A stretch of 64,000 nucleotides of DNA from assembly GCA_014728035.1 (NCBI GenBank), contig WJMJ01000059.1, forward strand, positions 1 through 64,000, written 5' to 3'. Position numbers and translations under genes: made by a program. Below, piece after piece: positions 1-64,000 of the stretch. This DNA comes from Promethearchaeota archaeon. Its GTDB lineage: Archaea > Asgardarchaeota > Thorarchaeia > Thorarchaeales > Thorarchaeaceae. The notes under the pieces were generated by a model, which did not search any database, was not told where the DNA came from, and saw only the letters and a program-made list of their open reading frames with translations. The stretch's first letter is position 1. Every line of letters starts with the position of its first letter.

Positions 1-321
1 AAACTTGAGAAACCAACCTCTATCTATGAGGTCGGCGAAGTTGGTTCTGTTCGACTAACTCCTATTGACATTCGTGCCCAACTTGAGAATGTCTGGGATG
101 AGGATTATGCTCTCCTTGGTATTAATGCAGAGGCCGCTCGTCTTGAGTGGGCCATTTTCACTGTCCTTCCCGTCCCTCCAGTTACTGTTCGTCCATCGAT
201 CACCTTGGAGTCTGGTGTTCGCTCTGAGGACGACCTTTCACATAAACTCATTGACATCATTCGTATTAATCAACGCTTACGTGAAAATTTGGATGCAGGA
301 GCTCCCAGTCTCATTGTAGAA
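1..321 (+). CDS. rpo1N: RNA polymerase subunit Rpo1N (A'), 5' exon portion; gene starts upstream of the window
   Basis: Frame 1 reads KLEKPTS...VLPVPPVTVRPSITLESGVRSEDDLSHKLIDIIRINQRLRENLDAGAPSLIVE, the conserved Rpo1N/RPB1 clamp region. The frame then enters the insert and stops at TAA 334-336. Confidence 0.95.
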
Positions 322-352
322 AGTGCAGCAGAGTAATTCTGTGTACCTATAA
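322..352 (+). other. Putative 31-nt BHB/BHL (tRNA-type) intron in rpo1N mRNA
   Basis: Central helix GUAG(316-319)/CUAU(347-350); 3-nt bulges AAA(320-322) and AAG(351-353); intron hairpin GUGC-A-GCAGAG/UUCUGU-GUAC. Cutting after the 2nd nt of each bulge joins GAA to GAC, giving LIVE-DLWELLQYH. Confidence 0.85.
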
Positions 353-3422
<3,070 letters not shown>

Positions 3423-3449
3423 ATATAGACCCCAGAAAAGTGATCAATA

Positions 3450-3530
3450 ATGTCCGTGGCGGAAGCGTTAAAACCAAAGCTGGCAACGGGCAAAATTGTC
3501 TGGGTAAACCAACAAATCACAGCAAAATGA
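3450..3530 (+). CDS. Putative 26-aa uORF MSVAEALKPKLATGKIVWVNQQITAK resembling an L30e N-terminus
   Basis: ATG preceded by GTGAT; its TGA overlaps the TGAGGT SD of rpl30e; contains TGKIV as in euryarchaeal L30e. Confidence 0.35.
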   Translation: MSVAEALKPKLATGKIVWVNQQITAK

Positions 3531-3540
3531 GGTTTAAGTA

Positions 3541-3834
3541 TTGAGTCTAAACCAACCGATTGCAAGCGCAGTTAATACAGGCAATTGTCGCCTTGGTGCA
3601 AAGTCATCAATTGACTCCTTGAAGAAAGGAGATGCAAAACTAGTAGTAGTCGCAGCAAATTGCCCAAGAGATGAGTATGAAGATATAGAACATTATGCCC
3701 AGCTAACTGAAACGAGGCTTGTCGAATTCAAAGGCACCTCGTGGGATCTTGGCGAAATCATTGGGAAGCCCTTTATGGTTTCCGCTATCGCTGTAATCGA
3801 GCCTGGCGATTCCAAGATACTGAAGATGGTGTGA
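3541..3834 (+). CDS. rpl30e: 50S ribosomal protein L30e
   Basis: AKLVVVAANCP, GTSWDLGEIIGKPF, PGDSKI motifs; canonical position after rpo1C. Confidence 0.95.
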   Translation: MSLNQPIASAVNTGNCRLGAKSSIDSLKKGDAKLVVVAANCPRDEYEDIEHYAQLTETRLVEFKGTSWDLGEIIGKPFMVSAIAVIEPGDSKILKMV

Positions 3835-3844
3835 GGCGAGTCAT

Positions 3845-4279
3845 TTGGCGCCTGTTAAGCTGTCTATGGAGGACATGTCTCTAATCGCATCTTTTGAGAA
3901 AATTACTGGAGCCTCCGCGGTTGATGTTGTTCGTGATGACGATGCAGATCGTCTGATATTTGTTATTCCCTCGAAGCAATTGGGTAGAGCTATTGGGAAG
4001 CGGGGTTCCAATGTTCGAGCTGCCGCTGAAGCTTTTGGAAGACCTGTTGACCTCGTTGAAATTGCTGACACGGTTGAAGAATTTGTTGAGAATGCTCTTG
4101 CTCCCGCTAGGGTTGAGGGTGTAAAACTCATCGAACACAAGGATGGTACTGTTGTAGCATCAGTTACTGTTAAGAATGAAGATCGAGGTATTGCTATAGG
4201 AAAAGATGGACGTAATGTTGCACGTGCAAGAATCTTGGCAAGACGTCATTTCGACATTGACAATGTTGTAATTGCTTAG
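3845..4279 (+). CDS. nusA: Archaeal NusA (KH-domain transcription factor)
   Basis: Two KH GxxG loops (AIGKRGSNV, AIGKDGRNV); synteny with rpl30e. Confidence 0.93.
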   Translation: MAPVKLSMEDMSLIASFEKITGASAVDVVRDDDADRLIFVIPSKQLGRAIGKRGSNVRAAAEAFGRPVDLVEIADTVEEFVENALAPARVEGVKLIEHKDGTVVASVTVKNEDRGIAIGKDGRNVARARILARRHFDIDNVVIA

Positions 4280-4395
4280 TTGATTTTTCTTGTCGTGTCA
4301 TAATGCTTTTAAGTCCACAAAGAACCCGAAACTCTGACCACCCCTCAGAGTACATGCTGTATATGTACTAAATATCACCAGAGAGGTAAACTAAT

Positions 4396-4839
4396 TTGAC
4401 AGGTAAGAAATCCCCACTAGGAGAATTTGCTGGCCGTGCATTACGTGCCAAGCGAAAGAAGTTCCGCTGGAAAAAAGCCAGCCACAAACGTCGAGTTCTA
4501 AAACTTAGACGTAAGACCGACCCATTAGAGGGAGCACCTCAGGCTAGAGGTATCGTCCTTGAGAAAGTTGGTGTTGAGAGTAAACAACCAAATTCAGCTA
4601 TTCGGAAGTGTGTGCGAATTCAACTCTCAAAAAATGGTAAACAAATTACAGCATTCATACCTGGTGATGGTGGCTTGAAGTACATTGATGAGCATGACAC
4701 GGTACTTGTTGAAGGCATTGGTGGTGCAATGGGTGGAGCTATGGGTGACTTGCCTGGTGTTAGATGGCAAGTTCGCAAAGTGAATGGTGTTTCACTAGAA
4801 TCGTTGATTTATGGAAAGGTCGAAAAACCGATACGTTAG
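4396..4839 (+). CDS. rps12: 30S ribosomal protein S12 (uS12)
   Basis: [27 protein letters not shown]. Confidence 0.97.
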
Positions 4840-4848
4840 GTGGTCTTA

Positions 4849-5505
4849 ATGTCAGAAGAAGAAGTAGTTGAAGAAACTCCCGTAGAAGAAGAACCCAAAC
4901 CCCACATCGCACCTGACCTATTACTATTTGGAAAATGGGATTCAACAGATGTTGCGATTAAGGATCCTGGCTTAATCCGTTATATCTCGCTAAAACCTGT
5001 ATTGATTCCACATACATCTGGGCGTCATGCACACAAGAGATTTCACAAATCCAACGTTCCTATTGTCGAAAGGTTTGTAAACAAGCTTCTAAATGCAGGG
5101 AAACGAAAAGAGAAAAAGACCAGAACTGGAAAGCGAGCTGGACAAAAACTTCGTGCTATCCAGCTTCTCCGTCGTGCATTTGAAATAATTGATTTTCGAA
5201 CAGGTATGAATCCTATCCAAGTTTTGGTTACTGCAATTGAAAACACAGCTCCTGCAGAGGAAACAACTAGAATTTCATATGGTGGAATGGCATATCCTCG
5301 TTCTGTTGATGTCGCTCCCCAACGTAGACTTGATCTAGCTTTACGGTATTTGGCGGTTGGTGCGGTTAGAAATACTCACAAGAGTGCAAAGTCCTTTGAA
5401 GAATGTCTGGTTGATGAATTACTGCTTGCATACAAAGGCGATCCAGCTAGTTTTGCTATTGCCCGAAAAGAAGAACGTGAGCGAGTAGCTCGTTCTGCCA
5501 GATAA
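4849..5505 (+). CDS. rps7: 30S ribosomal protein S7 (uS7)
   Basis: LFGKW, NPIQVLVTAIEN, VDVAPQRRLDLALR, KEERERVARSAR. Confidence 0.97.
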   Translation: MSEEEVVEETPVEEEPKPHIAPDLLLFGKWDSTDVAIKDPGLIRYISLKPVLIPHTSGRHAHKRFHKSNVPIVERFVNKLLNAGKRKEKKTRTGKRAGQKLRAIQLLRRAFEIIDFRTGMNPIQVLVTAIENTAPAEETTRISYGGMAYPRSVDVAPQRRLDLALRYLAVGAVRNTHKSAKSFEECLVDELLLAYKGDPASFAIARKEERERVARSAR

Positions 5506-5513
5506 TTGTTTTC

Positions 5514-5543
5514 TGCACGGTATTTCACCGTGCAACTTTTCTT
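5514..5543 (+). terminator. Hairpin plus U-tract after rps7
   Basis: TGCACGGT-atttc-ACCGTGCA followed by T-rich run. Confidence 0.6.
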
Positions 5544-5604
5544 GCAATAATACTACTTATATTGTAGGTTACAATCCGTAACGTATCATTTTAGGACTTG
5601 AAAA

Positions 5605-6201
5605 ATGATGGAAACTAAACGTCTATTTACAGGTGTAATCGTTATCATCATTGTTACCATTGGTGTTTTTGGATTTCTTGTCACCAGTATGAGTTTTCCA
5701 AATGATAATAACAATGATACAACAACCGATGACACAGATGATTCGATATATCCACCGTTGATATTTGATGATCAGGATCTCTTGAACGAAAGCATCGAAG
5801 TACCTAACTGGAATTTTACACTGAGTACGAATGAAACATTAAGTATGGCCGACCTTAGAGGAAGAATCACCATTCTTGATTTTATGGCACGTTGGTGTGG
5901 ATATTGCGCACAACAAAACCACCATCTACGGATTCTACAAGAAGAATATGGCGACTCGATAAATATTGTTTCTGTGTGTGTGGATCTTGCTGACACTCTT
6001 GAACAGCTCACGGAGTATAAAGAGGAGAAAAATGTCACATGGCCGCTAGGTCTAGATATTGATGGATCTTCTGATTGGTTACGAGTGAGATATATTCCTA
6101 CGTTGGTTATCGTCGACGGTGACGGGATGCTGCGTTGGAATCATGAAGGCACATGGGATGCCACATCAATGGCTGAAACCATTGAAAGTCTTATGGGATA
6201 G
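5605..6201 (+). CDS. Membrane-anchored TlpA/ResA-like thioredoxin
   Basis: N-terminal TM helix; DFMARWCGYC active site; cis-Pro YIPT motif. Confidence 0.85.
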   Translation: MMETKRLFTGVIVIIIVTIGVFGFLVTSMSFPNDNNNDTTTDDTDDSIYPPLIFDDQDLLNESIEVPNWNFTLSTNETLSMADLRGRITILDFMARWCGYCAQQNHHLRILQEEYGDSINIVSVCVDLADTLEQLTEYKEEKNVTWPLGLDIDGSSDWLRVRYIPTLVIVDGDGMLRWNHEGTWDATSMAETIESLMG

Positions 6202-6212
6202 TTGAGGGATTA

Positions 6213-6896
6213 TTGATTCTAGACGTGCTTCTTCAGGCGGCATCCTCATTTGGGGTGGGACTATACATTGCAACCTCTCCTTGCCTTTTCCCTCTTCTCC
6301 CTCTGTTCCTACTTCGTACACTTCAATCTGAGGAAAGTCGGACAAGAAGTGTATTGGTAACAGGGGTCCTATCCTCTGGAATCTTAGTATCTCTAGTCAT
6401 TTTTCTTTTCCTTGCACAATTCATTGGCTTGCTTATTATTATGTACTTCACTTACCTTCAAGCTGTTCTTGGATCGATTATCATTTTCATTGGCATCTTA
6501 ATGATATCTGAGCGACTGAGAGAAATCTTGCGTCTATCCAATCTTGGTATGCAAAAAGGACCTGATAGTCCCAACGGATTAGTAGGAGTCTTCGTGATTG
6601 GATTTGGTTATGCCCTCCTTGCTGCACCCTGTACCGGACCTGCACTATTTGCATTGGTAGCTCTTTTTGGTGTACAATCTGAATTGTTTGTTAGTATTCT
6701 CATGTTTGTTTTGTTAAGTATTGGAGTGTTTATTCCTTATCTTGCAATTGCTATAACAACGGGAGAAGCCCGCGACCGTATAGCAACAAAAATCACTACA
6801 TCTGCTCGAAAAATAGAAGTTGTGGTTGGAGTTCTTTTAGTGATTGTTGGCGTCTTTCTGACCTATCCCCTTATTGAGATTGCAATCGGTCTATAA
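6213..6896 (+). CDS. ccdA: CcdA/DsbD-type transmembrane electron transporter
   Basis: About 6 TM helices with SPCLFPLLP and APCTGP cysteine motifs; paired with the thioredoxin. Confidence 0.85.
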   Translation: MILDVLLQAASSFGVGLYIATSPCLFPLLPLFLLRTLQSEESRTRSVLVTGVLSSGILVSLVIFLFLAQFIGLLIIMYFTYLQAVLGSIIIFIGILMISERLREILRLSNLGMQKGPDSPNGLVGVFVIGFGYALLAAPCTGPALFALVALFGVQSELFVSILMFVLLSIGVFIPYLAIAITTGEARDRIATKITTSARKIEVVVGVLLVIVGVFLTYPLIEIAIGL

Positions 6897-6945
6897 TTCT
6901 CTGTTGGGTCCTTTTTGGGTCGCAAGCGTTCAATTCCTTTTTTCA

Positions 6946-7001
6946 TAGTCACAAATTGTGACTACTTCCAGTGTCCTATAATCGTGGCTTTCCATTATAT
7001 A
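6946..7001 (+). promoter_or_regulatory. Perfect palindrome plus TATA box upstream of the micropeptide cluster
   Basis: TAGTCACAA-A-TTGTGACTA (6946-6964) and TTATATA (6995-7001), about 32 nt before the first ATG. Confidence 0.6.
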
Positions 7002-7032
7002 CTGATTCTGAGTAGTAATCTTGTGAACAATC

Positions 7033-7137
7033 ATGGCGTTAGCGATTAACTCCCGACCCAACTCAGAGACGAAGAACATCACCCGTAAGAAGCAGACCAC
7101 CAAGGCTCTGACCTTTGCTTACACCTACCGGAGGTAG
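7033..7137 (+). CDS. 34-aa basic micropeptide MALAINSRPNSETKNITRKKQTTKALTFAYTYRR
   Basis: ATG...TAG downstream of the TATA box; C/G-ending codon bias; paralogous C-terminus with the next ORF. Confidence 0.65.
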   Translation: MALAINSRPNSETKNITRKKQTTKALTFAYTYRR

Positions 7138-7143
7138 AACACA

Positions 7144-7227
7144 ATGGCGGTATCCAAGACCAAGATCATCAAGGCAACCAAGACCCCCTCAACCAAGGCT
7201 ATCACTGATGCTTACTTCAGGAGGTAA
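7144..7227 (+). CDS. 27-aa basic micropeptide MAVSKTKIIKATKTPSTKAITDAYFRR
   Basis: SD GGAGGT about 8 nt upstream; shares TKA(L/I)TxAY..RR with the previous ORF. Confidence 0.7.
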   Translation: MAVSKTKIIKATKTPSTKAITDAYFRR

Positions 7228-7232
7228 TATCG

Positions 7233-7334
7233 ATGAAGCCTAGCGTTGATACACAATCAACTACTACTCACCAAGACTCTAGCAAGAGCGGTGACCTAAC
7301 TACAAGCGAAGTGCTCGCGTTGGAAGCAACCTGA
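7233..7334 (+). CDS. 33-aa Ser/Thr-rich acidic micropeptide MKPSVDTQSTTTHQDSSKSGDLTTSEVLALEAT
   Basis: SD AGGAGGT about 7 nt upstream; T-run after the stop codon. Confidence 0.6.
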   Translation: MKPSVDTQSTTTHQDSSKSGDLTTSEVLALEAT

Positions 7335-7468
7335 GCACACGCTCTTTTTATCATCCGGTTTCCAATTAGATATCATCCTGTTTTGTATACTGAACAAACC
7401 TATATACTAACTGCATCACATATGAATTTCATCTGAAACATCAGAAATGTTTATTTCTCAATATCTGT

Positions 7469-8047
7469 ATGGAATATTCTGGGCGTATATTGAAAACCGA
7501 AAACAAAATTCTGTGTATTGAATTTCTTTTACTTGTAAGTATGTTTTCCTTGATATTCCTCTTGAATTTCTCCTTTGGTATAGTTGTTCTATTCATACTG
7601 GCTAGTGGTGTTATTGTTGAGAAGAACCAAGTATTCCCATTACGACCGGAATTGGCAAGGTTTGGTGCAGTTCTTGTGCCTATTTCATTTCTTCTATGGT
7701 TTCTTCTAGTTACATATCTTTTGGGGCATCCATTGGCACAGCCATACTATTACTTCTCTCTTCTCTCATTGGTCTTCTCAGTATTAACAGCATGGCTTGT
7801 TGGAGTTGGATTGAAGAGAATTATCATTCAAAGAATGGATGTTCCTATTACCAATTCTACTATGGCGCGTCCTCATAACAATATCATTCTATTTTGGTGG
7901 TTCTTGGGATTTGTTTTTGTAATTCTGCTAACTTTGTTATTAGTGATATCCTTCCCAACAGCATCATTTCTTCCTATGTTCTCCCTTGGCTTACTAGTCC
8001 TTTTATGGCAGTCATTATGGACCGCTTCTCCCAATGTGGATGCTTGA
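7469..8047 (+). CDS. Hypothetical multi-pass membrane protein
   Basis: 192-aa ORF with about 5-6 hydrophobic segments; no recognised motif. Confidence 0.6.
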   Translation: MEYSGRILKTENKILCIEFLLLVSMFSLIFLLNFSFGIVVLFILASGVIVEKNQVFPLRPELARFGAVLVPISFLLWFLLVTYLLGHPLAQPYYYFSLLSLVFSVLTAWLVGVGLKRIIIQRMDVPITNSTMARPHNNIILFWWFLGFVFVILLTLLLVISFPTASFLPMFSLGLLVLLWQSLWTASPNVDA

Positions 8048-8179
8048 TCTTCTCATTGATGGTATTTCTTGTGCCACCTATTGTTTTTGAACTCTGCCGC
8101 ATGGTCTTGTCGAAATGATTAAAAGCATCCCCCGAGGTGGAGGGCTAGACTGTCCTATAAGAGGACAGACCATAATTAC

Positions 8180-9514
8180 GTGGTGAAAAGATTGAGTAAG
8201 AATAAAGAACACCTCAATCTGGTCGTCATAGGGCACGTTGACCACGGTAAAAGCACTATGACGGGCAGGTTGCTCTATGAGACGGGCGCCGTTGATGAAA
8301 GAACTTTCCAGCAGCACAAGGCTGAGGCTGAGAAACTCGGTCGTCCCTCATGGGCATGGGCTTTCGCCCTTGACAGACTTAAAGAAGAACGAGAAAGAGG
8401 TCTTACTATTGACATTGCTTTCTTCAAGTTCTTAACCGATAAATATTATTACACCATAATCGACGCTCCGGGGCATAAGGATTTTATAAAAAATATGATA
8501 ACTGGTGCCTCTCAGGCAGATGTAGGTTTGCTTGTTGTGTCCGCGAAACGTGGAGAGTTTGAGGCAGGAATCGGTCCAGGTGGGCAGACGAAAGAGCACG
8601 CATATCTTGCGATGACTCTTGGTGTACCCTCCTTGATTGTTGCAATCAACAAGATGGACGATGAAAGCGTTGATTACAGTGAAGACCGGTATAATGAGGT
8701 CAAAGAAGAGGTCGGTGGATTCTTGAAGGGTATTGGCTACAAGACCGATGCAATTCCATTCATTCCCACCTCTGCATTATCTGCATGTAACTTGAAAGAG
8801 CAGACAAAGGACCTTACTCCTTGGTATGATGGTCCCTCTCTTCTGGAGGCACTTGACAAAGTTGTTCTTCCACCAAAACCAATTGACAAACCATTGCGAC
8901 TTCCAATCAATGATGTGTATAGCATCAAGGGTGTTGGTACAGTTCCAGTAGGTCGTGTCGAGACTGGTGTGATGAAGCCAGGTCAGAAGATTACTTTCAT
9001 GCCTCCCAACAAGACTGGAGAAGTCAAATCTATTGAGATGCATCATGAAGAGATGCCTCAAGCAGTTCCAGGGGACAACATTGGTTTCAATATCCGAGGA
9101 ATCGAAAGAAAAGATCTCGGTCGTGGTGACGTTGCAGGTCCAGTAGATGCTCCACCAACTGTTGCCGCTGACTTCACAGGACAGGTAATGGTTATCCAGC
9201 ATCCAAGCGCTATCACTGTTGGATACACTCCAGTTATTCACGCTCACACTGCACAGGTTGCGTGTCGATTCGATGAACTGCTCAAGAAACTCGACCAGAG
9301 GTCTGGCCAAGTTGTTGAGGAGAATCCTGACTTTGTTAAGAAGGGAGAATCAATGCATGCTAAGCTAGTACCACTCAGACCAATGGTCATTGAAAAGTAC
9401 AAGGACTTCCCACAGCTGGGTCGTTTTGCTGTACGTGACATGGGTATGACTGTGGCAGTAGGAGTCGTTCTTGACCTTAAAGCTCGAGAGATGGCTGCAG
9501 CCAAGAAGAAATAA
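8180..9514 (+). CDS. tuf: Translation elongation factor EF-1alpha
   Basis: [35 protein letters not shown]. Confidence 0.99.
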
Positions 9515-9525
9515 TTACTTTGAAC

Positions 9526-9560
9526 CGGGTTTCGACCCGTGTTCTACTTCCTTTTTTTAT
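9526..9560 (+). terminator. UUCG hairpin plus U-tract after tuf
   Basis: CGGGT-TTCG-ACCCG followed by TTCCTTTTTTT. Confidence 0.6.
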
Positions 9561-9646
9561 CTGATTACCAAGTAATTTAAATTGTTAATTATATCTCCAC
9601 TATTGATTTATAGAGGATTAGTTACAGAACTTAACCGGGACTAATC

Positions 9647-10381
9647 ATGTTACAACTTACACCTGAAGGCAGTCTGATTGCATCACTGAATATTATTGTT
9701 GCAATAGTACTCCTCCTACTTACTGTCTTGAGTATTCGAATTCTTTTGAAACAGTTTGATACGGGGCATTTTGCAGCAACCATGTTCGCGTTAGTCTATG
9801 CAATATTTCTTGTTGTACAAGAGTATCATCTTTTTTCCCTGTTGAATACAGGTATTCCTCTTGATGGCTACGTATATTCAACGTTGGCTATTGCCCTACA
9901 GTGCATTCTTCCCTCTGTAGTTGTCTATGTATGGGCGTATTATACCTTTCAGAAGAAGAATCTACGACTCGTATTCACGTTGATAGTCTTTGGTTATATG
10001 ATTCTTCTTTGGTCTGTAGTTGGCGTTTTTCAACCATTCATTCCTGAGCTGGATCCAGTCACTCAGCTTTGGGATATGAATCTGCAGCCCCCTCTGACAT
10101 ATATTCAGTACACAATGTTGACAGCATCTCTCATAGTAAGCTTTCTTCTGCTTATTCAGAGTTTACGGGTCGAAGACAACGTACTTGCAGCTCGATATCG
10201 CTACTTTGCTATCGGCTACCTATTGTATACGCTTGGAATCATGTTCCGATTCATGGGAATGGACTTGATTTTCACTCTTACTCGTAAAATCTTGCTATGC
10301 CTAGGAGTCTATCTGATGATTGCATCCTTTATTGGATTAAAACTGCAGGACACTCCTACTGTCCTCGAGTCAACTCAATGA
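9647..10381 (+). CDS. Hypothetical ~7-TM membrane protein
   Basis: Seven hydrophobic stretches; no retinal-binding Lys motif recognised. Confidence 0.7.
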   Translation: MLQLTPEGSLIASLNIIVAIVLLLLTVLSIRILLKQFDTGHFAATMFALVYAIFLVVQEYHLFSLLNTGIPLDGYVYSTLAIALQCILPSVVVYVWAYYTFQKKNLRLVFTLIVFGYMILLWSVVGVFQPFIPELDPVTQLWDMNLQPPLTYIQYTMLTASLIVSFLLLIQSLRVEDNVLAARYRYFAIGYLLYTLGIMFRFMGMDLIFTLTRKILLCLGVYLMIASFIGLKLQDTPTVLESTQ

Positions 10382-10456
10382 ACACAGAACAGGGGCGAAA
10401 AGCCCCTTTGCTTTTATTAACAGAAGAGTATCTAAGGGACAATTTCCTATATAGAA

Positions 10457-10879
10457 TTGATTCCTATGATAGAAGACGATTCGAGCTCTTCGAGCGACGA
10501 ACATATCCCAATTACCCCCTTTCGACGCGTTTTGGGGATAGCAGGTGCAATTCTTGTACTCATCCTCTATTTTTTGTATTCACTATACTTCCCATATGAT
10601 TATCTGACTGGTGTCTTTTTATTTCCCCCAGTTATCTTTCTCTTCCTAATATTGGCTGGTTGTTGTGGTACTGGTTGCACTGCATCAGTGAACCGTGAAG
10701 ACGAAGAAAGCGTACTTCATGCGATGAGAAAGCGAGCTCTTTACGCCCTTAAAATCGAGGGACGTGACATCTATCGATGTCCAAATTGTGAAATGTCTTT
10801 TGATCTGGCGAATGCAACACCTGTGGATGATGACGTAATTCTTTGTCCATTCTGTAAAAATAGGCTATTGTTTGAATGA
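10457..10879 (+). CDS. Membrane protein with C-terminal zinc ribbon
   Basis: Two TM helices, then CPNC...CPFC. Confidence 0.7.
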   Translation: MIPMIEDDSSSSSDEHIPITPFRRVLGIAGAILVLILYFLYSLYFPYDYLTGVFLFPPVIFLFLILAGCCGTGCTASVNREDEESVLHAMRKRALYALKIEGRDIYRCPNCEMSFDLANATPVDDDVILCPFCKNRLLFE

Positions 10880-10937
10880 ATCTGCGTATTTGAAAAAAAA
10901 GAAAAAAATCCACTGAAGGTCAGTGGTAAGATTATGG

Positions 10938-11600
10938 TTACTCGATTACAATCTGGTCTTCTATTTTGATAACGCCAGTTGCAAATTCTGCTGCATCCAT
11001 CGCAGCTCTATAAGCTGTCCAATGCGATACGGTTCCACTTAATGTAGCTTTACCTTGGTCAACTGTAACAGTTACACTGTCAGGATCAATAAGTGGATTC
11101 CTTTCCATTGCGGCTATTATATTTTCAGCAACAATCTTGTCGACAATACTCTCTGATGGAACAACTGCAATCTTGTTATCTATGAGTACCACACCAGTCA
11201 CATCAGATGCCAATTGCTCAGCTCTAAGTTTCTTCCAGTATGCATCAGTCGTCCCTTCAAGTTCTACAGTACCATTATCTACATCAATATCGATATCTGT
11301 GGAGTCAATGTATGTGTTCCAAAATAATTGTTGTTCTATTCTTGTTTTAATCTCATCATCGTCTGGTATTTCAATAATTGATGGATATTCAATATCAAGT
11401 TCGTTTTCTACTTTTGTCACATCTTGTACTGTCCAAGCATCCAAGATTGCCCTTTCTCGGGCGGTGTAGCTTGGAACCTTTCCCTTTAGCTTAACTTTTG
11501 TTCCATCAACGGCAATTTCGATGTCTGAAGCATCTACTCGATTATCCCAGAATAATTGGTCTGTTACTCGTTTCTTAATCAATTCTGCTTTATCTGTCAT
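10938..11600 (-). CDS. Triple BON-domain protein
   Basis: Three ~70-aa repeats of I.V.V..G.V.L.G.V......A...A..V.GV..V.N.L. Confidence 0.88.
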   Translation of the reverse strand: MTDKAELIKKRVTDQLFWDNRVDASDIEIAVDGTKVKLKGKVPSYTARERAILDAWTVQDVTKVENELDIEYPSIIEIPDDDEIKTRIEQQLFWNTYIDSTDIDIDVDNGTVELEGTTDAYWKKLRAEQLASDVTGVVLIDNKIAVVPSESIVDKIVAENIIAAMERNPLIDPDSVTVTVDQGKATLSGTVSHWTAYRAAMDAAEFATGVIKIEDQIVIE

Positions 11601-11769
11601 AATATCGAGTGATTAATCACTCAAGTAGATTATATCATTCTATATATTTAAATATATTCATATTAAGAATATATTATTGCTAAAAACAGTGCAATTTATT
11701 CTTTAATTGATAATATGATCACGGAAGAACTTATTTGCTATTCGGATGTTGCATCCTGTGGTAGGATAT

Positions 11770-13860
11770 ATGACCGGGCACGATTATCCTGAAACTCGAA
11801 AAGAAGACATCGTTGAAACCATTCATGGAGTTGAAGTTAGCGATCCCTATAGATGGTTGGAAAACACAGACGACCCTGAAGTTCAAGACTGGATTAAGAA
11901 ACAGATGGAGTTCAGCAAGAAGGTCATTGAGAGTTATGGTGACCAAGAACCTATTAAAGAACGACTCCGCGAACTATCCCTCTTTGATGCAATGTCAACA
12001 AAACCAGTGGTCATCAGAAAGACTGATTCGGGTTTTCGTTTTTTCTATCTTTTTAGATACAAAGATGACCATCAGATGCGACTCTGCTACCAGGACGGGT
12101 TCGATGGTGAACGAATTACATTGGTTAATCCCATTGATATTGACCCCGATGGAACAGTTCAGATTGATTGGTTCTCACCCTCTTGGGATGGCAAGTTAGT
12201 TGCGTATGGGTATTCAGAAGGCGGGAATGAATTATCTAATCTTCGAATTATGCATGTTGGTGATATGATACATCTATCTGATACGATAGAAGGCCTCAGA
12301 CTTGCCTCAGCTGTCTGGCTTCATGATTCAAGTGGGCTATATTATGTTTACAATTCTTTCCAACCAGAATGTGCTGGCAGATTTGCTGGTAGCGTTTTCT
12401 ATCATCAGATTGGTACATCTTCTGATGTAGATATCTGTGTTTTGTCTGGGAAAGGACGCCCTTTGGAGATGGTTTCCATATCTGGATCTCCTTCCTCTAA
12501 TTTGATATGTATAAAACGACAGCGTGCAAAAGGATCTGATCTACTCGTTTCAAAATATAAGCTATTAGAATCACCCAAATTGAATCCAATTCTCTTTCAA
12601 GAAGAATCCCCGTCTCTAGTTGTTCATCTACACAATGGTATTTTGTATGTGTTGAATCACATTCGGGCGTCTTTAGGTGAAATTATAACCTATGATTTGA
12701 CGAATTGGGATGGAATGAATCCTCCTGATAGCAAAATTTTACTTGAGGAAAGAGAGTACCTTATACATGATATGATTCCATTTGGTTCTTCTGTAATTTT
12801 TGTAGAGTTGCATGATGCATCTTCTTTACTTTGTAAAATGGATATTGAAACCAAAAAAATAGATACCTTGTTGGGTCAAAATCAATTCATTCGGATTCTA
12901 AGTCTGTCTTCAATAGAACAAACCAATGTCTTCTTGTGTTGTATGAATACATTTCATAGTCCTCATGAACAACTATTGTTTCATAAGGATACGGGGTTTT
13001 CATCATTCTTTCGTCCTAATGTGCATATAGATTCAGATGATTTTGTGACTAAACAAATCTGGTTTTCTTCTAAGGATGGCACCAATATTCCTATGTTCCT
13101 AATGCATCATAAAAATCTTGATTTAACTAACTCGCATCCGACAGTAATCAGTGGTTATGGTGGATTTGGAGAGTCTCAGATGCCCGTTTACTCTCCTCTC
13201 CATATTGTTTGGAATATTTTTGGTGGAATTTTTATCGTTGTCAATCTTCGAGGTGGTGGGGAATATGGAGAACGCTGGCATAGTCAAGGCATTCGTGAAC
13301 GAAAACAAAATGTTATTGACGATTTAGTTTCCAGTGCTGAGTGGATTTCAGAGCATAGTCTGTCCAATCGAAATATGATAGGTATTAGAGGTGGAAGTAA
13401 TGGTGGATTAATAGTAGCAGCTGCGGTGATTCAAAGACCAGATCTCTTTTCATCAGTATTTTCTATGTATCCTTTAACAGATATGATTAGATTCACTATT
13501 GATGAAATAAGCCAATATTGGATTCCTGAGTATGGCAATCCTGCTAATTCTGAGGATTTCAAGGTACTAATTTCATACAGTCCTTATCATAATGTCAGTA
13601 ATTCCTCACATTATCCCTCCGCTTTATTTTTTGTTGCAGCTAATGATGCTCGTGTAAATCCAATGCATTCTCTGAAGATGATTGCAAAATTACAAAATAC
13701 TTGCCAAGGTGGCCTTGATGATAATCAAATAATTCTCTGGTGGGATGAAGAATCTGGTCATCTTGGTGGAAAGACTATGGAAGACTGGATAAACTTGTGG
13801 TCTTTAGAAATAGTATTCCATGCATCTCAGCTTGGTCTTACTATAGAAATAAAAAAATAG
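11770..13860 (+). CDS. Prolyl oligopeptidase (S9A family)
   Basis: HGVEVSDPYRWLE N-terminus, GYGGF, NLRGGGEYG, catalytic GGSNGG, DARV, SGH. Confidence 0.93.
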   Translation: MTGHDYPETRKEDIVETIHGVEVSDPYRWLENTDDPEVQDWIKKQMEFSKKVIESYGDQEPIKERLRELSLFDAMSTKPVVIRKTDSGFRFFYLFRYKDDHQMRLCYQDGFDGERITLVNPIDIDPDGTVQIDWFSPSWDGKLVAYGYSEGGNELSNLRIMHVGDMIHLSDTIEGLRLASAVWLHDSSGLYYVYNSFQPECAGRFAGSVFYHQIGTSSDVDICVLSGKGRPLEMVSISGSPSSNLICIKRQRAKGSDLLVSKYKLLESPKLNPILFQEESPSLVVHLHNGILYVLNHIRASLGEIITYDLTNWDGMNPPDSKILLEEREYLIHDMIPFGSSVIFVELHDASSLLCKMDIETKKIDTLLGQNQFIRILSLSSIEQTNVFLCCMNTFHSPHEQLLFHKDTGFSSFFRPNVHIDSDDFVTKQIWFSSKDGTNIPMFLMHHKNLDLTNSHPTVISGYGGFGESQMPVYSPLHIVWNIFGGIFIVVNLRGGGEYGERWHSQGIRERKQNVIDDLVSSAEWISEHSLSNRNMIGIRGGSNGGLIVAAAVIQRPDLFSSVFSMYPLTDMIRFTIDEISQYWIPEYGNPANSEDFKVLISYSPYHNVSNSSHYPSALFFVAANDARVNPMHSLKMIAKLQNTCQGGLDDNQIILWWDEESGHLGGKTMEDWINLWSLEIVFHASQLGLTIEIKK

Positions 13861-13899
13861 AACGAGATACCTTCACAGGCACCTCTATTTTGTAGATAT

Positions 13900-13941
13900 T
13901 TACCATGGGCCATCTGGTGGTGGTTTAAGTGGTGCTTTCAT
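13900..13941 (-). CDS. Putative 13-aa proline-rich peptide MKAPLKPPPDGPW
   Basis: AAAGGAGA about 10 nt upstream of ATG; GNRA hairpin GAGGUGCCU-GUGA-AGGUAUCUC (13864-13885) downstream on the same strand. Confidence 0.4.
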   Translation of the reverse strand: MKAPLKPPPDGPW

Positions 13942-14234
13942 TGTCTTTGTTTCTCCTTTATTGAAGTTCTACCCTTTTATCTACGAACAATTGCAATATT
14001 CACAACGACTCTGTATTGTGAAAAAAAAGCGAAAAAGTAGCAAATATTCTCCAACTTTTTGAAGTATTCAAAGGTAAAAAATAGGAGGTTAAATATGGAA
14101 TGTATCGATATACTCTGTTAAGATGGACAGAAAATTTTCGGATAAGATATCTTAATTGACGCTTTTTGTCTTTCTGTTCTCTGTTAGATTTGCAAGATTG
14201 AAGAATTATGGAAGATAGAGACAATAACAATTTG

Positions 14235-14320
14235 TGGCGCTGAGGGAGGGATTTGAACCCTCGCGTGCTTCGCACACTAACTTAGCAGGCTAGCTCCCTG
14301 CCAGACTAGGAGACCTCAGC
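14235..14320 (-). tRNA. tRNA-Ser(GCT), intronless, encoded CCA
   Basis: GCTGAGG/CCTCAGC acceptor stem, anticodon loop CT-GCT-AA, long variable arm, TTCAAAT T-loop, G73. Confidence 0.95.
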
Positions 14321-14419
14321 GTATCTACCCATTACATTTTATAAATTGTTGTGGGCGAATTTGTTGAGTGAAGTGTTATCTCTTAAACCTTATTCTCATT
14401 ACAGAAAAAGAGCCAAGAA

Positions 14420-14733
14420 GTGCAGCGGCTCCCTTTGTATTGAATGTCCCTTCCGCGCTTGGTTTACATGTGCTTCACTCAAAGCAGCTACCCCTGAGGC
14501 TCCACAACCTAATCTTAGGGCTGTTCTCTCCCGAGCCTGACCCTTTTCGACAATCTAAATCGCTCATCACAGACCTACGAATGTGACTGCGATCGAAGCA
14601 GACTTCAGGGACTACTTGTCAACGTTTAGCGACAAAGCCTAACGAGGTTAGGTTTCATCCGCCACCGGGTTACTGGCGCCACTATTGCCTTGTGGTTGAA
14701 GCCGCGGCAAACGGCCCGCCCTGCCCGCTGCAG
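14420..14733 (-). ncRNA. ffs: Archaeal SRP (7S) RNA
   Basis: About 314 nt; terminal helix UGCAGCGG/CCGCUGCA; helix-8-like CAGGCUC-GGGA-GAGAACAGC; GAAA loop in a helix-6-like stem; next to tRNA-Ser. Confidence 0.88.
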
Positions 14734-14783
14734 TTGGAAGATTTCTGTAGAACGCCTAAAAACATTGTGAATTGTTCAAAGGT

Positions 14784-16580
14784 CTAGACAAAAGCTCCAG
14801 CTGCACGTTTTACCTGAATTATCTCTTTCAGAACTTCGCGCTCTGAAGGCGAGATGTCTTCGAAGAAGTTCTTTCTAATCGCATGAACATGAGAGTCGGG
14901 CATATCAACATAGAGGACTTCATCTTCTTTGATTTGTCTGCCGATAGTCGGGCCTCGGATAGAAACAGCTACTTCCATTCCATCAGTTGCTTCATTGATG
15001 TTCACGCTTCTATCTTGTATCTGAAGAATCATACCAACCCTTTTTCCATCTGCGTTGATGAGGCCTACCTTGGGTTCAATCCTGCCACTTACACGGACAC
15101 CTGCGATAGCAGGATTCTTGTGACGAAAGACATAATCTGGAATTAGTTCAATTTTTCCTGGTCTAATAATCGTTCCAAGGGATTCAGCTTTTGCTTGCTC
15201 TCTTTTGACAATCTGCCATGCATTGTATTCATCATAAAGACGATAGATGACCTCGCTACGAAAGACTTCCACCCCATATTCAGCTGCAAGGTCTTCAATA
15301 TCTGGAGCGAATTTCACATTGAATGCGAGTATTACTGCATTAATTGGATCTGTATCACCAGCTGCAAAAGCCTCCAAGACATCACGTTTTACAATAGGCC
15401 CAACATCTGCAACACGAACAGGAACTTTTCTATCTTGGAGAAAAGTGGTTACGGCTTCCAATGATCCTAATGTATCTGCTTTGACTACAATTCCCGCGGA
15501 GTCATGATGAATCCTGATCGAACTTACTTCATCACGCACCTTTTTGCGGACCTCTTCAAGATTCTCCGGATTCGATACCGCATACACTGGAGCACCAGCC
15601 ACAGCTCCTGTTATATCGGGGGCTACAATCTTCACACCCGCAGCTGCATGTACTTCAGAAACTGGATTGAATTTCTCCTTTGGATCTCGAATCTCATCCA
15701 ACTCTTTGGGTTGTAGAAGCGTACGTATTTTCGCGACGATTTCCCCTTCCAGCCCTCCTACAACAATCGTATCTGTTTTCTTGAGAGTTCCTTCATAGAT
15801 TATTGTGTCTAATGTAAGTCCCAATCCGGTTTCCTCCCGTACTTCTAGAATAGCACCTCGGGCAGGACCACTGACCACTCGCAATCGGTCTTTCATAAAT
15901 TGCTGAGTGAGACCTGAAAGGACCATAAGGAGCTCCGGAATCCCCTCCCCTGTCATAGCACTTGTTGGCACAATAGCTACTGTGTTTTTGAAATTTCTAA
16001 CTCGGTCAAATCTCTCTGAATTCAGATTATTTGCAGAGAGTGCTCCAACTATCTCGTATATCCGCCTATCAATCTCTGCTTGTACAGATTTGCTCTGTGC
16101 TTTTATCGCCTGGACCAATGGCATTCCGGGTTTCTCTTTCCAGCCTGGTACTTTATCCAGCTTGTTTGCTACCACTAGGAATGGTGTTTTACCAGATTGA
16201 AGAATCTTTAATGACTCATATGTTTGAGTTAGAGCCCCCTCGTTAATATCTATCACCAGAATTGCAATATCTGCAATAGCTCCACCACGTCTTCTCAGGT
16301 TTAGATATGCTTCATGACCTGGTGTATCTATGAATAATAGGCCATCAATTGTCAATTCGGTCTTGACGGCCTTCAGCAGGTCTCCACATATCTCAAGAAT
16401 GGTCGCAGTTGGAAAAAATGAAGCTCCAATATGCTGTGTGATCCCTGCTGCTTCTCGAACTTGTACTCCAGTACCTCGCATTTTATCTAACAAAGATGTC
16501 TTTCCATGATCAATATGACCTAATACTGTGACGATTGGAGATCGAAGCTTTGCCTTTTTCCCTGATGAAGACTCTGACAT
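14784..16580 (-). CDS. infB: Translation initiation factor aIF5B (IF-2)
   Basis: LRSPIVTVLGHIDHGKTSLLD, GITQHIGA, DTPGH, NKLD, KADTLGSLEA. Confidence 0.98.
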   Translation of the reverse strand: MSESSSGKKAKLRSPIVTVLGHIDHGKTSLLDKMRGTGVQVREAAGITQHIGASFFPTATILEICGDLLKAVKTELTIDGLLFIDTPGHEAYLNLRRRGGAIADIAILVIDINEGALTQTYESLKILQSGKTPFLVVANKLDKVPGWKEKPGMPLVQAIKAQSKSVQAEIDRRIYEIVGALSANNLNSERFDRVRNFKNTVAIVPTSAMTGEGIPELLMVLSGLTQQFMKDRLRVVSGPARGAILEVREETGLGLTLDTIIYEGTLKKTDTIVVGGLEGEIVAKIRTLLQPKELDEIRDPKEKFNPVSEVHAAAGVKIVAPDITGAVAGAPVYAVSNPENLEEVRKKVRDEVSSIRIHHDSAGIVVKADTLGSLEAVTTFLQDRKVPVRVADVGPIVKRDVLEAFAAGDTDPINAVILAFNVKFAPDIEDLAAEYGVEVFRSEVIYRLYDEYNAWQIVKREQAKAESLGTIIRPGKIELIPDYVFRHKNPAIAGVRVSGRIEPKVGLINADGKRVGMILQIQDRSVNINEATDGMEVAVSIRGPTIGRQIKEDEVLYVDMPDSHVHAIRKNFFEDISPSEREVLKEIIQVKRAAGAFV

Positions 16581-16749
16581 TTTGACACCCCATAAACAGA
16601 CTGGATTCCGACTTTGGAAAATATCTTATGAAATTGTCGTTTAGACAACGAATCATGGTCTATGTCACAAATCTAAAATAACTAGTCTATTCGATTTGGA
16701 CATAGAACGGATATGACATTTCAGTGTATCCGAACAATTGGTGAGATAA

Positions 16750-17415
16750 TTGGAGAAATCCTTTGTTATACTAAAACCGGATGGGACTTGTAGAAGAACA
16801 GTGAGTGCAATAGTATTGAAGGCACTTATAGATATGGGATATTCAGTAAAAGCATTTCAAGAAATACAAGTTTCCAAAGCACTTGCGGAACAACATTATG
16901 GGGTTCACAAAGAAAAACCATTCTTTCCATGGCTTGTTCAGTTCATTACTGCTTCACCAGTATTGGCAATAATCTTTGAAGGCCCTAATGTCATTCAGGG
17001 AATCCGAAACGCTTTGGGTGCAACATTCGTTCAGAAAGCTTCAGATGAATCTCTTCGTGGAAGATATGGTATTTGGGCCGGAATCAATCTTGCTCATGCT
17101 TCTGATGGCATTGAGACTGCAACTCAAGAAACCGACCTTTGGACTGGTCAGAGTGACCTAGCTATATCTGAAGACGCAAAAGAACGTGCCAGTCAGTATG
17201 TTGATAGATACATAGGCGGTGCTATTGATTACACTATGGAGATTCGCAATGTTGTGCGTGGAGCTATCAAGGCTCATGATACTTCTGACGATGTCATGAA
17301 GCAACTAATCGACTTACTAGGGAAAGATGCTTCGGGAATCGATCAGAAATCTATTCAGAACCTGGCAGAAGCTATCTTTGCGTTTATTGAAGAAGAAGTA
17401 GAAAAATCAGATTAG
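16750..17415 (+). CDS. ndk: Nucleoside diphosphate kinase with C-terminal extension
   Basis: EKSFVILKPDG, HYGVHKEKPFFPWLVQFIT, SLRGRYG, NLAHASD (phospho-His). Confidence 0.9.
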   Translation: MEKSFVILKPDGTCRRTVSAIVLKALIDMGYSVKAFQEIQVSKALAEQHYGVHKEKPFFPWLVQFITASPVLAIIFEGPNVIQGIRNALGATFVQKASDESLRGRYGIWAGINLAHASDGIETATQETDLWTGQSDLAISEDAKERASQYVDRYIGGAIDYTMEIRNVVRGAIKAHDTSDDVMKQLIDLLGKDASGIDQKSIQNLAEAIFAFIEEEVEKSD

Positions 17416-17426
17416 TTATCAATTGC

Positions 17427-17449
17427 AGAGGGGAGTTATTTTCCCCTCT
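17427..17449. terminator. Hairpin between convergent ndk and rpl24e
   Basis: AGAGGGGA...TCCCCTCT inverted repeat. Confidence 0.5.
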
Positions 17450-17462
17450 ACTGTTGAAATTT

Positions 17463-17660
17463 CTAGCGGGCTTTTCCGCCTTTCTCAAATCCTTTGGTCC
17501 ACTTTGTGTCACGAGGACGCATCTTTTTGTCAATTCTAGACTTTTTGCATTTGTTTGAACAGAACCATAGAACTGATCCGTCTTTCGTCTGAACATATGC
17601 TAAACCAGTACCTGGCTCAATATCCTTTCCACAGAATGTGCATCTCTGGGTGCCAACCAT
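17463..17660 (-). CDS. rpl24e: 50S ribosomal protein L24e
   Basis: CTFCGKDIEPGTG...FCSNKC...KWT. Confidence 0.96.
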   Translation of the reverse strand: MVGTQRCTFCGKDIEPGTGLAYVQTKDGSVLWFCSNKCKKSRIDKKMRPRDTKWTKGFEKGGKAR

Positions 17661-17664
17661 ATGT

Positions 17665-17883
17665 CTAACGCCTCCTCATCTTTCTGGCTTCTCGTTCAGT
17701 TTCTCTAAGTATGAGAATATCTCCGAGTCTGACAGGGCCCTTTACATTTCTCGTAAGAACTCGACCCTTATCCCTTCCATCAAGAATCTTGACTCGTACT
17801 TGTGTAATCTCTCCAGTAACACCTGTACGTCCAAGAAGCTGAATCACCTCTGCAGGAATGGCTGGGCTGTCTTCTTTGCTCAT
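17665..17883 (-). CDS. rps28e: 30S ribosomal protein S28e
   Basis: [35 protein letters not shown]. Confidence 0.97.
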
Positions 17884-17905
17884 TTTTCACCATCACCTAG
17901 AGAAT

Positions 17906-18277
17906 CTATTTTCGGATTGCTGCTATTTTTTCAACAACATCGCTTACTACATTCTTGCCCTTACCCTCGACCACAATTGCGACAGCTGCTGTGGGTCGTT
18001 CGATACCTGCTGCTGCGCCTAAGTCTTTCTTACTTGGGACAAATATGTAAGGAGCTTTTTTATCATCACAAAGACCTGGAATAAACATGACTATCTCTAC
18101 GGGGTCAACATCTTCCGCAACGAGTACGAGTTTGGCAATTCCTCTCTCAATGCTTTTTGTGACCTCATTAATTCCTTTCTTAATTCTTCCAGTATCTTTG
18201 GCCATTTCTAGAGATTCCAGAGCCTTCTTCTGAAGTTCCTCTGTTGCTTCCCATTCTACAAAACTTGGTTTTGGCAT
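17906..18277 (-). CDS. rpl7ae: Ribosomal protein L7Ae
   Basis: GRIKKGINEVTKSIERG.AKLV..AEDVDP, SKKDLGAAAG. Confidence 0.97.
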   Translation of the reverse strand: MPKPSFVEWEATEELQKKALESLEMAKDTGRIKKGINEVTKSIERGIAKLVLVAEDVDPVEIVMFIPGLCDDKKAPYIFVPSKKDLGAAAGIERPTAAVAIVVEGKGKNVVSDVVEKIAAIRK

Positions 18278-18383
18278 ATGTTAATACCTCTGTTTTCACT
18301 TCATTGGTAATGAAATTAAACTGCTCCATGAGCATGTTCTGGTCGCCGTGCTTCCAGTTTCTTTTAAAACTGTCGAAGTGTAT

Positions 18384-19415
18384 TCAATAGTTGAGCTCTT
18401 GGCATGCCTTAATAATATCAGTATCATCCACGTTTAAATGTTCGAGAACTGAATATCGTTTGCGCTTTCCCATTATTCTTAGAGCGTGGTGTATATCATC
18501 CAAAAACTGCTCACGTGTCAATTTCATATCCTCGAAAGTGAGTGGCATATCTCGATCTCTCATATATTCTTGAATATCAATAGGCCTGTGTTTAGTGTAA
18601 TCAACTTGCTTCAAAAAATGAACACATAATGGTGTGGCAAATGCCACTTGAATACCATGGAGGTTTTGATTGCGCCTATCCATCGCATGAGATATTGCAT
18701 GTTCTGTTCCAGAACAGGGTCTTGAGCTTTGAGCCAGATTCATTGCTTTTCCTGAATCTATCTCAGCTTGAATCAATGATTCTAGATCATCATTTCTCAG
18801 AACTGATTGAAGAGCAGACTCAACGAGATTGTATACTTCTTCAAGGAATTCTTCATCATTGTGGTCATGAGCAAGTTTCCATTCAGCTAAACTTGAGACC
18901 TTACATATAATGTCACCAGTGCCTGCTTTCCTCAGTATTGTTGGTGCTTGTTCAATTATATCAATATCTGCAATCACTGCAATTGGACTTTTACATTTCT
19001 TTGAATATCTATACCCATTTTGAATGACCGATGCAACATCACTCGCTATACCATCATGTGATGCGGCTGTTGGAACTGAAACCCAGTCGATGCTATACTC
19101 GCGTGCAAGTAACTTTGCGGTATCAATACTTCTTCCCCCTCCAAATCCAATAATTATATCCGCTTGTTTTGGGATTTCTTCTTGTGAATTGTTTGGCGCC
19201 ATTATCCATGCTGGACATGTACCAGTTGAATCCTCCAGATACTGTTGATATTTTGTATATATTAACTCATCACTGACACAGACTGGATTTGTGTAATCTC
19301 CTAGAATATCACATAGTCGACTTAGTGCTCCTCTCTCGATAATGACTATGCGAGGATCTGTGTCTGACATCTTTTTGGGCTCTCGCTTGATTTCTTGAAG
19401 CTCCTTGTTAAGCAT
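18384..19415 (-). CDS. egsA: sn-glycerol-1-phosphate dehydrogenase
   Basis: GGGRSIDTAK, PTAASHDGIAS, SSRPCSGTEHAISH, LHGIQV. Confidence 0.92.
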   Translation of the reverse strand: MLNKELQEIKREPKKMSDTDPRIVIIERGALSRLCDILGDYTNPVCVSDELIYTKYQQYLEDSTGTCPAWIMAPNNSQEEIPKQADIIIGFGGGRSIDTAKLLAREYSIDWVSVPTAASHDGIASDVASVIQNGYRYSKKCKSPIAVIADIDIIEQAPTILRKAGTGDIICKVSSLAEWKLAHDHNDEEFLEEVYNLVESALQSVLRNDDLESLIQAEIDSGKAMNLAQSSRPCSGTEHAISHAMDRRNQNLHGIQVAFATPLCVHFLKQVDYTKHRPIDIQEYMRDRDMPLTFEDMKLTREQFLDDIHHALRIMGKRKRYSVLEHLNVDDTDIIKACQELNY

Positions 19416-19538
19416 TACTAACTAACGAGTTTTTATCTCGTTGCAATTGATATTCTCGTATATGTATAGCGTGTATTTCGCTCATAATACACTAGATGAT
19501 ATGTGAGTTTTGCTGGACATGTAATGGAGTCAAATACC

Positions 19539-20036
19539 ATGTCACAATATGTCAAGGTTGCCCTCATGGGGGCTGGATATGCTGGAAAATCTACTATAAT
19601 CAAGTTACTGACTGATAAAGCTACCAAATTGGAAACTAATTATCGCCCTACAGCAGGAATGGACTGTGGAACTATCACACTTGATGACACTACAAAAGTC
19701 ACACTCGTTGAGATGGGTGGACAGAACCATTTTGAGTTCATGTGGCCTGACTTGTTAAAGGGTAGCACGATGGTGGTCATTGTGACTGAAAGCACTCCAA
19801 AGGCTGTATTGAAAACGAGGCAGATTTTGGAAAAATACCGTCAGCAATTAGATGGCATGCAAGTCATTGCCATTGCTAACAAGCAGGATTTAGCTGGTTC
19901 GATGAAACCGGAGTCAGTTCAAGATTTATTGGGTATTCCCACATATGGAATGGTTGCCATTGATCCAAAACAACGAATCACAGGTTACAAACTCATTCTT
20001 AACGGTCTCAGAGATATGGTTCAAGTAGCCGCTTAG
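19539..20036 (+). CDS. Small Arf/Rab-like GTPase
   Basis: G1 GAGYAGKST, G2 PTAG, G3-like EMGGQ, G4 ANKQDL. Confidence 0.9.
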   Translation: MSQYVKVALMGAGYAGKSTIIKLLTDKATKLETNYRPTAGMDCGTITLDDTTKVTLVEMGGQNHFEFMWPDLLKGSTMVVIVTESTPKAVLKTRQILEKYRQQLDGMQVIAIANKQDLAGSMKPESVQDLLGIPTYGMVAIDPKQRITGYKLILNGLRDMVQVAA

Positions 20037-20152
20037 AAACTCAATTTATTTCTATGAGGTATGAATCACATCTTGATACTAAGGCATCATAGAATGTGAT
20101 TTCCTTATGTGACACGGAAAATTCTCCAAGTAAATGGGCCATGAGCCCATAT

Positions 20153-21088
20153 TCATTTTTCTGGATAGAATTGTTCATACCATGTAATGGTTTCATTCAA
20201 TCCTTCATCAAGACTCCATCTCGGAACGAAATCGAGAATTTCTTTCATAGTTTCTATACTGCCAATATGTGATGTTCCCCAGTTAGGTCGTGGCTTCTTG
20301 AATTTTATTTTTGATTTACTCCTCTTAACTAACTGGATTACTCTCTGTGCAATATGCCCTATTGTTACAATTTCTGGCCCACCAATATTGATAATTTCTT
20401 CACGTATTGTTGATTTTTTGCTAGCTAGTATTATGGCGTCCAAGAGATCAGATACATAGATCGGTGTATATTCGTAACTTCCATTTCCTTCAAGAGTAAT
20501 CGATTCATCTTTCATGGCTTGATTGATGAATATTGAAACTGCACCATGATTCTTTGCCTGTTTTGGTCCGTATACATTGAAGAGCCGCAGAATTGCTGTT
20601 TTAATACCATATTGGCGATGATAGACTTGTATATATTTCTCTGCAGATAGCTTTGAGGCGGCATAGACATTTTGAGGATTGGTCTTGGTTTTTTCTGTAA
20701 TAGGTGACTCGCTAGATACTCCATAAACCGCAGCACTGGAGCTGAAAACAATCTTTTTGATGTCATTTTGTCTAACAAACTCCAAAATATTTACGGTGCC
20801 AGTGACATTTATCTCAGTCAGTACGATAGGTGTAGCATTGTTTCTATTTGTGGCAAGATGAAATACTGTATCAATTTCGTGTTCTACTCTTTGAGTGGGA
20901 TTAATTCGCATAATATCCGTTTCAAGTAACTCAAAAGAAGAATTATCGATGAAAGAAACAAAATTGTGTTGTTTTTCTTTTCTTGGATTCCCTATTCCAA
21001 TGACATGATATTTTTTCTTGAGCAAACTTTCTACCAAATTACTTCCAATAAATCCAAAACATCCCGTAACAAGAACCGTCTGACTCAT
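20153..21088 (-). CDS. NAD-dependent nucleotide-sugar epimerase/dehydratase
   Basis: TGCFGFIG, SSAAVYG, YAASK, LRLFNVYGP. Confidence 0.92.
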   Translation of the reverse strand: MSQTVLVTGCFGFIGSNLVESLLKKKYHVIGIGNPRKEKQHNFVSFIDNSSFELLETDIMRINPTQRVEHEIDTVFHLATNRNNATPIVLTEINVTGTVNILEFVRQNDIKKIVFSSSAAVYGVSSESPITEKTKTNPQNVYAASKLSAEKYIQVYHRQYGIKTAILRLFNVYGPKQAKNHGAVSIFINQAMKDESITLEGNGSYEYTPIYVSDLLDAIILASKKSTIREEIINIGGPEIVTIGHIAQRVIQLVKRSKSKIKFKKPRPNWGTSHIGSIETMKEILDFVPRWSLDEGLNETITWYEQFYPEK

Positions 21089-21243
21089 CTTTGACGCACT
21101 TGTTTTCCTGACTTCAAATTGTTATTTAATCAATGCTGTTGAATACATCTCTCTATTTTCTATGTGAATCTACTGTTGTTTGGTGAATAGAAGAAATAAC
21201 AAACACTCCCAAACGCTTTTATGGACTTGGAATCGAGTTCGTG

Positions 21244-21324
21244 TTACCCAAGGCACGGGCGAGTGAGCTAAGACCATAATTGTATTCTTGGCGAGTCCGT
21301 CCGGGATTAGTGTCTTTTGGGTAA
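21244..21324 (+). promoter_or_regulatory. Structured leader (K-turn-like hairpin) upstream of the rpo3 operon
   Basis: UUACCCAA/UUGGGUAA base stem; ACGGGC/GUCCGU stem; bulge plus tandem GA/GA; GCUAAGA/UCUUGGC upper stem. Begins about 22 nt after TTTTATG. Confidence 0.55.
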
Positions 21325-21351
21325 TTATTACCTCCGCGGTCAGGTGAGACA

Positions 21352-22152
21352 ATGGAAATCACAATCATCCACAAGTCAGAGCACGATGTTCATTTCTTAG
21401 TGGAGGGTGTAGATGTATCATTTGCAAACGCTCTTCGCAGGACTATGCTTACACGTTTACCAGCAATGGCTATCGATGAGGTTCTCATCCTTGAGAACAC
21501 CAGTGTGATGTACGATGAGATGCTTGCTCAACGACTTGGACTGATTCCTTTGACAACAGACCTTGAGTCTTATAATTTGCCTCAGGACTGTGATTGTGAA
21601 GGAAAGGGTTGTAGCTTATGCCAGTGTACACTCACTCTAGAAGTAGAAGCAGGAGATGAAGAGGTCGTAGTATATTCGGGTGACCTCTCATCCGAGGATC
21701 CAAAAGTGAATCCAGCATCCGCTGAAATTCCCCTCGTTAAACTCGCCTCTCATCAACATGTAATTATTGAAGCATATGCTCGTCTTGGCACAGGGTCTGA
21801 AAATGCTAAATTTCAACCTGTTGCAACAGTTGCGTACAAGTACATACCAGTTGTCAGTGTTGACAAGGCCAAATGTGACCAATGTGGTGCATGTGTTGAA
21901 GTCTGCCCCAAGAAGATATTGAAATTGGAGGGCAAGACCATATCCACTCAGAACACTATGGATTGCAGTCTCTGTGAGGCATGTATGAAAGAGTGTGAAC
22001 CAGGAGCTATCTCAATTGAATCAAAACCCGAAAGTTTTCTGTTCAAAGTGGAATCTACTGGGTCACTCCCACCGGAGGTAATTGTGGAAACAGCGGCAGA
22101 GATTCTGAAAGAGAGAATCGGAGTCGCTCTTGATTTCGCAAACTCACTATGA
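21352..22152 (+). CDS. rpo3: RNA polymerase subunit Rpo3 (D) with ferredoxin-like domain
   Basis: FANALRRTM, ENTSVMYDEMLAQRLGLIPL, CDQCGACVEVCP and CSLCEACMKEC, VESTGSL. Confidence 0.96.
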   Translation: MEITIIHKSEHDVHFLVEGVDVSFANALRRTMLTRLPAMAIDEVLILENTSVMYDEMLAQRLGLIPLTTDLESYNLPQDCDCEGKGCSLCQCTLTLEVEAGDEEVVVYSGDLSSEDPKVNPASAEIPLVKLASHQHVIIEAYARLGTGSENAKFQPVATVAYKYIPVVSVDKAKCDQCGACVEVCPKKILKLEGKTISTQNTMDCSLCEACMKECEPGAISIESKPESFLFKVESTGSLPPEVIVETAAEILKERIGVALDFANSL

Positions 22153-22164
22153 GGTGCGTAAGAA

Positions 22165-22524
22165 ATGGTATCCGGACCCACTAACCCAAACACTCGTGCT
22201 TTAATGAATGCACTTAGGAAAACATCGATTAAACACGATGTGAGAATATGGAAGAGAGTCGCTGAATTGATTGAGCGTCCGGCAAGAAAAAGGCCTAGAG
22301 TAAACGTAGGTAAGATCGGTCGTCACACTAAATCTGGTGACATCGTTGTTATCCCAGGTAAAGTTCTGGGATCTGGCAATTTACCTCACAGTGTTACTGT
22401 AGCTGCTATGAATGCCTCAACGTCAGCAAGATCAGTGATTGTTAATGCAGGTGGTTCTTTGATCTCTATCGAAGAATTACTCGATAAAGTTCCGAAAGGA
22501 ACAGGAGTGACGATTCTTATCTAG
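22165..22524 (+). CDS. rpl18e: 50S ribosomal protein L18e
   Basis: IWKRVAE, VNVGKI, VVIPGKVLGSG. Confidence 0.95.
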   Translation: MVSGPTNPNTRALMNALRKTSIKHDVRIWKRVAELIERPARKRPRVNVGKIGRHTKSGDIVVIPGKVLGSGNLPHSVTVAAMNASTSARSVIVNAGGSLISIEELLDKVPKGTGVTILI

Positions 22525-22534
22525 GGTGGTTTCA

Positions 22535-22987
22535 ATGAGTGAAAGAGCAATAAAAATTTACGACGCAAGTGAAATGGTCGTTGGCAGATTAGCCTCAAAA
22601 GTTGCAAAGGCGGCACTCCTCGGTGAACGTGTTGTCATTGTTAATGCTGAGAAAGCTATCATTACAGGTGATAGACGAACTGTCATTGAAGCCTACAAAG
22701 ATAAGTTCAACATAAGAACATCATACAATCCTCGAAAAGGACCTTTCCATCACCGTCGTCCAGATAGATTAGTTAGAAAGATTATTCGAGGAATGTTACC
22801 ATGGCCAAGACCAAGAGGTAAGAACGCATACAAACGAATTCGCGTCTTTATTGGTGTTCCTGAAGAATTCGCAAATGAGGAAAAAGTCGTGCTTGAAGAA
22901 TCACGTTATGATAGTCTGAAAAGAAAATTCATCACCGTAGGTGATCTAAGTTTCGAACTTGGTTGGAGAAACCCGGAGGTAGCCTAA
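22535..22987 (+). CDS. rpl13: 50S ribosomal protein L13 (uL13)
   Basis: GRLASKVAK, VNAEKAIITG, IRGMLP. Confidence 0.96.
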   Translation: MSERAIKIYDASEMVVGRLASKVAKAALLGERVVIVNAEKAIITGDRRTVIEAYKDKFNIRTSYNPRKGPFHHRRPDRLVRKIIRGMLPWPRPRGKNAYKRIRVFIGVPEEFANEEKVVLEESRYDSLKRKFITVGDLSFELGWRNPEVA

Positions 22988-22988
22988 A

Positions 22989-23387
22989 ATGAGAGTGATT
23001 GTTACAACTGGGAAAAGGAAGACCTCACTTGCTAAAGCCACAGTTAAAAATGGGCAAGGAAGAATTAGAATCAATGGTCGGCCTCTCGAAATCTTAGAGC
23101 CTGATGTTGTCAAAGCACGGATTATGGAAGCATTAATCCTGTTTGGTGAAAAATGGAAAAATTATGATATCAAGGTTCGTGTTCACGGTGGTGGCTTCAT
23201 GGGGCAAGCTGATGCAATTCGAATGGCAATCGCTACTGGTCTTGTTCAGATGAGTCAAGACTATGAAGCTAGATCCAGAATGATTGAACATGATAGAACA
23301 ATGTTAGTTGGTGACCCTCGAAGAACCGAACCAAAGAAATTTGGTGGTCCTTCTGCAAGATCACGTTATCAGAAATCATACAGGTGA
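22989..23387 (+). CDS. rps9: 30S ribosomal protein S9 (uS9)
   Basis: GKRKTS.A.A, GGGFMGQADAIR, EPKKFGGPSARSRYQKSYR. Confidence 0.97.
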   Translation: MRVIVTTGKRKTSLAKATVKNGQGRIRINGRPLEILEPDVVKARIMEALILFGEKWKNYDIKVRVHGGGFMGQADAIRMAIATGLVQMSQDYEARSRMIEHDRTMLVGDPRRTEPKKFGGPSARSRYQKSYR

Positions 23388-23399
23388 GGCGAGAAAAGA

Positions 23400-23621
23400 A
23401 TGATTATTCCAGTAAGATGCTTCACTTGTGGCAAAGTTGTAGCTGATAAATATGAGAAATTCACAAGACGCGTTCGCCAAGGAGAAGACCCATCTCAGGT
23501 TCTTGATGATCTTGGTTTGACTCGATATTGTTGTCGAAGAATGATCTTAGCACACATTGACATTATTGATAGCTTCATGGCTTTTGCCACTACAGAACCT
23601 TCGGAGGCTAGCTTAAGATGA
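23400..23621 (+). CDS. rpo10: RNA polymerase subunit Rpo10 (N)
   Basis: [12 protein letters not shown]...[14 protein letters not shown]. Confidence 0.98.
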
Positions 23622-24253
23622 CTGAAGTTGATATGAGTGAAATTGACCTACTAACCCCCATGGATAAATACTTGGCGGCTGGTTGTCATATTGGAACCCA
23701 AGTTAAAACACAAGACATGGAGCCATTTGTGTATCGTCAAAGACCTATTGGTCTCTATGTACTCGATGTTAGAAAGACTGATGAGAGAATCCGAGTTGCT
23801 GGAAAATTCATTGCACGATATGATCCAGATGAGGTTATTGTTATTTCCGGACGTGTATATGGAAAAAGGCCAGTTGAAACTTTGGCATACTATATTGGAT
23901 GCCATGCATTTACTGACCGTTTTGTTCCTGGTACACTAACCAATCCCAATATCTCTGGTCCAAGAACATACGTTGAACCAAAACTGGTTATCTTAACAGA
24001 CCCACGTACCGATCAACAAGCCCTTTCCGAAGCGGCAAAGATTGGTGTTCCTGTTATCGCTCTTTGTGACACTGACAATTCAACTGCAAACATCGACTTG
24101 GTTATTCCTAGCAATAATAGAGGTCGAAAAGCTCTTGCACTTGTCTACTATCTATTAACTCGACAGGTACTTCGAGAACGTGGAGAGATTGCTGAAGAAA
24201 GCGAAACCGCTTTTACTCCAGAAGACTTCGAACCTCAGGTACAAAGATTCTAG
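23618..24253 (+). CDS. rps2: 30S ribosomal protein S2 (uS2)
   Basis: [30 protein letters not shown]. Confidence 0.97.
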
Positions 24254-24648
24254 TCTTCAATCACACGAATGACGCCTTTATCGGCGTCAACCTCTACTTT
24301 TTGGTCATTTTGCAATTTTTCGATATCGATTTGATCAATTGCAGGAATTTCCGAAATAATACATCCTACTGCTACTACTGGATCTGTAGCTTTGTTTATG
24401 ATTGCTAAGGGGGCTTTTCCTGCTTTACTTAGAGCATACAATACGTACGATCCAACTGTAGACCCTTTACCTGTTGGAAATACCAATACCTTCCCAGCTA
24501 TCGACACCCCTTCAAGCTGATGCCCCTTCTCTACAATCTCCCCTGTTTCAGGGTCACAACCCCCATAAAATGAGATGTCTTCTGTAGTATACAGTATTTG
24601 TCCTTCTGTTTTTCCTTTGAAGATTTTTCTACCAGTTAATTTCTTCAT
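24250..24648 (-). CDS. Phosphomevalonate dehydratase small subunit (AcnX swiveling domain, DUF126)
   Basis: ISFYGGCDPETG, GKVLVFPTGKGSTVGS; overlaps the large subunit. Confidence 0.88.
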   Translation of the reverse strand: MKKLTGRKIFKGKTEGQILYTTEDISFYGGCDPETGEIVEKGHQLEGVSIAGKVLVFPTGKGSTVGSYVLYALSKAGKAPLAIINKATDPVVAVGCIISEIPAIDQIDIEKLQNDQKVEVDADKGVIRVIED

Positions 24649-25841
24649 GAAACTGCCTCCTTGATGCATTCTTCTACAGTTCTAATTTCCGTTTTGAAAT
24701 CATTTTTTCCTCTAGCATAAAAACATGCTTTTGCAGAATCTGTCATTAATCCAGAAAACTTCCCTTTAAGTGGGGCAACAGCACAACAGGCATCACTGAC
24801 AAGGAAAGCTCCAGCTTGTTCGATTAAGTCGTAATAACCCATTTTCATAGCTAAATCTTTTGTTGGTTTTGCTGTAGTAATCCATACTGTTTTTCCCTCT
24901 GCAACTTTCTTCCCTTTTAACATAGAAGCAATTTGTCTAATCTCCTCAATGCTGGCATGTGGACAACCAACACTTATGAAATCAATATCCGCAGCTTCAT
25001 CATCCAATTTCTGCCTTGCTTCATCTAGATCATCTTGTGTGACCGTTTCAGTTGAATTAGGGACTAGGGTATTATTGGGAGTAATGTTTTCCATATGAAA
25101 GATAGCTACACCTCCGTAGGTGGCTACAGATGCACAGAATGATTTCAGCTCGTTAGTAGTAGCATTTGGGACTCCTGTGATGTACGGTATTGCTTTTCGT
25201 GTTCTGTTTCCTATTACATAACCAAGCAATCCGAAATCATCGGTGTTTTTTAGTTCTGGTTGAATAACATATTTTACTTCCGCTTGTCTGTTCTCTTCTA
25301 GATGAAGCCCATATTCTGCAGTTCTCCCTGTTAATGCAGCTGCTAAGGCACTTGGGCCACCCTCTCTATTCGTTCTTGCTCCAATTACAGAATTAGCAAA
25401 ACAGACAGCTGATGATTCAGCCCAAGCTATATGTTCTCCATAATGGGGCAAATTTCCAATCAGATATGGAGTACAAGTACATGTGGTGACCACTCCCATC
25501 TTTGCAAAAGCATCTACAACTCGTTGTTGGTTTTCAGCAAAATCTGCACTAATTCCATGTTTTTTCCATTCAACTAAATCCATCCCCGCTGGATTAAGTG
25601 TTGTGAGAACTCGTGTTGTACCATCTTGTGCCATTTCATCAAGATATTCTAATCCTGCTTCTCCCAAGTTATGGTATGATACTCCAGCAATTTGAACACT
25701 TGAAACTGGAATTAATTGTCTTGCGCCATATATCTCTCCCAATGTAGTTATGATTTCCATTGCTTTTTGTGTTGCTTTTCCATAATCGCCATATAGCATC
25801 TTTTTATCTTCGGCTGTTAGTTCAAGAGTCATTTTACTCAC
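24645..25841 (-). CDS. Phosphomevalonate dehydratase large subunit (aconitase X, DUF521)
   Basis: GVSYHNLG, TCTCTPY, WAESSA..FANSVIGARTNREGG, GCPHAS, TDSAKA. Confidence 0.9.
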   Translation of the reverse strand: MSKMTLELTAEDKKMLYGDYGKATQKAMEIITTLGEIYGARQLIPVSSVQIAGVSYHNLGEAGLEYLDEMAQDGTTRVLTTLNPAGMDLVEWKKHGISADFAENQQRVVDAFAKMGVVTTCTCTPYLIGNLPHYGEHIAWAESSAVCFANSVIGARTNREGGPSALAAALTGRTAEYGLHLEENRQAEVKYVIQPELKNTDDFGLLGYVIGNRTRKAIPYITGVPNATTNELKSFCASVATYGGVAIFHMENITPNNTLVPNSTETVTQDDLDEARQKLDDEAADIDFISVGCPHASIEEIRQIASMLKGKKVAEGKTVWITTAKPTKDLAMKMGYYDLIEQAGAFLVSDACCAVAPLKGKFSGLMTDSAKACFYARGKNDFKTEIRTVEECIKEAVS

Positions 25842-27141
25842 CTAGATATTTGGATAGATCAACTTCTGGGAATGCTGCTCTATCAAAGCTTTTTCCTTTG
25901 GTTTCCATATCTTTTGTGCAATCAAATCCTATTTTGGTTGTCATCTTAGTCCCAGGCTCAGCACTTGGGTCAAGAGAACTTCCTGGTTCTTTGTCTTTGA
26001 TTAGCATATCCACATCTCCTTGGAATCGCGTTGCCATAGCCCATTCTCGATCTGCCTCGTCATAGATGTCAATATCGTCATCGTATACCCAGACATGTTT
26101 TGCACTGGTGTGACCTGCGAAAGCAGCTTCTATGGCTTTTAACCCATCGTCTTCATTTTTCTTCTTGACCTTTACAGCGATATGAAGCCAGCTTGCACCA
26201 CCTGGCGTGATATTAACATCTATCACTTCTATCCCCCGTTCCTTTATTTTTCTGTACACTGTAGGTTCACGGGGCATACCCATCAGTACTTTGTGTTCTG
26301 ACCTTCCAGGTAAGAGTGCCTGCCAAATAGCATTTTTTCTGTGAGTTATCTTCTTGACTTCAAAGATTGGTTCTTGGCGTATCACATCAACTGTTTCAGT
26401 TAAATCAATAAATGGCCCTTCATCATGTTTTTCTTCTAATACCACACGCCCCTCTAGAACGAATTCACATTCTGCAGGAACAAGAAGGTCCACCGTTTTG
26501 GCTTTTGTGAGTTTAATCTGTCGAAGTGCGTTGGCAATTTCAAGCTCATCAATTCCAGTTTCGACAGAAGTTGCGGCTGCAATCAAGATTTCTGGTGTGT
26601 TTCCAATACAGAATGCTACATCTACTTCCCCATTCCGTTCCAAATACTTGTAGAAGTCCCTTCCTCGAACAACTCGAGCTACCATTTTGTCTTTTGAAAT
26701 TTGCATTGCACGATGAAAATCAAGATTCTGTCCAAACTCTGGGTCTTTTGATACTACAACACCTGATGATATGTATGGTCCTCCATCGACCTCGTTATGA
26801 ATAAGTATGGGAAGATCATCTAGATTGACTTCATCTCTTACAACTTCTTGAGCCGGTGCAGAGTCTATTACTTCTGGTCTACTCCGATTTTCTATGGCTT
26901 TTGTCAGTGTTGGGATTAATTCAGCGATGCTTATACCAAAATAGTCGGCTATTTGACTCTTGGTACAGAATAGATTTCCTGTGACTCTAAACTCGGAGTC
27001 GTCCAGATTTTCAAAAAGAACTGGGGTTGGCTCCAGAGCTTTGAGGACTCCTGCAATCTCTAATTTTTTGGATATTGATTTTTCGACTGAAGTCAGTTTG
27101 CCCTGTTTCTTTATTTGCTCGATGTGTTTTTCAAGAATCAT
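25834..27141 (-). CDS. UbiD-family decarboxylase, likely anhydromevalonate phosphate decarboxylase
   Basis: DGGPYISSG, EGPF, DQD-like RFQGDVD, SSLDPS; in an operon with mvk and AcnX. Confidence 0.85.
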   Translation of the reverse strand: MILEKHIEQIKKQGKLTSVEKSISKKLEIAGVLKALEPTPVLFENLDDSEFRVTGNLFCTKSQIADYFGISIAELIPTLTKAIENRSRPEVIDSAPAQEVVRDEVNLDDLPILIHNEVDGGPYISSGVVVSKDPEFGQNLDFHRAMQISKDKMVARVVRGRDFYKYLERNGEVDVAFCIGNTPEILIAAATSVETGIDELEIANALRQIKLTKAKTVDLLVPAECEFVLEGRVVLEEKHDEGPFIDLTETVDVIRQEPIFEVKKITHRKNAIWQALLPGRSEHKVLMGMPREPTVYRKIKERGIEVIDVNITPGGASWLHIAVKVKKKNEDDGLKAIEAAFAGHTSAKHVWVYDDDIDIYDEADREWAMATRFQGDVDMLIKDKEPGSSLDPSAEPGTKMTTKIGFDCTKDMETKGKSFDRAAFPEVDLSKYLGE

Positions 27142-27152
27142 CTCTCTTCACC

Positions 27153-28094
27153 TTATATGCCAAATGTAGTAGTCCATGCTCCTGCAGCTCCGTTTTCAAT
27201 CAATGCCTCTTTTATTTTCACTTGGGTTGTTTCATCTTGTGCAAGAGCAATCATGTTTCCTCCTCTTCCCGTCCCCGTCATTTTTGCACCGAGTGCTCCA
27301 TGTTCTTTTGCAACTTTCACCAATTCGTCAAGTTCCTTACAAGATACAGTGATTTTTTGCAAAAGTTCATGATTACGGTTCATGAGTTGACCTACTTTCT
27401 CCATGTTGTATTTCATCAACGCCTTTTTCGCGTCATGAACTAATTCATCATATTCTCTAATTATTTCCTCGAACCACTCCGGATCCTCCTCTTTTTTAGC
27501 TCTGACATCCCCAACTACTTCTTTCGTACTTGCAGTTAATCCGGTTGAAGCAATGACAAGATAGGCTGGCTTCTCAAGCTTGATTTTTTCGAAAGTTGGA
27601 GAATCTCCATCAAGGTTGCGAATATACCAAACTAATCCCCCAAACGTAGATGCAGTATTATCAATTCCTGAAGGTGTTCCATGATACCCTTTCTCTCCTT
27701 CGTATCCTGCTTCGTTAATTCTTTCATCACTTAATTCTAAATCAAATTCATCATTTAATGCTCTTGCAAGTGCAACACAATTTGCAGCACTAGCACCAAT
27801 ACCTGATGCACAGACCAAATCTCCTTTGAGTTCGATATGGATACCCTCTTTAGATAGATCGATACCACAATACCGAATCACATTGTCGATGGACACTTTT
27901 TGTTCATCCAGTTTCTTTTCTTTGTATCCTGGCATAGCTGGTCTATCATCATCTAATGTCCATCCAGGTGAATCTTTCCTTGTTACAACTGCAATCGTTC
28001 TAGATGAGATACCTGCTGCTATTGCTGGTAACCCATAGACTACAAAATGCTCTCCAAACAATATCGATTTTCCAAATCCGGAGCCTTGACCCAT
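27153..28094 (-). CDS. mvk: Mevalonate kinase
   Basis: GKSILFGEHFVVYG, GIGASAA, HGTPSGIDN, GAKMTGTGRGG. Confidence 0.93.
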   Translation of the reverse strand: MGQGSGFGKSILFGEHFVVYGLPAIAAGISSRTIAVVTRKDSPGWTLDDDRPAMPGYKEKKLDEQKVSIDNVIRYCGIDLSKEGIHIELKGDLVCASGIGASAANCVALARALNDEFDLELSDERINEAGYEGEKGYHGTPSGIDNTASTFGGLVWYIRNLDGDSPTFEKIKLEKPAYLVIASTGLTASTKEVVGDVRAKKEEDPEWFEEIIREYDELVHDAKKALMKYNMEKVGQLMNRNHELLQKITVSCKELDELVKVAKEHGALGAKMTGTGRGGNMIALAQDETTQVKIKEALIENGAAGAWTTTFGI

Positions 28095-28222
28095 AATATC
28101 ACACTCTTTTCAAGGACTAAATATGTTGAATTCATCGCTACTTTTGAAGTCTTCCTTCGACAAAATCTTGGATGTCCGAAACACTCATGACTATCTAATT
28201 TCCTCTCATATTGGCGGATAAT

Positions 28223-29197
28223 ATGAAAGTAGTCGACCTTTTTTGTGGGGCTGGTGGGTTCTCATATGGGTTTGCACACCCTTCACAGAATAGACATCTA
28301 GCAATAGATATCGATTCCTTTGTTCTGGAAACTTATGCTCAAAACTATCCTCAAAATAGAGTTCTCAAAAGAGACATTGCTATGTTACACTCAACGTCAA
28401 TTAATTCGGCTTTGGAAGGTTTACCTGATGTTATACTCGCTTCTCCTCCATGTGAAGAGTTCAGCAGAGCAAATCCAGATAGTAGATCCTCTGCTGCAGA
28501 ACGAATCTATGGGGGTGGTACTGCCCGTCTACTCCTCGATACCATTCGGATAATAGGTGATTTGGAACCAACTGTGTTTGTCATCGAGAACGTTGCTGCT
28601 TTGTCCGCATCTGGTGGTAAGAGAATTATTCTGAAAGAATTCCAATCTGTCGGAATCTCTGATGTGAATTTCAATTTGATTCGTTGCCATCGTCATGGTA
28701 ACCCCTCCAAACGAGTACGCCTTTTCATAAGCAACCTCCGTCTTGATTTACCCCGTCGCACTCCTCCATCTGTGATGGATGTCATTGGAGATTTACCCCG
28801 TTTAGGAATCGATGCGATTTTGGACCCTGGAAAGGCAGTTCCCAATCATGATTATCGGCCGATTCCAAAAGACAAGCTCAAGAAAGTACGTAAAACACGT
28901 AGAGGGCGGGGTGCAAAACACTTCAGGGTTTCAAAGAGCCGTAGTCTTCCGAATTGGGTTCGGTTATATCCGGATAGCATTTCAACATCAATAATTGGGC
29001 TCTCTAGATACATTCATCCTTTTGAAAACCGTTTATTAACTGTACGCGAACATGCAAGACTTATGAGTTATCCAGACTCGTTCACATTTACTGGACCAAT
29101 TACAAGCCAATATAACCAAGTCGGTGAGAGTGTACCACCACTCATATCTTGTCTTATTGCACAGGAGGTATCATCCTATCTTGAAAAATCAAAGTAA
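28223..29197 (+). CDS. C5 cytosine methyltransferase (orphan, archaeal type)
   Basis: DLFCGAGG, SPPC, ENV, RLLTVREHARLMSYPD, QVGESVPP. Confidence 0.9.
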   Translation: MKVVDLFCGAGGFSYGFAHPSQNRHLAIDIDSFVLETYAQNYPQNRVLKRDIAMLHSTSINSALEGLPDVILASPPCEEFSRANPDSRSSAAERIYGGGTARLLLDTIRIIGDLEPTVFVIENVAALSASGGKRIILKEFQSVGISDVNFNLIRCHRHGNPSKRVRLFISNLRLDLPRRTPPSVMDVIGDLPRLGIDAILDPGKAVPNHDYRPIPKDKLKKVRKTRRGRGAKHFRVSKSRSLPNWVRLYPDSISTSIIGLSRYIHPFENRLLTVREHARLMSYPDSFTFTGPITSQYNQVGESVPPLISCLIAQEVSSYLEKSK

Positions 29198-29654
29198 AAT
29201 CTTTATCGTGCTACATAATGTCCATTCAGTATCCAAAGTAATAGACACAGCCCAAGTTGTGTATAGCTTTGGATTCCAGAATTTTGTTGTGACCAAGGCT
29301 GAAGGTTCTGCAGCTCAAACAGGTGTTCCAGAAGCAAATAAACTGGCAATAAAGATGAAACGAAACTTTATAGTTATGCCAAAACTAATTGATGCTATTG
29401 AACTACTTGATGTTGAAAATCCCCTTCTAATCCCTTCTCCTGTACTTACAAAGGAGCGAATTAATTTGGAAGAACTTTCTTCTCAGCTGAAGTCTGACGA
29501 GAAACTTGTTATAGTGGTTTCAGGAAGTAGTAGTTCCTTTTCTAGAAAAGAGATGGATTTAGGCCAGTGTAGAAGTATCGATACTCAGTATGACATTGGA
29601 CCAGCTGGTACTACTGCTGTAGTTCTTTATATGCTCAAGTCTTTCTCAGAATAG
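29181..29654 (+). CDS. DUF2122-like (SPOUT-fold) protein
   Basis: IVLHNVHS, KAEGSAAQTGVPE, C-terminal FSRKEMDLG...IGPAG; overlaps the methyltransferase stop. Confidence 0.65.
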   Translation: MKNQSKIFIVLHNVHSVSKVIDTAQVVYSFGFQNFVVTKAEGSAAQTGVPEANKLAIKMKRNFIVMPKLIDAIELLDVENPLLIPSPVLTKERINLEELSSQLKSDEKLVIVVSGSSSSFSRKEMDLGQCRSIDTQYDIGPAGTTAVVLYMLKSFSE

Positions 29655-29665
29655 TATTGCAATAA

Positions 29666-29742
29666 TGGTGGGCCGGAGGCGATTTGAACGCCTGATCCCT
29701 TGGATCCGAACCAAGAATCATACCAAGCTAGACCACCGACCC
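29666..29742 (-). tRNA. tRNA-Pro(CGG), intronless, encoded CCA
   Basis: GGGTCGG/CCGGCCC acceptor stem, CTTGG-TTCGGAT-CCAAG anticodon arm, TTCAAAT T-loop, A73. Confidence 0.93.
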
Positions 29743-29797
29743 ATTGTTAGCTTTTTGATTGTAATTAGCTCTTGTAAAACGAACTTCGCTTCATGAA

Positions 29798-30628
29798 TCA
29801 TTTTAACATTTCGTTGAAACGAGCTCTGAGTTCATCTAACCTACCCAAATATATCTCGTTACAGCTATATACTTCTGCGTTATCAGTGTCTGCACAGCCA
29901 CGCTCAAAAAATAATCCTCCGAGCGGTCTTGTTAAAGTGTTAATGGAACTACCTGAAATTAACCTATTGAATGCTGGCAAAACTATTAGGGCTCCTTCAG
30001 CATCATTAAGATCGGTGTCAATGTTCATTTTATCTCTTACACAGTTTTTGTAGAGCTTGGTCTTAAGAATGACCGGAATAGTACTTGTGTATCGGATTAT
30101 ATCTCTCTTTATACTATGTTTGGTAACACGTTTAATTCTTCGAATCGATGGATGGCTATGACCAACTATTATGATATCTGAGCTCAATACTTCGGCTGAA
30201 GGCCATGCATGACCATGTAGTAGTCCTATTGATGGGCCTTTTTTGATTTGTATACCTTTAACACTTAGAAGTTGTATATTTCTGGGTATTAGAGTTTTTA
30301 ATTCTCCATCATGATTTCCAGGGATGATTTTGGTAGTGACTATTTTAGATAGTTGAGTCATGAATTTTGGAATAGTTTCCCAGTTATGGACTTGGTCTAC
30401 CTGAATTGAATGTTTGATATCTCCAATTAGGTATAATGTATCTACCTTATACCTACCAACCAACTCTCCTATTCGATATAGGATAGAATTCGCTTGAGCT
30501 GGTATGACTACTTTCTTCTCTTGAGATATTTCTGCACTAAAACCAAGGTGAAGGTCCGTTATCACCATATCTGTTCTGTCGGAGTCTTGAATGACCAGTG
30601 ACCCATCATCCATTATTACGTGCATCAC
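29798..30628 (-). CDS. Calcineurin-like metallophosphoesterase
   Basis: DLHLG, GDIKH, GNHD, HGH, GHSHP, PAFN motifs. Confidence 0.88.
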   Translation of the reverse strand: MMHVIMDDGSLVIQDSDRTDMVITDLHLGFSAEISQEKKVVIPAQANSILYRIGELVGRYKVDTLYLIGDIKHSIQVDQVHNWETIPKFMTQLSKIVTTKIIPGNHDGELKTLIPRNIQLLSVKGIQIKKGPSIGLLHGHAWPSAEVLSSDIIIVGHSHPSIRRIKRVTKHSIKRDIIRYTSTIPVILKTKLYKNCVRDKMNIDTDLNDAEGALIVLPAFNRLISGSSINTLTRPLGGLFFERGCADTDNAEVYSCNEIYLGRLDELRARFNEMLK

Positions 30629-30694
30629 TATGGTGTTTAATCGAAGCTTTTTAACTGGAGTGCTACTACCTATTTGATAGTGAGTGTATTTGGG

Positions 30695-31081
30695 ATGTCA
30701 CTACGTAAGAATGAAGAACTCCGTCTAGCAAAAGATGTTCTTACGCAGAGTGATATTCAATATTTTCGAAATCAGTATGGGAAACGTTTTGTCAGAGCTC
30801 TCCGGGCAGTTGAAGAAAAACGAGTATTCAAGTACGAATTTAATCCGAGCGAATCGTCGATTTGGACAGTAAAAGGGAAACGAAATGAGTACTTTGTTAT
30901 CCCCGAAACATTTTGTACTTGTAGGGATTTTTATCAGGCGGTTGTGATAGCAAGAGAGGTTAAGATGTGTTATCATCTTCTCGCTACATCTATCGCTATT
31001 ATTCGCAATTCCTTTGTAACTATCGGGTCAACTGATTCTGTTCGCCGAACCCTCTTGGCAAAATGGAGATATGTCAAGTAA
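30695..31081 (+). CDS. SWIM zinc-finger protein
   Basis: FCTCRDF...CYHLLA. Confidence 0.85.
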   Translation: MSLRKNEELRLAKDVLTQSDIQYFRNQYGKRFVRALRAVEEKRVFKYEFNPSESSIWTVKGKRNEYFVIPETFCTCRDFYQAVVIAREVKMCYHLLATSIAIIRNSFVTIGSTDSVRRTLLAKWRYVK

Positions 31082-31166
31082 TATGTTTAAAAATATCACC
31101 TGAAGATAACTTTAAAAAACTGCTCCGAATCTGAGCCCTGTCGAGCTAGAAGGTTGGATATAATCC

Positions 31167-32261
31167 ATGATACGATTCAAGAACACCCCGCGAATTATCG
31201 TAATTCTATGTGCAGTACTCTTTGTATCTGCATCTATGCAATGTCCTGTACAAGCTCAAGCGATTGACCCTCCAATTGTCATAATGTTTGATGCATCTCA
31301 TTCACCCCAACATGCTCCTGACAATGAAGCACAAGGGTTGAAGAACGTTCTAGACCGTGTTAATGAATCCACCAAGTATATTGTACGAATTAATGAAGAC
31401 CCCTTGAACGACACTATTTTAGAAGATGTGGACGTCCTTATTATAGCAGCTCCTGATGCAGGTTCGGAATTTGAAACCAATGAGACAAAAGCTATTGTTG
31501 AATTGATGAATAATGGAAGTTCACTGATGTTTCTAGGCGATCCCATGCTCAATCAATCCTCAACTTATTGGATTAATCAGGTATTCAGAGATATGGGTGA
31601 GAATTATGCGTTGAATAGACTCTTTGACCAAATCAATATGACCGGAGTTAGGTTCAGTACCAACACCACCACGGAATCAACTACCTACTGTGATGCATTA
31701 TTTGATTTAAACAATGCATTGAATGCAACACAAGCCCCCTCTCTTGTTGCATTTGATTCAACTACTTGGGATGTTGAACATCCAATATTCAATGACATAA
31801 ATGTAATAGTTACAATGACTGCTACACTGAAACCTGTTGACTTGGCTAGTTCAATTGCCTATGGATATGAAACCTCTTTTGCACAATATCGTCGAGGTCC
31901 AAATAGTTTTGGAAATATATCTTATCCCAATATGACTTTAGCGGAATTTGAAGAAAATCCTTACTCCTATTCTGCAATCAATGGAACTTTTCCACCCTGG
32001 CTGTCCGCTTTCAAAATTGATTCAAGTCGTGTCATTGTAAGTGGATCCACGATTATGTTCACTGGACGTATGATCGATTTGGAGGATGCTGAACAAGCTT
32101 GGTACGAAATGTACGATAACACTCGTCTATTCTTGAATATGATTGATTGGTTGTCTGAAGAGTTTATTGACCCACCTAGTGCAATTACGAACATGCTAAT
32201 CATATCTTCAGTTATCTTCTTAGTTGGTGTAGCGTATTATCTACTCAAGAAACGTCAATAG
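31167..32261 (+). CDS. Secreted GIFT/GATase-like protein with C-terminal TM anchor (Wbp1/OST48-like candidate)
   Basis: Signal peptide, FDASH, DVDVLIIAAP, RVIVSGS...DNTRLFLNMIDWL, C-terminal TM plus KKRQ; many N-x-S/T sequons. Confidence 0.6.
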   Translation: MIRFKNTPRIIVILCAVLFVSASMQCPVQAQAIDPPIVIMFDASHSPQHAPDNEAQGLKNVLDRVNESTKYIVRINEDPLNDTILEDVDVLIIAAPDAGSEFETNETKAIVELMNNGSSLMFLGDPMLNQSSTYWINQVFRDMGENYALNRLFDQINMTGVRFSTNTTTESTTYCDALFDLNNALNATQAPSLVAFDSTTWDVEHPIFNDINVIVTMTATLKPVDLASSIAYGYETSFAQYRRGPNSFGNISYPNMTLAEFEENPYSYSAINGTFPPWLSAFKIDSSRVIVSGSTIMFTGRMIDLEDAEQAWYEMYDNTRLFLNMIDWLSEEFIDPPSAITNMLIISSVIFLVGVAYYLLKKRQ

Positions 32262-32263
32262 TT

Positions 32264-32878
32264 TCACAGTTTTAGAGTGATTCCTCCATCCGCAAGAGAC
32301 TCTTCAATGAGACTCTTCAGGGTGGAGATGTTTTTCTTTTTTGATGCAGAAATAGGAACGATTGTGGGTTCTCGTTCTACAACAGCCTCTCTAAGTTTGA
32401 ATCTAAGATATTCTATTTCAGAAACAACCTCTCTTTTTCTAAGCTTGTCTCTTTTGTTAGCAACGACTATCACCCTTTTTGTTATCTCCGATAGAAAGGT
32501 GTAGAACTCGATGTCAATAGGGATTTCTCCTCGCCCTTCCCATCTCTTCACCAATTCAGAAAATAGGGACAAGTCTACCACGAGAACTGCTAACATTATT
32601 CTTTCAGCCCAATTTTCTAGGTTTTGAATTATTGATGTCTTTGTTTCTTCAATTTTCTGCTTGCTAGTTCCGGACATGAATCCGAACCCAGGAATGTCAA
32701 CAATTGTAATTGGTCCAAAGTCTACCATATATTCTCTGGTTGTACTGCCAGGACTTTTTCCGATTCTTACTTTCTTACCTGTTAGAGCTCTAATTGTGCT
32801 GCTTTTGCCAACATTGCTTCTGCCGGCAAATACTACGAGTGGTTTTTGTTTAGCCCCAAAATGGTCGTGTTCTGGCAT
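32264..32878 (-). CDS. engB: GTP-binding protein EngB
   Basis: GRSNVGKSS, PGSTT, DIPGFG, NKRD, ISA. Confidence 0.92.
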   Translation of the reverse strand: MPEHDHFGAKQKPLVVFAGRSNVGKSSTIRALTGKKVRIGKSPGSTTREYMVDFGPITIVDIPGFGFMSGTSKQKIEETKTSIIQNLENWAERIMLAVLVVDLSLFSELVKRWEGRGEIPIDIEFYTFLSEITKRVIVVANKRDKLRKREVVSEIEYLRFKLREAVVEREPTIVPISASKKKNISTLKSLIEESLADGGITLKL

Positions 32879-35693
32879 ATTCTTGCTCTCCTTTTGCTAT
32901 TGCCTTCAATAATGTATCTCTGTCATCCAGTCCTGGTTTGAGTATTCTTCCTGCTGTTGTCGGACCAATCCCTCTTCCAGCTAGAACAAGGAGGGCCTTC
33001 TTTCCATAAGTCGCAACCAAGTTTGCTGTTAGAGAACCTGCTAGAAACACTTTTTCTTCTTTCTTAGTAAGTGCTTCTGATGCTTTCCTTTTGCTCAAAA
33101 TCTTTTCAAAGTCTTTGTCTGATTGATGAAGGATTGCAATCATTGTCGAATCACACATGGGACAACTTATCCTATCATCCATTGTTGAGATTGTTCTGAT
33201 TGATGACCAATCTCCATTGACACAGATGAGTTTGAACCGCTTTGAGAGAAGTCTTTCTTCCATAACCCGTAGCACTTCTCCTTCTTCTGAAATCTCCCCC
33301 ATCACCTCAAACCTGGTTTTTTCTTCGATAACCAACCGAGCTAACGGGGATGGCTTTTCTGTTTTGGCAATTTCTATACGTAAAGTTCCTTCTGAGGCTT
33401 CATCAAATATCCGTTTTATTGTGTCTAAATCGAGTTTTTCTGTTAGAACCTCACGCATTGCTTCTTCATAGACCGGTGATTGTTCGTAATTATTAATTAT
33501 TCTTTTGAGAGGAAGCTCCTTCATTTTTGCATCACGACGAATGATATCCATACGTCTACCAACATGTACAAATCGAATTGCGAAGTTTTGTGTATGTTTA
33601 ATCGACTTTTGTAGAACGACGCTTATTTGGCTTGATTTGTATTCATATAGAATCTCTCTCAAATATGTGGGTTCGATTCTTGCTTGTGATGTGAATAGAA
33701 TTCTGTAGGGATCACGTTCAACCATGACATCGATGCCCAATCTTGTTGTAAGAAGTGCAGCTAATACTATGCCAAGTGTTTCATTTGCTTTAGTTCCTAT
33801 TGGAGCATGTAGAACTATCCCTTCCCCAAAGTCTTCAATAATGAATAGACTTTCTGTAGGAATATGTTTCAGGACTTTTTTGCTCTCTTGTATTTCATCA
33901 AATATGTGATTGAATGCATCTTGAGAAACACCATAGGATGATCTCAACCAATTAGCTCCTTCGATTTTGTTCTTAATGGCTAACTGCTTCCATACCTTTG
34001 CAACTTCTTGAGCGACTCTCAATGGGACCGGAATCATCTCCCCAATCCATCTAGGAGCCTCGATATTTGTTTCACTTGCTGGAGTACATAATATCTCTCC
34101 AGTGTCTTCATCAATTGCAACGACATGCCATGGACGCCCTTTAATCACAAAAACCGAGCCTTGCTCCATATCTGATAGCACGTAATCCTCGTCTAGCACT
34201 CCTATAGAAGACCGTGTTGACATGTCTATTGCATTGACTTTTTGTATGTCTGGAATCGTACTAAGATGATTGTAGTAGTATGATCGTGATCTCCGCCCTC
34301 TCTCAATGTATTCGTCAGTTATTTTTAGCAACTTTCTTTCCTGCATGAATGTAATTAGTTTGATGAATTCTTTTTCTGTGACTTCAATAAATGGAAATGG
34401 TTCTTTGATAAAATCATAAAGCTCGCTCTTTTCAATTCTGCCGAAATCCAGAAGGACACCAGCTATCTGATGATTCAGTACGTCCCATGCCTTTTGTGGT
34501 ATATCTGCATCTTCTACTTTGTTGACCTTAGACCTTCTAAGAATCACTCCTGATTCTGTAATGTCATCGACATTTGCGGTTGCAATGATTATACCTTTTG
34601 CAGTTCTTCCAAAACCATGCCCTGATCTTCCGATTCGTTGAAGTGCTCGTGATACCTCTCTTGGACTACTATATTGAATCACCAAATCGGTATCTCCTAT
34701 ATCTATGCCAAGCTCAAGACTTGATGTTGCGATAATTGCTTGCGATTGACCTGTTTTGAGTTTATTTTCTGCATCCAATCGAACTTCTTTCGATAACGAT
34801 CCATGATGAACATCGAAAACAAACTTAGGTCCCATAACCCTCATCTTAGATCCCAGCACTTCTGCAAAAGAACGTGTATTTGTGAATATTATGGTTGATT
34901 GGTGTGTATTTACTAATTCTATTATTCGTTCTAATCTTGCGGTAGAGTGTGGAGGATATGAAATCTTCTTTGCAGTTTTTTCATGCTGTTTTGTTGGTAG
35001 TGGCACTTCAACACTAATCTCCATCTCTCGCTTTTGATATCCTGCCCAAACTATTTTGGACGTCTTTGTTTTTCCAGAGAGCATTTTTGCAATCTCTTGG
35101 GGATTTCCCACTGTTGCGGATAGTCCAATTCTTTGGATTTTTTTACCAGTTAATCTTTCTAAACGTTCAAGGCCAAAACATAACTGAGTACCACGTTTAC
35201 TATCTGCTAACTCGTGAATTTCATCAATAATTACTGAAAACACGGTTCTAAGATGATAGCGCAGTCTTTTCCCGGGCAAAATGGCTTGAAGTGTTTCTGG
35301 TGTTGTTATTAGCAAATTTGGTGGTTTGATTGCTTGTTTCCGTCTTTGGTACTGAGTAGTATCTCCATGTCTTACATCCACTGTTAGTTCAAGATTGTGA
35401 CATATTTTTTGGATACGTTGAAAGACATCTCTGTTTAATGCTCGTAACGGCGTGACATAAATGATATAGAATCCAAAAATGTCCTTTTCTTCTCTTAGAA
35501 GTTCTATCTTTCGTAGTAGAGGAATTAATGCAGCTTCTGTTTTACCGCTACCAGTTGGAGCGAGAAGAAGAAAATTATCCGGCTGTTTCAAAATTTGTGG
35601 AATGGCCTTCTCTTGAATTGGTGTTGGTGTTGTTATTCCTTGATCATAAAGAATTTTTTCAATATTCTTTCCAAGTATCGAGAAAAAAGTCAT
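32850..35693 (-). CDS. lhr: Lhr-family DEAH helicase
   Basis: APTGSGKT, PLRALNRD, DEIH, SAT, HHGSL, ATSSLELGIDIG, QRIGRSGH. Confidence 0.93.
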   Translation of the reverse strand: MTFFSILGKNIEKILYDQGITTPTPIQEKAIPQILKQPDNFLLLAPTGSGKTEAALIPLLRKIELLREEKDIFGFYIIYVTPLRALNRDVFQRIQKICHNLELTVDVRHGDTTQYQRRKQAIKPPNLLITTPETLQAILPGKRLRYHLRTVFSVIIDEIHELADSKRGTQLCFGLERLERLTGKKIQRIGLSATVGNPQEIAKMLSGKTKTSKIVWAGYQKREMEISVEVPLPTKQHEKTAKKISYPPHSTARLERIIELVNTHQSTIIFTNTRSFAEVLGSKMRVMGPKFVFDVHHGSLSKEVRLDAENKLKTGQSQAIIATSSLELGIDIGDTDLVIQYSSPREVSRALQRIGRSGHGFGRTAKGIIIATANVDDITESGVILRRSKVNKVEDADIPQKAWDVLNHQIAGVLLDFGRIEKSELYDFIKEPFPFIEVTEKEFIKLITFMQERKLLKITDEYIERGRRSRSYYYNHLSTIPDIQKVNAIDMSTRSSIGVLDEDYVLSDMEQGSVFVIKGRPWHVVAIDEDTGEILCTPASETNIEAPRWIGEMIPVPLRVAQEVAKVWKQLAIKNKIEGANWLRSSYGVSQDAFNHIFDEIQESKKVLKHIPTESLFIIEDFGEGIVLHAPIGTKANETLGIVLAALLTTRLGIDVMVERDPYRILFTSQARIEPTYLREILYEYKSSQISVVLQKSIKHTQNFAIRFVHVGRRMDIIRRDAKMKELPLKRIINNYEQSPVYEEAMREVLTEKLDLDTIKRIFDEASEGTLRIEIAKTEKPSPLARLVIEEKTRFEVMGEISEEGEVLRVMEERLLSKRFKLICVNGDWSSIRTISTMDDRISCPMCDSTMIAILHQSDKDFEKILSKRKASEALTKKEEKVFLAGSLTANLVATYGKKALLVLAGRGIGPTTAGRILKPGLDDRDTLLKAIAKGEQEYARTRPFWG

Positions 35694-35920
35694 TCCAAGA
35701 ACACCTTGTTTCTTAGATGTTTAAATTCACTAATCAAGATGCGTATATCAGTTTGGATTGTAATGTCCTTGTCTTTCTTTTCCTTTTCTAAAGCTTGGAT
35801 ATATCGGGAGGGTACTATTTCAGAACTCACCAATTGCTCTATTAGGTTCTTCATATATTCTAAATTCATTATATGTGGTGCAATGTTTTCAAAGGCTAGT
35901 CTAAGCAAGGATTCGTTCAT
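35690..35920 (-). CDS. Hypothetical helical protein
   Basis: 76-aa ORF from ATG 35920; stop overlaps the lhr start (ATGA). Confidence 0.6.
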   Translation of the reverse strand: MNESLLRLAFENIAPHIMNLEYMKNLIEQLVSSEIVPSRYIQALEKEKKDKDITIQTDIRILISEFKHLRNKVFLE

Positions 35921-35939
35921 GACGAAGTCCTTCTTACAG

Positions 35940-36059
35940 CTACTCCTCCTTTTCTTCGCCATACACCATATAGGCCATTACTAGGATTAGAGCTGATATC
36001 CCCATTACGTTGAACAATACAAACAGAATACTTTGAATGGTGTCAATGGTTTCTTGCAT
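35940..36059 (-). CDS. 39-aa single-TM peptide MQETIDTIQSILFVLFNVMGISALILVMAYMVYGEEKEE (OST4-like candidate)
   Basis: SD GAGGAG upstream; one TM helix; fills the gap between elf1 and the next gene. Confidence 0.65.
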   Translation of the reverse strand: MQETIDTIQSILFVLFNVMGISALILVMAYMVYGEEKEE

Positions 36060-36120
36060 CTTTATCTTGACTCCTCGACCATGTGCTGCTTATAATCATT
36101 GCTAGTGTTCGGAAGCTGTA

Positions 36121-36375
36121 TTAGGCAACCTCAGCTTTCCGACGTTCGTAGAAGATATCAATGAATGATCCATAGACATCAACGGCTTCTGTTAGAGTAT
36201 TGACTTCTTCAATGCTTTCTTCAAGTCCGCATGAGCCACATTTTACCGTGGCAAACTCATTATCGCGATAGACTTCGATTTTGATTGAGGTGTTTCCACA
36301 CTCTGGACAGGGATATACATCTGGAATTCTGCTTTGTGGGCGTCGTCTTACTTTCTGTCTGCGTCTTCTTCCCAT
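36121..36375 (-). CDS. elf1: Transcription elongation factor Elf1
   Basis: Basic MGRRRR N-terminus, CPEC...CGSC, VDVYGSFID. Confidence 0.92.
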   Translation of the reverse strand: MGRRRRQKVRRRPQSRIPDVYPCPECGNTSIKIEVYRDNEFATVKCGSCGLEESIEEVNTLTEAVDVYGSFIDIFYERRKAEVA

Positions 36376-36519
36376 CTTTCTTCACCTTAGCCTATTTCAC
36401 ACCAATCGAGCTTAGGCCCAAATAGAAATAGAGCAAGTTGCACCTCTTGTATGGAAATTTAAGGATTGCGTTCTAGTGGTAAGACAGAAGCTTTCTTATT
36501 GTGGTGTTTTTGTCTTAAC

Positions 36520-36756
36520 ATGATGACCGACCTATCACGAAATGCACAGTGTATTCTCAAAGTTCTTGAAGGTGTGGAATCACTAACCACTTCACAGATT
36601 CTTGAGAGAGCTAAGCAACCCGAATTTAAAGAAATATGTGTTGATTGTGCTGGTGGAGATGCATTCATCGTGGCTGCTAACCAGTTAGTTGAGAAAGGGA
36701 TGATAATTCGATCATTTGGAAAGGGTGGATATCGCTGGAAACTTGCTGGAGACTGA
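36520..36756 (+). CDS. Small winged-helix-like protein
   Basis: ILKVL...LTTSQIL...CVDC...LVEKGMI..FGKGGYRW pattern. Confidence 0.6.
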   Translation: MMTDLSRNAQCILKVLEGVESLTTSQILERAKQPEFKEICVDCAGGDAFIVAANQLVEKGMIIRSFGKGGYRWKLAGD

Positions 36757-36757
36757 T

Positions 36758-37993
36758 ATGATGCTCAATGTACGAGATGATTTTCCGGTTCTAAAACGAA
36801 TAATCAATGACAAACCAATTGTGTATCTTGATAGTGCATGTATGTCCCTAAAGCCTCGTCAAGTAGTTGAAGCAATGAATGAATATTATGTGCAGTATCC
36901 AGCATGTGGTGGAAGGAGTATTCACCGACTTGGAGAAGAAGCATCACATGCATATGAGGCATCCCGTGAGAAGTTTGCTAGATTTCTTAATGCTGCAGAA
37001 CCTGAAGAATGTATATGGACGCGGAATGCTACAGAGTCTCTTAATATTGTTGCAGCATCGGTCAGATTACCAAAAGATGCTAAACTTGTCACTACCACAT
37101 TGGAACATCATAGTGGGTCTCTACCATTCGTTGAAAGGGCTAAACGGGACAATCTTGAAATCGAGGTTGTTGAGGCAAAACCGGATGGAACATTTGATAT
37201 GGATGATTGGAAGAACGCGATTGATTCTAGAACCAAACTAGTATCTGTTGTTCACTCTTCAAATGTAACTGGCACTGTTGCACCACTAAAGGAAATCGTT
37301 GAGATTGCTCATGATCGAGGTGCACTCGTTATGGCTGATGATGCTCAATATGCACCCCATCATCCTCTTGATGTACAAGACTTTGATGTTGATTTTTCTG
37401 CTATTTCTGTTCACAAAATGTGCGGTCCCAGTGGTATGGGTGTGTTATATGGGAAACTCGACCTGCTAAAGGATATGGATATGTTTCTTGTTGGTGGCGA
37501 TACTGTTGCAGATGTGCGGTATGAGAACGGTCAAATAATTCCAGAATATCTCCCACCCCCTGAGAAATTTGAAGCAGGATTACAAAATTACGCGGGAGCT
37601 ATTGGAGCTGGAGCAGCAGCCGAATACCTTCAATCTCTTGGAATGCACGAGATTGAGAAACACGAACGCGCTCTTCTTGCACGTGCCATAAATGAACTAC
37701 AATCAATGGATGAAATCACCATTTTTGGTGGGGATAACATTGACATCAAAACTGGCCTTGTCGCTTTTCTGGTTTCCACAGTTGAAACTGCTCACGATGT
37801 AGCAACCTTTTTGAATGATAGCCATAACGTTATGGTTAGAAGTGGTGCGCATTGCGTTCACCCCTTTCATTACCAGCATGGTATTCCACCGAGTAAGGGG
37901 ACAAACCGTGCAAGTTTCTACCTGTATAATAATCAACACGATGTTGATACGTTCATCCAAGCTATGCGGGAATTAATCGCGGCTAGTAGTTGA
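36758..37993 (+). CDS. sufS: Cysteine desulfurase (SufS type)
   Basis: VRDDFPVL, YLDSA, EHHS, SVHKMCGP, KFEAG, RSGAHC, RASF. Confidence 0.92.
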   Translation: MMLNVRDDFPVLKRIINDKPIVYLDSACMSLKPRQVVEAMNEYYVQYPACGGRSIHRLGEEASHAYEASREKFARFLNAAEPEECIWTRNATESLNIVAASVRLPKDAKLVTTTLEHHSGSLPFVERAKRDNLEIEVVEAKPDGTFDMDDWKNAIDSRTKLVSVVHSSNVTGTVAPLKEIVEIAHDRGALVMADDAQYAPHHPLDVQDFDVDFSAISVHKMCGPSGMGVLYGKLDLLKDMDMFLVGGDTVADVRYENGQIIPEYLPPPEKFEAGLQNYAGAIGAGAAAEYLQSLGMHEIEKHERALLARAINELQSMDEITIFGGDNIDIKTGLVAFLVSTVETAHDVATFLNDSHNVMVRSGAHCVHPFHYQHGIPPSKGTNRASFYLYNNQHDVDTFIQAMRELIAASS

Positions 37994-38070
37994 AAATTAA
38001 AAATAGAACTGGATATATTGGTGACTAAAGGTGTAGATTTATACTAACACCTTATAGTCACTGATTTGTT

Positions 38071-39837
38071 TCAGCCTAATGATGCAATATCTTTTCGTAC
38101 CTTTCGTATTTCTTCGATTGGATCGGCAAATTCCAATTTACTAGTTGAGAGATCTAAAGAATCACGATATTTCGAGACCCTCCCTTGAATGGCAACATAT
38201 CTACCTAAAGCACGATCTGAATTTTGTTCAATTGGTGCAGTATCTCTTCCAGTCTTCTCAATGATGCGTTGTGCTTCTTCTGCAGATATTCCTAAAAGAT
38301 CTTCACCTGATTCTCCAAAAAGAGTAGCTCTAATACTGCCTGAACCGTCATCTATAGTTATTTTGAAGAGCATTCGATATTCTGGTTTCTTCACATCTCC
38401 ACAGACTGCACAGTTATATCTTCCATCTTCGAAATTGAGTTTTTTCCTGCAATCTGGACAAGATGGATATACTGGCTTGGATTGTGAGATGTTTACAATA
38501 ATTCCACAAATCTCAATGGTCTTGCCCTCAGTCGATGCATCGATGTCTCCAATCATATATCTATTTGCACTTACGGTGGGTCTGGTTGAAACTTCGGAGA
38601 TGTCAAGGTCTGCGATAGATGTATCTTTTGGATTGATGGTGATTTCAGCTTTTCTTCCAACCTGATATTCATACCCTCCACGAAAACCTTCTTTCACATA
38701 TCCATGAAGAACTCGGATAACATCCCCTTCTTCAATTCCTGTTATTTTATCAACATCATCATTCCAAAATGTTACTCTTATAGTTCCAGTGTCATCAGCG
38801 ACGATTATGTTCTGGACTCGACCTTCGGATCCTTCTCTATCGAAAGTGGTAATGTCAAAAATACGTACAACTTTCCCTTCCAAATCCACATCCCACATTC
38901 CTGTCGACAAATCCTCTATTTTCTTCATTCCGAGAGCTTCAGAACCTCCTGATGGTGCGGCATAATCAGCAATATCAATATCCATGTCAAGTGCTCTATC
39001 TATTTTGGATGACCGTCCGGCATGTACCTCTATCTCTCCACTTCTACCAGTTCTGGTGTATCCTCCAGTTAGCCGGATAATTTCACCCTCTTTGACTGAT
39101 TGCATTTCTTCTGCAAAATCATCCCAGAAGACCATTCGCGTACTACCCGACTCATCGGCAACAACGATACTCATTACTTTTCCTTCTTTTCCATCTGATT
39201 TTCTTGTAAAAGTGGAAAGTTTGAATATTCGCTGCACTTTCCCAAGTATCGTAATATCATACTCCCGGTCTTTTAGTTCACTGATCCTGTTGGGTTCTCT
39301 TTTACCTAAATCAATGTCCAAATCTTCCATTTCGTAGTCTTCAAGGACTCTGATTCCTCCCATCCTTCCCAAATTCAATTCCAAGGCATCTCGAAGCCCT
39401 TTCTTAACATATGCTCCTCTTATCTGCACTACTCCCCCAGCTTCAATTGCTCCCTCCGAAACAGCGGCGGTCTTCTCATCCCAGAGAGCTACACGAATAC
39501 TTCCAGTTTCATCTGCAACAATTATACTGGCAACTTTTCCTTCTCCTCCATCAGAACGTGAAAAGGTTCTTACTGGAGCAATTTGAACTACTTTTGCTGT
39601 GAGAGCTACACTTCGAGTTGACTCCGATATATCCTCTATTCTAAGACGTGCTTTTGGAGATAGTTGATGTGTATCAATTCCAAGTTCTCTTGCAACAATC
39701 ATCGCAGCAGATTCTTCATTAACTACCTCAGGTCCCAATTCATCTCTTTTTGCCTGAATCATTTCAACAATATCTTTCCGGTCATAATCCGGCAATTGTT
39801 TCAGAATTATTTCAATAGTTTCTTCAAGGGTGAGCAT
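38071..39837 (-). CDS. rpa: Replication protein A (multi-OB fold, Zn finger)
   Basis: Repeated F.R.DG.EGKV...VADETG..R...W OB folds; final OB fold with CPDC...CAVC. Confidence 0.92.
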   Translation of the reverse strand: MLTLEETIEIILKQLPDYDRKDIVEMIQAKRDELGPEVVNEESAAMIVARELGIDTHQLSPKARLRIEDISESTRSVALTAKVVQIAPVRTFSRSDGGEGKVASIIVADETGSIRVALWDEKTAAVSEGAIEAGGVVQIRGAYVKKGLRDALELNLGRMGGIRVLEDYEMEDLDIDLGKREPNRISELKDREYDITILGKVQRIFKLSTFTRKSDGKEGKVMSIVVADESGSTRMVFWDDFAEEMQSVKEGEIIRLTGGYTRTGRSGEIEVHAGRSSKIDRALDMDIDIADYAAPSGGSEALGMKKIEDLSTGMWDVDLEGKVVRIFDITTFDREGSEGRVQNIIVADDTGTIRVTFWNDDVDKITGIEEGDVIRVLHGYVKEGFRGGYEYQVGRKAEITINPKDTSIADLDISEVSTRPTVSANRYMIGDIDASTEGKTIEICGIIVNISQSKPVYPSCPDCRKKLNFEDGRYNCAVCGDVKKPEYRMLFKITIDDGSGSIRATLFGESGEDLLGISAEEAQRIIEKTGRDTAPIEQNSDRALGRYVAIQGRVSKYRDSLDLSTSKLEFADPIEEIRKVRKDIASLG

Positions 39838-40039
39838 AATTATTTCCCATCCATACTTTAGATAGTGGTTTTGGCCGATTTATTGTTCTACTCATCCCCT
39901 TTAAAGTAGTATACTCTTAGTAGGCGAGCTGTAACTCAATTCATCTATGATATTTTTGAGATTTACCGCCTATTGAAGAATTGATTTGTTTTCAACGAAA
40001 GACAAAATAATCATTATCTGAAGAATCACTTGAATCATT

Positions 40040-43000
40040 GTGACCGAGCCCGATGCAGACCTACCTCTACCAGAACATAGTATTACTTACAAAGAATACT
40101 TCCACTCACTACAATCTGCAGTTACTGAAATTTACAAGGTAGCTGAGTCTGCGCGAGCAGTGGGATATGACCCTCAAAAAAGAGTAGAAATTCCACCTGC
40201 CCATGATGTTGCAGCTCGCGTGGAGGCAACACTTGAAGGACCAAAAGGAGTCGCAATAAGAATCCGCGAACTACAGGAAACATACTCACGTGAAGAAGTA
40301 GCATTTATTGTTGCTAAAGAAGTAGCTTTGGGAGAGCTTGGTGGGATTGAGGACTCTGAAAAAGCTGCAGATAAAGCGGTACGGGTTGCTCTTTCTATCC
40401 TTACCGAGAGTATCACAGCAGCACCTCTTGAGGGAATTTCAAAAGTTCGAATACGTGGATCTGGAACTGATCAATATCTAGCTCTATATCTTGCTGGTCC
40501 CATAAGAGCTGCTGGAGGAACAGAGGCAGCTGTAACCGTACTTGTCGCTGATCATGTGCGACAAGTATTGCAACTTCCTGCATATCGTGCAAGTGAAGAC
40601 GAAGTCGAGCGTGCTCTTGAAGAAATTGAATTATATGCGCGAAATGCTAATTTACAGTATACTTTGAAACCCGAACATATTCGTTTTGCTGCTTCCAAAT
40701 TACCAATTATGCTTACAGGTGATCCTACTGAACGTTATGAAGTATCAGGTAGTAGAGATTTAGACCGAATTGAATCCAACCGTGTTAGAGGTGGGTCTGT
40801 TCTTGTACTCAATGATGGTGTTGTTGGTCGTGCTGCCAAACTTGCAAAGATTGTAAATCGTGTCAAAATCCCCGGATGGGAGTGGCTTGATGAACTTGCA
40901 GCGAAGGTTTCTAAGGCAAAGACGACAAAAAGTGATGACTCTGAAACCAAAAAGCTAGCTCCAAAACCTGATTATCTTGCAGACGTTATTGGGGGGCGCC
41001 CAGTATTTTCACATCCTAGTAGAGTAGGTGGATTTCGCTTAAGATACGGACGTTCTAGAAATACCGGGCTTGCCGGTGTGGGTACCCACCCCGCAACAAT
41101 GTTTTTGGTTGAAGAATTTCTTGCGCCTGGTACTCATATTAGGACAGAACGTCCTGGAAAGGGATCCATTGTCGCTCCCGTAGATAGTATTGAAGGCCCA
41201 ATTGTATTGTTACGAAATGGTACTGTCCAGCAAGTGAATACAAGTAATGAGGCTCGAGAAATTCAAGGTCAAGTTGAGAGGATATTGTATCTTGGTGATA
41301 TTCTTATTGCACTAGGAGAGTTTCTTGAAAATAATCATCCTCTTGTTCCATCGGGGTATTGTGAAGAATGGTGGTCTCACGACCTTGACCAATTCTGTTC
41401 TAAACTGGATACAAAATCCCTTCAAACGAAATTATCAAAAATGAATCTTACAACAGACCAGATTGACAGATTTATTCAAGAACCTTTGAAATTTATTCCA
41501 ACTGCTCAACAGGCATTAACCATAGCAGAAGAATTGGGTGTTCCTCTTCATCCTCATTATTTGTACCGTTGGCTTTCTCTCACTCCCGAACAGACATTAG
41601 ATTTGAGAGAATGGGTCATCAAAAACCATACAATCGAATCGACTAAAAATGGTGATGTTCTTGTATTACCAAATGACGCAAAATACAAAGAACTTCTAGA
41701 ATTGCTTGGAGCAGAGCATACACTTCAGAAAAAACGCAGTGAAATTCATCTTTCTGATGAACCAATAATTGTTTTTTCTCAACTTGGTGATGTAGATTGT
41801 AGCCCTACTGGCGCTGATTCCCTGGAGCTGGTCAATTCTGTATCTCCTATAGAACTTCGGGACAAGCTTGGGTTTGCAATTGGTGCTAGAATGGGACGTC
41901 CTGAAAAAGCTTTAGCCAGAAAGATGCGTCCGCCTGTACAGTCACTTTTTCCAGTTGGCAGGACAAAATCCAGTGAAAGGCGAATTGAGAAGGTGGCTGA
42001 GTCAACTCAAGCAATTTCTACTTTGGATATGTTTGATGGAAGTGGAGGAGAAACTCCGGTTCATGGTGTAAACGTTGAGATGGTTTCACGAGTATGTCCC
42101 AATTGCGAAACTCACACCTTTGAGAGCTTTTGTCCGGAATGTAAAATTCACACAGAGCTTCAAAGATACTGTTCCCATGAAGAATGTGGCCTTCCCATTG
42201 ACGAATCTACTGGCTTCTGCCCCCGAAGTCACGATGTTAATCTTATTCGTGATACTCGTGACTATCAGCTTGATTTGTCCACTCTTTTAGATCGTGTTAA
42301 ACATGAAATTGAAGAACCTCATACCCATGGAATTAGAGGTGTATTAGGGCTAACCAGTGGCTTGAAGATACCTGAGTATCTTGGAAAAGGTATACTCCGT
42401 GCTAAGCATGACGTATACTGTTATCGTGATGGCACTGCGCGATTTGATGCTACCGATGCCCCTCTTACTCATTTCATTCCTCGAGAAATTGGGGTGTCTA
42501 TCCAAAAATTGAATCAGATTGGGTATAAAGTAGACATTGAAGGGAACCCTCTGGTTTCCGATGACCAAATAGTGGAATTGAAGGTCCAAGATATTATTGT
42601 TCCAGAGAATTGTGCTGACTATTTGATTCGTGTAGGCAAATTTGTGGATGATTGTCTTGAAAAGATCTATGGGATGAACAGATTCTATAATTTCTCAACT
42701 CAAACGGATATTGTCGGACAACTTGTCATTGGTCTTGCTCCTCATACATCAGCTGGCATAATTGGTAGAATTGTAGGTTTCACAAATGCAAGTCTATGTT
42801 ATGCTCATCCATATTGGCATGCTGCTAAACGGCGGAATTGTCTTGTTGGACATGAAGAAGTAGTGCTTCTTGACGATTTAGGAATTGTGCATACAAAACC
42901 TATTTCCAGTCTTGAGGGAGAGAATCTCAGCAAATTCAAGTTGCTTTCTATTGACGAAAAAGGTCGAATTTTGCCTCAACCAATCCAAGAGCTAGTTAAG

Positions 43001-44980
43001 CTACCTGCTCCAGAACTTCTTTATCGTATTCGGACCGAAACGGGGCGAGAAATGACCGTTACACCTGATCATAAAATGGTACGAAAAACTGATACTGGCA
43101 TTGAGTTTGTTGAAACCGAGCAGCTCTCGCCTGATGATATTCTTCTATCATTGAAAGACATGCCTTCTATAGAAAAACTCAAACACATTGATCTCATTGA
43201 ATACTATGCCAAAACCGATGCCGTATCCGACATGAGAATCCATGGTGTCAAAGAAATCCTACATTTGGAAATTGGAAGGTGGAATAGTTTTCCCGTTTCT
43301 ACAGATTCTTTATCGCTTGATATTTCATCCACCGTTCTTTGGGAATATATTTGCAAAGATTCAATCCCTCTTGATATATTTCTAGATTTACTTTCCCGTG
43401 AGAATTTGAATGTTGATTACTCCCAGCTAACAATAAGCTATAGAGAATCTACTAATCATATTCCAGTCCTTCTTGACTTGGACCGAGAGCTGGGTGAGCT
43501 TGCTGGGTTGTACCTATCTACTGGGTTTTCGTGTATTGATCTGTCTAGAGATAAAACGGATTACTCATATCGGACGATTTGGAATACATTGGAATCCGAG
43601 ATTGCAAAACAAATTGAATCCCATTGTAAATCTATTTTCGGTGTATCTCCTTCGATTGAAGAGAATGCTGATGGCAAGTACAGACTCACTATTAATGGAA
43701 AAGTATTCATGGAATTGTTCAGAGATATCCTTGGTCTTGGTAGTGATAATTGCGAACAAAGAGCTGACAGATGTATTTGCTTTTCAACTGAATTTCAAAA
43801 AGGACTCGTGAGTGTTTTGCTTGAAAACACCACGGCTATCAGCAATTCTGCAATAATAACTTCGGAAAATAGAAATCTACTGAATCATCTTGGACTCATT
43901 CTAATTCAATTTGGTATTTTTCCACATTATACAACTTTAACACGACCAACAGACGGTTGCGATAAGTTGCAAACATTTTATTCTCTTCAAATTTCTTCTG
44001 ATGACTTTGAATACTTAGAAGACATTCTATTCTCTGACTGCTCAGATCAAGTTGCAAAAAATTCAGCCTCCTGTGTTATCGAGAAAAAACAATACAGCGA
44101 GTTTGGGGACTTCTATGAAGTAGCAATAACTGAGATTGAAGTGATTAATAATCATTCTGAAGATTTTGTTTACGATTTCGTTATTGATGGTGAAAACAAA
44201 ACTTTCATCGGGGGTTTTGGTTCTCTTGCCACATATGATTGTGATGGGGATGAAGACGCTGTCATCTTGGTTATGGATGCACTGTTGAATTTTTCCAAGT
44301 CCTATCTCCCAGCTGGAAGAGGGGGTTTTATGGATGCACCGCTTGTTCTATCAGTAATTCTAAATCCCAATGAAGTTGATGATGAAGCACATAACATTGA
44401 GGTTTGCAGTCGCTATCCTGCAGAATTCTATAATCTTGTTTCTGAAGCTAAACATCCTAAAGCTGTGCAAAATCTTGTTGATATTATTGAGAACCGACTT
44501 AACTCTCCAATTCAGTATGAAGGATTCATGTATACTCACGGAACGACCTCTTTTGATGCAGGACCACGAAATACACGTTACAAAGTTCTAGGAAGTATGG
44601 TTGAAAAACTTGATGCGCAGCTACGATTGGCTAAATTGATTCGTGCTGTAGATGAACAGGATGTTGCTGCCCGTGTTCTCTCAAATCATTTCTTACGAGA
44701 TATCCGTGGGAATCTTAGAGCATATTCGACTCAAAAAATCCAGTGCCTGAAATGTCATCGAGTATATCGGCGAATTCCTCTATCTGGTCTTTGTAGATGC
44801 GGAGCTTCATTGTCACTTACAGTAAGAAAGAAGAATATATCCAAGTATCTTGAGGTTGCTGAGCGGATGATCGAGGAGCATGGATTGAGTGACTATCTTA
44901 GACAACGAATCCGCTTGGTAAATTCAGCTCTTGAATCCTTATTCTTCTCAGAGCAGACCGCATTGACAGATTATTTCTAA
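40040..44980 (+). CDS. polC: DNA polymerase D large subunit DP2, intein-containing
   Basis: AGPIRAAGGT, GRPVF, RYGRSRNTG, RMGRPEK, DGTARFD, HAAKRRN/CDGDED, C-terminal PIP box QTALTDYF. Confidence 0.97.
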   Translation: MTEPDADLPLPEHSITYKEYFHSLQSAVTEIYKVAESARAVGYDPQKRVEIPPAHDVAARVEATLEGPKGVAIRIRELQETYSREEVAFIVAKEVALGELGGIEDSEKAADKAVRVALSILTESITAAPLEGISKVRIRGSGTDQYLALYLAGPIRAAGGTEAAVTVLVADHVRQVLQLPAYRASEDEVERALEEIELYARNANLQYTLKPEHIRFAASKLPIMLTGDPTERYEVSGSRDLDRIESNRVRGGSVLVLNDGVVGRAAKLAKIVNRVKIPGWEWLDELAAKVSKAKTTKSDDSETKKLAPKPDYLADVIGGRPVFSHPSRVGGFRLRYGRSRNTGLAGVGTHPATMFLVEEFLAPGTHIRTERPGKGSIVAPVDSIEGPIVLLRNGTVQQVNTSNEAREIQGQVERILYLGDILIALGEFLENNHPLVPSGYCEEWWSHDLDQFCSKLDTKSLQTKLSKMNLTTDQIDRFIQEPLKFIPTAQQALTIAEELGVPLHPHYLYRWLSLTPEQTLDLREWVIKNHTIESTKNGDVLVLPNDAKYKELLELLGAEHTLQKKRSEIHLSDEPIIVFSQLGDVDCSPTGADSLELVNSVSPIELRDKLGFAIGARMGRPEKALARKMRPPVQSLFPVGRTKSSERRIEKVAESTQAISTLDMFDGSGGETPVHGVNVEMVSRVCPNCETHTFESFCPECKIHTELQRYCSHEECGLPIDESTGFCPRSHDVNLIRDTRDYQLDLSTLLDRVKHEIEEPHTHGIRGVLGLTSGLKIPEYLGKGILRAKHDVYCYRDGTARFDATDAPLTHFIPREIGVSIQKLNQIGYKVDIEGNPLVSDDQIVELKVQDIIVPENCADYLIRVGKFVDDCLEKIYGMNRFYNFSTQTDIVGQLVIGLAPHTSAGIIGRIVGFTNASLCYAHPYWHAAKRRNCLVGHEEVVLLDDLGIVHTKPISSLEGENLSKFKLLSIDEKGRILPQPIQELVKLPAPELLYRIRTETGREMTVTPDHKMVRKTDTGIEFVETEQLSPDDILLSLKDMPSIEKLKHIDLIEYYAKTDAVSDMRIHGVKEILHLEIGRWNSFPVSTDSLSLDISSTVLWEYICKDSIPLDIFLDLLSRENLNVDYSQLTISYRESTNHIPVLLDLDRELGELAGLYLSTGFSCIDLSRDKTDYSYRTIWNTLESEIAKQIESHCKSIFGVSPSIEENADGKYRLTINGKVFMELFRDILGLGSDNCEQRADRCICFSTEFQKGLVSVLLENTTAISNSAIITSENRNLLNHLGLILIQFGIFPHYTTLTRPTDGCDKLQTFYSLQISSDDFEYLEDILFSDCSDQVAKNSASCVIEKKQYSEFGDFYEVAITEIEVINNHSEDFVYDFVIDGENKTFIGGFGSLATYDCDGDEDAVILVMDALLNFSKSYLPAGRGGFMDAPLVLSVILNPNEVDDEAHNIEVCSRYPAEFYNLVSEAKHPKAVQNLVDIIENRLNSPIQYEGFMYTHGTTSFDAGPRNTRYKVLGSMVEKLDAQLRLAKLIRAVDEQDVAARVLSNHFLRDIRGNLRAYSTQKIQCLKCHRVYRRIPLSGLCRCGASLSLTVRKKNISKYLEVAERMIEEHGLSDYLRQRIRLVNSALESLFFSEQTALTDYF
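42839..44239 (+). mobile_element. 467-aa intein in DP2 with degenerate LAGLIDADG endonuclease
   Basis: Inserted between KRRN and CDGDED; starts CLVGHE; block B TPDH; LAGLYLSTG; block F VYDF; ends ATYD before +1 Cys. Confidence 0.92.
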
Positions 44981-44983
44981 TAT

Positions 44984-45832
44984 TCATAAATGTTCTACAG
45001 CAAGTCTAAGAAGTTCTCTATCTTCAATCATTCCAATCAGATGTCCTGTAGCAGACATTACTGGTGCTTGATCTATATCGTTCTTTCTAAGTACTCTGAC
45101 ACATTCAGCAAGTGAAGTTACTTCACTCACATTGATGATATTCTTGGTCATTACTTCTTTTACTGGAACATTGGGTAACTTGAGAAGTCTTTTTGTTACA
45201 ATCAAAAAGTCCTTTGAAGTCCAGCCCCATTCGACTGCACTCTCAGTACCACTGTGTGTTGCAGATACACTGTCTTCAACTGTGACTTCAGAAAGCTGAA
45301 TGTAATCACTTACAGAAATCATTCCGGTAATTCCGCCGCTTGCATTTAATACAACTATCGCATTTTTGTTTGCCATCTCCATTATCAAATAGGTCAGTGG
45401 AAGAGGAGTTTCTTCCCAAGTTGACGTGATTTCCTTTGAAACATATGGACTAACATCTCTCTCTTTGAATTCTTCATTCTGAAGTACTGCCCCCAAGATA
45501 TCTGGTATTGTTATCATTCCTACTAGCTCTTCATCATCAATCACAGGTAATCTCCGAAAGTTCTGTTCGAGCATGGTTTTAGCTGCTGTTTTCAACATGG
45601 TTCTGGGAGTCACCGTTTCAGGATCCCTAACCATCAAAAGTGCTAATTGATTTTCATCTGCTTTTCGCAACAAATCCGTCCTTGTAACTATTCCCACAAG
45701 TTTTTTTGACCCTTTTTTGACTACTGGTAATCCATTAATCTGTTTTTCAGCCATGATTTGTAGGACATCTTCTCTTGTTCCTGGGACTGCGACATAAACC
45801 ACATCAGATTGCATAAATTCGGATACCTTCAC
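44984..45832 (-). CDS. Four-CBS-domain protein
   Basis: Repeated LPV....LVG.(V/I)T..D.L CBS units. Confidence 0.9.
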   Translation of the reverse strand: MKVSEFMQSDVVYVAVPGTREDVLQIMAEKQINGLPVVKKGSKKLVGIVTRTDLLRKADENQLALLMVRDPETVTPRTMLKTAAKTMLEQNFRRLPVIDDEELVGMITIPDILGAVLQNEEFKERDVSPYVSKEITSTWEETPLPLTYLIMEMANKNAIVVLNASGGITGMISVSDYIQLSEVTVEDSVSATHSGTESAVEWGWTSKDFLIVTKRLLKLPNVPVKEVMTKNIINVSEVTSLAECVRVLRKNDIDQAPVMSATGHLIGMIEDRELLRLAVEHL

Positions 45833-45959
45833 TGTTTTGTTCCACTCCAGTATGCTCTATGACTACTCTCTCCAGCAAACACATCTGAAACTGATTCGTT
45901 TCAGACAGAACAAGAATAGGAACTTATTGAACCTTTTATGTGTACCGTTCCGATTTTCA

Positions 45960-46520
45960 TTACCAAGGATGTTTCTTTAGTCCAAGTAGATATCCCAACG
46001 CATTGCTAATCCAATGGATTGCAAGTGTGAAGGAAACTAATATCATGACATAGATTGGAGCTGGTTGGATAATTGGACTGGCAAAAAGCAAAGCAAGTAT
46101 GATGAATCCTAGCTGATCCATTACAGGAGATGGATTTCCACTCTTGATATCTATCCTCCTTTTCAAAAAGGAACCAATCAGGTCTCCGGTCAAAGCTCCA
46201 ATTGACATCAAAACTGCGATGGGAATCGTCATAAAGAGGACTGTTTCCATGTCACTTGTTATTAGTACAAATTCACTTAGAACATCCGGAATCAGTGGTG
46301 CAACAAAACTTTGGGCAGTACCTGCCAATGTACCAAATATCACACCCACAACAAAACCTCTGATGGTTTTGCCATCACCTAGAATTCTATGTCCATCTCT
46401 TAGCACCCTACCTCCATCGATGGGTGGTCCACCTCCAAGTAATACTGGTGTTGCATTAGCTATCCATGCTGGAAGTCCGAACCATAGTGATAACTCTATC
46501 AATGCGATTATTTCGTACAT
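45960..46520 (-). CDS. carS: CDP-archaeol synthase
   Basis: PAWIANATPV, PIDGG, GDGKTIRG, GDLIGSFLKRR, DQL, LGLKKHPW. Confidence 0.93.
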   Translation of the reverse strand: MYEIIALIELSLWFGLPAWIANATPVLLGGGPPIDGGRVLRDGHRILGDGKTIRGFVVGVIFGTLAGTAQSFVAPLIPDVLSEFVLITSDMETVLFMTIPIAVLMSIGALTGDLIGSFLKRRIDIKSGNPSPVMDQLGFIILALLFASPIIQPAPIYVMILVSFTLAIHWISNALGYLLGLKKHPW

Positions 46521-46529
46521 GATGGAACC

Positions 46530-47234
46530 CTACCTTGCAGATTCGTGTTGGTCTTTATCTTCTGGATGTGTACTAAGACCTTTCGGCGTAAGATATAGCA
46601 CCTGTGGACTAGGACCACCTTCCGGATGAACTAGTTCGAGAAGGCGTTCCCCTCTTTTAACTCTTAAGTCCATCTTTACAACAAAATCACTCCAATATTC
46701 CATGATATTATCAGCCACTGGTTCAAACTCATCAGAACTATCAATTGCAGCACGAACTTGATTTAACAGAAGAATTGCAACATCTTTTCTCCTTGCTAAC
46801 CCCTTCAGCAAGCCGGACTGTCTGTTAAGTTCTCTGTGGGCAGCATATGTTGTTCTCTTGTCTCCCAAGGAATTTCTGTAGAGTTTTGTGAATGTGTCAA
46901 TTACTATTAGTTTTGTTTCAGGTCTTAGGTATAGTTGTAAGTCTTCAATGAGAATCCCTTGTTCAGTGAATTTTTTTGGTATCATTATCTGTATTGATTG
47001 TTCAAATGTATCATATTTTCTCCCCATTATTTGCTCCAATCTCTCAATTGGTGAACTACTTTCCGTATTGATGTAAATTGTATGGAAGCCAAGATTTATT
47101 GTAGCATAAACGAATTGCAATGCAAGTGTTGTTTTTCCTGAAGCTGCTTTCCCATATACCTGTGTGAAACACCCTGTAGCGATACCTCCTTCTAGAGCCC
47201 GGTCAATTTTGAAAATACCTGATGGAATTATCAC
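46530..47234 (-). CDS. radB: RadB-like RecA/Rad51 paralog
   Basis: IPSG...DRALEGG, YGKAASGKTT, INTE, LIVIDT, NQV; lacks the N-terminal domain. Confidence 0.8.
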   Translation of the reverse strand: MIIPSGIFKIDRALEGGIATGCFTQVYGKAASGKTTLALQFVYATINLGFHTIYINTESSSPIERLEQIMGRKYDTFEQSIQIMIPKKFTEQGILIEDLQLYLRPETKLIVIDTFTKLYRNSLGDKRTTYAAHRELNRQSGLLKGLARRKDVAILLLNQVRAAIDSSDEFEPVADNIMEYWSDFVVKMDLRVKRGERLLELVHPEGGPSPQVLYLTPKGLSTHPEDKDQHESAR

Positions 47235-47338
47235 TTTTCGTCACATCTATTTTGAATTTGTTACCAAACAAGTGATAAGGATAGCTAATTTGGATACTAT
47301 CACTTAAAATCGGTATCTTTGATTTAGAAGGGATATCT

Positions 47339-48103
47339 TTGGTAAAATACAGAGTTGCAATCGCTACAAGAGATCCACGTACTCTCTATCATGCAATTCG
47401 TCTTATGGAATCATTAGAAATTCCGTTTGTCATCTGTGAACCTGAAGATGTTAAGTGTTCCCTTGCAAGAGTAGTAATCACTTCGAAAGATGATGCTGAT
47501 AAAATTAATTCTACTCGTCTTCTTATTCTTAATGAGGAATTTGATTTTACATCCATTACCTTTGATTTTATGAAAGAGTTTTATCAGCTGAACAAGCCAG
47601 TTTCTTTAACCATTGGTATTGATCCAGGCATGCGGTACGGCTTAGCTTTGCTTCTAGATGACAATCCGATTCTTACCCAGGAAGCCGATTCTCCTTTTGG
47701 AGCTGCTAAACTAACAAGTGAATGGATTGCCCTTGCTAGTGATAGATTGCCTCTTGACCCCCTAATACGGGTGGGAGATGGCTCTAGATTGTATATGGCA
47801 CTGTATTTGAGAGCTCTTCGTGAAATAACTTCCTATCCGATGATAGAACTAGTGGACGAACATCATACTACTATGAAGGGGGGGTCAAACAAATCATCTG
47901 CCGTACTAATTGCAACCCGTTCTGGCAGAAATATTACCGAGTCCGATTATCTTCTGGACTCAAAGACTGGGTATATCAAGTCTCTAAAAAAACTAATTCG
48001 AAGATTGAATGATGGGAAACATAAACTCTCTACCCACGAAGCAATTGCAATATTATCTGGTAACAGATCTGTTCAGGATTTCATTAAATCTGAGGTCTTG
48101 TGA
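47339..48103 (+). CDS. Hypothetical protein with RNase H-fold (YqgF/RuvC-like) domain
   Basis: TIGIDPG, RVGDG, LVDEHHTT, SAVLIA. Confidence 0.6.
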   Translation: MVKYRVAIATRDPRTLYHAIRLMESLEIPFVICEPEDVKCSLARVVITSKDDADKINSTRLLILNEEFDFTSITFDFMKEFYQLNKPVSLTIGIDPGMRYGLALLLDDNPILTQEADSPFGAAKLTSEWIALASDRLPLDPLIRVGDGSRLYMALYLRALREITSYPMIELVDEHHTTMKGGSNKSSAVLIATRSGRNITESDYLLDSKTGYIKSLKKLIRRLNDGKHKLSTHEAIAILSGNRSVQDFIKSEVL

Positions 48104-50030
48104 AGAATGCATCTAGTTGTTCAGCTATGATTGATGGATTATCTGGTACTATTTGGGTTATTTCTGTTAACCATGACGGCAAAAATCGTTTCAAATATGG
48201 TGTGCCAAAACGTTGATCTAACATGATTATTGCCCCTCTGTCATCAAGTTTCCTTACTGGTCGTCCAGCAGCTTGAATCGCTCTTGTCATTGCTGGGAGT
48301 ACATATGCATAATCCCTTCCTCTTCCGTTGAATCGCACATCAAAATAGTCAATCAATGCTTGAATTCGGGGAGTAGGTCTTGCGTATGGCACCCCAACAA
48401 CAACTACACTCTCCATATCACTGCCTGGGAAATCTCCACCCTCTGAGTTCCTTCCACCTTGAACTCCCAACAAAACGGCTCCCTGATTTTCTCCGTGTCT
48501 TTTGAAAGCTTCTACTAATTCGTCATTTTCGCTTCCTTTCATACCCTGTTTCTCTAAGAACAATGGCTTCTTGAGCTTTTCACTGAGCCCCGCATTGATG
48601 AGGGATTGTGCGATGTAGTAGCTTGTTGTAAAAATACCTGTATTACTAGGAGTGGCATGCGCCACGGCTACACAATGGTCTACCATTCGACTGAAAAGTC
48701 CTCTACTCCGGTTCTTATATGATGTGTCAATTCCATCTATAATGAAACAGAGACGGTTTTGTCGAGCAAATGGACTCTTGAAGACCTGATTGATGGATTG
48801 GCCTGAGAACCCTAACATCTCTGAATACGCATAGATGGGAGAAATAGTACCTGAAACGGCAACTGAGCTATGAATCATTTTCAGTACATTTCCTGTTATT
48901 GTAGTCGGGTCCAAAGCTACAATTTCCAAAGCTACTCTTTTTGCCCTCCTTCCATAAACCATAGAACTCAGAATGAATGTATAGTCCTCTCTTTTTGATA
49001 GATGTATCCATCTTTGTAGAAATGTTGCAACTTTGAAAATAGCAGAGCGTGGAAACTTTCCTGCTTTTAATTGGCTCTTTCGAATCTTCTTTCCGAGGTC
49101 TTCCATATGATGGAGCGGCATCACCTCTTCGTCTATCTCTGACGTTTTCAAAGCTGACTCGTAGATTCCATTTGGACTGACTACTTTTTCATCTTCATCA
49201 GACAAATCCACCGAATTATCCAAAATAGTTTCTGCTAAACCTTTGCAGAATTTCTGGGTAATCTTATCATGATAGCTTGCAGCTTCTCGCATTGCTTGTC
49301 GAATTGTTCCCATTGTCAATGCATCACTGGCCGAGTCTAAAGCAGTGGTGGGTACATTGTGTGCTTCATCTTGTACAAGAATAACTCGTTTCATTGCGGT
49401 ATCAATTTCAGGCATGAATGATTCAAGTATGAATGGGTCAAATACATAAAGATATGACAACGCAACAACATCAACAACTTTCACAAGCTTCTTGGCCATC
49501 TCATAGGGACACATTCCTCTTGCTCGTGCTACATTCACGATCTCTATTGCAGTAAACACCCTCTTAGGTAGGTTTTCAAGAAGTTGTTCTGGGTCCTTTA
49601 TTTTTTGTAGATTTTCATAGTACGGACATCTTCCATTGGTCTTAAGCTCACCACAAACCTCACTGACACTTGCTACATAGTCTGCATTCTCTAGAACGAA
49701 CTCATTAAGGCACATATGGCTTCGTCCACGAAATGATATTCCAGAAACTTCCGTATTTCTCTCTGAAATAACATTGAGCTCCTCTACAACCCTGTCCAAT
49801 TGTCTGTGAGTTCTTGCGCAGTAGAGAATTTTACCTTGGTTTTCTTTAATCCATGGCAGTGTCCCACATAAGGTTGTACAGGTTTTTCCAAATCCGTTCG
49901 GTGCTTCAATACAGATATCTTTTCCATCACGAACTGCTTCCTCAATTACGCCCATCATTTCTTTTTGTCCTTCTCTTGAAGATGGATACGGGAAAAAATC
50001 CTCGTGCCTTGGTGAATGTGATGATTTCAT
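48084..50030 (-). CDS. xpd: XPD/Rad3 FeS helicase
   Basis: FPY..R.GQ, EAPNGFGKT, RTHRQ, FeS cysteines, DEAHN, SGT, QAAGRPVR. Confidence 0.93.
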   Translation of the reverse strand: MKSSHSPRHEDFFPYPSSREGQKEMMGVIEEAVRDGKDICIEAPNGFGKTCTTLCGTLPWIKENQGKILYCARTHRQLDRVVEELNVISERNTEVSGISFRGRSHMCLNEFVLENADYVASVSEVCGELKTNGRCPYYENLQKIKDPEQLLENLPKRVFTAIEIVNVARARGMCPYEMAKKLVKVVDVVALSYLYVFDPFILESFMPEIDTAMKRVILVQDEAHNVPTTALDSASDALTMGTIRQAMREAASYHDKITQKFCKGLAETILDNSVDLSDEDEKVVSPNGIYESALKTSEIDEEVMPLHHMEDLGKKIRKSQLKAGKFPRSAIFKVATFLQRWIHLSKREDYTFILSSMVYGRRAKRVALEIVALDPTTITGNVLKMIHSSVAVSGTISPIYAYSEMLGFSGQSINQVFKSPFARQNRLCFIIDGIDTSYKNRSRGLFSRMVDHCVAVAHATPSNTGIFTTSYYIAQSLINAGLSEKLKKPLFLEKQGMKGSENDELVEAFKRHGENQGAVLLGVQGGRNSEGGDFPGSDMESVVVVGVPYARPTPRIQALIDYFDVRFNGRGRDYAYVLPAMTRAIQAAGRPVRKLDDRGAIIMLDQRFGTPYLKRFLPSWLTEITQIVPDNPSIIAEQLDAFFTRPQI

Positions 50031-50132
50031 GATATATGACTCACAATTTTGACTTGAAATTGTCTTGATAACCCTGTTGTTATCAAGTCGGTATACATTT
50101 AACATGCACCATTTTTCCTAATGTGAGTTTAA

Positions 50133-50477
50133 ATGACAAAAGAAGAAATCAACGATATTTCTGTTGAGATTTCTAGTGGAACACTCTATATCAGAATCAT
50201 GGACCTGGAAAATGGAATGCTGATATTACTTTCCGATTCTTTGAAATTTCGATTAGGCGTTTCCGTCATTGCGATGCCAGGCACGGATGTACATCGCAGA
50301 CCATTATCTCGAGGGATTTTTGCTTATGATGGGAATACTTCCCTTCTTCGCAGTCTCTCTGAGCAAATAGCAAGGCTTTCTGGACGTTCTTGTATGCTGG
50401 TATCTTCAGTTAAAGAATTAGACCAAGCAAAGCTGATAGAGATAATGGCTGTATTCAAAGGGATTTTATTGTCCTGA
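50133..50477 (+). CDS. Hypothetical protein, possibly proteasome assembly chaperone (PAC3/4)-like
   Basis: MDLENG.LILLS...RLG...IAMP...LSEQIAR pattern; weak. Confidence 0.45.
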   Translation: MTKEEINDISVEISSGTLYIRIMDLENGMLILLSDSLKFRLGVSVIAMPGTDVHRRPLSRGIFAYDGNTSLLRSLSEQIARLSGRSCMLVSSVKELDQAKLIEIMAVFKGILLS

Positions 50478-50673
50478 AGTACTCGATTAATTCTTTGACC
50501 CACTTTCCTGTTTCTTTTCTTTCTTCAACCTCAATAAGATATTCTATCCAGCTAATTGGTAGTGCTTTTTTCCATTCCTCGTAAGAACTATACAGATTCG
50601 AATTTGCTTCATCGTGGTATTTGCAGTATTCACCATTTTCTATGATAGGTCGTCCACAAACAGGGCAATCCAA
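50455..50673 (-). CDS. Small zinc-finger protein downstream of topA
   Basis: CPVC...YCKYH; ETGKWVKE. Confidence 0.7.
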   Translation of the reverse strand: MDCPVCGRPIIENGEYCKYHDEANSNLYSSYEEWKKALPISWIEYLIEVEERKETGKWVKELIEYFRTIKSL

Positions 50674-50675
50674 TC

Positions 50676-52796
50676 TTAGCTTTCCTCCTTTGTGCGGGCT
50701 TTTTTCTTTTTTCTCCTCTTCTCTAATTTTGCTATATCCTCCTTTCTTCCTGGGCAGTCAGTCCAATTGACGCATGTTTCCCAATTTCTTCTACCTGACT
50801 GTACTTTATACATTGAAAATCCACAATGTGGGCATTTTTTATCAAGTGGTGTGATTTTCCCCTTTTGGGGTAAGGGAAATGTCTGATCACATTTCGTTGC
50901 TTTGTAATTAGTGCATCCAACAAATCGTTTACCTGTTTTTGGTGATCGGATGATTATGAGCGTGCCATCTCCACATTTCGGACAAACGCCTAATTCTTGT
51001 TTCTCTTTCCAATATCTTTGCAATCCCTCTACTAGTGTTTGTCCGATTTCTTGTTCTTGTTGTTGGAATTCTTCTAATAATATGTTCAATTCTCGTTTAG
51101 CTCTTTCAAGAACATCTTTGTGATCTTTCTTTTCCTGTTGAATTTCCATCATTTCTTCTTCAAGCTGTCTTGTAAATTCGACAGACAATACCTGAGGCAC
51201 ATATGTTTCAAGTGTGTCCAGAGCCGCATAGCCCAATGTTGAAATCTCAAACGAATCATTCAAAGTATATCCTCTTGATTTAAGGGAGTCTACAATCCCA
51301 GAACGTGTTGACTTTGTACCTAGATTCTTTCGTTCAAGCACTTTTAGTAGACTTGATGGGTTGTATCTCGCTGGAGGAGATGTGAATTTGTCTTCTCGTT
51401 CCACTGTTGTTAGAGCGATTTCATCTCCCTTCTTAATGGGTGGCAAGGTCTTTTCTTTTGTGGATGCATATGGCTCATAGTATTTCATCCACCCACGTTT
51501 AACAATTCGCAAACCTCGAAGATACAGATTATGACTTCCCGAAACTAAGTTCGCCCTTATGCTTTGTTTTAGAGCAGGTTCTCCAAATAGAGCAAAAAAT
51601 CGTTTAATAACTAAATCGTAAAGTTTGCTTTCACTCGGTGTCAGCCTTGTGCTTGGTTTATTCCCTGTTGGATGAATCGCTGGATGTGCTGGGTCTTTTT
51701 TCTCGCCTTGTTGTGGAGTTAGTTTCCCAATTTCGAGTATTTCTTTTGCAGTCTTTGCATACTTCCTCCTATCTTGCAAATCCTTCAAAATCTGTTTAAT
51801 ATCGATGCTCTCAGGAATTTTTTGGCTATTTGTTCGAGGATATGAGATTAGCGCGTCAAGGTATAGTTTTTGTGCTAGAACAAGTGTTCTACTTGGCTTA
51901 AATCCGAAGTGTCGATATGCCTCTGATTGTAATCCGCTCAAGTTAAAGGGAACTGGTGGTGTTTGAGTGCGTTTTCTTTTGTCAATACTGTCAACTTCAG
52001 CAATTGAATTCTTTAGGTCATTTACAATTTGTGTTGCATCTGTGATTGTGTCGATTCGTTTTTCTCCATATTCAACATCAAATTCTGACCCTTGAAATGT
52101 ACCTTTTACTATAATCTTCCAATAGGGGTTTGGAACATATACATTGATGGCACAATCCCTCTCTGCAACAAATGTAAGTGTTGGACCTTGCACTCTTCCT
52201 GTTGATACAATTTTGAACCATCCAGTCACGTTCTTTATTGCAAGTGTTAGTGCTCTAGTCAGATTTATTCCGTAGAGCCAGTCAACCTTGTGTCTAACTT
52301 GACCAGCATCAATCATTGGAAAATCAAGCACTGAAAGATTTTCGTATGCCTTTGTAATGTCTGTTTTAGTCAGAGTTGAAAAAACCATTCTTTTTGCTTT
52401 ACTTGGGTCTGCTTTACAGGCATATACAAGGGACAGATATCCAATAAGACTCCCCTCAATATCATAATCTGTTGCTACTATGAAATGATCGATATTCTTT
52501 GCAAGTTTTTTCATTAGCGCTATTAGTGGCTTTGAGATTTTGTCTTTCTTGGATGCTTTATATTTTGGAACCCACTCTATTTCTGTTCTTGGATATTTCC
52601 AACCAGGTTCTGTCTGCTTCAATTCAAATAGATGTCCAATCGCATAGACAACAAAAAGAGTATCTTTACCTCTATCACATTCATAGTACGATACTTTTCG
52701 TTTCTTGATTTCTTTTGGTGGATTATTTTCTGAGAGTGCATGTGCAATCTTTTTTGCCGCTGTTGGCTTCTCTGTAATCACCATGATGTTGCTCAT
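50676..52796 (-). CDS. topA: Type IA DNA topoisomerase
   Basis: TEKP, ATDYDIEG, STGRVQGPTL, ISYPRT, AHPAIHPT, C-terminal Zn ribbons. Confidence 0.96.
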   Translation of the reverse strand: MSNIMVITEKPTAAKKIAHALSENNPPKEIKKRKVSYYECDRGKDTLFVVYAIGHLFELKQTEPGWKYPRTEIEWVPKYKASKKDKISKPLIALMKKLAKNIDHFIVATDYDIEGSLIGYLSLVYACKADPSKAKRMVFSTLTKTDITKAYENLSVLDFPMIDAGQVRHKVDWLYGINLTRALTLAIKNVTGWFKIVSTGRVQGPTLTFVAERDCAINVYVPNPYWKIIVKGTFQGSEFDVEYGEKRIDTITDATQIVNDLKNSIAEVDSIDKRKRTQTPPVPFNLSGLQSEAYRHFGFKPSRTLVLAQKLYLDALISYPRTNSQKIPESIDIKQILKDLQDRRKYAKTAKEILEIGKLTPQQGEKKDPAHPAIHPTGNKPSTRLTPSESKLYDLVIKRFFALFGEPALKQSIRANLVSGSHNLYLRGLRIVKRGWMKYYEPYASTKEKTLPPIKKGDEIALTTVEREDKFTSPPARYNPSSLLKVLERKNLGTKSTRSGIVDSLKSRGYTLNDSFEISTLGYAALDTLETYVPQVLSVEFTRQLEEEMMEIQQEKKDHKDVLERAKRELNILLEEFQQQEQEIGQTLVEGLQRYWKEKQELGVCPKCGDGTLIIIRSPKTGKRFVGCTNYKATKCDQTFPLPQKGKITPLDKKCPHCGFSMYKVQSGRRNWETCVNWTDCPGRKEDIAKLEKRRKKKKARTKEES

Positions 52797-52933
52797 ACTA
52801 ATCCGCCTTCTGAAATTCGTAGGAGGATTCTGTTCGCTAACTTAAAATTTTATATGTTTTGAGTTGGTACATTTTTGCACCTCGCGATAGTCTTAAAAGA
52901 GACCTCTTGTCCTGCTCGATTGAGGTCTAGAAT

Positions 52934-53356
52934 ATGACTGATAAGTGGCTCAGAATAATTGTCAAACCACAGGTGCGAATTGCAAGACCCCGATTTGGGG
53001 CTCCAACTCGGCCTCCAGCTATACTTTTGTTTGGAGTGGTCTTCATTACGGTCCTCTTCATTCTGGGCGGAAATATATACTCACTAGTCAATACACCTCC
53101 TCCAATTGCTAGTGGCTCCGATGGCTCTCCCATTTTAATTGCTCCTTCTATAGATGTTCAATTAGGAGTTGAAGGAATAGCTGCTTCAGTAATTCTTCTA
53201 GTAGGTGTGCTTGGTTTAGGCCTGATATTTTACGCTTCTAGATATGTATTCCAACCGGGGATGGCATGGCGTTTCATGGTATTAGGTATGATTATGTCCG
53301 GAGTAGCATATCTCTCAATTACCTATCTCTATTTGTTTAAGATTGGTCAATTGTAA
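52934..53356 (+). CDS. OST3/OST6-family (OSTC/DC2-like) oligosaccharyltransferase subunit homolog
   Basis: Three TM helices; GGNIY.LV..PP...Q...EGIAAS resembles DC2 GGIIYDVIVEPP...QYIMEGLASS. Confidence 0.7.
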   Translation: MTDKWLRIIVKPQVRIARPRFGAPTRPPAILLFGVVFITVLFILGGNIYSLVNTPPPIASGSDGSPILIAPSIDVQLGVEGIAASVILLVGVLGLGLIFYASRYVFQPGMAWRFMVLGMIMSGVAYLSITYLYLFKIGQL

Positions 53357-53388
53357 CACATTTCAAGCGTCGTTTGAAAGCGGCGCTT

Positions 53389-54093
53389 TCAACTCATTTT
53401 TACTATTTTCACTCCCTTTTTTATTTCGAGATATTCAATTAGGGATTTTGCTATTCTTAGCTTTTTCTGCTTTCTCGGACTTGCAGGGAAATGCATTTCG
53501 TGTTCTGGTTTTGACCATTTTCCCACCATTTTCCCAAAGTCCATTCCCAATAAGATGATTTTTTCTGGATTGTAGTGAGCAGCTATAAAGCAAGCTCTGT
53601 CACCATCGGTAAACCCACCCCATAATTGTACATTCTCAGTAGGCTTCACCTGTGTACTACCGAGCACTCGAGTGAATTCCGGAACATGTTTTTTAATAGT
53701 GGATATATTATCTCCGTGTGCATGTACGATTGGAATCGCCCCATTTTTTACCATTCTAGAAATCATTGTCACATCCCCATCTAAATCGGTAACAATGACA
53801 TCACACTGAATTTGATTGTCATAAAGGGCGGTAGTTGCTCCATCTGCAGAGATTATTATCACATCTTCCCTGTTTGGCATTTGCTCAAGATGCTTTTCAA
53901 GTGATGGTCCTGCACCACATACTGCGATTATTTTGCCGTTCAAAAGATCATCAAGGTTTTGCAACAGTGACTTGGAATCATGAATTCGAAGTAATTCGTC
54001 CAATATAGTGGTCGCTTGGAAATCCTGTTTGGGGTCAAGATTTAGTTGACTAACGATATCACAATAGATTGGTTTCCAGACACTCCATTTCAT
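53389..54093 (-). CDS. mptE: 6-hydroxymethyl-7,8-dihydropterin pyrophosphokinase MptE
   Basis: GAGPSL, ADGA, VTDLDG, HAHGDN, GGFTDGDRA, GMDFG. Confidence 0.9.
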   Translation of the reverse strand: MKWSVWKPIYCDIVSQLNLDPKQDFQATTILDELLRIHDSKSLLQNLDDLLNGKIIAVCGAGPSLEKHLEQMPNREDVIIISADGATTALYDNQIQCDVIVTDLDGDVTMISRMVKNGAIPIVHAHGDNISTIKKHVPEFTRVLGSTQVKPTENVQLWGGFTDGDRACFIAAHYNPEKIILLGMDFGKMVGKWSKPEHEMHFPASPRKQKKLRIAKSLIEYLEIKKGVKIVKMS

Positions 54094-54105
54094 ATTTTCA
54101 CTTCG

Positions 54106-55311
54106 CTATAGGTTTCTGATTTCTAGTAGGGTTTGAATTGAGGAACCTATCTTTTCCAGACCAAAATACCTCATTTTCTTGATTTTTCCAGCTAGTTTTT
54201 TCATATGCAAGAGAGTTCCCATTAGAATCACATCAGTACGATCTATTTTCGAATCAATTGTGTCATGATGATATGCAGCATCTCCTCCGAGTGCAAGCAT
54301 TTCTTGTTTGAGTATCAGTGCTCCTGGAATACTCACTTGTCTGATATGAATAGAAATATGAATCATTTTCTTAGCAAGTGCTTTGATTATCCCTTTTCCC
54401 GTCCCGACATATTCGAGTAATATTTTTGCTTTGTATTTATCATGAATCTCCAATATTTGGGCGTCATTGTGAGATATGGTTGTTTGATGCCGCATTCCAA
54501 ATCCAATCTTACTTGCCTGAAATGCTTCGAGAACATCATGCGCACGTATTACATCCGCTCCGTTAGCGACAGCAATGGATGTTGCAGCAATTGTACCAAT
54601 CAGTCGCTCCTCTGGGTCTGGTTGGTCTAAAATGGTACCGATGAATGCTTTCCGTGATACTCCAACAAGTAGTGGATGGCCTAACATCTTGAATGTATCC
54701 AGATTTTTAAGCAATGTAATATCAAAATCCATGGGTTTTCCAAATCCAATACCTGGATCTATAATTATTTTTCCAGAATCAACATTTTCTCGTGTAGCGA
54801 TTTCCAAGCTTCTTTTTATTTGGTTAAGAGTATTTGCCAAGCTTTGTTTTCCTGTTGATGGATTTGCCATTAATACGACGGGAACATCGTATTCCGCAAC
54901 AAGTTTCGCCATTCTTGGATCTCCTTGAAATCCTGAAACGTCGTTTACAATATCTATTCCATAATCAAGAGCTACCTCAACTACTTCTGCTGAAGTTGTA
55001 TCTATTGAAACTGGAATATCTGTTACACTTTTGATAACTTCCAGTCCTTGAGCAATTCTTTTAGATTCTTTTTCAATTTCTACTTTTGAGGTACCATAGA
55101 TTTCTTTTGGTGCGGTGGAGGCTCCTCCAACATCGATTATAGCGACTTGCTCTTTGATCATCTCTTCAACTCTTCTTATCAGATGTGTTTCGTCTTTCTC
55201 TACAGATTGTTGATAGAATGACTCTGGCGAGAGATTGATTACTCCCATTACTTTAGGTTCGTTTTCTCCTCCGACCGCAATTTGTCCAATTTTGACCTCA
55301 TTAGACCTCAT
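54106..55311 (-). CDS. folP: Dihydropteroate synthase with extra C-terminal domain
   Basis: VMGVINLSPESF, SIDT, NDVSG, IDPGIGFGK, GVSRKAF, RAHDV. Confidence 0.92.
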   Translation of the reverse strand: MRSNEVKIGQIAVGGENEPKVMGVINLSPESFYQQSVEKDETHLIRRVEEMIKEQVAIIDVGGASTAPKEIYGTSKVEIEKESKRIAQGLEVIKSVTDIPVSIDTTSAEVVEVALDYGIDIVNDVSGFQGDPRMAKLVAEYDVPVVLMANPSTGKQSLANTLNQIKRSLEIATRENVDSGKIIIDPGIGFGKPMDFDITLLKNLDTFKMLGHPLLVGVSRKAFIGTILDQPDPEERLIGTIAATSIAVANGADVIRAHDVLEAFQASKIGFGMRHQTTISHNDAQILEIHDKYKAKILLEYVGTGKGIIKALAKKMIHISIHIRQVSIPGALILKQEMLALGGDAAYHHDTIDSKIDRTDVILMGTLLHMKKLAGKIKKMRYFGLEKIGSSIQTLLEIRNL

Positions 55312-55397
55312 TTTATTTCACCTGATATTTAGGTTGAATGGAAGAACATAAAACATAGCGTATTTGTTTCAACACGCGTCTATTGTGGTGAATACCT

Positions 55398-56543
55398 ATG
55401 AGCAATAACCTAGAGCGAACTCATCTTTATGATTGGCACAACCAAAATGGCAGTGTAGTTCCTTTTGCTGGATGGGAGATGCCAGTCCGATACTCTGACA
55501 TTCGTGAAGAACATATGGCTGTACGTGAAAATGTTGGTATCTTTGATACCACTCATATGTTTCGTTTCTTTATCAGCGGTCCCGATGCTGTTGCTTTTCT
55601 ACAGTTTCTGACAACTAACAATGTACGAAAACTCGAAGTAAATGATGGTCACTACTCCACATGTTTGAATGAAGACGGGGGCACTCTTGATGACCTTATG
55701 CTTTATCGCGTTGGAGAGCAAGAATTCATCTGGGTTACAAATGCTGCAAATGGCCCGAAAATTTTCAAACATATGAAGTCTCATGCTGATAAATATGATG
55801 TGACTGTTGAAGACCGTTCCAGAAATGTTGTTATGATAGCGGTTCAGGGTCCCAAGGCCTTATCCTTACTAAATAAAATAACATCCGTTGATGCAACCCA
55901 ATATTCGCGTTTTACCTGTAATCCAGTTTCTATAGGTGATTATAGATGTTATCTCTGCCGAACTGGCTACACTGGTGAAGATGGTGGTGAGATCCTTCTA
56001 TTAGACACCCCATTTGATGAATCTGGAAAGAAACGAGCTACCGAGTTTTGGGAGATGCTTCTTGAGGAAGGAAAAGAATATGGCGTACAACCCTGTGGTC
56101 TTGGCGCGCGTGATTCAACACGACTTGAGGCAGGCTTTGTTCTATATGGGCACGAACTTGATGAAGAAACTTCTCCGATAGAAGCAAAAATTCCTTATGC
56201 TGTGAAATTCAAAGTAGATCCCCATTATATAGGGTATGATGTTGTCAAGTCACATAAGAAAGAAGGGGTTTCTAAGACACGAATAGGACTAGTGATGATT
56301 GATCGTGGAATTCCCCGAGAAAATTATCCAGTTTTACTTAATGATACCGAGATTGGAATAACTACAAGTGGTGGTTTTTCACCAGTACTCGAAAAAGGCA
56401 TTGCGTTGGCATATGTACCTCCTGATGTGGTGGAAATCGGGGATACCGTCCATATCAAAATTAGAGGAAGATCTAGAAAAGCTGAAGTTGTAAGTTGGCC
56501 ATTTTACGATCCTGATAAATATGGTTCCACTAGAAAAGAGTAG
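55398..56543 (+). CDS. gcvT: Glycine cleavage system aminomethyltransferase T
   Basis: FAGWEMP, RTGYTGEDG, GLGARDSTRLEAG. Confidence 0.96.
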   Translation: MSNNLERTHLYDWHNQNGSVVPFAGWEMPVRYSDIREEHMAVRENVGIFDTTHMFRFFISGPDAVAFLQFLTTNNVRKLEVNDGHYSTCLNEDGGTLDDLMLYRVGEQEFIWVTNAANGPKIFKHMKSHADKYDVTVEDRSRNVVMIAVQGPKALSLLNKITSVDATQYSRFTCNPVSIGDYRCYLCRTGYTGEDGGEILLLDTPFDESGKKRATEFWEMLLEEGKEYGVQPCGLGARDSTRLEAGFVLYGHELDEETSPIEAKIPYAVKFKVDPHYIGYDVVKSHKKEGVSKTRIGLVMIDRGIPRENYPVLLNDTEIGITTSGGFSPVLEKGIALAYVPPDVVEIGDTVHIKIRGRSRKAEVVSWPFYDPDKYGSTRKE

Positions 56544-56596
56544 AATGGAAACTGTTTAATTGATGTACTTGATATGAAAGACGACGGTAGATAGCA

Positions 56597-56992
56597 ATGA
56601 CCGAATCAAAGGTTTTAGACGGATTGCGCTATAGCAAAGAACACGAATGGGCAAAAGAGGAGAATGGTCTGATTGTGGTCGGAATATCCGATTATGCTCA
56701 GGAATCTATCCATGAGATTACTTTTATTGAAGTGTCTGAAGAAGGCACTGTGGTTGATGCAGGAGGCGAATGTGGATTAATTGAATCCATGAAGGCATCT
56801 TCCAGTATTTACTCTCCAGTCGCTGGTGAAATTGTTGAGGTTAATGAAGAGCTCGAAGTAGCTCCTGAGATAGTCAATGAAGATCCTTATGGAAAAGGAT
56901 GGCTTTACAAAATCAAACCATCAAACAAGGATGCTGACCTTGAAGCTCTAATGAACAGTGATGAGTACACCTCATACATTGAGTCGTTGTAA
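56597..56992 (+). CDS. gcvH: Glycine cleavage system H protein
   Basis: YSKEHEW, GISDYAQ, IESMKA lipoyl-Lys, VNEDPYGKGW. Confidence 0.96.
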   Translation: MTESKVLDGLRYSKEHEWAKEENGLIVVGISDYAQESIHEITFIEVSEEGTVVDAGGECGLIESMKASSSIYSPVAGEIVEVNEELEVAPEIVNEDPYGKGWLYKIKPSNKDADLEALMNSDEYTSYIESL

Positions 56993-56999
56993 ATTTAGG

Positions 57000-57033
57000 A
57001 AGGGGAGTTCCATCCCCTTTTTGTTTTCTTTTT
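57000..57033 (+). terminator. Hairpin plus U-tract after gcvH
   Basis: AAGGGGA-gttcca-TCCCCTT followed by T-rich run. Confidence 0.6.
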
Positions 57034-57142
57034 CATCAAATTCATTTATTCTGATAGGTCTCTTATACAACTAACGGCAACCTTTAAAGCACATCTAAGA
57101 TTGAACCGCTTGCATTCGAAGTCCGAATGGAGAGAACACTAT

Positions 57143-59905
57143 ATGTCAGGCTTCAATAAGTTCAAGAGATCATCTGAAAGATTCCTACGAAAGGTTTTCC
57201 ACAAACCGAAAGCAGAGATATCCCGCGGCTCGATTCTATTAGTGTTGGCACTCTCGATTATCTTCTTTGCAGCTCTGGGTCTTCGAGTATTCTCGTTATT
57301 AGACTCGCAGCCAATCGTGCGCGCGTTTGACCCATGGTTTCAATTGAAGGTTACAGAATATGTGTCCGACAATGGATTTGCCGCATTTTTCACATGGTAT
57401 GATGACACCACTTGGGTTCCATATGGTAGAGATATTGCTAGAACTACCTATATTGGTGTACCTTTTACAACTGCAGCATTCTATACATTGCTAAGTGGAC
57501 TCGGAATAAGTGTTGATATCATCACTGTTGCACTAGTTGTTCCTGCAGTTATGGGCGCTATGACCGTTTTTGTGGCATTCTTATTGGGTCGAGAGGCTTA
57601 CAACAATTCAGTAGGGTTACTAAGTGCTTTGTTTCTAGCTTTCATGCCTGCTTTCCTTCAGAGAACAATCGCTGGATTCTATGATAATGAATTCATTGGG
57701 GTCTTTGCAATTACTCTTTCATTATACTTCTTTATTAGAAGTATCAAGCGAGGATCACTTCCATCCGCAGTTGCAGCTGGATTGTCAGTTGCTTATCTTC
57801 AAGTATCATGGGGTGCTTCTGATTTCCTTACAGCTCTATTTGCTTTGTATGCGTTCTTCATGCTCATCTCTGGGAAATACAATACTCGTGTTCTTACTGC
57901 ATATCTTCCCACTCTCGCAATTGGGATGTTTGTTGGTGGATTAATTCCCCGGAATGGATTTGGAGACCTCACATCTTTCTCAACATTAGCTCCTATTGGA
58001 GTGGCTGGATTACTCGTGTTTTATGAAATTTGGATGCGGGTTCAGACACAAAGAGAAGCAACTGCGGTTGCTCTTGCTCCATACATGCGTCCGCTTCTTG
58101 CCGGAATAATTACACCTGTGATTGGCGTAGGTGCATATATGGCATATAGCAGTAGTAATGAGCTATCAATTGCCACTTCTAATCCCAACCCATTCTTGAC
58201 TATTGGTGGTAAATTCCTTACTGTTGTGAATCCATTCTATCGTTTAGACCAACGGATATTTGCATCTGTTGCCGAGCATCTTCCAAGCCCATGGGGAAGT
58301 TTCTATTACACACTACTTCTTCTAATCTTCTTCTTCCCACTTGGAATGTATTTTGCATTTCGTAGGGGCCGTGATGAAGATTGGTTGTTATTACTTTACG
58401 GTGTAGTTGCAGTGTACTTCACGGGCAGTATGATCCGACTAAGTTTGGTACTAGCACCTGGTGTAGCAATTCTTGCAGCTATTGCAGTAAACGGAATTCT
58501 CCAACCATTTGCTAAGGTTGTTACTGAGAATACTGTCTTTGAACGAAGAAGATTTAGAATGAGTGCATCTCTTACATCTGAACATGCTCTTGCTGCATTC
58601 TTCTTCATAGGTATTTTGCTTTCTGTTAACGTCTATATGGGAGCTCAATATGCTACTCAAGGTGTAAATCAACCTGAATTTGCACTTGCCCCACTATCAA
58701 GTCCAGGACAGGTTACTGATTGGCAGACAGCTATGACATATGTTCGTAACGTTCTTCCCGAAACTGCTGTAATTGGAAGCTGGTGGGATTATGGTTATTG
58801 GATAAATGGTGCTGGTGGAAAGGATACCATTGTAGATAATGCGACGTTTAATCAAACGCAAATTGCATTGATGGGGTACGCATTGATGGCTCTTAATCTG
58901 ACCGAGTCTCTTAAGACCTTTAGTCAGTGGAATACCACACATGTTCTTGTTTATTGGGGTCACCGCTTGAATTACTTTGGTGGTGACGAAGGTAAATGGC
59001 CATGGATGGTTAGAATTGCAGAAGATAGACTCGGCACAAGTGTGATAGATGATGCCACCTATCTTGGTGACGATCCAGACACACCTCAAGAAGAAACCGA
59101 GGCTGCACAAGAGGCATTCTACCAGTCTACTCTATACAAGTTGCTAACATATGGTGAACCAGTATCGGCCGAACAGGCTCAAAGTATGGGTCTTCCTGAC
59201 GGAAGAGTTTCAGTAGATACTGCAGATGGAAGCTATCTATCCGATCCTGATTGGACTTCCCATATTCCGAGAAGTCTCTATGGTGCGTTCAAGGGTCCAT
59301 ACTATAGTTCTTCATATGGTATAGTGAAAATCTATGAAATTGATTATACCATGTACTATCAGTACCTTAACAAGACCAAGGCTGATTACACACCCCTCAG
59401 AGGATCTCTGGAAGATGTGAATTTGGATGGGAACCTATCAGAAACAGAACAGAGTTATGATAGCTTTGATGTAGTCTTTGGTGGAGGTTACGATGCTACA
59501 GTATATTCCCAGTCAAATGGAACCCATATGTATTATGGAATCAAAATGGATAACTATACAGTGGGAGATGACTCAATCGGATTTCAATTTGCTCCCGCTG
59601 ACTCCAAAACCAGAACGGATCTCCGAATTGTAGATTATGCTGGTGAAGACTACTACGATGGCTACACTGACTATACTGGTGATTGGAATACAGACTCAAC
59701 TGGATCCAATCCTGAAGAAGTAGCGAAAAGCGATGGATTCATTGAGTATCTTATACCTTTGGATTCTGACGAGTCACAGGACCAAAACATGGAACCCGGA
59801 ATGAACTATCAGCTTCGTCTTCTCTTTTGGAACAACAGGAACAGTGGAGAACCGACTTATGCCTCAAACTGGGGTACTATTTGGATTCCAGTAATCCTCT
59901 ACTAA
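57143..59905 (+). CDS. aglB: Oligosaccharyltransferase AglB/STT3
   Basis: FDPWF, GFYDNE, SVAEH, WWDYGY, DEGKWPWMVRI. Confidence 0.96.
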   Translation: MSGFNKFKRSSERFLRKVFHKPKAEISRGSILLVLALSIIFFAALGLRVFSLLDSQPIVRAFDPWFQLKVTEYVSDNGFAAFFTWYDDTTWVPYGRDIARTTYIGVPFTTAAFYTLLSGLGISVDIITVALVVPAVMGAMTVFVAFLLGREAYNNSVGLLSALFLAFMPAFLQRTIAGFYDNEFIGVFAITLSLYFFIRSIKRGSLPSAVAAGLSVAYLQVSWGASDFLTALFALYAFFMLISGKYNTRVLTAYLPTLAIGMFVGGLIPRNGFGDLTSFSTLAPIGVAGLLVFYEIWMRVQTQREATAVALAPYMRPLLAGIITPVIGVGAYMAYSSSNELSIATSNPNPFLTIGGKFLTVVNPFYRLDQRIFASVAEHLPSPWGSFYYTLLLLIFFFPLGMYFAFRRGRDEDWLLLLYGVVAVYFTGSMIRLSLVLAPGVAILAAIAVNGILQPFAKVVTENTVFERRRFRMSASLTSEHALAAFFFIGILLSVNVYMGAQYATQGVNQPEFALAPLSSPGQVTDWQTAMTYVRNVLPETAVIGSWWDYGYWINGAGGKDTIVDNATFNQTQIALMGYALMALNLTESLKTFSQWNTTHVLVYWGHRLNYFGGDEGKWPWMVRIAEDRLGTSVIDDATYLGDDPDTPQEETEAAQEAFYQSTLYKLLTYGEPVSAEQAQSMGLPDGRVSVDTADGSYLSDPDWTSHIPRSLYGAFKGPYYSSSYGIVKIYEIDYTMYYQYLNKTKADYTPLRGSLEDVNLDGNLSETEQSYDSFDVVFGGGYDATVYSQSNGTHMYYGIKMDNYTVGDDSIGFQFAPADSKTRTDLRIVDYAGEDYYDGYTDYTGDWNTDSTGSNPEEVAKSDGFIEYLIPLDSDESQDQNMEPGMNYQLRLLFWNNRNSGEPTYASNWGTIWIPVILY

Positions 59906-59914
59906 ATATGATTG

Positions 59915-59951
59915 GACGAGTGGATTGAATCCATTCGTCATTCTCTTTTTT
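59915..59951 (+). terminator. Hairpin plus U-tract after aglB
   Basis: GACGAGTGGAT-tga-ATCCATTCGTC followed by TTCTCTTTTTT. Confidence 0.6.
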
Positions 59952-60065
59952 AATTATCTTAGAATGTCTGTGAGTTAGATATGACTATAATCATTAAAAA
60001 ACGGGTTAAACTGTTTCAAACCACACAGACACAATTTCTGTAAATGATGTTTATCTGACTTTTTG

Positions 60066-60239
60066 TCATTTGGAATGAATTCGTGCCTTCTTTTTGGCTT
60101 TGCGTCGATATTTCCCGTATTTATCTTCTGGGCTATATTTAGGTGGTGTTGGATCGCCTACTTTGCCTCCACATTTCGGGCACTCTTTATCTTCTAAGGT
60201 ATATGTACTACATTTTACACATTTATGAAGCTGATTCAT
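60066..60239 (-). CDS. nop10: H/ACA RNP protein Nop10
   Basis: CVKCSTYTL...CPKCG...PPKYSPEDKYGKYRR. Confidence 0.94.
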   Translation of the reverse strand: MNQLHKCVKCSTYTLEDKECPKCGGKVGDPTPPKYSPEDKYGKYRRKAKKKARIHSK

Positions 60240-60244
60240 ACTCG

Positions 60245-61051
60245 TCAATCCTTTCTCTCAAAATTAGCTTTGCCACCTTCTTTTTCTACTAATGTGGTGA
60301 CTTCTTCGCGAATTGCAGAGAGTAAATCTTCTCCATCTTTGTAATCTGGACTTGTAATTCTGATTTTGTATCTTGGAGCTCCAAGTGTGTATATTTCAAC
60401 AGATGATTTATCGTCTTTTTTTCCAATTTCAAGGCCTTTGGTAAGGGCTTCTCTAATAACTTCAACGCCTCTCGACCCAGGGACTTGGATGGTGAAATCG
60501 CCATCAATCTCTACTGAGGGTATTTCAATGCGAGATTCTGCTAATTCGGAGATCTTTTCTTTTAGTTTCTTGTCAGCATCAATTTCATCAAGTGCGGAAA
60601 TACCAATATCAGCGATACGCTCCAATCCTGTATAGATTTCTCCAAAGTAGTCTTCCATTGGCCAACCTATTGCTTCATACACCTCTTCCAGAGACATATC
60701 ACTATCTTTTGCAATAAGCTCCAATAGCTTCTCTGCTTTTTGAGATCGTTTCCATTCGTTATTCTTAGCTTTTTTGGCTTCTGCTGATACTCTTCTTAGT
60801 GAACAGTCAATATGTTCCTTATAGCTATCCACCTTGAGAACTCTAACAACTATTCTTTGATTCTCTTGGATGTGATTTCTGATGTTCCTTACCCACGTGC
60901 TGCTGACCTCGGAGATGTGAATGAATCCCTCTTTATCTCCGTATTCTGGTAACATCACATATGCTCCATATGGAGTAACTTTGGATGCTACTGCTACAAC
61001 ATATTCGTCTGGATTGGGCCATTCTGCACGTTTCAAGACCATTCTTTTCAT
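60245..61051 (-). CDS. eif2a: Translation initiation factor aIF2 alpha
   Basis: YGAYV.L.EY..KEGFIHISE S1 domain; GAPRY.I. Confidence 0.96.
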   Translation of the reverse strand: MKRMVLKRAEWPNPDEYVVAVASKVTPYGAYVMLPEYGDKEGFIHISEVSSTWVRNIRNHIQENQRIVVRVLKVDSYKEHIDCSLRRVSAEAKKAKNNEWKRSQKAEKLLELIAKDSDMSLEEVYEAIGWPMEDYFGEIYTGLERIADIGISALDEIDADKKLKEKISELAESRIEIPSVEIDGDFTIQVPGSRGVEVIREALTKGLEIGKKDDKSSVEIYTLGAPRYKIRITSPDYKDGEDLLSAIREEVTTLVEKEGGKANFERKD

Positions 61052-61081
61052 TTGCCTCCAATTATCTGTTACTTAGTTTTC

Positions 61082-61282
61082 TCATGAAAACTGTTCTAGC
61101 TCTCTGGCAATGGGCATTAATCTTGCTTTTCCACCCCGAGGTTTGGCAAGAACTTTATCACATTTCAAACATTTTACTTCTGTACTAACACTACCAAATA
61201 TTATCTGTTCATTTTCGCAGTCAAGGCATTGGACCTTGATGAATTTGGATCGTGGTTGTTGAACTATTTCACCTTTCGTCAA
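61082..61282 (-). CDS. rps27e: 30S ribosomal protein S27e
   Basis: PRSKFIKVQCLDC.NEQIIF...CLKC..VLAKPRGGKA. Confidence 0.95.
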   Translation of the reverse strand: MTKGEIVQQPRSKFIKVQCLDCENEQIIFGSVSTEVKCLKCDKVLAKPRGGKARLMPIARELEQFS

Positions 61283-61455
61283 TCAGATCACCAATCAGAT
61301 TATAATTTTGACTGTATATTGCTTAAAGATGCCCCAATGACGGGGTTCATATCGTCGAGGCTGGAATTCATTATAACTCTTTGGTAACGTTCACAGTCAC
61401 ATAACCTTATTCAAAGATTCACTCAATCAAATTTGATTTCAGTAATATGAATCTT

Positions 61456-61731
61456 CTATACCAGCTCTACTTTTTTCAGTCTGATACCCTTCTTTTGGGT
61501 GACGTATCCACATTCTCTGCATTTGTATTTGAGTACAGTCTTCTTGGTAGTTTTAGCGAATCTCTTTTGAATCGGTTTTGGGAAAGATCCATAACCTCTA
61601 GTTAATCTTGCTTGTCGGCGAGCACCCTCAGTCCTTGTTCGATTCTTTCCTTTTTTGTAAATGCTCACACTTTGTGTGGTGTATGTGTTGCATTTAGGAC
61701 AATATTTTCGCATCTCTTTCTTTACCTTCAT
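61456..61731 (-). CDS. rpl44e: 50S ribosomal protein L44e (eL42)
   Basis: YCPKC, GYG..PKP, AKTTKK..L.Y.CREC. Confidence 0.95.
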   Translation of the reverse strand: MKVKKEMRKYCPKCNTYTTQSVSIYKKGKNRTRTEGARRQARLTRGYGSFPKPIQKRFAKTTKKTVLKYKCRECGYVTQKKGIRLKKVELV

Positions 61732-61798
61732 GAGAATCACCGATTTGCGCCTGCGAACCCTTCTTGAAATCCTTATAATCCTTAGGACGTGGTACGTT

Positions 61799-62005
61799 TC
61801 ATGCTTGAATTAGCGCATTGATGTGTGCAATTACAATAGCTACAACTAGCATTGCTGCAAACACGAGTACGACAGTCGGGCCAACCTTGATTCCTGGTGT
61901 TTCATCTTCAAAGAATCGAATTAGTCCTGCTCCACCCGTCATTCCGCCACCGTCGCTTTTTGACGATCGCTTCTTCTTTTTCTTTCCGCTTTTCTTTTTG
62001 ACCAT
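61799..62005 (-). CDS. Preprotein translocase Sec61beta
   Basis: Basic N-terminus, AGLIRFFEDETPGIKVGP, one TM helix ending in His. Confidence 0.92.
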   Translation of the reverse strand: MVKKKSGKKKKKRSSKSDGGGMTGGAGLIRFFEDETPGIKVGPTVVLVFAAMLVVAIVIAHINALIQA

Positions 62006-62532
62006 CTCATTTCACCTAAGAGGGTTCAATTAAATTTGATTCAGATTGGTTTTTAATCCTTTTGAATGAACGAGCTTTGGCGGTGTTTGTTTCTCCACTT
62101 ATGAGCTAGCTATCATACCAATGTGGTCATTTGTAAACATGTTGCGTATTGGTCCTAGCATTCCCAGTGAGATTTGTAGTATAAACTCAGATAGATATTT
62201 CCAGCTCACTCTATTAAACACCTATCGAATCAACAGATGTGAAGTGGATTTTTGTCATTTAATGAGTTCTAGTTTAGCATTTTTCTTCATTACACATCAA
62301 ACAGAGGAAATCGATACTATCGTCTGGTGTATAATATGAATAAGACAAATGACTTCCCCCCTCGTGGGTCTGATGGCCCCTGGTAAGAACAAGCCTGTGA
62401 ATACCCGCAAATACAACATTTGACATATACTTGAGTCTGGTTTTTTGGTTTTCAAGTTTGGTGTCTATTGATAATCCACAGTTGACAGAGTATCAAAATA
62501 CAGATTCTCTGCAACTGTGTGCCTCTACCATT

Positions 62533-62829
62533 TTATGGTTCGTTTTCACATTCACAAGGAGATTCTTCACAGCGTGAACAGGTATTTCGATATTTGTTCG
62601 CAAGTGCCTCTCCAATGTCAATATCAATTATGTTTGCTATCGAGCATAACCAAGCAAATACATCTGCAAGTTCATTTGCAATGTCTTTGTCTGGCAGTTC
62701 TTTCTGAATTGCTTCACTTAATTCTCCCAATTCTTGAAAAGTTCGCAATATTGTTCGGTCCAACCCTCTTTCTTTGTCTCTCTCAAGATATATCCGTTTC
62801 ATCATTTCTTGAGCATCTTTGGTGTCCAT
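62533..62829 (-). CDS. MazG-like nucleotide pyrophosphohydrolase
   Basis: ELGELSEAI...ELADVFAWLCSIAN; C-terminal CSRC...CEC. Confidence 0.88.
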   Translation of the reverse strand: MDTKDAQEMMKRIYLERDKERGLDRTILRTFQELGELSEAIQKELPDKDIANELADVFAWLCSIANIIDIDIGEALANKYRNTCSRCEESPCECENEP

Positions 62830-62869
62830 TTAGAAAAAGCCCCCTGGGGGACCTGCGTATCGCAGGCCC

Positions 62870-64000
62870 TTACATGAATCGGAGGTGTTTATATGCATCA
62901 GTTTCTGTGTCAAACGCGTAGTGGACTTTTTGAAAGTCTTTTCTAAAGTCTTCCACATCTGCAGCTACTTTCTTGACATCTTCGCCTTTCACAACGACAC
63001 GATGCATAAATTCTGCAATAGCATCCATCTCTGACTCTTTCATTCCGAGACGGGTCATCTCGCTAGTTCCAAGTCTGATGCCGCCTGGCTTAATATAATC
63101 ACGTCCCATCTTTTTATCCCAAGGCAGAAGATTTCTGTTTATGACAATATTTGCTTTTTCTAGTTCTTCCTCGACCTTGCGACCATTCTTCATTGGGGTC
63201 TCAGATACATCTACTAGTACTTGATGTGATTCAGTGAAGCCTTTGTGTTCAGCAATGACACCCCATCCTCTACCATGGAGTGCTTCAGCTAGTGCTTTTG
63301 CATTCTTCAGTATCTGGGTCATATATGCTTCACCGAATTCCTGTAGCTCAGCTAAGACCACTGCCAAACCTGCTACATTGTGAAGATGATGATTACTCAT
63401 AAGACCTGGAAATGCTGCTCGTTTTATTTCGTCTGCATATTCGTTCTTTGAGAGCACTATGCCATGTTGTGGCCCAGGCATTGTTTTATGGGTTGAAGCG
63501 GTCATGATATCTGCACCTTCTCTTAGTGGGTCTTGGAATTTTCCTGCAGCTATCAGTCCTGAAACATGAGCCGAGTCATATCCTATCTTCATGTCGTATT
63601 CCTGAGCTATATCTACGAACTCTTCAACTGGATGTGGGAATGGAAATACACTTCCGCCAAATAAGAGAAATTCTACATCTTTCCCCTCTTCATACAGGCT
63701 TCTGATCTGCTTCTTGCTAGCGTCCACATCAATATTGAACTCCTCCTCGTCAAAGTCCCAGGTTCTTACCTTGTGTCCTCGTACAGCCCCTGCAGTCCCA
63801 CCTATGCTTCTTCTTGCATGAGAGATGTGCCCACCATGTGCTATGGCCATTGCCATCATTCGGTCCAAGGGCTTCATGAACGTTGTGTACATCATAAGGT
63901 TAGCAACAACACCCGATATTGGACGTACATCTGCGAATTCTGCTCGGAAAAGTTTCTGAGCTAGATCAATACAGATTTTCTCCACCTCGTCGATGTAGAC
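62870..64000 (-). CDS. glyA: Serine hydroxymethyltransferase (5' end outside window)
   Basis: SGVVAN, HGGHISH, YDSAHVSGLIAAG, STHKTMPGP, GIRLGT. Confidence 0.96.
   Translation of the reverse strand, partial: VYIDEVEKICIDLAQKLFRAEFADVRPISGVVANLMMYTTFMKPLDRMMAMAIAHGGHISHARRSIGGTAGAVRGHKVRTWDFDEEEFNIDVDASKKQIRSLYEEGKDVEFLLFGGSVFPFPHPVEEFVDIAQEYDMKIGYDSAHVSGLIAAGKFQDPLREGADIMTASTHKTMPGPQHGIVLSKNEYADEIKRAAFPGLMSNHHLHNVAGLAVVLAELQEFGEAYMTQILKNAKALAEALHGRGWGVIAEHKGFTESHQVLVDVSETPMKNGRKVEEELEKANIVINRNLLPWDKKMGRDYIKPGGIRLGTSEMTRLGMKESEMDAIAEFMHRVVVKGEDVKKVAADVEDFRKDFQKVHYAFDTETDAYKHLRFM

What the first reader, a model, noticed from the sequence alone, without database searches (positions are those of the whole stretch)
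6946..7350. Unannotated operon of three micropeptides with its own operator, TATA box and chained Shine-Dalgarno sites
Seen: a perfect 19-bp palindrome (TAGTCACAA-A-TTGTGACTA), then TTATATA, then ORFs of 34, 27 and 33 aa, then a T-run. ORF1 and ORF2 end in Arg-Arg-stop codons that spell GGAGGT, the SD for the next ORF. They share TKA(L/I)TxAY..RR (DNA accaaggct...gcttac...ggaggta), indicating duplication. Codons are strongly C/G-ending (ACC, AAG, AAC, ATC, TAC), unlike the flanking genes. Two peptides are Lys/Thr-rich and basic with a superficial histone-tail-like composition; the third is Ser/Thr-rich and acidic. Inference: a regulated, probably highly expressed microprotein system (nucleic-acid or ribosome-binding peptides, modified-peptide precursors, or signals). 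No modifying enzyme is adjacent. It sits between rps7 and tuf.
Basis: partly seen in the sequence, partly recalled or inferred. Interest (0 to 1): 0.78.

Follow-up and report, generated by a model that had tools for sequence, protein, structure and literature searches.

The report
Multicopy three-micropeptide operon of Thorarchaeota
The flagged 400 bases are a real, unannotated mini-operon for two tiny basic proteins and one tiny acidic protein, kept in several homogenised copies by one family of Asgard archaea and driven by the same switch as a membrane transporter; what the peptides do is still unknown.

Summary
The stretch from palindrome to T-run is one of four copies (86-98% identical) in this Thorarchaeota genome. 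A sister species has five copies, four at syntenic sites. The ORF1 profile matches 73 of 76 genomes of this family and 0 of 224 genomes from 29 other Asgard families.

All three ORFs evolve as coding sequence. dN/dS is 0.42, 0.12 and 0.26 in frame, against 0.8-3.1 out of frame, and the frame relations between ORFs vary. ORF1 and ORF2 are paralogues. A covarying hairpin overlies the last ORF3 codons and the stop.

The perfect palindrome occurs five times in the genome (0.02 expected): at the four operons and before a small ORF plus an MFS transporter. A second Asgard family has the same site before its MFS genes but no peptides.

No protein, RNA, phage or defence family matches. Function is inferred: most likely tied to the co-regulated transporter, as cargo or modulator.

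This scan has already found the operon on other DNA: paralogous copies in this genome and other Thorarchaeota genomes.

The parts
6946..6964 (.). Perfect 19-bp palindrome (core GTCAC-N5-GTGAC), the presumed binding site of a dimeric transcription factor. It also marks the 5' boundary of the repeated unit.
   Evidence: There are 5 perfect copies in the genome against 0.02 expected, all at these units or before an MFS gene. It is conserved in 56 units of many genera. Homology among paralogues starts here.
6971..6989 (+). Two further half-site-like blocks, GTGTCC (GTGACC in other genera) and GTGGCT, lying between the palindrome and the TATA box.
   Evidence: Both are at least 80% conserved in the promoter profile of 56 units.
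6995..7001 (+). TATA box TTATATA.
   Evidence: It is invariant in position and nearly invariant in sequence across units, and the ORF1 ATG always follows 31 nt after it.
7021..7032 (+). Conserved TTGTGAA block and the inferred transcription start (about 7024-7027), giving a leader of under 10 nt with no SD.
   Evidence: Conserved block. The start is inferred from the usual archaeal spacing between TATA box and start site. It was not measured.
7033..7137 (+). ORF1 (A1): a 34-aa cationic peptide, net charge +7, pI 11.1. The N-terminus MALAxN and the C-terminal motif ST.AL.YAY..R are conserved.
   Evidence: dN/dS 0.42 in frame, with variable columns 7/9/18 at codon positions 1/2/3. Found in 73 of 76 family genomes as 34-44-aa open frames. 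Alignment A1. AF2 model: disordered residues 1-23 plus a helix at 24-33.
7130..7135 (+). GGAGGT Shine-Dalgarno site for ORF2, formed by the ORF1 Arg-Arg-stop codons.
   Evidence: Complementary to the 16S 3' end. GGAGGT or GAGGTGA is conserved at this junction in other genera.
7144..7227 (+). ORF2 (A2): a 27-aa cationic paralogue of ORF1, net charge +6, ending in ST.AI..AYFRR.
   Evidence: dN/dS 0.12, with variable columns 2/3/15. hhalign A1 against A2 gives probability 97.7%. Alignment A2. A 1-nt indel before it in G001 copies shifts its frame relative to ORF1 without breaking either ORF.
7220..7225 (+). GGAGGT Shine-Dalgarno site for ORF3, formed by the ORF2 Arg-Arg-stop codons.
7233..7334 (+). 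ORF3 (C): a 33-aa acidic, Ser/Thr-rich peptide, net charge -3, pI 4.4. The N-terminal part is variable and the C-terminus EVLALEAT is near-invariant.
   Evidence: dN/dS 0.26. Codons 1-24 vary 5/6/13 by codon position, and the frame is open for at least 22 codons in 31 of 31 distinct units against 0% and 58% for the other frames. An in-frame 3-nt indel separates paralogues. Alignment A3. AF2 model: disordered plus a helix at 24-31.
7305..7343 (+). Conserved RNA hairpin (core stem 7311-7317 with 7332-7338, inner stem 7319-7322 with 7327-7330, loop GAAG) covering the last ORF3 codons and the stop codon.
   Evidence: dG -19.8 kcal/mol, z -3.65. 86% of cells are paired against 29-54% in slid controls. 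Compensatory changes: GC to AU in 5 sequences and CG to UA in 2. None of 500 shuffles reaches the covariation score.
7345..7349 (+). T5 run, the likely archaeal termination signal and the 3' boundary of the repeated unit.
   Evidence: Paralogue homology ends here. T-rich runs follow the hairpin in other genera.

Best explanation
Core (about 0.9; coding is shown comparatively, expression is not shown). Window 6946-7349 is one of four homogenised copies of a self-contained protein-coding mini-operon found in only one family of Thorarchaeota.

A TATA promoter with an upstream palindrome gives a transcript of about 320 nt that is almost leaderless. ORF1 starts near the 5' end. ORF2 and ORF3 are started from GGAGGT sites written into the Arg-Arg-stop codons of the preceding ORF. 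A conserved hairpin over the ORF3 stop codon, followed by a T-run, ends the unit.

The products are two paralogous cationic peptides and one acidic peptide. Each is modelled as a disordered charged tail plus one short C-terminal helix, and that helix is the conserved part.

Regulation (about 0.75 for a shared regulon, inferred). The palindrome-promoter module is the same one that precedes lineage-specific MFS transporter genes. It is also found, in weaker form, before a bactofilin-like gene. The peptides are therefore probably made in response to the same signal, through an unidentified dimeric DNA-binding factor. The core TCAC-N5-GTGA and its position upstream of the TATA box resemble an activating TGM/TrmBL1 site.

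Function (inferred, about 0.45 together). The peptides work with that transporter, either as exported cargo (about 0.25) or as soluble modulators of it or of its regulon (about 0.20). In at least six genera, A-type small ORFs lie between this promoter and the MFS gene. The stand-alone A1-A2-C operons would then be amplified, gene-converted offshoots that supply bulk peptide.
For: Coding:
- In-frame dN/dS is 0.42/0.12/0.26, against 0.78-3.1 in the shifted frames. Variation is concentrated at third codon positions.
- Indels are in frame, and ORFs stay intact when a 1-nt indel changes their relative frame.
- The ORF1 profile hits 73 of 76 family genomes, always as open frames of about 35 aa, and 0 of 224 genomes elsewhere in the phylum.
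- 43 stand-alone peptides of 29-38 aa turn up among 1.84 billion predicted proteins. The ten clusters looked up carry no name or only 'hypothetical protein'.

Multicopy and concerted evolution:
- 4 copies here and 5 in G001.
- Four positions are syntenic.
- Paralogues are 86-98% identical, positional orthologues only 80-84%.

Regulon:
- 5 perfect palindromes against 0.02 expected.
- A promoter profile also finds sites before two MFS paralogues, a bactofilin-like gene and an unknown 290-aa gene. The bactofilin site is conserved in G001.

MFS link:
- MFS homologues lie 335-1042 nt downstream of the promoter, with small A-type ORFs in between, in L005, L012, L025, L078, L080 and L084.
- The same arrangement is seen in G006, G145, G148, G001, G002, G008 and G011.
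- In family f12, which lacks the peptides (0 of 19), MFS orthologues (18 of 19) carry the same palindrome and TATA about 100 nt upstream.

Other points:
- TGM consensus and the position rule for activation come from PMC4706686.
- Fold models.
- Hairpin.
Against: - Transcription, the start site and translation are all inferred.
- The link to the MFS gene may be historical only: the peptide gene may have arisen in the MFS leader and taken the promoter along when it duplicated.
- In f12 the transporter and its operator exist without the peptides. MFS paralogues at the conserved syntenic site in f1 have no operator.
- The peptides are hydrophilic (GRAVY about -0.7) and 3-4 kDa, which is atypical for MFS substrates. 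I know of no precedent for MFS export of a 30-aa peptide (own knowledge).
- A modulator of a membrane transporter would not obviously need 4-12 gene copies.
- The transcription factor is unidentified. The best TrmB-like gene is phylum-wide, and no regulator gene is a conserved neighbour.
Confidence: 0.55

Rival explanations
1. Bulk cytoplasmic polyanion binders. The two cationic peptides (tail plus helix) coat RNA, ribosomes or DNA under a particular condition, comparable to SASPs or protamine-like proteins. The acidic peptide pairs with them through its helix as a buffer or chaperone. The link to the MFS gene is only shared promoter ancestry.
For: - Net charges average +4.8 and +5.8 against -3.4, with Lys/Arg/Tyr-rich conserved C-termini.
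- 1-12 copies per genome and concerted evolution suggest selection for dosage.
- The only PDB matches, and those weak, are basic N-terminal rRNA-contacting tails of eS1 (E 0.1-0.4).
- Translational coupling would give roughly equimolar products.
Against: - The eS1 match is not significant, and this genome's own eS1 N-terminus is unlike the peptides.
- No nucleic-acid-binding family matches.
- This reading does not explain why A-type ORFs sit in MFS leaders in at least six genera.
- The summed charge of the trio is strongly positive, so the acidic peptide cannot neutralise the other two.
Confidence: 0.25
2. Cis-acting leader or arrest peptides. The A-type ORFs are translated only to control what lies downstream (the MFS gene, or ORF3), by ribosome stalling at the conserved C-terminal motif next to the stop codon. 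The peptide itself has no function in trans.
For: - A-type ORFs lie in the 5' leaders of MFS genes.
- Conservation is strongest in the last 10-12 residues before the stop codon, which overlaps the next SD.
- The MFS-leader versions diverge fast except at the C-terminus.
Against: - The stand-alone operons end in a terminator with no downstream gene.
- They are kept in 4-12 homogenised copies.
- The N-terminus MALAxN is also conserved, and selection on the whole of ORF2 is strong (dN/dS 0.12).
Confidence: 0.08
3. Precursors of ribosomally made, post-translationally modified peptides, whose modifying enzymes are encoded elsewhere in the genome.
For: - Conserved termini flank hypervariable Ser/Thr/Lys/Asn-rich middles (A1, A2).
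- ORF3 has a variable body with an invariant C-terminal tag.
- The paralogues are multicopy.
Against: - No modifying enzyme is adjacent at any of the 9 loci examined in two species.
- Cys is essentially absent (0-0.2% in A1/A2).
- No precursor family matches in Pfam or NCBIfam.
- The invariance of the ORF3 C-terminus is partly explained by the RNA hairpin.
Confidence: 0.06
4. The functional product is the RNA, either a structured or regulatory non-coding RNA or a mobile MITE-like repeat, and the ORFs are incidental.
For: - The unit is a dispersed repeat of about 400 bp with sharp ends.
- It carries a covarying 3' hairpin.
- The promoter and 5' region are better conserved at the DNA level than the middle.
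Against: - All three frames show coding signatures, which are absent from the shifted frames.
- No Rfam family matches.
- The whole-transcript fold has z of only -1.8, most of it from the 3' hairpin.
- There are no terminal inverted repeats or target duplications in the aligned ends.
- Copies sit at syntenic sites in two species.
- It is absent from viral contigs apart from one chance hit.
Confidence: 0.03

Closest known systems
Leaderless multi-peptide bacteriocin operons of Firmicutes (aureocin A70, enterocin L50/DD14, garvicin KS; review PMC6131525)
   Same: Two to four paralogous cationic peptides of about 30-44 aa without leader sequences, encoded back to back in one small operon and linked to a transporter.
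   Different: Those peptides are hydrophobic, amphipathic and membrane-active, and their operons carry ABC exporters and immunity genes, often on plasmids. Here the peptides are hydrophilic and mostly disordered. An acidic third peptide is present. The linked transporter is an MFS. The copies are chromosomal, syntenic and archaeal.
psm-alpha operon of Staphylococcus aureus (phenol-soluble modulins; own knowledge)
   Same: Tandem paralogous micropeptide genes that annotation long overlooked. They have their own promoter with a regulator site directly upstream and make bulk product.
   Different: PSMs are about 20-aa amphipathic helices exported by the Pmt ABC system, at a single locus. There is no sequence or physicochemical similarity to these peptides.
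Regulatory small proteins of Methanosarcina mazei (sP26 with glutamine synthetase, 10.1101/2020.05.06.080432; small proteome, PMC11456600)
   Same: Archaeal micro-proteins of 20-60 aa under a nutrient-responsive promoter that act on metabolic or transport proteins. They were unannotated until looked for.
   Different: Those are single-copy and monocistronic, with no paralogue pair and no acidic partner, and are unrelated in sequence. No target is known here.
Thermococcales glycolytic motif (TATCAC-N5-GTGATA) bound by TrmBL1 (PMC4706686)
   Same: Palindrome with the same core TCAC-N5-GTGA and the same spacing. It lies upstream of BRE/TATA, the position that activates in Pyrococcus. The regulon includes transporters.
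   Different: The flanking bases differ (GTCAC against ATCAC). The phylum is different. No TrmB-type protein has been linked to the site, and the transporter substrate is unknown.
Microcin C operon (mccA peptide gene with the MFS exporter MccC; own knowledge)
   Same: A tiny ribosomal peptide gene in one transcription unit with an MFS pump.
   Different: MccA is 7 aa and is heavily modified by enzymes encoded alongside it. No such enzymes are present here.

Membership tests
Leaderless multi-peptide bacteriocins | Tandem paralogous genes for leaderless peptides of about 30-44 aa | tested here: met
   ORF1 and ORF2 are paralogues (hhalign probability 97.7%). They are 34 and 27 aa, with no signal or leader sequence.
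Leaderless multi-peptide bacteriocins | Hydrophobic or amphipathic, Trp-rich, compact helical membrane-active peptides | tested here: not met
   Mean GRAVY is -0.68 and -0.70, and Trp is 0-0.4%. The AF2 model has 23 disordered residues plus one 10-residue helix.
Leaderless multi-peptide bacteriocins | Adjacent dedicated ABC exporter and immunity genes | tested here: not met
   The neighbours here are a thioredoxin-like gene, a DsbD-like gene, an unknown membrane protein and EF-1alpha. The neighbours of the other copies are unrelated housekeeping genes. Only an MFS gene is linked, and only in some loci.
Phenol-soluble modulins | Amphipathic alpha-helix over nearly the whole 20-45-aa peptide | tested here: not met
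RiPP precursor peptides | Modifying enzyme genes encoded next to the precursor | tested here: not met
   None is present at the 4 copies in this genome or the 5 in G001.
RiPP precursor peptides | Match to a known precursor or leader family | tested here: not met
   Pfam and NCBIfam give no hit at E up to 10, apart from a sub-threshold UBA_2 match for ORF2.
TGM / TrmBL1 regulon | Palindrome TATCAC-N5-GTGATA | tested here: inconclusive
   The site is TAGTCAC-N5-GTGACTA. The core TCAC-N5-GTGA and the spacing are identical, but the flanks differ.
TGM / TrmBL1 regulon | A TrmB-family regulator tied to the site | tested here: inconclusive
   The genome has 8 matches above the Pfam cut-off. The best match (259 aa) is found in 86 of 151 genomes of the phylum, so its distribution says nothing. 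No regulator gene is a conserved neighbour.
Known RNA families (Rfam 15) | Covariance-model match at or near the gathering score | tested here: not met
   Only two chance-level matches (E 1.3 and 6.3), far below gathering score. No tRNA or tmRNA lies here.
MITE / small mobile element | Terminal inverted repeats and target-site duplications, with variable insertion sites between relatives | tested here: not met
   The aligned ends show no TIR or TSD. Four insertion sites are shared by two species.
Ribosomal protein tails (eS1; eL29 recalled from memory) | Significant sequence match to the family | tested here: not met
   The PDB profile search gives only E 0.1-0.4 to eS1 N-termini. This genome's own eS1 is dissimilar. 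No Pfam hit at all (so none to the eL29 family either) for 12 peptides.
Anti-phage defence or phage protein families | Match to PADLOC or PHROGs models | tested here: not met
   No hit at E up to 10.

The most novel reading that the evidence does not exclude
A micro-protein gene family that arose de novo in the 5' leader of an MFS transporter gene in the ancestor of one Thorarchaeota family. It was then copied together with its promoter into 4-12 dispersed, gene-converted operons and gained an acidic third peptide. The trio now forms an archaeal multi-peptide system that is exported, or acts at the cell surface, through the co-regulated transporter. I know of no such system described in Archaea. 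Asgard archaea are thought to live in syntrophy, so peptide-based communication or competition would be especially interesting.
Probability: 0.15. Interest if true: 0.85.

Novelty: categorically new. Interest (0 to 1): 0.62.

Why it matters
Thorarchaeota are uncultured Asgard archaea, and their annotated proteomes leave these genes out altogether. The ten database clusters looked up carry no name or only 'hypothetical protein'.

This gene family is near-universal in the lineage, multicopy, under strong purifying selection and homogenised by gene conversion. Its product is therefore likely to be abundant and physiologically important.

The family also offers several tractable handles:
- A clean case of concerted evolution of a whole expression unit in an archaeon.
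- A defined cis-regulatory site, with a small regulon, for which a transcription factor can be sought.
- A plausible example of micro-protein birth from a transporter leader.
- Three 3-4 kDa peptides that can be synthesised chemically and tested without culturing the organism.

The novelty label is by exclusion: every family tested failed. No new mechanism has been demonstrated.

Tried and rejected
- Complex prediction on A1+A2+A3 gave no verdict (score 0.06 against a mark of 0.32). This is not evidence for or against binding.
- The search for homologous proteins refuses queries under 40 aa. A 40-aa ORF3 homologue found no candidate.
- The protein-atlas search gave no usable hit for ORF1 or ORF3.
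- ORF1 and ORF2 are in the same frame here, separated by TAG, so read-through or a pyrrolysine fusion was considered. It was rejected because their relative frames differ among paralogues and genera.
- Origin from the eS1 gene was rejected.
- The resemblance of a peptide subfamily to eL29, recalled from memory, has no Pfam support.
- The phyletic profile of the best TrmB-like gene is uninformative.
- A search for a conserved regulator next to operator-bearing MFS genes found none.
- The MFS protein has no sequence relative in the PDB and no NCBIfam subfamily.
- The viral-contig scan gave one chance hit that lacks the promoter blocks.
- The metagenome scan with the 3' motif gave only 4 contigs and no transcript-like records.
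- Full-text searches found no paper that describes this family.
Full report
OBSERVATION.
- Perfect 19-bp palindrome at 6946-6964.
- TTATATA at 6995-7001.
- ORFs of 34, 27 and 33 aa at 7033-7137, 7144-7227 and 7233-7334.
- GGAGGT at 7130-7135 and 7220-7225, spelled by the Arg-Arg-stop codons and complementary to the 3' end of this genome's 16S rRNA.
- A T5 run at 7345-7349.

The 15-nt core of the palindrome occurs five times in the 4.33-Mb genome, where base composition predicts 0.02.

The codon bias is real. GC3 is 0.76 and 0.74 for ORF1 and ORF2, against a genome mean of 0.32. All 11 Lys codons are AAG.

No Rfam family, tRNA or tmRNA matches the region.

IT IS A REPEATED UNIT. The stretch from the palindrome to the T-run, and nothing beyond it, recurs three more times in this genome:
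- G000:C151:42039-42449, minus strand
- G000:C25:329832-330242, plus strand
- G000:C9:14409-14809, minus strand

The four copies are 86-98% identical and their flanks are unrelated.

A second species of the same genus (G001, titled Candidatus Thorarchaeota archaeon) has five copies. Four of them lie next to the same neighbour genes as the four copies here. Positional orthologues are nevertheless only 80-84% identical, less than paralogues within either genome (86-98%). The copies are therefore being homogenised, which is concerted evolution. The position between rps7 and tuf is incidental.

THE ORFS ARE CODING. Across the nine units of the two species, variable columns fall at codon positions 1/2/3 as follows:
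- ORF1: 7/9/18
- ORF2: 2/3/15
- ORF3: 6/7/14

In-frame dN/dS is 0.42, 0.12 and 0.26, while the shifted frames give 0.78-3.1.

ORF3 keeps this signature in its variable first 24 codons (5/6/13). Its frame is open for at least 22 codons upstream of the conserved end in 31 of 31 distinct units, against 0% and 58% for the other two frames.

Indels are in frame. A 1-nt deletion between ORF1 and ORF2 in three G001 copies changes their relative frame and leaves both ORFs intact. Across genera the three ORFs occur in every frame combination. They are therefore translated separately, not by read-through of the TAG that separates ORF1 and ORF2 here.

ORF1 and ORF2 are paralogues (hhalign probability 97.7%). 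ORF3 is unrelated to them.

DISTRIBUTION. A profile of ORF1 (alignment A1) matches 73 of 76 genomes of the window's family, with 1-12 hits per genome. Every listed hit is an uninterrupted open frame, nearly all of 34-44 aa. It matches none of 224 genomes from 29 other families of the phylum.

Against 1.84 billion representative proteins the same profile finds 43 sequences, nearly all stand-alone peptides of 29-38 aa. The ten clusters looked up carry no name or only 'hypothetical protein'.

Pfam, NCBIfam, PADLOC, PHROGs and the ESM Atlas give nothing. The PDB gives only a non-significant likeness to basic N-terminal tails of eS1, and this genome's own eS1 gene does not share it. Full-text searches found no paper that describes the family.

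THE PEPTIDES. Both A-type peptides are hydrophilic and cationic: mean GRAVY about -0.7 and mean net charge +4.8 and +5.8. ORF3-type peptides are acidic, with a mean charge of -3.4. Cys and Trp are essentially absent from the A-type peptides and rare in ORF3-type ones.

Conservation is concentrated at three places:
- the N-terminus of A1 and A2 (MALAxN or MALAK)
- their C-terminal ST.A(L/I)..AY...R(R)
- the last eight residues of ORF3 (EVLALEAT)

AlphaFold2 with these alignments models ORF1 and ORF3 alike. About 23 residues have low confidence and no secondary structure. They are followed by one short helix, at residues 24-33 in ORF1 and 24-31 in ORF3, with block pLDDT of 83-86. The helix coincides with the conserved motif.

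THE 3' HAIRPIN. The last ORF3 codons, the stop codon and the next nine bases fold into a hairpin of -19.8 kcal/mol (z -3.65).

In 29 distinct units, 86% of cells pair, against 29-54% when the partners are slid. There are compensatory changes: GC to AU in five units and CG to UA in two. None of 500 shuffles reaches the covariation score.

This explains why the end of ORF3 is conserved even at silent sites. It also means that the invariance of EVLALEAT is partly an RNA constraint. The role of the hairpin, whether in 3'-end formation, in stability or in access to the stop codon, is not known.

THE SWITCH AND ITS OTHER TARGETS. A profile of 56 promoters shows these conserved blocks:
- the palindrome
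- GTGACC 7-8 bp downstream of it
- GTGGCT just before the TATA box
- TCTGAG
- TTGTGAA at the inferred start site
- the ORF1 ATG, at a fixed 31 nt after the TATA box

The fixed spacing implies a leader of under 10 nt with no SD. This is inferred, not measured.

In this genome the profile also finds the following:
- A full site before a diverged 36-aa small ORF followed by an MFS gene (G000:C8:60527).
- Weaker sites before a second MFS paralogue (G000:C25:345277).
- A weaker site before a bactofilin-like gene (G000:C16:15747), conserved in G001.
- A weaker site before an unknown 290-aa gene (G000:C10:33648).

In other genera the MFS homologue lies 335-1042 nt downstream of the promoter, with one to three A-type ORFs in between (coordinates).

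The MFS subfamily also occurs in a second family, f12 (18 of 19 genomes), where the peptide profile finds nothing (0 of 19). Even there, four of the eight MFS genes inspected carry a close variant of the palindrome (one mismatch or none in three) and a TATA-like box about 100 nt upstream, with no small ORF.

The operator-transporter pair is thus found beyond the peptides' range and may be older than they are. The simplest history (inference) has three steps. An A-type ORF arose in the MFS leader. It was then copied with its promoter. The copies later gained ORF3.

The palindrome core TCAC-N5-GTGA, its spacing and its position 43 bp upstream of the TATA box match the TGM site of TrmBL1. That site activates when it lies upstream of the promoter (PMC4706686).

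This genome has TrmB-family genes. The best one is phylum-wide, and no regulator is a conserved neighbour. The factor is therefore unidentified and the TrmB idea remains only a lead.

WHAT IT MOST LIKELY DOES.

Shown comparatively: a translated tricistronic operon that is multicopy, homogenised, lineage-restricted and shares a cis-element with MFS genes.

Not shown: transcription, translation or any activity.

The only functional association in the data is with the transporter. I therefore put about 0.45 on a role coupled to it, split between exported cargo (0.25) and soluble modulator (0.20). Against this stand the hydrophilic 3-4 kDa nature of the peptides, the independence of the transporter in f12, and the possibility that the link is purely historical.

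The main rival (0.25) is a bulk cytoplasmic polycation that binds RNA, ribosomes or DNA, with the acidic peptide as its partner. Cis-acting leader peptides (0.08), RiPP precursors (0.06) and an RNA-only or mobile element (0.03) are less likely, for the reasons given under the rivals.

AN UNEXPLAINED FEATURE. GC3 of ORF1 and ORF2 exceeds that of EF-1alpha (0.42) and S7 (0.26). It also exceeds the 99th percentile of 3542 ORFs of at least 120 aa. The bias is family-wide: AAG to AAA is 157:18 in A1 and 80:15 in A2. It is therefore not simply the codon usage of highly expressed genes.

Three explanations are possible, and none was tested:
- Avoidance of A/T runs in Lys/Asn/Ile/Thr-rich ORFs, which could cause oligo-T termination, slippage or spurious TATA boxes.
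- GC-biased gene conversion among the copies.
- Selection for an unstructured A/C-rich mRNA.

COMPARISON AND NOVELTY. The nearest analogies are leaderless multi-peptide bacteriocin operons and the psm-alpha operon. They resemble this operon in architecture only: hydrophobicity, fold and exporter type were tested here and not met.

Other analogies are:
- archaeal regulatory micro-proteins such as sP26 of M. mazei
- the microcin C peptide with its MFS pair
- the TGM/TrmBL1 site, for the operator

The operon is a member of none of these. I label it categorically new by exclusion, with moderate interest because no mechanism has been shown.

Earlier notes of this scan had already reported the same operon on the other copies of this genome and in other Thorarchaeota genomes. 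I reached the core reading before reading them and re-tested their claims here.

Noticed in passing
L012:1418-1480 (G000:C8, just upstream of the operator at 60530): Two direct copies of a roughly 20-nt element, TATAGTTTGTAA(A/T)GCAAACC, each next to a TATA-like stretch. They lie between a 3-hydroxyacyl-CoA-dehydrogenase-like gene and the operator-bearing promoter.
   Followed up: no
window 5605-6896: A thioredoxin/AhpC-like gene and a DsbD/CcdA-type membrane gene lie between rps7 and EF-1alpha. This is an unusual insertion into the str-operon region. G001 keeps the CcdA-like gene, the peptide operon and EF-1alpha together.
   Followed up: partly
window 7033-7227, and all A1/A2 homologues: GC3 of 0.74-0.76 is far above that of EF-1alpha, S7 and 99% of the genome's ORFs. 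The cause is unexplained: avoidance of A/T runs, GC-biased gene conversion or selection on mRNA structure.
   Followed up: partly
L008, L054, L061, L064, L066, L093, L094 (other Thorarchaeota genomes): A distinct subfamily of the first peptide (36-37 aa, ...RRKWTQAHMD.ELLKL.AYTYFRR) combines an A1-type N-terminus with an A2-type C-terminus. In several of these loci it is followed by an ORF3-like end (EVLAL(D/E)AT plus the hairpin), with no separate A2 gene.
   Followed up: no
L107, L108, L109, L111 (family f12 genomes G110, G091, G065, G096): In an Asgard family without the peptides, MFS orthologues carry the same palindrome (for example GTCACAATCTGTGAC), followed by GTGAG and a TTTAATA box, about 100 nt before the start codon.
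   Followed up: partly
L100:50-1373 (G000:C16:15747-17072): A 411-aa bactofilin-like gene (PF04519, repeated GGSVKV units) has an operator-like site, ATAGTAACAAATTGTGAC, plus a TATA box. The arrangement is conserved in G001 (L092).
   Followed up: partly
Search results for G012, G059, G024 and G063 (TrmB-like gene) and G007 (MFS gene): Single in-frame TAG codons occur inside otherwise full-length orthologues in several Thorarchaeota genomes. Two of those genomes belong to one genus. The cause could be read-through, pyrrolysine, or sequencing error or pseudogenes.
   Followed up: no
G000 contigs C74, C164, C152: The few long ORFs with GC3 above 0.75 lie on these contigs. They may belong to the 8.5% estimated contamination of the assembly rather than to the archaeon.
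   Followed up: no
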